From Betaproteobacteria bacterium (lineage in GTDB: Bacteria; Pseudomonadota; Gammaproteobacteria; Burkholderiales; SG8-41): a DNA stretch of 39,235 nucleotides. The notes below the pieces were generated by a model. It did not search any database, had not been told where the DNA came from, and saw nothing but the letters and a program-made list of their open reading frames with translations. The stretch is from positions 1-39,235 of the forward strand of contig JANPOH010000388.1 in assembly GCA_031427895.1 (NCBI GenBank). The letters run 5' to 3'. A program made the translations under genes and the position numbers. This document shows positions 1 to 39,235 of this stretch, one piece after another (positions within the stretch are counted from its first letter, which is position 1; every line of letters begins with the position of its first letter).

Positions 1-138
1 ATCAAGTATCTGCTGAGCCGCTTCGGCTCCGCCGGTGCAGGGAAATCGGCGCTCGATATCCTGGGCGAAGCATACGCTGGGAGAGAGATCAGTCGCGAAG
101 AATACCTGCAAAAACGCGACGATTTGCAGAAAAAGTAG
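1..138 (+). CDS. SHOCT-domain small protein, 3' part (5'-truncated by window)
   Basis: Not in the ORF track. Frame 1 reads [45 protein letters not shown]. The ALDIL..Y..GEIS.EEY...R pattern is the SHOCT C-terminal motif. Confidence 0.75.
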
Positions 139-187
139 GAAATCGTTTTTTTACCGCTGTGCCTTAACTTTGAAAGGAGAATTTCCA

Positions 188-613
188 ATGAGAAAGCCGT
201 TGTTACTCGCGTTACTGACCACGCTCGCGCTGAGTGCGCCGTACGCCTCCGCGCAGCCCGCGACCAAGCCTGAAGCCAAGCCCATGGCGCCTGCCATGGA
301 CATGGACAAGCAGATGGCGCAGATGCAGGAGAACATGAAAAAGATGCAGGATCAGCTTGCTTCCGTCGAAGTGGAGGGCCAGTCTGGCGCGGGCATGGTG
401 AAGGTGACGATGAATTGCCAGTACGGTGTTCGCCGCGTGGCGATCGACGACAGTTTGCTCAAGGACGCAGCCGGCGATAAAGAGATGCTCGAAGACCTGA
501 TCGCCGCCGCCACAAACGACGCAGTGCGCCGCGTCGAGGCCGCCCGCCAGGACAAAATGTCCGGAATGACGGCCGGTCTGCCGCTGCCGCCCGGCTTCAA
601 GATGCCGTTTTGA
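188..613 (+). CDS. ybaB: YbaB/EbfC nucleoid-associated protein with atypical signal-peptide/Met-rich N-terminus (apparent chimera)
   Basis: RBS AAAGGAGA at 173-180, ATG at 188. The C-terminal part ([29 protein letters not shown]...[14 protein letters not shown]...[11 protein letters not shown]) is typical YbaB and lies upstream of recR. The N-terminus [22 protein letters not shown] is Sec-signal-like. Confidence 0.85.
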
Positions 614-737
614 CGGCGATGAGGATGAAGGCTGGACGCCGCCGGGTTGGTTTGATTTCATCCTTCGTTATGCAAACTTGGTATCTCATTCTCCGCATGT
701 TTCGCCGTCGTCGGTCTTTACCCTTCACCTCCGCCAA

Positions 738-1334
738 TTGAAACCCCCAACCGCTCTGGATGAGTTGATAAGCGCGTTGCGTTGCCTGCCCGGTGTCGGC
801 CCGAAGTCGGCGCAGCGTATGGCCTATCATTTGTTGCAGCGCGATCAGGACGGCGCGGGGCGCTTGTCCGGTGCGCTGCGCGGCGCGCTGGAGCGTATTC
901 GTCACTGCGAGCGCTGCAATAGCTTCGCGGAAGAGTTGCTGTGCGAACTGTGCGCGTCGCCGCGCCGCGACGGCACGTTATTGTGCGTGGTGGAGTCGCC
1001 GGGCGATTTGCTGATGGTGGAGCAGACGCAAAGTTATCGCGGCCTGTACTTTGTGTTGCTGGGCGTGCTGTCGCCGCTGGATGGCATCGGCCCAAAAGAG
1101 ATTCAACTTGACCGGCTGCTCAGGCGGGCGACCGACGGCGTGGTGCGCGAAGTGGTGCTTGCGACGAACTTCACCGCCGAAGGCGAGGCGACCGCGCACT
1201 ACATTGGCGAGTTGCTCGGTGCCAGAGGCATCAGCGTCACGCGCATCGCCCGCGGTTTGCCGGTTGGCGGTGAACTGGATCACGTGGATGCCGGCACGCT
1301 CGCGCAAGCCGTGCTGGAGCGGCGCGCGGTATAG
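738..1334 (+). CDS. recR: Recombination mediator RecR
   Basis: [17 protein letters not shown] HhH, C4 zinc finger CERC...CELC, Toprim [19 protein letters not shown] start at 738 ([11 protein letters not shown]) preferred over 678. Confidence 0.96.
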
Positions 1335-1448
1335 TCGCGGTATAGTTTGTTTTACGCAACGATTGCTCCTGGTTTTGCCTTTGTCCCGAGGATGAAGGTT
1401 TTGGTGTCACGACGCATGCATTCAACGCATTAGAAAAAGGCCATCCCC

Positions 1449-2483
1449 TTGCCAGCCAGACCCTCCACTCCCGAACGCAAGCCTGTCACCGGCGCCGTCG
1501 AATCGCAAAAGCTGCAAAAGGTGCTGGCGCAGGCAGGCATCGGCTCGCGCCGCGCGATGGAAACCTGGATTGAAGCCGGCCGCGTCACGGTCAACGACAA
1601 GCCGGCCACCATCGGCGCGCGCGTCACGCCGGAAGATCGCATCCAGGTCGATGGCCGCGCGGTGCGTATTGAATCGACGGCGCAACCGGCGCGGGTGCTG
1701 ATTTATCACAAGCCCGAAGGCGAAATTGTCACGCGCGAAGACCCGCAAGGGCGCGAAACCGTGTTTACCAAATTGCCGCGATTGCGCGGCGCGCGCTGGC
1801 TGTCGATCGGGCGCCTGGATGTCAGCACCAGCGGGCTGCTGATCTTCACCACGTCGGGCGAGCTGGCGAATACCATGATGCATCCGCGATTTGCGGTCGA
1901 GCGCGAATATGCCGCCAGAACCTTCGGCACCTTGTCCGCCGAGCAGGCGGCCCAACTGCGAAAGGGGGTCGCCCTCGAAGACGGCGAGGCGCATTTTGAA
2001 TCGCTGGTGGACGAAGGCGGAGAGGGGTCCAACCACTGGTACCGCATCATCGTCAGCGAAGGACGCAACCGGCTGGTGCGCCGCATGTTCGAGGCGGTTG
2101 GCTTTACCGTCAGCCGCTTGATGCGCGTGCGTTTCGGCGTACTGGCGCTGCCGTCGCGCTTAAAGCGCGGTCAATTCAGCGAGCTGGAGCCGGAGGAAGT
2201 GCGCCGCCTGACCGATTGGCTGTCGCGTCCCGGGCGTGCAGCCGAGGGCGCGCGTTCCGCCAGAGCGCCTGCCGCGCCGGTTGCACGCGCGACGCGGGTC
2301 GCGCCGGTTGCACGTGCGACGCGGGCCGCACCCGTTGCAAGTGGAGCGCGGGCCGCGCCGGCGTCGCCAAAGCGCACGCATTCATCGCGCGTCAACACAA
2401 AAACGCAATCATCTCCGCCGCTGGTATCGGGCCAGAAAAACGGCAAGCGCGGCCACGCGCGCTCCACCCGCTCGCGGGCGTGA
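1449..2483 (+). CDS. rluB: 23S rRNA pseudouridine synthase RluB (RsuA family) with basic low-complexity tail
   Basis: S4 domain KLQKVLAQAGIGSRR, catalytic GRLD, EGRNRLVRRMFEAVG and VSRLMRVRFG. Start codon uncertain. Confidence 0.9.
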   Translation: MPARPSTPERKPVTGAVESQKLQKVLAQAGIGSRRAMETWIEAGRVTVNDKPATIGARVTPEDRIQVDGRAVRIESTAQPARVLIYHKPEGEIVTREDPQGRETVFTKLPRLRGARWLSIGRLDVSTSGLLIFTTSGELANTMMHPRFAVEREYAARTFGTLSAEQAAQLRKGVALEDGEAHFESLVDEGGEGSNHWYRIIVSEGRNRLVRRMFEAVGFTVSRLMRVRFGVLALPSRLKRGQFSELEPEEVRRLTDWLSRPGRAAEGARSARAPAAPVARATRVAPVARATRAAPVASGARAAPASPKRTHSSRVNTKTQSSPPLVSGQKNGKRGHARSTRSRA

Positions 2484-3271
2484 CCGCATTCCACGATCAG
2501 TATGCCCGCCGGGTTTAAATGAGCGGCCGCCTGCGCCAGAATCACTCGCACGGCGTCCAGACCGTCACGACCGCCGGCCAGCGCCAGCGCGGGTTCGCGC
2601 CGATATTCCCGCGGTAGCGAGCGCATCACTGTCTCGCGCACATAGGGCGGGTTGGTGATAATGAGGTCGTAGCGCTGCTTTTTCAATCCTGCAAAATAGT
2701 CTGACGGTATCAGGCGAATGCGTTGCGTCAGCCGATGGCGGCGCAGGTTAATTTGCGCGACCTCGAGTGCGTCGGCGGAGATATCCGCCGCGTCAACGCG
2801 GGCGTTTTTAAAATGCTTGGCCAACAATATGGCGAGGCATCCTGATCCGGTACACAGGTCGAGCGCGCGCTTCACCCGGGTTTTCGCGGGCCAGTACGGC
2901 GCGGCATCATCCCGTAACAACAATTCGGCAATGTATGAGCGCGGCACCAGCGCGCGTTCGTCGATGTAAAAACGATGCTTGCCGAGCCATGCTTCGCGGG
3001 TGAGGTAGGCGACCGGGATGCGTTGCTCGATGCGTTGCTGGAACAGCGCGAGCACCCGTGCCGCTTGCGCCGCAGTGACCGCGCGCTTGACCGGCAGTTG
3101 ATCCAGCGGCAGTTTCAGCGTGTGCAGCGTGAGATAAATCGCCTCGTCGCGGGCGTTGGTGGTGCCGTGCCCGTAACTTACCCCGGCCGCCGTGAACCAG
3201 CGCTCGCCGCAACGGGCGAGCGCACCCACCGTGGCGGGCGTGGGCGCCGGGCTATCCCGCGAGCTAACCAA
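2171..3271 (-). CDS. prmB: 50S ribosomal protein L3 N5-glutamine methyltransferase PrmB, C-terminally extended
   Basis: YGHGTTNARDEA, RIPVAYLT, FYIDERALVPRSYIAELL, SAM motif LDLCTGSGC, NPPY, EPALALAGGRDGLD. Confidence 0.93.
   Translation of the reverse strand: MVSSRDSPAPTPATVGALARCGERWFTAAGVSYGHGTTNARDEAIYLTLHTLKLPLDQLPVKRAVTAAQAARVLALFQQRIEQRIPVAYLTREAWLGKHRFYIDERALVPRSYIAELLLRDDAAPYWPAKTRVKRALDLCTGSGCLAILLAKHFKNARVDAADISADALEVAQINLRRHRLTQRIRLIPSDYFAGLKKQRYDLIITNPPYVRETVMRSLPREYRREPALALAGGRDGLDAVRVILAQAAAHLNPAGILIVECGHARERVERAWPRLPFFWPDTSGGDDCVFVLTRDECVRFGDAGAARAPLATGAARVARATGATRVARATGAAGALAERAPSAARPGRDSQSVRRRTSSGSSSLN
2274..2361. repeat. 27-bp tandem repeat, about 3.3 degenerate copies
   Basis: gcgccggttgcacgcgcgacgcgggtc / gcgccggttgcacgtgcgacgcgggcc / gcacccgttgcaagtggagcgcgggcc / gcgccgg. 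Confidence 0.9.
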
Positions 3272-4436
3272 GCGCGTCGAGATTCAACTTAATGCTGCTG
3301 ATGTCTTCTGGCGGCCTGGGCGCGCCGGACGACGAAGAGGGTTTGCCGGATTTATCGTCTTTTTTCATGGCGTTGTCGATGAGCCAGCGCAAATTGGTGG
3401 GCGAATCGGAATTGGCCAATGCTTCGTCGAGCGTGATGGTGCCGGCGGCGTAATGCTTGAACAGCGCCTGCTCGAAGGTTTGCGAGCCGGGCGCCATGCT
3501 TTGTTCCATGGCTTCCTTGATCGCGCTCAGATCGCCCTTGGCGATCAGTTCCTGTATGTACTTGGTATTGAGCAGCACCTCCACCGCCGGTATGCGGCGG
3601 CCATCCGCCGTGCGTACCAGCCGCTGGGAAATCACGCAGCGGATGCCGATGGCCAGATCGGCGAGCACCGCATCACGCATGTCGCGCGGGAAAAAGTTAA
3701 CAATGCGGTTGAGCGCGTTGTAGCTGTTGTTGGCGTGCAGGGTGGTCATGCACAAGTGGCCCGTCTGCGCGAACAACAGGGCGCTTTGCAGCGTGTCTTT
3801 GTCGCGCACTTCGCCGATCATTAGCAGATCCGGCGCTTCACGCATGGCACTGATGAGGGCGTCCTGGTAGGAGCGCGTATCCACGCGCACTTCGCGCTGG
3901 TTGACAATGGATTTTTTGTGCCGGAAGGCGAATTCCACCGGGTCTTCGATCGTTAAAATATGTCCGGAGCGGATGGTATTGCGATAGTCGATCATCGAAG
4001 CCATGCTGGTGGACTTGCCCGATCCCGTGGAGCCGACAATCAAGATCAGCCCCAGTTTTTCCATGATGACTTCTTTCAGAATATCGGGCAGCCCCAGTGT
4101 GTCGAACGCCGGCACATCGGGCTTGACGAAGCGCACCACCATGCCAATCGTATTGCGCTGCTGAAAAATATTGATACGGAAATTGCCGATGGAGCCGTCG
4201 GCGCCGGCTTCGCCGCGGCGCGCAAAGTTCATTTCGAGTCGGTCTTCAAATTCGGTGATTTGCTTCGGCGACATGATCTCGTAGCAAATCTGCTTGACCT
4301 GCGCGGGGTCGAGCGCCTGGTTGTTAATGGGCATTACGGTGCCGTTGATCTTGATCTGGATCGGCGCACCCGCGGTGAAAAACATGTCCGACGCCTGTTT
4401 TTCGGCCATCAGCTTGAACAAGGGATCAACAAACAT
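3264..4436 (-). CDS. pilU: PilT/PilU-family type IV pilus retraction ATPase (PilU-like)
   Basis: ASDMFFTAG, Walker A GSTGSGKST, TIEDPVE Asp box, REAPD...IGEVRD, TGH..TTLHAN His box. Lacks the PilT AIRNLIRE motif (YIQELIAKG here). Confidence 0.85.
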   Translation of the reverse strand: MFVDPLFKLMAEKQASDMFFTAGAPIQIKINGTVMPINNQALDPAQVKQICYEIMSPKQITEFEDRLEMNFARRGEAGADGSIGNFRINIFQQRNTIGMVVRFVKPDVPAFDTLGLPDILKEVIMEKLGLILIVGSTGSGKSTSMASMIDYRNTIRSGHILTIEDPVEFAFRHKKSIVNQREVRVDTRSYQDALISAMREAPDLLMIGEVRDKDTLQSALLFAQTGHLCMTTLHANNSYNALNRIVNFFPRDMRDAVLADLAIGIRCVISQRLVRTADGRRIPAVEVLLNTKYIQELIAKGDLSAIKEAMEQSMAPGSQTFEQALFKHYAAGTITLDEALANSDSPTNLRWLIDNAMKKDDKSGKPSSSSGAPRPPEDISSIKLNLDALG

Positions 4437-4483
4437 GGCGGTTTACCTTTTTGAGAAATAGGGTCGTGGGTTGCAGGATAACG

Positions 4484-5182
4484 TCAGGTGCGCGGCGGGG
4501 CAAAGGAGGCGGGCAAAGGGGCATGCGCCCGTTTGCCGAAACTACGCAGGTTATTGGGTTGGGCGAGCACTACCTTGCCGATCTCCTCGAAAAAATCGCT
4601 ATTAATATCAGCGGCATCGAACGATTGTTTGACCTCGCCCAGCAATTCGACATTGCGTAGCGTCAGCTCGTAGCCGCCCGTGTCCCAGTTCCCCACCAGC
4701 AAAATAACCGATGGAATCTTGCCCGACAGCGTGATGTTGGAGCGCACGATACGCCCGTTACTGTCGCGAATATCGCGATCCTGAAACGGCACGCCGTAGG
4801 CCCACAGATACTCCTTCATCAGATTGGCCTGTCGCGTTTCTTTGTCGAAAGCCAGTTGCTCCGTGCCGGAACACATGCAGTGCAAACTTACATCGGTCAG
4901 ATAATCATTGCCGCCGATCGTCTTTCGGTGGTCCCGCGTGGTGTAGTCGCCCTGCAACAGATTGGACAGCTTGGTGCTGCCTTCGATATAGAACTGCCGC
5001 CGTATATCGGGTTTGACCACATTCAGCGATTGCGCGAGTTCGCCGAGGTAGCGGGATGCTTTTTGCAACGCCTCATGCACCGCCTCGAAGTACGGGTGTA
5101 TTCGCGATTCAAGGTCGCGGGCGGAAGGCGCTTGACGCAGCGCGTCATCCGCCTGTTTTTTCAGATCATCCAGTAGTCCCAT
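4484..5182 (-). CDS. Hypothetical protein, about 232 aa
   Basis: Protein-like ORF filling the gap between dapD and pilU in the same orientation. RBS GAGGGAG 7 nt before ATG at 5182 (MGLLDDLKKQADD). Confidence 0.8.
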   Translation of the reverse strand: MGLLDDLKKQADDALRQAPSARDLESRIHPYFEAVHEALQKASRYLGELAQSLNVVKPDIRRQFYIEGSTKLSNLLQGDYTTRDHRKTIGGNDYLTDVSLHCMCSGTEQLAFDKETRQANLMKEYLWAYGVPFQDRDIRDSNGRIVRSNITLSGKIPSVILLVGNWDTGGYELTLRNVELLGEVKQSFDAADINSDFFEEIGKVVLAQPNNLRSFGKRAHAPLPASFAPPRT

Positions 5183-5245
5183 ATCCACACTCCCTCATGG
5201 CAAATACGGCTTGTGCCCAAGGCCAAGCGGGCAGGCAGCCGGTTC

Positions 5246-5261
5246 AGCACCTATTGTGCCC
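5246..5261 (-). promoter_or_regulatory. Possible sigma-54 (-24/-12) promoter for the hypothetical-pilU unit
   Basis: Minus strand GGGCACAATAGGTGCT has GG-N10-GC spacing with GGCAC and TGCT. It deviates from TGGCACR-N4-TTGCW at two positions. Confidence 0.3.
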
Positions 5262-5291
5262 ATTCCCCCGGCGCTTGCAAAGCGCGGTGGA

Positions 5292-6116
5292 TCAATCGCT
5301 GCGGAGCAATTCGTTGATGCTGGTTTTGGAACGGGTTTGCGCGTCCACCTGCTTGACGATCACCGCGCAGTACAGATTGCACTTACCATCGGACGAAGGC
5401 AGCGATCCCGACACCACCACGGAGCCCGCAGGCACGCGGCCATACAGCACTTCGCCGGTCTGGCGATGATAAATTTTTGTGCTTTGCCCGATGAATACGC
5501 CCATCGATATCACCGAGCCGGCTTCGACCACCACGCCTTCGACGATTTCGGAGCGCGCGCCGATAAAGCAGTTGTCTTCGATGATGGTCGGATTGGCTTG
5601 CAACGGTTCAAGCACGCCGCCGATGCCGACGCCCCCGGACAGATGCACGTTCTTGCCGATTTGCGCGCAGGAGCCGACCGTGGCCCAGGTATCGACCATG
5701 GTGGATTCATCGACGTAGGCGCCAATGTTGACGAACGACGGCATCAGAATCACGTTCTTCGCGATGTACGAGCCGCGGCGGGCGGCGGCGGGCGGCACCA
5801 CGCGATAGCCTGCCTGTGCAAAATCATTCGCGCTGAAACCCGCGAATTTCGACGCCACCTTGTCGTAGTACTGCGAATAACCGTCTTTCAGCACCGCGTT
5901 GTCTTGCAGCCGGAACGACAGCAGCACCGCTGTTTTGATCCACTGGTGGGTTTCCCACTGGCCGTTGATTTTTTCGGCGACGCGCAGCGTGCCGGCATCG
6001 AGTTGATCGATGACGCTGTTCACCGCGTCGCGCACCGTGGCGGGCGCCTGGGCAGGGGAAAGGCTGGCCCGGTCATCCCAGGCCTGATCGATGGTGTTTT
6101 GCAGTGTATTTGACAT
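5292..6116 (-). CDS. dapD: Tetrahydrodipicolinate N-succinyltransferase
   Basis: [74 protein letters not shown]. Confidence 0.98.
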
Positions 6117-6132
6117 AAGTATTTGATTATAA
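6116..6132 (+). promoter_or_regulatory. IHF-consensus-like site (one copy of the dispersed motif)
   Basis: TAAGTATTTGATT matches YAA-N4-TTGATW exactly, in the dapC-dapD gap. Confidence 0.5.
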
Positions 6133-6136
6133 ATGA

Positions 6137-7324
6137 TTAATTTTTAATAATAGCAGCGATACGACGCGCGCTTTCGGCGCATTCCTCGACCGTGGAGACC
6201 AATGCTACGCGAACGCGATTGGTGCCGGGGTTTACGCCGCCCGAATCGCGGGCGAGAAAACTGCCCGGCAGCACGGTCACATTTTTCTCGATATACAGCC
6301 GCCGCGCAAATTCGGTGTCGCTGCCGACGGTGGGCAGCCATAAATAAAATGCCGCGTCGGGCCAGGTGACATCACACACCGGTTGCAGTATCGACAATGC
6401 CGTGTCAAATTTCTCGCGGTAGAGACGGCGATTTTCAATGACGTGCGCCTCATCGCCCCACGCCGTGGCGCTGGCGACTTGCACCGGGCCGCTCATGGCG
6501 CAGCCGTGGTAGGTGCGGTAGAGCAGATATTGCTTGATGATGGCGGCGTCGCCCGCGACAAAGCCGGAGCGCATGCCGGGCACGTTGGAGCGTTTCGATA
6601 GGCTGGAAAACATCACCAGCCGCGGAAATCCGTCGCGGCCCAATTGGCGCGCGGCGTCGAGCGCGCCCAGCGGGGGCTTGCCTTCGTCAAAGTAAATCTC
6701 GGAGTAGCATTCGTCGGAAGCGATGACAAAACCGTATTTATCCGACAGCTCAAACAGCGCTTTCCATTCCGCCAGCGACATTACCGCGCCGGTGGGGTTG
6801 CCGGGCGAGCAGGTGTAGATCAGTTGCGTGCGTTTCCACACCGCATCGGGAATATCGTTCAGGTTCGCCGCGTAGCGATTTTGCGGCATGCTGTTAAGAA
6901 AGTACGGCGTGGCGCGGCCCAGCAGCGCCGCGCCTTCATAAATCTGATAAAACGGATTGGGGCAAATCACCACCGGGTCGGACTTGCGCGGGTCGATCAC
7001 TGCCTGGGCGAACGAAAACAACGCTTCGCGGCTGCCGGTTACGGGGATTACCTGTGTCGCCGGATCCAGTTTGACGTTGTAGCGCTGCCCGGCCCAAGTG
7101 GCGATGGCCCCGCGCAGTGCGTCGCTACCGGCGGTGGCCGGGTAAATCGCCAGGCCCGCGAGACTGTCGATCAGCGATTGCCTGATGAATTCGGGTGTGG
7201 GGTGCCGCGGCTCGCCAATATACAGCGAGATCGGTGTCAGCGCGGGATTCGGCGTCGCGCCGTCGAGCAGCAGACTCAACTTCTGAAACGGATAGGTTTG
7301 GAGTTTGTCCAGATCGGGGTTCAA
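6137..7324 (-). CDS. dapC: Succinyldiaminopimelate transaminase (class I PLP aminotransferase)
   Basis: [58 protein letters not shown]. Directly upstream of dapD. Confidence 0.95.
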
Positions 7325-7413
7325 GGGATGCTTTCGGGTGACTGCCGCGTGTGTGGAAGCGAAAAACGTCGCAACTTGTGGCGTTCACGCAAGCCGAGGA
7401 TTATAAAGCGATT

Positions 7414-7839
7414 TTACCGCGTGCTGGCTGAATGTGCGTCCGCTGTATAGTCCGGCAGCGATGAGGGTTTCCAGCCGCGTTGCGCGTGCTCGGCGACCAC
7501 GGTGGTGAAAATACCGCCGCGCACGTAAAAGCGCGCGCTCATCCGCATAAAGCGCGGCGCCAGCGCGCGCACCAGATCGTCGAGAATGGTATTGGTCACT
7601 GCTTCGTGAAACGCGCCTTTATCGCGGTACGACCACACATATAGTTTCAGGCTTTTCAGCTCAACGCAGCGTTTGTCGGGCACGTAATCGAGCACCAAAG
7701 TGGCGAAATCGGGCTGGCCGGTTTTGGGGCAAAGGCATGTAAATTCAGGAATTTCCATGTGAATCCGGTAGTCGCGGCGGGGCGCCGGATTTGGAAACGT
7801 TTCAAGCGCGGTGGACGGCTGCGTGGGCTTGCGTGGCAT
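7414..7839 (-). CDS. queF: preQ0 reductase QueF (short unimodular type)
   Basis: [36 protein letters not shown]. Confidence 0.96.
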
Positions 7840-7864
7840 TATCGGCGGGGGGTAAATCAGTTAG

Positions 7865-7896
7865 AATGTTGAGCGAAATTCAACGTTGATTATAAC
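7865..7896. promoter_or_regulatory. Divergent queF/smc promoter region with overlapping palindromes
   Basis: Plus strand TTGAGC(7869)-16 nt-TATAAC(7891). Minus strand TATAAT at 7889-7894. AATGTTGA-N7-TCAACGTT inverted repeat and perfect palindrome TCAACGTTGA (7880-7889). Confidence 0.5.
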
Positions 7897-7914
7897 CTCT
7901 GTCAGAGTAAACCA

Positions 7915-10900
7915 TTGCGCCTCACACACATCAGCCTCGCGGGCTTTAAATCTTTTGTGGAGCCGACGCATATTCCAGTACCGGGCCAATTGGTCGGTAT
8001 CGTGGGTCCCAACGGCTGCGGCAAATCCAACATTATCGACGCCGTGCGCTGGGTGCTTGGCGAAACCTCGGCCCGCCATCTGCGCGGCGAAACCATGCAG
8101 GACGTTTTGTTCAACGGCTCCGGCAACCGCAAGCCGGTCAATCGCGCCAGCGTTGAGCTGATCTTCGACAACAGTCTCGGCAAGGCCGCCGGGCAGTGGT
8201 CGGCCTACGGAGAAATTTCGATCAAGCGCGTGATCGAGCGCGAAGGCGACTCCACTTATTACATCAATAATCTGCCGGTGCGCCGCCGCGACGTGACGGA
8301 TCTTTTCCTCGGTACCGGTTTGGGCGCGCGCGCCTACGCCATCATCGAGCAGGGCATGATCTCGCGCATCATCGAGGCGAAGCCCGAAGACCTGCGGGTG
8401 TTTCTCGAAGAAGCGGCGGGCGTATCCAAGTACCGCGAGCGCCGCCGTGAAACCGAATTGCGTCTGCGTGACACGCGCGAGAACCTGCTGCGCGTCGATG
8501 ACATACGCCAGGAGCTGACCAAGCAACTGGAGCATTTGCAGGGCCAGGCCGAGGTCGCGCAAAAATACCACGAGCTGCAGAACGAGTTAAATACGCTGCA
8601 AGGCCTGCTGTGGTTCACGCGGCGCAAGGAAGCTGCGTCGGCGCGCGTGCGCCATGCCAAAGAGATCGAGCGCGCCGGCACGGAACTCGAAGCCGAAACC
8701 GCCAAGCTGCGCGAATCCGAAAACCGGCTCGAAACCCTGCGCGCGGATCACTATAAATCGGGCGATGCGCTGCATGCCTGTCAGGGCACGCTGTATGAAG
8801 CCAATGCCGAGGTCGCGCGACTCGAACAACAGATCGCCCACGTGCGCGAAAATCGCAGCCGCATCGAGCATCACGTGGCGACGCTGCGCGCGCAGATGGA
8901 CGGCAACCAGTCGCAGTTGCTGGAGGCGCAACGCGGCATCGACGAGGCACGCGCCGAACGCGAGCGGGCCGATGCGCGCGTGATCGCGGCAGAGACCGAG
9001 GTCGCCACGCAGGCGCAAAAATTGCCGCTGGCCGAGGCGGCGCATCGCGAGAGTTATGCCAAGCGCGAGGAATTGCAGCGGGCATTGGCGCAGACGCAGC
9101 AACGCCTGCAGGTGGAGCAGACGCAGATGGGCCATGCCGTGCGCTTGCTGGATCAGTTCGCGCAGCGGCAGACGCGCCTGACGGAAGAACGCAATCTGTT
9201 GCCGGCGCCCGACGAGGCCGCGCTGACGCAATTAAGCGAGCGCGTGCGGCAGCTTGAAGTGCAACGCGCCGAGCAGGGCGAACAGTTGCAGGATAGGCAA
9301 TTGGAGTTGCCGGGGCTGGAGCAGGCGGCGCGCGAGCGTCGGTTGCAGTTGGACGCGGCAACGCAGAAGCTCGCGGCCATCGAGGCGCGTATCCACGTGC
9401 TGTCGCAGTTGCAGGCCAAGCTCGCGCGCGGCGCGGACATGGAGAACTGGCAGGCCAGCCGCCAACTCGATAAGGCGCCGCGCCTGTGGCAGGGCATCGA
9501 AATCGCCGTCGGTTGGGAGGATGCGCTGGAAGCGGTGCTGCGCGAGCGCTTGAACGGCATCGCGTTGGATCGCATCGACGGCGCGGCGGATTGGCTGTCG
9601 CAAGCGCCGCCGGGCAAGGTGACGATGGTGGAGCTGCAGGAGAACGTGGCCGCGTCATCCACGCACACCGGCATTGGTGGTCGCGGGGGGCTCGATGGTC
9701 TGGAGCCGCTGACGCGCTATGTGACATGCCGTGACCCGCGTTTGGCGCCGGTTATCAACGAATGGCTATGCGGGGTGTACACCGTGCCGGATACAGCGGC
9801 GGGCATGGCGCGCCGCGCCGATTTGCCGGCGGGCAGCGTGCTGGTGTCGGCCAACGGCTATGTGTTTACCCGGCACAGCGTGAGTTTTCACGCGCCGGAC
9901 AGCGAACTGCACGGCGTGTTGTCGCGCCAGCGCGAAATTGAAAAGCTCGAAAACGATCTGCAACAGGAGCAGGCCGTGCTGGAGGGCATCCAGGCCGCCA
10001 TCGCCGACGCGAACCAGGCCATCGAGCGTTGCCGCGGCGAGGCCGCCGAACTGCGCGACGGCGCGAGTTCCCTGCAGGTGCAGTTGCATGGCGCGCAGAT
10101 GGATGCGGTACGGTTGTCCGAGCAGACGCAGCGCGCCATGCAGCGCGGCGAACAGATCGCCACGGAAATCGCCGAGATTGTTGCGCTCGCCGCCGTCGAG
10201 ACTGCCACGCGGGCGCGGGCGGAAGTCGCTTTGCAGCAACTGCAAGCCAGTGGTGCCGAGGCGGTGGCGCAGGTGGAGCGTTCCGCGGAGGATTACCGCA
10301 GCGCCGAAGCGGCCTTGAGCGAGCAGCGGCAGACGCTGGAGCGGGCGCGTCAGGCGCATCAGGAGTCGCTTTATGGTCAGAAGACAATTATCAATAAAAT
10401 CAACGAGATAGAGAATTCTCTGCAACGTCTGACCGCATCGATCTCGTCGATTGAAAGCAGCATCAGCGAGGCCGACACGGATCTTTCTGGATTTGATGAA
10501 ACGCCGTGGCAAGCGCAATTACAGGCGATGCTCGAAACCCGCGTGATGCGCGAGCAGGCGCTGGCGGTGGCGCGCGACGCACTGGAGGGCATGGAAACGC
10601 AGTTGCGCGCGGTGGAGCAGGAACGGCTCACCGTCGAACAAAAATTGGCGCCGCTGCGCGAGCGCATCGCCGAGGCGCGCCTGAAGGAGCAGGAGGCGCG
10701 CCTTACCGAAGCGCAATACGCGCAGCAGCTGGTCGAGGCCGGCGCCAACGAAGAAGAACTCGCGGCGTTGCTCGAAAAAGGCACGCGCTCCAACGCGCTG
10801 CAATCGGAGATCAATCGGCTTACCGAAGAAGTGCGCGCGCTGGGCGCGGTGAATCTGGCCGCGCTCGAAGAGTTGAAAGTGGCGCAGGAGCGGCGCGACT

Positions 10901-11457
10901 ATCTCGACGCGCAGTCGCGCGATCTGACCGAGGCCATGACCACCCTCGAAGACGCGATCAAACGCATCGACCGTGAAACGCGCGACCGTCTGCAAACCAC
11001 CTTCGACGAGGTGAACCGTCATTTCGGCGAAATGTTCCCCGCGTTGTTCGGCGGCGGACAGGCGAAGCTCACCTTGACCGGCGAGGAAATCCTCGACTGC
11101 GGCGTGCATGTGATGGCGCAACCGCCGGGCAAGAAAAACAGCACGATTCACTTGCTGTCGGGCGGCGAAAAAGCGCTGACCGCGCTGTCGCTCGTGTTTT
11201 CGATGTTCCAGTTGAATCCGGCGCCGTTCTGCCTGCTGGACGAGGTGGATGCCCCGCTTGACGACCACAACACCGAGCGGTTTTGCGAACTGGTGAAAAA
11301 AATGTCCGTAAGCTCGCAGTTCCTGTTCATCAGCCACAACAAAATCACCATGGAGATCGCCAATCAGTTGCTCGGCATCACCATGCAGGAGGCCGGCATC
11401 TCGCGCGTGGTGGCGGTGGATATCGAAGAGGCGATAAAATTGTCCGAGGCGGCGTAG
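7915..11457 (+). CDS. smc: Chromosome segregation protein SMC
   Basis: GFKSF, Walker A GPNGCGKSNIIDA, long coiled coils, hinge region, signature LSGGEK, Walker B FCLLDEVDAPLD. Confidence 0.98.
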   Translation: MRLTHISLAGFKSFVEPTHIPVPGQLVGIVGPNGCGKSNIIDAVRWVLGETSARHLRGETMQDVLFNGSGNRKPVNRASVELIFDNSLGKAAGQWSAYGEISIKRVIEREGDSTYYINNLPVRRRDVTDLFLGTGLGARAYAIIEQGMISRIIEAKPEDLRVFLEEAAGVSKYRERRRETELRLRDTRENLLRVDDIRQELTKQLEHLQGQAEVAQKYHELQNELNTLQGLLWFTRRKEAASARVRHAKEIERAGTELEAETAKLRESENRLETLRADHYKSGDALHACQGTLYEANAEVARLEQQIAHVRENRSRIEHHVATLRAQMDGNQSQLLEAQRGIDEARAERERADARVIAAETEVATQAQKLPLAEAAHRESYAKREELQRALAQTQQRLQVEQTQMGHAVRLLDQFAQRQTRLTEERNLLPAPDEAALTQLSERVRQLEVQRAEQGEQLQDRQLELPGLEQAARERRLQLDAATQKLAAIEARIHVLSQLQAKLARGADMENWQASRQLDKAPRLWQGIEIAVGWEDALEAVLRERLNGIALDRIDGAADWLSQAPPGKVTMVELQENVAASSTHTGIGGRGGLDGLEPLTRYVTCRDPRLAPVINEWLCGVYTVPDTAAGMARRADLPAGSVLVSANGYVFTRHSVSFHAPDSELHGVLSRQREIEKLENDLQQEQAVLEGIQAAIADANQAIERCRGEAAELRDGASSLQVQLHGAQMDAVRLSEQTQRAMQRGEQIATEIAEIVALAAVETATRARAEVALQQLQASGAEAVAQVERSAEDYRSAEAALSEQRQTLERARQAHQESLYGQKTIINKINEIENSLQRLTASISSIESSISEADTDLSGFDETPWQAQLQAMLETRVMREQALAVARDALEGMETQLRAVEQERLTVEQKLAPLRERIAEARLKEQEARLTEAQYAQQLVEAGANEEELAALLEKGTRSNALQSEINRLTEEVRALGAVNLAALEELKVAQERRDYLDAQSRDLTEAMTTLEDAIKRIDRETRDRLQTTFDEVNRHFGEMFPALFGGGQAKLTLTGEEILDCGVHVMAQPPGKKNSTIHLLSGGEKALTALSLVFSMFQLNPAPFCLLDEVDAPLDDHNTERFCELVKKMSVSSQFLFISHNKITMEIANQLLGITMQEAGISRVVAVDIEEAIKLSEAA

Positions 11458-11491
11458 CGATGAGGATGCCGGTGACAACGGTAAACCGCAC

Positions 11492-14601
<3,110 letters not shown>

Positions 14602-14621
14602 CGCGTGAATGTTTTTTATCG

Positions 14622-14638
14622 TAAGTACTTGTTTTTAA
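14622..14638 (+). promoter_or_regulatory. IHF-like dispersed motif copy upstream of hpt
   Basis: TAAGTACTTGTTTTTAA in an AT-rich gap, followed by TATAAT at 14651-14656 abutting the hpt start. Confidence 0.45.
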
Positions 14639-14654
14639 TAGTAAATAATTTATA

Positions 14655-15236
14655 ATGACCATGTCGCCACAACGCGCCGACGAGATTTTGCAAGCCGCCG
14701 AGGTGATCTGTCCGGCAGCCGCGGTCAATGCTGCGGTGTCGCGCGTGGCCGGTGAAATCAACGCGGCGCTCGCTGACCGTTTTCCGCTGGTGATCGTGGT
14801 GCTGCGCGGCGCGATGGTTTTTGCCGGTCAGTTGTTGCCGCAACTGACGATACCGCTGGAGCTCGACAGCGTGGATGCCAGCCGCTACGGCGACGCCACG
14901 CGCGGCGGCGAGCTTACCTTCCGCGCGCTGCCTGCGGTCGATGTGCAGGGGCGTACCGTGCTGCTGCTCGATGACATCCTTGACGAAGGAATCACGCTCA
15001 AGGCGATACGCGATAAACTGCTGTCCATGGGCGCGCAAAAAATAATGATCGCGGTTTTGGCGGATAAACACACCGGCCGCGCGAAGCCGCTGGCGGCGGA
15101 TTTCACCGGCATCCGGCTGCCGGATCGCTATGTGTTCGGCTTCGGCATGGATATTCACGGCTGCTGGCGCAATTTGCCCGCGATTTATGCGCTCAAACCG
15201 CGGCAGCAGCCGCAGCCGCAGCCGCAGCCGGAATAG
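14655..15236 (+). CDS. hpt: Hypoxanthine-guanine phosphoribosyltransferase
   Basis: VLRGAMVFAG, ASRYG, PRPP loop VLLLDDILDEGITL, DRYVFGFGMD...WRNLP. Confidence 0.9.
   Translation: MTMSPQRADEILQAAEVICPAAAVNAAVSRVAGEINAALADRFPLVIVVLRGAMVFAGQLLPQLTIPLELDSVDASRYGDATRGGELTFRALPAVDVQGRTVLLLDDILDEGITLKAIRDKLLSMGAQKIMIAVLADKHTGRAKPLAADFTGIRLPDRYVFGFGMDIHGCWRNLPAIYALKPRQQPQPQPQPE
15207..15230 (+). repeat. (CAGCCG)4 microsatellite encoding QPQPQPQP at the Hpt C-terminus
   Basis: Four exact hexamer copies just before GAA TAG. Confidence 0.9.
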
Positions 15237-15245
15237 GGCGTAGCC

Positions 15246-15989
15246 ATGCTTGCGATCATCGGCGGCAGCGGGCTGGATCGATGTCCGGCGCTGGAATCCA
15301 CACGGCAAATCACCGTTGCCACGCCCTACGGCGAGCCGTCGGCGCCGCTGGTGCTGGGGCGCCTGAATAAGCGCGACATCGTATTTTTGGCGCGTCATGG
15401 CGCGCAGCATCATTTGCCGCCGCACAAAATAAACTACCGCGCCAATCTGTGGGCGTTGCAGGCGCAAGGCGTCGAAGCCGTTATTGCGATTGCCACGGTC
15501 GGCGGCATCGGCTCCAGTTTCGATGCAGGTACGCTGGCGATTCCCGATCAAATTCTGGATTACACCTGGGGTCGCGCTTCGACCTATTTCGACGGCGACG
15601 ATGGCCAGGTGAAGCACATTGATTTCACCCAGCCTTATTGCGAGACTTTGCGCGCGCGGCTGGCGCGCGCCGCGCAACGGATAGGCCAGCCCATACACAC
15701 CGGCGGCACCTACGCGGCCACGCAAGGCCCGCGCCTGGAATCGGCGGCCGAAATTACCCGGCTGGCGCGCGACGGCGCGGACGTGGTGGGCATGACCGGC
15801 ATGCCGGAAGCCGCGCTCGCGCGCGAGCTTGCGCTTTGCTACGCCACCCTCGCGGTGGTGGTGAACGCAGCCGCCGGCACCGGCGCCAGTGTCGAGGCGA
15901 TTGATTTGCCGCGGGCCGATGCGCTTGGCCGCGATCTGATGGCGCGCGTGATTAAAGTACTGGAGGCGGTGGCGGGCGATGGCGATTAA
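15246..15989 (+). CDS. S-methyl-5'-thioinosine phosphorylase (MTAP/PNP family 2)
   Basis: [55 protein letters not shown]. The Glu/Asn pattern points to 6-oxopurine rather than adenine specificity. Confidence 0.85.
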
Positions 15990-16512
15990 ACCGGTGTTAC
16001 GCATGGGCGATCCGCGGTTGCTGGAGCCGTCACGCCCGGTCAAGAAATTTCGCACGGACGAATTGCATGCGCTCATCACCGATATGCGCGACACCATGGC
16101 GTCGCTGCAAGGGGCGGGCTTGGCGGCGCCGCAAATCGGCGTGAATCTGCAAGTGGTGATTTTCGGCGTTGAAACCAACCAACGCTACCCCGACGCGGAA
16201 GAGGTGCCCTTCACCATCCTCATCAATCCGAAGCTCACGCCGGTGGACGATGAAATGGAGGAGGGCTGGGAAGGCTGCTTGTCCGTGCCGGGCATGCGCG
16301 GGCTGGTGCCGCGCCATCTGAATCTGCGCTATCAGGGGTTTGACGAAAAGGGCAAAAAAATAGACCGCACCGTCAGCGACTTCCACGCGCGCGTGGTGCA
16401 GCACGAATGCGACCACCTGGCGGGGATACTGTACCCGATGCGTATACGCGATATGCGCTACTTCGGGTACACGGCGGAGCTGTTTCCGGGCGAGGATATA
16501 GCTGACGACTAA
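15979..16512 (+). CDS. def: Peptide deformylase
   Basis: [25 protein letters not shown] motifs. Confidence 0.96.
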
Positions 16513-16521
16513 GACGGACGA

Positions 16522-19110
16522 CTAGATTTTCAACGTTTCAATCAGATCGTTTTCCATCCGCACCACCTGTTTCGGGTCATTCAGCGCGTCGCTGGTAATC
16601 AAAAAGGTATCCTCGGCGCGTGAACCAAGGGTGTTGATTTTGGCGGTATGCAAATCGATGCTGTAGGCGAGAAACACGCGCGCGATGCGCGACAGCAGGC
16701 CGGGCCGGTCGCCGGCGATGATGGACAGCACATGATACACGCCACGCTCATCGCGCTGAATGCTGACCTCGGGCGAGATCGGAAAATGCCGCAACTGCCG
16801 CGACAGGCGCGGCGTGGTCAGTTGCGGCAACGGGGTTTTCAGACGCAGCCGTTCGCCCAGCTCGTGTTCGATATAGGCGGTGAGATCGCGGTAATCGACC
16901 GCGGCGTTGCCCGAATCCTGCACCTGAAAAGTATCCAGCGCGTAGCCGTACTGCGCGGTGTAGATGCGCGCTTCGTGGATGTTGTAGCGGATGCTTTCAA
17001 AGAAGCCGCAAATGCGCGCGAATAAGGCTTCCTGATCCTGCACATACACCAGCACCTGCAAGCCTTCACCGGCGCGCGAGGGCCGCGCCTTGATGACCGG
17101 CGCGGGCGAGCGCGCGCGGTAGTAGAGCGTGCGCGTGTGCCAAGCGATTTCCTGCGGGTCATGGCGCAGAAAGTAGGCGGTATCAAGTTGGGACCAGAAT
17201 TTGTCGATGGCGCCGTCATCGATCGCGTAGAGGCGCAGCGTGGCGCGCGCTTCATCCTGGCGCGCGCGCTGGCTGTTTTCCACCGTGGGCATGTTGCCGG
17301 TGAGCAGGCGCTGGGTCATCAGAAACAGGTCTTCGAGAAGCTTGCCTTTCCACGCATTCCAGACCTTGGGGCTGGTGCCGCGAATGTCGGCCACCGTCAC
17401 CAGGTAAAGCGCAATCAGACAGCGTTCGGACTGCACTTTGGCGGCAAAGGTCTGGATCACTTCCGGATCGGACAAATCCTGTTTCTCCGCGGTGCTCGAC
17501 ATCATCAGGTGTTGCTCGACCAGCCACACCACCAGCGCGCAGTCGTCGGTGGACAGTCCGTGCGCCTTGCAGAATTTCGCGGCGTCGGCCTTGCCGAGGG
17601 TTGAGTGATCGCCGCCGCGTCCCTTGGCGATATCGTGAAACAGGCCAGCGAGGTACAGCACTTCGGGTTTGTCGAATTCGGAGAGTAGTCGGCTGCACAA
17701 CGGAAATTCATGCGCGAGTTCGGGCACGGCGAAGCGGCGCAGATTGCGGATCACGCGCAGGATGTGTTCGTCAACCGTGTAGACGTGATACAGATCGTGC
17801 TGCATCTGCCCGGCGATTTTGCCGAATGCGGGCAAATAGCCGCCGAGGATGCCCAGTTGGTTCATGCGGCGCAGTTCGCGTATCACCCGCTCGGGGCTTC
17901 GCAGGATGCTCAAAAACTGTTCGCGGTGGTGCGGATTGCGCCGGTAGGCGGCCCCCATGGTTTTGCGCGCGCGCCATAAGGCGCGTAGCGTATTTGCGCC
18001 TATGCCTTTGATTTCAGAGTGTTTTTGCAATATAAGAAATGTATCGAGGATGGCCTCGGGATGCGTTTCGTAAATATCATCGCGGCGAATGGCGAGCACT
18101 TCATTGCGTACGCCGAAATGTTCTGTCAGCGGGCGCAGTTTGATGTTGCGCGCCCCCGTCAGACGCGAACGCAGATTCTGCTGCACGATGTTGTCGATCT
18201 GCGACACGGCTTTGGCGGATTGGTAGTAGCGCTGCATCAATTGCTCGCTTGCCAGCCGGTGCGCGCGATTGGACAGACCGAATTGTTTGGCCAGCGCGGA
18301 CTGCAAATCGAAAATCAGCCGGTCTTCGCGGCGCCCGGAGAGGTAATGCAGACGGATGCGAAGGGTGTGCAAAAAGCGCTCGTGACGTTGAATATCACGT
18401 GATTCACCATCCGTGATGACGCCGCGCCGCACCAGATCGCGCCAGCTTTTGCCATAGCCCGTTGCCCGCGCGACCCATAAAATGTGGTGCAGGTCGCGCA
18501 AGCCGCCGGCGCGTTCCTTGACGTTGGGCTCGAGATTGGTTTCTTCGTAGCGTGCATGGCGCTGGCGCTGTTCGAGCAGCTTGGCCTGCATAAAGGCCAG
18601 CGGCTCCAGCAGATGCAGCGTGTCGCTGACGAATTGCTTGTAGAGTTTCTTGTCGCCCGTGAGTAATCGCGGTTCCAGCATACTGGTTTGCGCGGTAATG
18701 TCCTGACGGGCGATCTCCACGCATTCGGCGACCGTGCGCACGCTGTGACCGGTTTCAAGGCCGATGTCCCACCACGCGCCCACGAGGCTTTGCAGTTTTT
18801 CCTGCAAGGCTTCATCCGCAGGTTGCGCCAGCAGGATCAGCAGGTCGATGTCCGAATGCGGAAACAGTTGCCCGCGTCCATAGCCGCCCACCGCGACCAG
18901 CGCCATATCAGCGGGCATCTGGTGCGCGAGCCAGACGTCGCGCAGCAGTTGATCGACCAGCGCGCAGTGCTGGCGCAGCAGAACAGGCGCGGCGGGTTTG
19001 GCTTCAAATTTCGCGCGCAGCGTGGCGCGTCCGTTATCGAGCAGCCGTTTCCACGTTTCCGTGAGCGGCGGCGGTGCGTCCTCCTGAACAGCGCACGGGA
19101 CGCCGGCCAT
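16522..19110 (-). CDS. glnD: [Protein-PII] uridylyltransferase / uridylyl-removing enzyme
   Basis: GGYGRG.LFPHSDIDLL NTase, EPNVKE..GGLRDLH, HVYTVDEH, HDIAKG HD domain, two ACT domains (DRPGLL). Confidence 0.97.
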   Translation of the reverse strand: MAGVPCAVQEDAPPPLTETWKRLLDNGRATLRAKFEAKPAAPVLLRQHCALVDQLLRDVWLAHQMPADMALVAVGGYGRGQLFPHSDIDLLILLAQPADEALQEKLQSLVGAWWDIGLETGHSVRTVAECVEIARQDITAQTSMLEPRLLTGDKKLYKQFVSDTLHLLEPLAFMQAKLLEQRQRHARYEETNLEPNVKERAGGLRDLHHILWVARATGYGKSWRDLVRRGVITDGESRDIQRHERFLHTLRIRLHYLSGRREDRLIFDLQSALAKQFGLSNRAHRLASEQLMQRYYQSAKAVSQIDNIVQQNLRSRLTGARNIKLRPLTEHFGVRNEVLAIRRDDIYETHPEAILDTFLILQKHSEIKGIGANTLRALWRARKTMGAAYRRNPHHREQFLSILRSPERVIRELRRMNQLGILGGYLPAFGKIAGQMQHDLYHVYTVDEHILRVIRNLRRFAVPELAHEFPLCSRLLSEFDKPEVLYLAGLFHDIAKGRGGDHSTLGKADAAKFCKAHGLSTDDCALVVWLVEQHLMMSSTAEKQDLSDPEVIQTFAAKVQSERCLIALYLVTVADIRGTSPKVWNAWKGKLLEDLFLMTQRLLTGNMPTVENSQRARQDEARATLRLYAIDDGAIDKFWSQLDTAYFLRHDPQEIAWHTRTLYYRARSPAPVIKARPSRAGEGLQVLVYVQDQEALFARICGFFESIRYNIHEARIYTAQYGYALDTFQVQDSGNAAVDYRDLTAYIEHELGERLRLKTPLPQLTTPRLSRQLRHFPISPEVSIQRDERGVYHVLSIIAGDRPGLLSRIARVFLAYSIDLHTAKINTLGSRAEDTFLITSDALNDPKQVVRMENDLIETLKI

Positions 19111-19117
19111 CGTCAGT

Positions 19118-19915
19118 CTAAGCCGCCGCCGGCTCGACCGGCATGCCGGGGGAAACGGTCAGTACTTCGAAGCCGCTGTCCGTCACCAGTATGGTGTGCT
19201 CCCATTGCGCGGAGAGACTGTGATCCTTGGTTACGATGGTCCAGCCGTCGGGCAGACCCTTGATGTCGGCCTTGCCCGCGTTAATCATGGGCTCGATGGT
19301 AAAAGTCATGCCGGCGCTCAACGGCAACCCCGTGCCGGGGCGGCCGTAATGCACCACCTGCGGCTCCTCGTGAAATTTCCTGCCGATGCCGTGACCGCAA
19401 AATTCGCGCACCACGCTGAAACCGTTGCTTTCGGCATAACTTTGAATCGCGTGGCCGACGTCTCCCAGCCGCGCGCCCGGCGCCACCTTGCGTATGCCGC
19501 GCCACATGCATTCGTGGGTAATTTCGCACAGGCGCCTGGCCTGTATCGACGGCATGCCGACATAGAACATGCGGCTGGTGTCGCCGTGATAACCGTCCTT
19601 GATGACCGTGATGTCGATATTCACGATGTCGCCGTTCTTGAGTTTTTTCTCGCCGGGCACGCCGTGGCAGATGACGTGGTTGACCGAGGTGCAGATCGAT
19701 TTGGGGTAGGGCGAGTAACCCGGCGGGCAGTAGTTCAGCGGCGCGGGCACCGTTTTTTGCTCGTTCACCATGTAGTCGTGGCACAGTTGGTCGATTTCAT
19801 TGGTGGTGCGGCCCGCAGTGACGAACGGTGCAATGTAGTCGAGCACCTCGGCGGCGAGCTTGCCCGCGACGCGCATCTTTTCGATGTCGGCGGGAGTTTT
19901 GAGTTCGATGGGCAT
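19118..19915 (-). CDS. map: Methionine aminopeptidase type I
   Basis: CTSVN.VICHGVP, NIDITV..DGYHGDTS, GHGIG, FTIEPMIN, SAQWEHT. ATG at 19915 (MPIELKT) preferred. Confidence 0.97.
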   Translation of the reverse strand: MPIELKTPADIEKMRVAGKLAAEVLDYIAPFVTAGRTTNEIDQLCHDYMVNEQKTVPAPLNYCPPGYSPYPKSICTSVNHVICHGVPGEKKLKNGDIVNIDITVIKDGYHGDTSRMFYVGMPSIQARRLCEITHECMWRGIRKVAPGARLGDVGHAIQSYAESNGFSVVREFCGHGIGRKFHEEPQVVHYGRPGTGLPLSAGMTFTIEPMINAGKADIKGLPDGWTIVTKDHSLSAQWEHTILVTDSGFEVLTVSPGMPVEPAAA

Positions 19916-20078
19916 GCGATGACCGGGCGGGCGCACGGTAAGTCCTTGTTTTTGCAAAGGCGAGTATTGTATTTCAGAAAGCGCCTGTCGCCTTCCGGCG
20001 AAGGGGGGGTATTGGTATCTATCTGTTAATAAAAGCGTTTTGTGATTAAAGCGCTATACGCGCGCCCAGCGGTAATCC

Positions 20079-20108
20079 TTGAAGAAGGGCAAAATATCAT
20101 GCTAAAAT
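20079..20108 (+). promoter_or_regulatory. Sigma-70 promoter for rpsB-tsf
   Basis: TTGAAG-18 nt-TAAAAT with extended -10 TGc. Confidence 0.55.
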
Positions 20109-20182
20109 AGTAAGTTAGCTCGATTTGGCATTGTCGGTGATTGTCACTGGGGACCAAGCCGGGTTAATAAATTAAATTAAAT

Positions 20183-20264
20183 ACGCACATCCGCCCCGCG
20201 CCCGCGAAAGCCAGCGCATTGGGTGTCCTGAACAACAGGATATTGGCGGATGGAGGCTCAACCC
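20183..20264 (+). ncRNA. rpsB 5' leader (S2 autoregulatory element, t44-like)
   Basis: CATCCGCC (20188-20195) pairs with GGCGGATG (20245-20252). Inner hairpin GTGTCCTG/CAGGATAT. GGGTG and GGAGGC..AACCC elements directly upstream of the rpsB RBS. Confidence 0.8.
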
Positions 20265-20279
20265 AAACAGGAGAAGTGA

Positions 20280-21029
20280 ATGTCAGTCACTATGCGTGAA
20301 ATGCTGGAATGCGGTGTGCATTTTGGACACCAGACCCGATTCTGGCACCCGCGGATGGCGCCGTATATTTTCGGCCACCGCAACCGTATCCACATCGTCA
20401 ATCTCGAAAAAACCATTGTGATGTATCAGGATGCGCTGAAATTCGTGCGCAAACTGACCGCCAATCGCGGCACCGTGCTGTTCGTCGCCACCAAGCGTCA
20501 GGCGCAGGAAATCATCCGTGAAGAAGCGATTCGCTGCGGCACGCCGTTCGTCGATGACCGCTGGCTCGGCGGCATGTTGACCAACTACAAAACGGTCAAG
20601 CAATCGATCAAGCGTCTGAAAGAAATGCAGGCGATGGTGGCCGATGGATCGGTCGAAAAACTCATCAAGAAAGAAGCGCTGATGTTTCAGCGCGAGCTGG
20701 CCAAGCTGGAGCGCAGCCTTGGCGGCATCAAGGACATGGATGGCTTGCCCGATGCGATGTTCGTGATCGATGTGGGCTATCAGAAAAACGCCGTCGCCGA
20801 AGCCAACAAGCTGGGCGTGCCGGTGATCGGCGTGGTGGACACCAATCACACCCCGGAAGGCATTGATTATGTGATTCCGGGTAACGACGACTCCAGCCGT
20901 GCGATACGCCTGTACGCACGTGGCATGGCAGATGCGATTCTCGAAGGCCGCAATGACAGCCTGAATGAAATCGTCACGCCGGCCGGCGGCGAGGAGTTTA
21001 TCGAAGTGGACGAGGGCGAAAGCAAGTAA
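20280..21029 (+). CDS. rpsB: 30S ribosomal protein S2
   Basis: [31 protein letters not shown]. Confidence 0.99.
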
Positions 21030-21047
21030 AGCGCTTAACGATTCAAC

Positions 21048-21084
21048 AAGGGGCGGCTCGGAGACGTGAGCGCCCCTTTTTTTT
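21048..21084 (+). terminator. Intrinsic terminator/attenuator between rpsB and tsf
   Basis: AAGGGGCG-G-CTC...GAG-CGCCCC hairpin followed by T8. Confidence 0.8.
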
Positions 21085-21101
21085 AACGGATGGAGTGTGT
21101 G

Positions 21102-21989
21102 ATGGCGGAAATTACGGCTGGCATGGTGAAAGAATTGCGCGAGAAGACCGACGCGCCGATGATGGAATGTAAAAAGGCGCTGACCGAAGCCGTCGGCGAC
21201 ATGAGCAAGGCAGAGGATATTCTGCGGGTGAAGCTCGGCAATAAGGCAACCAAGGCGGCGTCCCGCGTGGCGGCCGAAGGCGTGGTCGCCACGCACGTTG
21301 CGGCGGACGGCAAACTGGGCGCGATCCTCGAAGTCAATTGCGAAACTGATTTCGTGGCGAAGAACACGGATTTTCTGGCGTTTTCGGCGGCGGCCGCGGG
21401 GCTGGTGGCGAGCAAGAACCCGGCTGACGTGGCGGCGTTGTCGACGCTGGAGTTGAATGGCACGTCGGTCGAAGAAGCCCGCAAGGCGCTGGTAGGCAAG
21501 CTTGGCGAAAACGTCAGTCTGCGCCGCTTTGTGCGCATGCCGGCGCAAGGAAAACTCACCACCTACATTCATGGCGGCGCGAAAATCGGCGTGATGATTG
21601 ATGTGGTGGGCGGCAGTGATGTCCTGGCCAAGGATCTGGCCATGCAAATTGCTGCAACCAAGCCGGTGTCGCTGGCGAAGGAGCAGGTTCCCGCGGAACT
21701 GATTCAGAAAGAGCGCGAGGTCGCGGCGGCCAAGGCGGCGGAGTCCGGCAAACCCGCCGACATCATGGCTAAAATGGTCGAAGGATCGGTGCAGAAATAC
21801 CTGAAAGAAGTCACGCTGCTCGGTCAGCCGTTTGTCAAGAACGATAAGCAAACCATCGAGCAATTGCTGAAGGCGAACCATGCGACCGTGGCGTCGTTTA
21901 CGCTTTATATTGTCGGCGAAGGGCTGGAGAAGAAGAAGGATGACTTCGCCGCCGAAGTGAAAGCGGCGGTGAGCGCTGCAAGCAAATAG
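21102..21989 (+). CDS. tsf: Elongation factor Ts
   Basis: [37 protein letters not shown]. Confidence 0.99.
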
Positions 21990-22030
21990 TAATTTAGTTA
22001 TTAAAAACAAACAGTTAGGAAACTCTGCCT

Positions 22031-22750
22031 ATGTCGGACAAACCCCTCTACAAACGCATCCTGGTCAAACTGAGCGGCGAGGCGTTGATGGGTGAGGACA
22101 GCTACGGCATCAATCAGGATGTGATCGAACGCATCGTTGACGAAATCGGCGATGTGGCGAAGTTGGGCGTTGAAATCGCGGTGGTGATCGGCGGCGGCAA
22201 TATTTTTCGCGGCGTGGCGCCGGCGGCAGCGCATATGGATCGCGCCACCGCCGATTACATGGGCATGCTCGCTACGATCATGAACGCGCTCGCCTTGCAG
22301 GATGCGATGCGCCGCGCCAACCTTATCAGCCGCGTGCAGTCGGCCCTGAACGTGGAGCAGGTGGTTGAACCCTATATTCGGGGCAAGGCCATGCGCTACC
22401 TTGAAGAAGGCAAGATTGTGATTTTCGCGGCGGGCACGGGCAACCCCTTTTTCACTACCGATACCGCAGCGGCGTTGCGCGGCATGGAAATTAACGCCGA
22501 ACTGGTGCTCAAGGCGACCAAGGTGGACGGCGTGTACAGCGCCGACCCCAAAAAGGATGCCAGCGCGGTGCGTTACAAACAATTGTCGTTCGATGAAGCG
22601 ATCATCAAGAATCTGAAAGTGATGGATGCCACGGCGCTGACTTTGTGCCGCGATCAGAAAATGCCGATCAACGTTTTCAGTATTTTTGCACCGGGCGCCT
22701 TGAAGCGCGTGGTGATGGGCGAGGACGAAGGCACCATGGTGCATGTGTAA
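22031..22750 (+). CDS. pyrH: UMP kinase
   Basis: [31 protein letters not shown]. Confidence 0.99.
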
Positions 22751-22771
22751 CTCAGAGTTGCGGAGAAAATC

Positions 22772-23329
22772 ATGATTGCTGATATCAAAAGCACTACCGA
22801 GCAGAAAATGAAAAAGTCGCTCGATGTGCTGAAGACTGATCTTGCCAAAGTGCGCACGGGCCGGGCGCATCCCGGCATACTCGATCATGTGATGGTCGAT
22901 TACTACGGCACACCGACGGCGCTCCCCGGCGTGGCCAATGTCACGCTGATAGACGCGCGCACGATCGGCGTGACCCCCTGGGAAAAGAAAATGACCAGCG
23001 CCGTCGAGAAAGCCATTCGTGACGCGGATTTGGGGCTCAATCCCAGCACCACGGGCGACATCGTGCGCGTGCCGATGCCCTCGCTTACCGAAGAGCGCCG
23101 GCGTGACCTCACCAAGATCGTCAAGGGCGAAGGCGAAACCGCGAAAGTCGCGGTGCGTAATGTGCGTCGCGACGCCAATACGCAGCTTAAAGATCTGCTG
23201 AAGAAAAAATCCATCGCGGAAGACGACGAACGTCGCGCGCAGGAAGACGTCCAGAAGCTTACCGATCGTCACATCGCCGAGATCGACAAGGCGTTGCAGG
23301 TGAAGGAAGTAGAATTGATGGCGGTATAA
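22772..23329 (+). CDS. frr: Ribosome recycling factor
   Basis: [25 protein letters not shown]. Confidence 0.99.
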
Positions 23330-23334
23330 GCGCC

Positions 23335-24117
23335 GTGGCGCCCATGCACAGTTCCACGCAGGTGGTGCCGGAAGCGCGGCGCATACCGCGCCATATCGCC
23401 ATCATCATGGATGGCAACGGACGCTGGGCAAAGCAACGGTTTTTGCCGCGTATCGCTGGCCACAAGCGCGGTGTGGAGGCGGTACGCAGCGCGGTACGCA
23501 CGTGCGGCGAACGCGGGGTGGAATATCTGACGTTGTTTGCGTTCAGCAGCGAGAATTGGCGGCGGCCCGCCGAGGAAGTGAAATTCCTCATGCAGCTTTT
23601 TGTCCAGGCGCTGGAAAACGAAGTGGCCAAACTGCATCAGAACAATATTCGCTTTCGCGTGATCGGCGATCTGAGCCGGTTCGATCGGCAGATTATTGAC
23701 CTGATTCAGGCGTCAGAAGAAAAAACGAAAAATAATCAAGGTCTTACGTTGACCGTCGCGGCCAATTATGGCGGTCGCTGGGACGTGATGCAGGCGATCA
23801 ATCGCCTGGTGCGTGACGAACCGTCTAAGGCCGGAAGCTACACCGAGAGCGACCTCACCCCATATCTTGCGATGGGGGACGCGCCCGAACCTGATTTGTT
23901 CATACGCACCGGCGGCGAACAACGCATCAGCAATTTTCTGTTGTGGCAATTGGCGTATACCGAGCTTTATTTCACGGATCTGCTGTGGCCGGCATTTGAT
24001 GCGGTAGCCATGGATGCCGCGATTGCGTCGTACCAGCAGCGTGAGCGCCGTTTCGGCCGCACGGGCGATCAAGTGCAGGCGGCTGCGACGCCGCGGCAGC
24101 GCGTGTCGGGTGTTTGA
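23335..24117 (+). CDS. uppS: Undecaprenyl diphosphate synthase
   Basis: [44 protein letters not shown]. Start may be ATG 23344. Confidence 0.97.
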
Positions 24118-24144
24118 TTTGACTCTGTCGCCGGCACGCGGCGA

Positions 24145-24951
24145 ATGCTGAAAGCCCGTCTCGTTACCGCAATAGTGGCGTTGCCATTGTTTCTGGCATC
24201 GCTGTTTTATTTGCCGCGAATGGGTTGGGCGCTCTTTCTGATGCTGTGGGTGCTGATCGGCGCGTGGGAATGGGCCGCGCTGGGCAAATGGTCAGTCGCC
24301 GCGCGATTGTTTTATGTGGCGTTGGTTGCTGCGCTGGGGGGGGTGATATGGTTGAGCGTGGTGACGCCCGCGTACGCGCGCGGGGCCATGCTGCTATATG
24401 CTGTTGCGCTGGTATTTTGGCTGGTAATCGTGCCGCCTTGGCTTGCAAACGGTTGGCGCATCCTGAACCCGTTGTTGTTTGCGTTGACGGGGCTGATTCT
24501 TCTGCTGCCGTTGTGGCTGGCGCTGGTGCAGCTTCAGGCCAAGCCCGGCGTGCTGCTGACATTGATGATCACGATCTGGGTTTCCGATACTGCCGCGTAT
24601 TTTTGCGGCAAGCGCTGGGGGCGGCGCAAGCTCGCGCCCGCCGTCAGCCCCGGCAAGACGTGGGAAGGCGTGGCCGGTGCGCTGGCCGGCGTCACGTTGT
24701 ATTATGTTCTTGTCAGCGTGGGGTTTCCCACCGGACATGCGGTGCTGACGGGTGCGGCCGGGCTCGCGGTGTTTCTGGCATTGACCATTTTAGGCATAGA
24801 GGGCGATTTGTTTGAATCCTGGATCAAGCGTACTGCGGACGTGAAAGACAGCGGAACGGTCTTGCCCGGACACGGCGGTATTCTGGACCGCGTGGATGCA
24901 CTGACCTCCAGCATGCCGGCGGCGGCGCTTATCCTTGCGTGGTTCGCCTGA
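24145..24951 (+). CDS. cdsA: Phosphatidate cytidylyltransferase
   Basis: Hydrophobic. [18 protein letters not shown]...[16 protein letters not shown]. Confidence 0.97.
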
Positions 24952-26189
24952 TGCAGGATACCGCCGCCGTGCAGTGCTTGACCATTCTGGGGTCCACGGG
25001 AAGCATCGGTGTCAGCACGCTGGACGTGGTGTCGCGGCATCCGCAACGATTCCGCGTGGCGGCGCTCACCGCGCACTCGCGCATCGACTTGTTGCTGGCG
25101 CAATGCAAACGTTTCAAACCCGATTTTGCGGTGGTGGTGGACGCCGGCGCCGCGCGTGAATTTGAACAGCAGGTGATCGAGGCAGGCTTGCCGACGCGCG
25201 TGTTGGGTGGCGTGAAAGCGCTTGAGCAGGTAGCCGGCCTCGCGCACGTGGATACGGTGATGGCCGCCATTGTCGGCATCGCGGGCCTGCGCCCGACGCT
25301 GGCCGCTGCCGCCAGCGGCAAAAAACTGTTGCTGGCGAATAAAGAATCTCTGGTCACGGCGGGCGCTTTGTTCATGGAGTGCGTGCGTGCGGGTGGCGCG
25401 TGCTTGTTGCCGATTGATAGCGAACATAATGCCGTGTTTCAGTCGCTGCCCCGTGATTACGCCGGCGATCTCGATGCGTCCGGCGTGCGCCGCATCCTGC
25501 TCACGGCCTCTGGCGGGCCATTTCGTACCACGCCGCTGAATCAGTTGACTCAGGTCACGCCCGCGCAAGCCTGCGCGCATCCGAACTGGGTCATGGGTCG
25601 CAAAATTTCCGTGGATTCCGCGACCATGATGAACAAGGGCCTTGAAGTGATCGAGGCGCATTGGTTATTCAACGCGCCGCCGGATCGCATCGAGGTGGTG
25701 ATACATCCCGAAAGCATTGTGCATTCCCTGGTCGAATACGTCGATGGATCGGTACTGGCGCAGTTGGGCAACCCCGACATGCGCACCCCGATCGCGCACG
25801 CGCTGGCCTATCCCGAGCGCATCGCCAACGGCGTTAGTTTTCTGGACCTGACGGGGACAGGCGGGCTGCATTTTGAAAAACCCGATGTACAACGCTTTCC
25901 GTGCCTCGCGCTCGCCTTCGCGGCGTTGCACGATGGCAACGGCGCGGCCACGGTGGTGAATGCGGCAAACGAAGTCGCCGTGGCACGTTTTCTCGCGGGC
26001 GATCTGGGTTTCATGGATATCCCGCGACTGATTGAAAAAGTGCTCGCGACTACCCATGCGAGCGCCACGCGCACGCTGGAGGATGTGTTGGCGCTGGATC
26101 ATGCCGCGCGCGAACGGGCACAACAGTGGTCGGCGTCGATGCAACACGCGGCGTATCCGGGAACACTGCTCGCCGGTGTGCGGCCTTGA
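24951..26189 (+). CDS. dxr: 1-deoxy-D-xylulose-5-phosphate reductoisomerase
   Basis: [48 protein letters not shown] overlaps the cdsA TGA. Confidence 0.98.
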
Positions 26190-26196
26190 CAGCCTC

Positions 26197-27570
26197 ATGA
26201 CGACATTCCTTTTCTACGCGGCGGCTTTTTTGGTGGCGTTGGGCCCACTGGTGGTGATCCATGAGCTGGGGCACTATTGGGTCGCGCGCCTGTGCGGCGT
26301 GAAGGTGCTGCGATTCTCTATCGGCTTTGGCAAGCCGCTGAGTAAGTGGGTGCGCGGGGCGGATCGCACCGAGTGGGTGCTGGCGGCGATTCCGCTCGGC
26401 GGCTATGTCAAGATGCTCGATGAGCGCGAAGGCGCCGTGGCGCCGGAGGAGCTGCCGCGGGCGTTCAACCGCAAGAATGTGTGGCAACGCATCGCTATCG
26501 TGATCGCCGGCCCGCTGGCGAATCTATTGATGGCGATTGTGTTGTACTGGGCCTTGTTCATGCACGGCGTGCCCGGCACCCGCCCCGTGGTGGGCGCGCC
26601 GGTGCAGGGTTCGGCGGCGGCCGGCGCGGGGTTTCAGGCGGGCGATGTGATTCTCAGCGTGGACGGGGAGGCCGTGCCTACCTGGCAGGAGGCGCGGTGG
26701 GAATTGTTAAAGCACGCCGTGCGTAGAGGCAGCGTTGAGGTGCGGGTCACCACGGATGATGGCAGTACGGCCTCGCGCAAGCTCGACATGCAGGCGCTGA
26801 CCGCGAACGATCTCGACGGTGATTTCATACGCATCCTGGGGTTGTCACGATTTCAGCCACGCGGCGCTCCAGTCATTGCCAGCCTTGCGCCAGGCGGGGC
26901 GGCGGCGCGTGCGGAACTGAAAGCGGGTGACGAAATTACGGCGATCAACAATACGCGCGTGGAGTCGCCCGACGAGGCTACCCGCATTATTCGCGAACAT
27001 CCGGCGCAGGCGATCATTATCGAGGTGCGGCGAAACGGCGCCATCCTTTCGCCGCTGCAGGTGACGCCGGATAAAATCACGGAGGCCGATGGCCGTGTCA
27101 TCGGACGCATTGGCGCCGGGCTGCAGCCGGCTTGGCAGTCCTATGAAAAGTATCGTGTGAACATCCGCTACGGACCGGTGGATAGCCTTGGCAAAGCCGT
27201 GTTAAAGACCTGGGACACTGCGATCTTCAGCCTCAAGATGCTGGGCAAAATGGTGGTAGGAGAAGTGTCGCTGAAAAACCTGAGCGGCCCCATCACCATC
27301 GCGGACTATGCCGGTCAATCCGCCAAAATGGGGTGGATACCCTATATCACCTTTTTGGCGCTGATTAGTATTAGCCTGGGCGTACTGAACCTGCTGCCGA
27401 TCCCCTTATTGGATGGGGGCCATTTGTTGTATTATATCGTCGAGATTTTAAAAGGTTCGCCGGTGTCGGAATTCGCCATGGAAATGGGCCAGCGGGTGGG
27501 GATGGCATTGTTGTTGCTCATGATGGCATTTGCGATTTATAACGATCTTAATCGACTGATAAGCGGCTAG
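26197..27570 (+). CDS. rseP: RIP metalloprotease RseP
   Basis: HELGH, two PDZ domains, NLLPIPLLDGGH. ATG at 26197. Confidence 0.97.
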   Translation: MTTFLFYAAAFLVALGPLVVIHELGHYWVARLCGVKVLRFSIGFGKPLSKWVRGADRTEWVLAAIPLGGYVKMLDEREGAVAPEELPRAFNRKNVWQRIAIVIAGPLANLLMAIVLYWALFMHGVPGTRPVVGAPVQGSAAAGAGFQAGDVILSVDGEAVPTWQEARWELLKHAVRRGSVEVRVTTDDGSTASRKLDMQALTANDLDGDFIRILGLSRFQPRGAPVIASLAPGGAAARAELKAGDEITAINNTRVESPDEATRIIREHPAQAIIIEVRRNGAILSPLQVTPDKITEADGRVIGRIGAGLQPAWQSYEKYRVNIRYGPVDSLGKAVLKTWDTAIFSLKMLGKMVVGEVSLKNLSGPITIADYAGQSAKMGWIPYITFLALISISLGVLNLLPIPLLDGGHLLYYIVEILKGSPVSEFAMEMGQRVGMALLLLMMAFAIYNDLNRLISG

Positions 27571-27573
27571 TTC

Positions 27574-29850
27574 ATGGCATTGAATCCTCGTTCCTGGTTT
27601 ATTCTCCCTGCTGCCATATATGCTTCCGCGGCAATGGCAATTGACCCCTTCGTCATCAAAGACATACGGGTTGAAGGCATACAGCGCACGGAAGCCGGCA
27701 CGGTGTTCAGTTATCTCCCGGTAAAAGTTGGCGACACCATGGACGACGAAAAAGCGGCGCAGGCGATACGCGCGCTTTTCGCGACTGGATTTTTTCGCGA
27801 TGTAACCTTGGAGGTTGAAGGCGCAACGCTCGTGGTGGTGGTGCAGGAGCGGCCCTCCATCGCGCAAATCGAATTTACCGGACTCAAGGAATTCAACAAA
27901 GATGCTTTGCTGAAAGGCATCCGGCAAATGGGTCTGGCGGAAGGGCGCATATTCGACAAAGGAATGGTTGATCGCGCTGAACAGGAATTGAAGCGGCAGT
28001 ATCTTTCGCGCGGCAAGTATGCCGCCGAAGTCAACACCACCATCACGCCGCTGGAGCGGAACCGGGTTTCGATCAATTTCAGCGTGGTCGAAGGCGAGTC
28101 ATCGAAGATCCGCCAGATATCGATCATCGGCGCCAAGGCTTTTTCGGAGAAGCAGCTTACCGGTCTTTTCTACCTGCGCGAACCCGGCATGATGACGTGG
28201 TTCAGCAAGCAGGATCAATATTCGCGCCAAAAGCTTTCCGCGGATCTGGAGGTGTTGCGCTCGCATTATCAGGATCGCGGCTACCTCGAATTCAATATTG
28301 ATTCCACACAAGTGTCGATTACGCCCGACAAGAAAGAAATCTACATCACGGTGAGTATCACCGAAGGCGAAAAGTATACCGTCTCTGATATTAAGATCGG
28401 GGGGCAATTGCTGATTCCCGAAGACGAGATTCGCAAGCTTATCGCGATCAAGCCGGGCGACGTGTTCTCCCGCGTCCGGCTGACGGAATCGACCAAGAAA
28501 ATCAACGACAGGCTGGGTAATGATGGTTACGCCTTCGCCAACGTCAATGCCGCGCCTGAGTTAAACAAGGAAAAGAAAGAAGCCGCGTTCACCTTTTTCA
28601 TCGATCCGGGCCGCCGTGTGTATGTGCGGCGTATCAACGTGGCGGGCAACACCCGCACCCGTGACGAGGTGATCCGCCGGGAAATGCGGCAAGTGGAAGG
28701 CGCATGGTATTCGGGCGACAAAATCAACACGTCGCGGCAGCGCGTCGACCGGCTCGGTTACTTCAATGAAGTCAATCTCGAAACCCCGGCGGTGCAGGGC
28801 ACCACGGATCAAGTGGACGTCAACGTGACCGTGGTTGAAAAGCCAACCGGCAACGTCCTGCTGGGCGCGGGCTTCGGCAGCGGCACCGGGCTGACGTTAT
28901 CAAGCTCTATTTCGCAAAACAATATTTTCGGGTCTGGGAAACATGTGTCGGCCGGCGTCAATTCGGCCAAGATCAACACCCAGTACTCTTTTTCCTATAC
29001 CGACCCCTACTTCACTGTCGATGGAATCAGTATTGGTTATGACCTTTCTCATCGAAAGGTGGACGCAGCCAGCAGCGGCCTTGGTCAATACGAAACGAAA
29101 ACCACGACGCTGGGGGTGCGCTTTGGCGTGCCTATCACGGAGACCGATACGATTTCCTACGGTCTGGGCTTCGAAGACACCAGTATTACGACGTTTGCAG
29201 GCAGCTCCCTGTTTTATACCGATTACGTTAATACCTTCGGTTCGAAGAACCAGGCTTTTGTGATGAATGTCGGGTGGGCGCGGGATAACAGGGATTCGCT
29301 TATTTATCCTACGACCGGCACGCTCCATCGTGCCTTTGCGGAAGGCGGCTTGCCGGGCGGCACGCTGCGTTATTACCGTGCCTCATACCAATATCAGCGC
29401 TATTTTCCGCTAACACGGGATTACACACTGATGCTGAATGCCGAGGCAGGATACGGCGATGGTTATGGTGGAAAGCCGCTGCCATTCTTCAAGAATTTTT
29501 TTGCGGGTGGCGTGAACTCTCTGCGCGGCTATAAATTGAATACCGTGGCGCCGCGAGATGGCAATGATGACCCCCGCGGCGGCAATCGAAAAGTGTTAGG
29601 CAATGCCGAATTTTTATTCCCATTTCCCGGTCTGTCGAACGACCGCTCGGTCAGGCTCAGTGCATTCTTCGATGCCGGCATGGTGACCGACAACAAGTAT
29701 GATTTTGGTGAACTTCGTTACTCCACTGGGTTGTCCGTCACGTGGATATCTCCGTTCGGCCCGCTGAAAATCAGTGGAGCGGCCCCGTTGTCAAATAAAC
29801 CGAACGACCGCAAGCAAGCCTTCCAGTTCACGTTTGGCGGCGCGTTCTAA
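27574..29850 (+). CDS. bamA: Outer membrane protein assembly factor BamA
   Basis: Signal peptide, POTRA repeats (DIRVEGIQR, GNTRTRDEVIRRE), LRGY motif, C-terminal F. Confidence 0.98.
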   Translation: MALNPRSWFILPAAIYASAAMAIDPFVIKDIRVEGIQRTEAGTVFSYLPVKVGDTMDDEKAAQAIRALFATGFFRDVTLEVEGATLVVVVQERPSIAQIEFTGLKEFNKDALLKGIRQMGLAEGRIFDKGMVDRAEQELKRQYLSRGKYAAEVNTTITPLERNRVSINFSVVEGESSKIRQISIIGAKAFSEKQLTGLFYLREPGMMTWFSKQDQYSRQKLSADLEVLRSHYQDRGYLEFNIDSTQVSITPDKKEIYITVSITEGEKYTVSDIKIGGQLLIPEDEIRKLIAIKPGDVFSRVRLTESTKKINDRLGNDGYAFANVNAAPELNKEKKEAAFTFFIDPGRRVYVRRINVAGNTRTRDEVIRREMRQVEGAWYSGDKINTSRQRVDRLGYFNEVNLETPAVQGTTDQVDVNVTVVEKPTGNVLLGAGFGSGTGLTLSSSISQNNIFGSGKHVSAGVNSAKINTQYSFSYTDPYFTVDGISIGYDLSHRKVDAASSGLGQYETKTTTLGVRFGVPITETDTISYGLGFEDTSITTFAGSSLFYTDYVNTFGSKNQAFVMNVGWARDNRDSLIYPTTGTLHRAFAEGGLPGGTLRYYRASYQYQRYFPLTRDYTLMLNAEAGYGDGYGGKPLPFFKNFFAGGVNSLRGYKLNTVAPRDGNDDPRGGNRKVLGNAEFLFPFPGLSNDRSVRLSAFFDAGMVTDNKYDFGELRYSTGLSVTWISPFGPLKISGAAPLSNKPNDRKQAFQFTFGGAF

Positions 29851-29867
29851 CGAAGGTTGATCAAAGA

Positions 29868-30389
29868 ATGATTTCGATGAGAATGAGTAGCAGGCTGTGC
29901 GCGGTGGCGTTGGTTTCTGCGGGTTTGTTTGTCGCGGTGCATGCGAATGCAGCCAATATGAAAATAGGCTTTATCGATGCCGAGCGCGTGAACCGTGAAT
30001 CCGCGCCGGCCGATCTGGCCAGCAAACGGCTGGAAAAGGAATTCCAGCCTCGTGTTCAGGAACTGCAGCGCCTGGAAGGGCAGGTGAAGGCGGCGCAGGG
30101 GCAGTTGGAGAAAGATGCACTGACTCTGGGTGAAGCCGAGCGGCGCCGACGCGAGCAGGATTTATCGCGCCAGATAGTTGATTTGCAGCGTAAGCAGCGT
30201 GAGTACACGGAAGACCTTAACTTGCGCCGCAATCAGGAATTGGCGGGCCTGCTGGAGCGTGCCAATAAAATTATCCGGCAGATTGCCGAATCCGAAAAGT
30301 ATGATCTGATCCTGCAGGAGGCGGTATACCGCAGTCCTCGCGTGGACATTACCGACCGCGTGCTCAAGGCGCTGGCTGACGGGAAATAG
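29868..30389 (+). CDS. skp: Periplasmic chaperone Skp/OmpH
   Basis: Signal peptide, KIGFID, coiled coil, YDLIL...DITDRVL. Start codon uncertain. Confidence 0.93.
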   Translation: MISMRMSSRLCAVALVSAGLFVAVHANAANMKIGFIDAERVNRESAPADLASKRLEKEFQPRVQELQRLEGQVKAAQGQLEKDALTLGEAERRRREQDLSRQIVDLQRKQREYTEDLNLRRNQELAGLLERANKIIRQIAESEKYDLILQEAVYRSPRVDITDRVLKALADGK

Positions 30390-30436
30390 CCGGCGATTCC
30401 CGCATTTTCACCGCACCCTCCAAGCCATCATGCGTC

Positions 30437-31489
30437 ATGACCAGAAGTAGCCGCGGCGAGTTTAGCCTGGGTGAATTGGTGCAACTGCTGGGCGGGGAAG
30501 TCGCGGGCGACTCTGCGGTCAAAGTATGGCGGGTGGGCACCCTGGAAAATGCGCCTGCGGATGCGATTACGTTTGTTACCCATGATCGATTCCTGAACCA
30601 ATTGCCGCTTACGCGGGCGGCAGCCGTCATTCTGGCGCCTGCACACCAGGAATCCACGGCGCTGCCGCGCATCGTATGCGGCAATCCGTATGCGTATTTC
30701 GCGCGTGTTTCCGCGTTGCTGAATCCCGTTACACCGGTCGCGCTTGGGGTGCATCCCAATGCCGTGGTGCCCGCGTCGGCTTCGCTCGGCGCCGGCGTCA
30801 GCATTGGCCCCAGCGCGGTACTGGGTGAAAATGTCACCCTCGGCGACGGGGTGGTCATTGGCGCGCATTGCGCTGTCGGTGATGGCGCGAACGTGGGCGC
30901 CCATACACGGCTTTTTCCGAATGTCACGATTTATCACGACTGCCGGATCGGCGCGCGCTGCATTATTCATGCGGGTGTGGTGATTGGCGCGGATGGTTTC
31001 GGCATCGCCCCCGACAACGGGGCGTGGGTTAAAGTGCCGCAAGTAGGGCGGGTGTTAATCGGCGACGACGTTGAGGTCGGTGCGAACACCACCATCGACC
31101 GCGGCGCCATCGATGACACGATTATCGAGGATGGCGTGAAGCTCGACAATCTGATTCAGATCGCGCACAACGTGCATATCGGCGCGCATACGGCGATTGC
31201 CGCTTGCACCGGTATCGCGGGCAGTGTGCATATCGGGCGCCGTTGCCAGATTGCCGGTGCGGTGGGCATCGCGGGGCATTTATCGATTGCGGATGATGTT
31301 TATGTCACCGCCAAGACCCTGATTACGAAGTCAATTACAGCGCCTGGCACCTACAGCGGCGGTTACCCGTTTGAATCCAATCAAACGTGGCGCCGCAACG
31401 CGGTGCAGATACGGCATCTGGACGCGCTTGCAAAAACGGTGAAGCAACTCGAAAAACGCCTCGCCGACATGGAAGGAAAACTCTCTTGA
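30437..31489 (+). CDS. lpxD: UDP-3-O-(3-hydroxyacyl)glucosamine N-acyltransferase
   Basis: NPYAYFA, hexapeptide repeats, [26 protein letters not shown]. Confidence 0.98.
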
Positions 31490-31494
31490 ACACG

Positions 31495-31935
31495 ATGAAC
31501 ATCCACAAGGTGCTCGAGTATTTGCCGCACCGCTATCCCTTTTTGTTGATAGACAGGGTGTTGTCCTATGAGGCCGGCAAGGAAATACGCGCGCTCAAAA
31601 ATGTCACCATCAATGAGCCGTTCTTCAATGGGCATTTCCCGCACCATCCGGTGATGCCCGGCGTGTTGATTATCGAGGCGATGGCGCAGGCGGCGGCATT
31701 GCTGTCGTTCGTTACCATGAACGCGAAGGCCGACGACAAATCCGTTTATTATTTTGTCGGCATCGACAATGCCCGCTTCAAAAAGCCGGTGACCGCGGGC
31801 GATGCACTGATATTGCATGTGACACTGGTGCGGCATATGCGCGGCGTGTGGAAGTTCAAGGCTGCCGCGCACGTAGATGATGTGCTGGCCGCCGAGGCCG
31901 AGTTATTGTGCGCCGTGCGAGATATTGAAAAATAA
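31495..31935 (+). CDS. fabZ: 3-hydroxyacyl-ACP dehydratase
   Basis: [35 protein letters not shown]. Alternative TTG start at 31486. Confidence 0.98.
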
Positions 31936-31946
31936 AAAGTGCCGTG

Positions 31947-32723
31947 ATGACGCGCATCCATCCCACCGCACTGGTTGACCCCGAGGCCCGGCTCGCCCCA
32001 GACGTTGAAGTCGGCGCGTACAGCATTATCGGCCCGCATGTCGAAATCGCCGCGGGGTCGCGCATCGGCCCGCACGCGGTCGTCACGGGGCATACGCGCA
32101 TCGGCGCGAACAACCGAATTTTTCAGTTTGTGTCGCTGGGCGAAATACCCCAGGACAAGAAATACGCGGACGAGCCGACACGTCTGGAGATCGGCGACAA
32201 CAACACCATCCGCGAGTTTTGCACCTTTAACCGCGGCACCGCGCAGGACGCGGGCGTCACGCGGGTGGGCAACGACAACTGGATCATGGCTTACGTGCAT
32301 CTGGCGCATGATTGTCAGATCGGCGACAACACCATATTCGCCAACAACGCGCAACTGGCGGGCCATGTGCATGTCGGTGACTATGCGATTCTGGGCGGCT
32401 TCACGGTGGTGCATCAATTTGTGCGTATCGGCGCGCACAGCATGACCGCGATGGGCACGATTGCGTTGCAGGATATTCCGCCTTTCGTGACCGCTTCCGG
32501 TAATCCGGCAGGGCCGTTCGGCATCAATTCCGAGGGCTTGAAGCGCCGCGGCTACAGCCCGGCGGCGCTGGTCGCCATCAAGCGCGCCTACAAGACCCTG
32601 TACAAGGCGGGCGACACCCTGGCACAGGCCCAAACGCATCTCGCTGAACAATTGCGCGATTGCGCCGAACTCCAGCCGCTGATTGATTTTTTGGCAGTTG
32701 CGGGCCGCGGCATTATTCGCTGA
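31947..32723 (+). CDS. lpxA: UDP-N-acetylglucosamine acyltransferase
   Basis: IHPTA, PQDKKY, IREF.T.NRGT, HLAHDC, LAGHV, VHQF. Confidence 0.98.
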
Positions 32724-32729
32724 CGCCGC

Positions 32730-33875
32730 ATGAGCGCGCCTGTCATCGCGCTGGTCGCGGGCGAAGCCTCCGGTGATTTACTCGGCGCGCATTTGGTCGC
32801 CGCGCTCACGGCGCGCCGGCCTGACATTCAATTCACCGGTATCGCCGGGCCACGCATGATCGCCGCCGGCGTCAGCGCGTTGTTTCCCATGGAGAAGCTG
32901 GCGGTTCGCGGCTACGTCGAGGTACTCAAGCATTACCTTGAGATCGTCTCGATCCGGCGCCGCCTGAAACAGCATTTGCTGGCGCAACCGCCCGCAGTGT
33001 TCATCGGCATCGACGCACCGGATTTTAATCTCGATCTTGAACGCGCGCTGAAATCCGCCGGCATACCGGTGATTCACTACGTGAGCCCGTCGATCTGGGC
33101 GTGGCGCGGCGAGCGCATACACAAAATCAAGCAAGCGGTGGATCGCGTGCTCACGCTGTTTCCGTTTGAGAGTGAAATTTATAACAAGGCGGGCGTGGCG
33201 GTGAGTTACGTCGGGCATCCGCTGGCGGACATGCTGCACGGCTACGCCTCGATGCGCGAGGTGCGTGCGCGGCTGGCGCTGTCCGACGATGCGCCCGTGG
33301 TTGCCTTGCTGCCCGGCAGCCGCGTGAGCGAGCTGCAAAACATGGCGCACCTTTTCGTGGCCAGCGCGCGGCGCATCGCCGCCGCCGCGCCCGCGGTGAA
33401 ATTTGTCGTGCCACTGGTCAATCGTGAAACTCGCGCTATTTTCGAAAATGCACTCGCCAGCGCGGGTCACATCGACATGCTGATCCTGAATGGAAACGCC
33501 CACGACGCCATCGCCGCCGCCGATGTCGTGCTGGTCGCCTCGGGCACGGCCACGCTCGAAACCGCCTTGCTCCAGCGCCCGATGGTCATCACCTACCGCA
33601 TGCCGCGCCTGAGCTGGTGGATGATGAATCCGCGGCGCTATCAGCCTTATGTCGGGCTGCCCAATATCCTGGCGGGCGAATTCGTCGTGCCGGAATTTTT
33701 GCAGGACGCCGCCACGGCCGAGAACCTGGCGCAAGCCGTGCTCGATCTGCTGCACGACGCACCGCGCCGCGAACGCATACGCCGGCGCTTTGCGGACATG
33801 CTCACTGACTTGCGGCAAAACACCACGCAAAAAGCCGCCGACGCAGTGATGCCTTATCTGGACAAGCGGGTATGA
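32730..33875 (+). CDS. lpxB: Lipid-A-disaccharide synthase
   Basis: [41 protein letters not shown]. Confidence 0.98.
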
Positions 33876-34453
33876 AAAAAACCAAACTCATCGCCGGCGT
33901 GGACGAAGCGGGCAGGGGGCCGTTGGCGGGGCCGGTGTATGCCGCCGCCGTGATACTTTCGCCCGCCGCGCCTATCGACGGCTTGGCCGATTCCAAAAAA
34001 TTGACCGCCAAAAAACGTGACGCGCTTTTCGACGTGATTCAGCGGCGTGCGCTGGCGTGGGCTATCGCCAGCGCCAGCGTCGAAGAAATCGACGACATCA
34101 ATATTTTGCAGGCGAGCCTGCTGGCGATGCGGCGTGCGGTGGAGGCGCTCGCGACGCAGCCGCACGAAATTCTGGTCGATGGTTTGCATTGTCCAGCGGT
34201 GAGCATGCCCGCGCGTGCCATCGTGAAGGGCGATGCAAAGGAGCCGGCCATTTCGGCCGCGTCGATCCTCGCCAAAGTCGCGCGGGATCGCGACATGCAG
34301 AAACTGCACGAACAGTTTCCGCACTACCGCTTTGATCTGCACAAAGGCTACGGCACGGCGGTTCACATGGCCGCCCTGCGCGTACAAGGCGTGTCGCCGG
34401 TGCATCGGAGAAGTTATGCGCCGGTTAGAGAATTATTGTTTAAAAACAAATAG
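33872..34453 (+). CDS. rnhB: Ribonuclease HII
   Basis: [22 protein letters not shown]...[22 protein letters not shown]. Confidence 0.98.
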
Positions 34454-34456
34454 TTA
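34440..34456 (-). promoter_or_regulatory. IHF-like dispersed motif copy at the rnhB/senB junction
   Basis: Minus strand TAACTATTTGTTTTTAA spans both stop codons. Confidence 0.45.
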
Positions 34457-35401
34457 TGTAATTTTCGCTACAGTGCTTTTTAGCGCGGCCCGCTCGCTGG
34501 CATGCGTGACCAACGGCCTTCGCAAGCGGCACTGCGACACCAGTTTTCGATAATAAGCCGCTTCGTTTTCCGCGCGTGACAGCAGCTTAGCCAACGCGCG
34601 CGCATCTTCCAGCGTGTAGTAACCGGCGTAATCTTTTCCCAGCACGCCGATATTCCCCGACACGCGCGAGGCGATCACCGGCACCCTATTCGCCAGCGCC
34701 TCGCTCACCACATTGGCGCCGCCTTCCATGCGCGAGCTGATGACCATCAAACGGCTGCGTGCCAGCAGGCGCAACGCCTTGCCGTGCGCGACTTCGCCGA
34801 GCCAGCGATAGCGCGGCTCGCGCGCCATCCACTGCTGGGCTTCCTGCGCCATTGGCGGCGACATCGCGCCGCCGAGGTGCGTAATGCGGATGCGGCTATC
34901 CCGCGGCAAAAACGCCAATGCAGCCGCTGCGCGAAACGGATCTTTTTCCTCGCGCAGATGGCCGCTGACGGTGATCTCGAAACACGATTTTAATGCGGGT
35001 ACTCGCGGCACGACCCGCGCCGACTGATACACCACGCTGGTTTTCCGGCGCAGCGTGGGCGACAGTTCGGCAAGGCCCATCTCCTGCAACACAATCATGC
35101 GCGTGGCGAGCTGCATTGACTCCTGCGCCGTCTCGTCCGTGTGTATGTCGCGGTAAAGATCGGTGCCCGTCAGCGCCAGTATCAACGGATGATCCGGGCA
35201 GCACAGCGCAAAATTGCGAATTGAATCGTGGCTGCGTCGCGCATGCAGCGCCAGCATCAGATCAACCGGCGCGCCATCCCAATCCATCTGTATCGACACC
35301 GTGTGGCCCAACTCACGCAACATGCCCGCCCAGCGCGTGGCGGTGCCGCGATTGCCGTGACGTGAACCGGGCGCGGCGGGCGTGATGAGAGCGATTTTCA
35401 A
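34454..35401 (-). CDS. senB: SenB-like GT-B glycosyltransferase (putative selenosugar synthase)
   Basis: ITPA...SRHGNR.TA.RW, ALHARRS, LTGTDLYRD, GHLR.EKDP, SRMEGGANV match the SenB/TIGR04348 family as I recall it. Adjacent to senA. TTG start at 35401 (MKIALIT) or 35410. Confidence 0.85.
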   Translation of the reverse strand: MKIALITPAAPGSRHGNRGTATRWAGMLRELGHTVSIQMDWDGAPVDLMLALHARRSHDSIRNFALCCPDHPLILALTGTDLYRDIHTDETAQESMQLATRMIVLQEMGLAELSPTLRRKTSVVYQSARVVPRVPALKSCFEITVSGHLREEKDPFRAAAALAFLPRDSRIRITHLGGAMSPPMAQEAQQWMAREPRYRWLGEVAHGKALRLLARSRLMVISSRMEGGANVVSEALANRVPVIASRVSGNIGVLGKDYAGYYTLEDARALAKLLSRAENEAAYYRKLVSQCRLRRPLVTHASERAALKSTVAKIT

Positions 35402-35448
35402 GATTGGCAATCAGGGATACACTCGTGCAACTATAACAAATGTTCTCG

Positions 35449-36759
35449 ATGACCCCCGCACAAATTGCGCCCGATGCGGCGACGCTCCGCGACATGCTAC
35501 GCGCCGCGCGTGCGCGCACACTGGCGTTCGCCGGCAGCTTGCAGCCCGAACAATGGCTCGGTCCGCGGTTGAACATCGTCAATCCGCCGCTGTGGGAGCT
35601 GGGCCACCTCGCGTGGTTTCAGGAGCACTGGTGTTTACGCCATGGTTTTCATGACGCCAGCGGTTCGCTTGCACCATCCGTGCGCGAGTCAGCAGACGCC
35701 CTTTACAACTCCGCGACCGTTCCGCACGACGCGCGCTGGACGCTGCCGCTGCTGTCAATCGAACAAACGCTGGCGTATCTGCGCGAGGTATTCGATGCCG
35801 TGCAGGCGCGCATTGACCGCGAAGGCGCCACGGAACACCTGCGCTACTTCGTGCAGCTCGCGGTGTTTCACGAAGACATGCATAACGAAGCGTTTCACTA
35901 TACCCGTCAGACGCTGGGGTATGCGGGTGAAAAAGAACCTAAAAAACAAGTAGTTACAACAGAACCATGCAGCGGCGATGCCGTCATCGGCGGCGGGCGG
36001 TTCATGCTCGGCGCGCGGGCGGGCGAAGGTTTTGTGTTCGACAACGAAAAGTGGGCGCATGAAGTCGACGTGCGCCCGTTTCGCATGGCGCGCAGCGCAG
36101 TCACCAACGCCGAGTTTGCCGCGTTCGTGAACGATGGCGGTTATCAGCGGCGCGAATGCTGGAGCGCCGAGGGCTGGCAGTGGCGCACACAGGCGAACGC
36201 CGACGCGCCTGTGTACTGGATCAAGCAGGGCGCGGGTTGGCAAGTGCGCTGCTTCGATCAGACCACCGCACTTGCACGCACCGCCGCCGTGATCCACGTA
36301 AACTGGCATGAGGCCGACGCTTATTGCCACTGGGCGCAACGTCGCCTGCCGACCGAGGCCGAGTGGGAATTCGCCGCCGCCACCGTGCCGGGGGATATCA
36401 CCCGCAAGCGGCGTTATCCGTGGGGCGATACGCTGCCGCGGACGCATCATGCCAACCTGTTTGGGTGGGCATCCGAGCCGGTGGATGTGGCCGCGTTTGC
36501 CGCGGGCGACAGCGCGTGGGGCGTGCGCCAGATGCTTGGCAATGTGTGGGAGTGGACGGCGGACTGGTTTGGACCGTACCCCGGCTTCGTGCGCGACCCG
36601 TATAAAGAATATTCCGAGCCGTGGTTCGGCAAGCACAAAGTGCTGCGCGGCGGCTGCTACGCTACCCGCGCGAGTTTGTTGCGGAACACCTGGCGAAATT
36701 TTTACACGCCAGATCGGCGCGACGTGCTGGCGGGTTTCAGAACCTGCGCGGTGGATTGA
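35449..36759 (+). CDS. senA: SenA-like non-heme iron enzyme (EgtB homologue, putative selenoneine synthase): DinB-like plus FGE-sulfatase domains
   Basis: NPPLWELGHLAWFQEHW and FHEDMHNE supply a 3-His metal site. FVFDNE, RRLPTEAEWE, GNVWEW, VLRGG and RNFY.P.RRD..AGFRTC mark the FGE fold. Start 35440 or 35449. Confidence 0.85.
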   Translation: MTPAQIAPDAATLRDMLRAARARTLAFAGSLQPEQWLGPRLNIVNPPLWELGHLAWFQEHWCLRHGFHDASGSLAPSVRESADALYNSATVPHDARWTLPLLSIEQTLAYLREVFDAVQARIDREGATEHLRYFVQLAVFHEDMHNEAFHYTRQTLGYAGEKEPKKQVVTTEPCSGDAVIGGGRFMLGARAGEGFVFDNEKWAHEVDVRPFRMARSAVTNAEFAAFVNDGGYQRRECWSAEGWQWRTQANADAPVYWIKQGAGWQVRCFDQTTALARTAAVIHVNWHEADAYCHWAQRRLPTEAEWEFAAATVPGDITRKRRYPWGDTLPRTHHANLFGWASEPVDVAAFAAGDSAWGVRQMLGNVWEWTADWFGPYPGFVRDPYKEYSEPWFGKHKVLRGGCYATRASLLRNTWRNFYTPDRRDVLAGFRTCAVD

Positions 36760-36766
36760 GAGTGAC

Positions 36767-37540
36767 GTGAAACAAATTACCTCGGCGGATAACGCGCAAT
36801 TCAAATCGTTGCTGAAATTGGTTGAGTCATCGCGCGAACGCAGGCTTGCGGGGCTGTCGTTGCTCGACGGCGCGCATCTGGTGCAAGCCTACCTGCAACA
36901 TCGCGGCGCACCCGAACAACTCATCGTCAGCCAATCCGGCGCCGGCAAAACGGAAATCAAAACGCTGCTGCAAAGTGCTGCGACGGCGCTGCTGTTAAGC
37001 GACAACCTGTTCAAACAACTGTCGTCGGTAGCCACGCCCACCGGCATCATTGCGGCCATCAAAACACCGCGCCGCGAAACCCTGCCTGCGACGCTCGACA
37101 CCTGTGTCATGCTGGAAGACATCCAGGACCCCGGCAATCTCGGATCAATACTACGCTCGTGCGCCGCCGCAGGCTTAAAACAAATATTCCTTTCAAAACA
37201 AACAGTTAACGCATGGTCGCCGCGCGTGCTGCGCGCGGCCATGGGCGCACATTTCGGTGTGGAGATTTACGAGCGCATCGATCTCATCGCGCTCGCCCGT
37301 GCGTACCCGGGGCGCGTGCTGGTGACGCAATTGGGCGCAACGCAGAGCGTGTTTAACAGTGATCTCACCGGCAAAGTCGCGTTCGTTTTTGGCAACGAAG
37401 GGGCCGGTGTATCCGCTGCGCTGCTGCACTGCGCGCACGAATCGATTGCGATACCCATCAGCGCCGCGACGGAATCTCTTAATGTTGCGGCGGCAGCGGC
37501 GGTGTGCTTGTTTGAGCGGGTGCGGCAACTTCATCAATAA
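36767..37540 (+). CDS. TrmH/SpoU-family RNA 2'-O-methyltransferase
   Basis: GTG start (MKQITSADN), [33 protein letters not shown]. Confidence 0.93.
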
Positions 37541-38361
37541 ATCCGCCGCTCCAACTTAGCCTGCTGCATGATGGTAGTAGCCAGCTCTTCAACTGACTTA
37601 CTCGTGGCGTCCAGAAACGGAATATTCTCGCGGCGCATCAGCGCTTCGGCTTCGCGGATTTCGTATTCGCAGTTTTTTAATTCCGCATAGGTGCTATTGG
37701 GGCGGCGTTCACTGCGGATGCTTTGCAGGCGCGTGGCGGTGATGGTCAGGCCGTAGAGTTTGTGGCGCAGCGGGCGCAGGGATACAGGCAACTGGCGGCC
37801 GCCGAAATCTTCGGGGATGAACGGATAGTTTGCCGCGCGGATGCCGAACTGCATCGACAGATAAAGACACGTGGGCGTTTTGCCGCATCGCGACACGCCG
37901 ACGAGTATTACGTCAGCTTCAGCCAGATCGCGCGTGGACACGCCGTCGTCGTGCGACAGGGTGTAGTTCACCGACTCCATGCGCTTATAGTAATTGACGA
38001 TATCGTTGACGTTGTGGGTGCGCCCGATGGCGTGAGAGGCGCGCGCCCCGAGTTCGTTTTCGAGCGGCGCGATGAAAATCTGGAAGCAATCGAGGAACAG
38101 CGCGTTGGCCTCGCCCACGGCAGCGGCAATTTCGACGTTCGCCAGCGTGCTGATGATAATCGGGCGCAGGCCGTCGGCCACGGCGGCGGCGTTAATGTTT
38201 TGCACCGCTTCTTGCGCTTTATCAAGGTTGTCGATAAAGGGCAGGGTAGTCTCGTGCAAGCCTAGGCCGTCGAACTGCGAGAGCAGGCTGTGACCCAGCA
38301 TCTCGGCGGTGATCGCCGTGCGGTCTGAAACAAAGAAGGCGCTGCGTCGGTGGGCAGTCAT
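37534..38361 (-). CDS. ppsR: PEP synthase regulatory protein (kinase/pyrophosphorylase)
   Basis: [30 protein letters not shown]. Divergent from ppsA. Confidence 0.95.
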
Positions 38362-38435
38362 GATTTCGTAAGGATTGTGGCGGCGCAGCAATTGTCTGTA
38401 ATATACCGCTTTTCACACGCAGCAGGAACACGACC

Positions 38436-39235
38436 ATGACCCCGCGCCCTTACGTGCTCGACCTTTCCACTTTACGCATGAGCGATGTCGGCATCGTCGG
38501 CGGCAAAAATGCTTCGCTGGGCGAAATGATCGGGCACCTGAGCGGCGCGGGGGTGCGGGTGCCGGGCGGTTTTGCGACCACCGCGCATGCGTTCCGGGAT
38601 TTTCTGGCGCACGAGGGCTTGGACAAACGTATCGAAGCGCGCCTTGCGACGCTGAATGTCGATGACGTCAATGCGTTGGCGGCGGCGGGCAAAGAGATAC
38701 GCAGCTGGATCGTGGCGCAGCAATTCTCCGCTGCGCTCAAGACAGCGATTGCCGATGCCTATCATCCGCTGGCGCAGGCGGCCGGCGCGGAGGTCGCTTT
38801 TGCGGTGCGCTCGTCCGCCACCGCCGAAGACTTGCCCGATGCTTCGTTCGCCGGTCAGCAGGAAACGTTTCTGAATGTGCATGGCCTCGATAACGTGCTG
38901 GAGGCGATCAAGCATGTATTCGCGTCGCTGTATAACGATCGCGCGATTTCGTACCGGGTGCATCAGGGTTTTATCCACGCCGAGGTGGCGTTGTCGGCGG
39001 CGGTGCAGCGCATGGTGCGTAGTGATCTGGGCGCGAGCGGGGTGATGTTCACCATCGACACCGAATCCGGCTTCGATCAGGTGGTGTTCATCACGTCGGC
39101 CTACGGGCTGGGTGAAACGGTGGTTCAGGGCCAAGTGAACCCTGATGAATTTTATGTTTATAAACAATCACTTATGAATAATCGCCCGGCGATACTGCGG
39201 CGCGGCCTGGGTTCCAAAGCGGTGCGTATGGTGTA
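38436..39235 (+). CDS. ppsA: Phosphoenolpyruvate synthase, 5' part (runs off the window)
   Basis: Not in the ORF track. ATG 38436 reads [32 protein letters not shown]...VPGGFATT...[25 protein letters not shown]...[17 protein letters not shown]. Confidence 0.97.

Follow-up and report, generated by a model that had tools for sequence, protein, structure and literature searches.

The window analyzed here, a stretch of 39,235 nt from a betaproteobacterial draft genome, contains a divergent pair of genes, senB and senA. They are placed head-to-head inside a housekeeping block, between rnhB and a SpoU/TrmH-family gene (Table 1). The preliminary description of this DNA had proposed these identities and this placement, and our results agree with it: The coordinates of both ORFs are exact, and both proteins pass the cut-offs of equivalog models, far beyond chance, with a 3-His site in SenA. 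The stop codon of rnhB abuts that of senB. The control region shared by senB and senA must reach beyond their spacer into the coding regions. A promoter scan of positions 33800–37700 found no sigma-70-like sites, and the same region has three terminator-like sites, fewer than in shuffled sequences.

Table 1. Features of the senB/senA locus and of its boundaries.
Feature	Position	Strand	Description
rnhB (RNase HII), left boundary	33872..34453	+	NF000596, 284.2 bits (cut-off 251); context only, outside the pathway
senB	34454..35410	-	TIGR04348 equivalog; selenosugar synthase (Se-glycosyltransferase), 318 aa from the first TTG
Spacer between the divergent senB and senA start codons	35411..35439	.	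29 nt, sequence read
senA	35440..36759	+	NF041186 equivalog; selenoneine synthase (non-heme iron selenoxide synthase), 439 aa
SpoU/TrmH-family RNA 2'-O-methyltransferase (RlmB-like), right boundary	~36770..37540, start approximate	+	Pfam; context only

The gene at the right boundary matches the Pfam families SpoU_methylase (119 bits) and MRM3-like_sub_bind, while its scores with RlmB models are below their cut-offs. In a Pfam scan, 23 further ORFs of the window belong to housekeeping families or to no family, and none of them is linked to selenium. We have considered a recent horizontal insertion of the pair and rejected it: The G+C content around the two genes (0.61–0.63) is similar to that of the rest of the window, and the layout is common to several genera.

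SenB is a GT-B/GT4 glycosyltransferase, with a Pfam Glycos_transf_1 match. It scores 410.6 bits with TIGR04348 (cut-off 300), covering positions 1–309 of the 310 in the profile, while the runner-up family only reaches 96 bits. Its closest solved relative is RsSenB (8k5u, E 2.4e-62), and it is present as a single copy in the whole genome. The ORF opens with a TTG, and another in-frame TTG at codon 4 gives an MKI... start as in its relatives. This second TTG (35401) is probably the true start, which would give a protein of 315 aa.

An alignment of 12 SenB sequences shows little or no variation at N20, T23, H56, R59, T81, G82, T83, D84, R153, K156, E229, and E237. For VpSenB, PMC10891094 describes Lys158 as catalytic, N20/H58/R61/T83/T85/R155 as the selenophosphate pocket, N20/T23/E231 as the sugar-donor triad, and EGGAHV as a motif. 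The catalytic Lys and the pocket are present, with little or no change among the 12 sequences (K156, N20, H56, R59, T81, T83, and R153), and the triad is kept in the SenB of the window (N20, T23, and E229). Every residue which the mutagenesis in that paper ties to selenophosphate binding, to the sugar triad or to catalysis is conserved. Two sugar-contact positions of the SenB studied here differ from VpSenB, as they do in 11 of these 12 sequences: V157 is replaced by E, and H235, which lies outside the triad, by N, so that the motif reads EGGANV.

SenA has the Pfam domains DinB_2 and FGE-sulfatase. It scores 508.6 bits with NF041186 (cut-off 420), compared with 330.5 bits for the EgtB model TIGR03440, below its cut-off of 360, and 141.2 bits for the OvoA N-terminal domain. 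The iron site is formed by H56/H144/H148, and the catalytic Tyr388 is present. With EgtB, of the ergothioneine pathway (EgtB/EgtD), it shares the DinB and FGE fold, the 3-His iron site and hercynine as acceptor. The two enzymes differ in other residues: In 10.1101/2022.04.13.486033, the thiol-binding Arg87/Asp416 of EgtB are said to be swapped for His and Phe/Tyr in all SenA proteins, and the positions of MthEgtB Arg87/Asp416 are occupied here by H96 and Y422, both SenA-specific. R426 is a further key residue. His is found at position 96 in 70/70 SenB-adjacent enzymes, while the 17 EgtB-like ones all have R or K. The hercynine-binding motif is Y391/N420/F421, common to 69 of these 70 enzymes. 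PMC11030361 gives it as Tyr366/Asn395/Phe396 in SenA, with Met401/Gln430/Ala431 at the same places in OvsA. An OvsA-type M/Q/A motif is found in only one of the 70, a second copy in its genome (locus L196 of genome G040).

The preliminary description had asked whether this oxidase would group with canonical EgtB and the glycosyltransferase fall outside SenB. Neither is the case: The glycosyltransferase passes TIGR04348, and the oxidase was placed in a tree of 90 sequences. Named and characterised SenA or EgtB proteins are not among these, and we have defined the groups by model scores and by gene neighbourhood. All 70 SenB-adjacent enzymes fall into a single clade (SH-aLRT 95), with the 17 EgtB-like paralogues apart (99). 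The SenA of the window belongs to a clade of 62 rows (SH-aLRT 93), together with seven SenAs from selD-linked clusters. The EgtB-like paralogues of the relatives do not have Tyr388.

Neither selD nor egtD is present in the window, as had been noted before, and whole-genome searches place both only on contigs C448 and C542. The single selD, on C448, scores 523 bits with NF002098 and has an in-frame TGA, with Sec in a GGGUGCK motif. This reading as Sec is based on the conservation of the TGA in relatives, at an active-site position; the fold downstream of it is no different from shuffled sequences in a search for a SECIS-like element (z-score -0.72). The preliminary description had left a possible absence of selD as an argument against selenium use, an argument which its presence in the draft genome removes. 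A lone egtD gene (410.8 bits), a putative selenate-binding protein (347.5 bits), and selA, selB, selU and tRNA-Sec are all found on contigs other than that of the window. The suggestion that selenophosphate and hercynine are supplied from elsewhere in the genome is thus borne out at the level of gene content. No EgtB above the cut-off was found in the genome by profile search.

The order lpxB-rnhB-senB<>senA-trmH is repeated in 24 of 29 loci from relatives, and is also found in 29 of the best 80 SenB loci of species genomes. The preliminary description had regarded as unusual both the divergent layout of the two genes and where they lie, but this arrangement is a recurrent one. As judged by the ends of tblastn matches, the senB-senA spacers of relatives have about 30–300 nt. 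We have found no description of the rnhB-senB<>senA-trmH arrangement in the literature, covered largely by titles and abstract openings; the supplements of 10.1101/2022.04.13.486033, which hold example clusters, may show layouts of this kind. As for senB genes without a nearby senC, there appear to be many: The methods of the same work count 827 three-gene clusters among 2,353 TIGR04348 genes, and Table 1 of PMC13674229 gives senB in 8.1% and senC in 6.3% of NHISS neighbourhoods.

Among 43 SenB-positive relatives, SelD is found in 39, EgtD in 40 and SenA above the cut-off in 39; three more have SenA matches below the cut-off, which are split or truncated where a contig ends. In the 31 same-family genomes which have both senB and selD, the two genes are never on one contig, and selD adjoins selU in 22 of 29 loci of relatives. 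Four SenB-positive relatives have no detected selD: G010, which is 95% complete, and three others with 76–85% completeness (G021, G025, and G053). Similarly, egtD was not found in two SenB/SenA-positive relatives, G014 (62% complete) and G017 (84%). A different case is G015, of the same genus and 97% complete, which has lost both senA and egtD and has kept selD. At its senB position there is only an ORF with 25% identity, without the catalytic residues.

A senB gene alone beside trmH, with senA not adjacent, is seen in neighbouring lineages, in records titled Thiobacillus, Sulfuricella, Sulfuriferula, and Hydrogenophilales. Neither a senA-type enzyme nor egtD was found in the one senB-only genome which was searched whole. 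One senB-only locus (L111) has no selenium-related neighbours: They are FeoB, MotA/MotB and three ORFs without family.

In our reading, to which we give a probability of about 85%, senB and senA form a functional module of the known selenoneine pathway, with both inputs provided by unlinked genes. The basis for this reading is family membership, the conserved catalytic residues, the finding of every partner gene in the draft, and a layout found across the lineage. From these data we infer that the genes are expressed, that the enzymes are active and that selenoneine is the product. A search of public runs gave DNA metagenomes and no RNA run. The single Sec-containing SelD would provide selenophosphate, and SenB would use it with a UDP-sugar, cleaving the Se-P bond (Lys156), to give a 1-seleno-sugar. 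A stand-alone EgtD would trimethylate histidine to hercynine. SenA, by means of its iron and Tyr388, would then attach the selenosugar at C2 of hercynine, forming a selenoxide, which would shed the sugar to give selenoneine. A dedicated senC is absent, and one SelD would serve selenocysteine, selenouridine and selenoneine.

The same two enzyme families, with the same catalytic and substrate residues, are found in the senA-senB-senC cluster of Variovorax paradoxus DSM 30034 (Kayrouz et al., 10.1101/2022.04.13.486033; 8k5i/8ryz, 8jjq/8rz3/8fbx). Hercynine would be supplied here by an egtD that lies apart from the core genes, as that work proposes for most clusters. The described cluster has senA, senB and senC within about 5 kb, whereas here there is no selD within 39 kb, and the divergent genes are set between rnhB and the SpoU-family gene. 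The selenophosphate synthetase and the hercynine source are found genome-wide (selD and egtD), and the only selD is of the Sec-containing, selU-linked housekeeping type, unlike the senC of Variovorax. Since no canonical EgtB is found in this genome, hercynine would not be drawn from an ergothioneine pathway. The dispersal of such pathways has already been described: PMC11030361 reports that the genes of the ovoselenol (ovs) pathway are chromosomally separated in some organisms.

That pathway (OvsA/OvsM with senB/senC) is also relevant to a variant chemistry, which the preliminary description had kept as an option for sulfur or another acceptor. The acceptor could be histidine, as for ovoselenol, the donor could be sulfur, or the selenosugar could be another one; the product would then not be selenoneine. 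OvsA and SenA are sister families with a common selenosugar donor. In pairwise comparison with solved structures, the highest score of SenA is indeed with an OvsA variant (281.8 bits); VpSenA follows with 261.6 and MthEgtB with 248.2. Nevertheless, this variant is the engineered YNF mutant, made SenA-like, and wild-type OvsA scores lower (PMC11030361). OvsA has M401/Q430/A431 and accepts histidine, whereas our enzyme has the full set of SenA motifs, with those of EgtB and OvsA absent, and the genome contains egtD, which was lost together with senA in G015. The two sugar-contact changes of SenB, EGGANV and V157E, might suggest another sugar, but an altered sugar would still yield selenoneine, because the sugar leaves. 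The lack of a nearby dedicated senC also favours a variant; against it, the selenium supply genes are present, and the SenA model outscores the EgtB model. On balance, a variant chemistry seems very improbable, and we reject sulfur or another acceptor because of the motifs.

Equally small is the chance that the pathway is incomplete or silent, because the selD or egtD contigs are contaminants or because senB and senA are decaying remnants. The assembly is a draft of 625 contigs with 6.9% contamination, and both contigs are placed in this organism by binning, by a similar G+C content and by the same gene set in relatives. G010 has senA and senB without a detectable selD, and G015 is an example of decay at this locus. 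However, both ORFs are intact here, with all the catalytic residues, and the Sec machinery required by a TGA-containing selD is present. Same-genus genomes have selD in 19/20 and egtD in 17/20 cases, and the selD studied here is 82–93% identical to most of the same-genus copies. The G+C of the selD and egtD contigs fits the genome.

The selenoneine module is then a known pathway in a dispersed arrangement typical of its lineage, with no sign of new chemistry. The enzymes and their chemistry were described in 2022–2024, and both genes can already be named with existing curated models, so it carries little weight for new biology. What it offers is of practical use. The relatives, Burkholderiales from freshwater sediments, appear to have the selenoneine trait in their core genome, and a housekeeping Sec-containing SelD may substitute for SenC. 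Genome mining which demands a senA-senB-senC cluster would miss whole lineages making selenoneine from dispersed genes. We regard as rather doubtful a wider proposal, in which selenoneine synthesis without SenC would be inherited vertically in the whole family, a Sec-dependent, selU-linked SelD would feed three selenium uses, selenoneine would be the sole thio/seleno-imidazole of the organism, as the lack of a detected EgtB suggests, and senB-only lineages would have a senA-independent use of the selenosugar. If true, the selenosugar of these lineages would have a second fate, not yet described. Of all that was seen here, only the senB-only loci might lead to a selenometabolite that is new.

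We consider it highly probable (about 85%), judging from the sequence, that the senB/senA pair in the window belongs to the known selenoneine route, with its inputs supplied in trans. SelD is predicted to provide selenophosphate, SenB the selenosugar and EgtD hercynine; SenA would join selenosugar and hercynine, and the sugar would then be lost. The two open reading frames, whose positions were exact in the preliminary description, are divergent, with start codons 29 nt apart. The glycosyltransferase, which has a Glycos_transf_1 Pfam domain, reaches 410.6 bits with the SenB model TIGR04348 (cut-off 300) and covers the whole profile. The other protein, with DinB_2 and FGE-sulfatase domains, reaches 508.6 bits with the SenA model NF041186 (cut-off 420), but only 330.5 bits with the EgtB model (cut-off 360): The model comparison proposed earlier favors SenA over EgtB.

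All neighbours of the pair are housekeeping genes, lpxD, fabZ, lpxA, lpxB and rnhB upstream, a SpoU-family methyltransferase, ppsR and ppsA downstream. The window also contains recR, smc, zipA, ligA, glnD, uppS, cdsA, dxr, rseP and bamA, among others (names inferred from Pfam families). In one region the choice of the longest frames gave two open reading frames without Pfam match; the true genes are probably shorter and on the opposite strand.

Table. Location of the features discussed (C, contig; L, fetched locus; G, genome of a relative; contigs without a G number belong to the genome of the window)
Feature	Location	Strand	Remarks
senB	window 34454-35410	minus	318 aa; TIGR04348 match
senA	window 35440-36759	plus	439 aa; NF041186 match
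Two frames without Pfam match	window 20283-23272	minus	575 and 423 aa
selD	C448:20-1096 (L009)		single copy, at contig start; GGGUGCK with in-frame TGA; NF002098 523 bits when read as Sec
egtD	C542		410.8 bits; no EgtB adjoining
MFS-type gene, disrupted	C542 (L008:6055-6792)	minus	two tblastn pieces in different frames, residues 86-223 missing
selA, selB	C164		whole-genome search
selU	C343		whole-genome search
tRNA-Sec	C254		whole-genome search
Putative selenate-binding protein	C365		347.5 bits, cut-off 250
MFS-type gene	L068:2408-3613		overlaps egtD by a few bases
Frame at senB position	G015, L095:2059-3057		332 aa
Second SenA-model match	G040:C6:41494-42771 (L196)		427 bits
selD match	G040:C21:33906-34829		in a frame of 851 aa
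selD match	G056:C3:411473-412390		in a frame of 766 aa

Selenophosphate and hercynine had been suggested to come from elsewhere in the genome. In fact, every partner gene we sought lies on another contig of this draft (625 contigs, 96% complete, 6.9% contamination; the window is C388), and a pathway which is incomplete or mis-binned appears very unlikely. A whole-genome search found no EgtB over the model cut-off. Since selU adjoins selD in 22 of 29 loci of relatives, we regard this selD as the housekeeping gene, not a dedicated senC. Its in-frame TGA falls at the active-site position, so the only selenophosphate synthetase of the genome is itself a selenoprotein. Among the selD copies of relatives (L046-L067 were examined), all full-length ones of the same family also have one TGA; those of other families in the order mostly have none. 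An MFS-type transporter gene follows egtD in six of the twelve egtD loci of relatives; it could code for a hercynine or selenoneine transporter. The break in the copy of our genome could be an assembly error.

The residues of both enzymes agree with the selenoneine route. In SenB, a sugar triad (N20/T23/E231), the also functional E239, a selenophosphate pocket (N20/H58/R61/T83/T85/R155) and a residue for Se-P cleavage, K158, have been described (PMC10891094, PMC11237966). From an alignment to the solved RsSenB (8k5u, E 2.4e-62) and another of 12 sequences, the SenB of the window has N20, T23, H56, R59, T81, T83, D84, R153, K156, E229 and E237. It differs from VpSenB in a Glu at V157 and in the motif EGGANV instead of EGGAHV; 11 of the 12 sequences in the alignment have EGGANV. 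As for SenA, a Tyr/Asn/Phe or Met/Gln/Ala set is described as deciding between hercynine and histidine (PMC11030361); the window protein has the first (Y391/N420/F421). Its best solved match is 8ux5, an OvsA-YNF mutant engineered to be SenA-like, with wild-type OvsA scoring lower. The EgtB pair Arg87/Asp416 is reported to be His and Phe/Tyr in all SenA (10.1101/2022.04.13.486033), here H96 and Y422. H96 is present in 70/70 SenB-adjacent enzymes; 17/17 EgtB-like paralogues have Arg or Lys. The window protein also has the 3-His site (H56/H144/H148) and the catalytic Tyr388. We consider a variant chemistry carried out by this pair very unlikely, at a few percent.

The proposed phylogeny also places the window SenA with the SenB-adjacent enzymes, outside the EgtB-like clade. 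The tree has 90 rows, none a named characterised sequence: the window SenA, 69 other senB-adjacent enzymes, 15 EgtB-like paralogues of relatives, two second copies grouping with these and three OvoA-like outgroups, taken from tblastn matches with at least 380 aligned residues and no stops. All 70 SenB-adjacent enzymes form a single clade (SH-aLRT 95), separate from the EgtB-like clade (99). The window SenA lies in a 39-row clade (97) made exclusively of core-locus copies, nested in a 62-row clade (93) which includes seven SenAs of selD-linked clusters.

The two-gene divergent layout and its location had been thought unusual. Comparison of the rnhB-trmH region shows that they are shared in the lineage: 24 of 29 fetched loci have the divergent pair flanked by rnhB/lpxB and/or trmH. 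Three others lack these flanks within 1.5 kb, one (L010) has egtD-senA and senB-selD, and one (L011) a lone senB between rnhB and trmH. SenB is over the cut-off in 43 of 60 relatives (19/20 of the genus, 34/36 of the family), and senB and selD share a contig in 0/31 same-family genomes holding both. We also surveyed the best 80 SenB loci in contigs from one genome per species; being the matches most like the query, they are not an unbiased sample. The divergent pair in an rnhB/trmH locus with no selD in the flank accounts for 29, senB beside trmH/rnhB with no senA for 23, senA without selD in other contexts for 10, senA and selD together for 8, senB alone in other contexts for 8, and senB and selD with no senA for 2. 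Contig ends bound the flanks; of the 39 loci with senA and no selD, 24 have 3 kb or more on either side. Record titles include uncultured Burkholderiales/Betaproteobacteria, Sulfuricella, Sulfuriferula and Thiobacillus, among others. Published counts agree that the layout is not unusual: 827 three-gene clusters among 2,353 TIGR04348 genes (10.1101/2022.04.13.486033), and NHISS neighbourhoods of which 8.1% contain senB and 6.3% senC (PMC13674229, Table 1).

Among the 43 SenB-positive relatives, SelD is found in 39 (all except G010, 95% complete, and G021, G025 and G053, 76-85% complete), EgtD in 40 (all except G014 and G017, 62% and 84% complete, and G054, which has only senB of the pair) and SenA over the cut-off in 39; G018, G035 and G036 have SenA matches below it, split or cut by a contig end. 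These tallies, the counts of SenB and of shared contigs in relatives, one row of alignment A1, one fetched locus and one tree row include an unpublished genome (G027), on which no conclusion depends. In G015, a 97% complete genome of the same genus, selD is kept and neither senA nor egtD was found. Where senB would lie, this genome has an intact frame that shares 25% identity with SenB, reaches 72 bits on TIGR04348 and has lost the catalytic residues (N20/T23, HARR, TGTD and EGGANV are all replaced): This is a SenB that has decayed or been repurposed. In G031, a 1.9-Mb genome, trmH directly follows rnhB, and an EgtB-like gene adjoins egtD instead.

The loci with senB beside the SpoU/TrmH gene and no adjoining senA include L111, L114, L115, L120-L124, L129, L130, L132-L135, L137, L138 and L143; the titles of these records name Sulfuricella, Sulfuriferula, Thiobacillus and Hydrogenophilales. 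The same is found in G054 (L011/L096; 99% complete), which has senB and a Cys-type selD; a genome search gave no SenA-model match at E <= 1e-30 and no egtD. These cases suggest a senA-independent fate of the selenosugar. G040, which carries an egtD-senA-senB-selD cluster, has a second SenA-model match with an OvsA-type Met/Gln/Ala/Tyr motif, and from this motif may make ovoselenol as well. The selD matches inside long open frames in G040 and G056 may represent SelD fusion proteins; the long frame of G040 adjoins its sen cluster.
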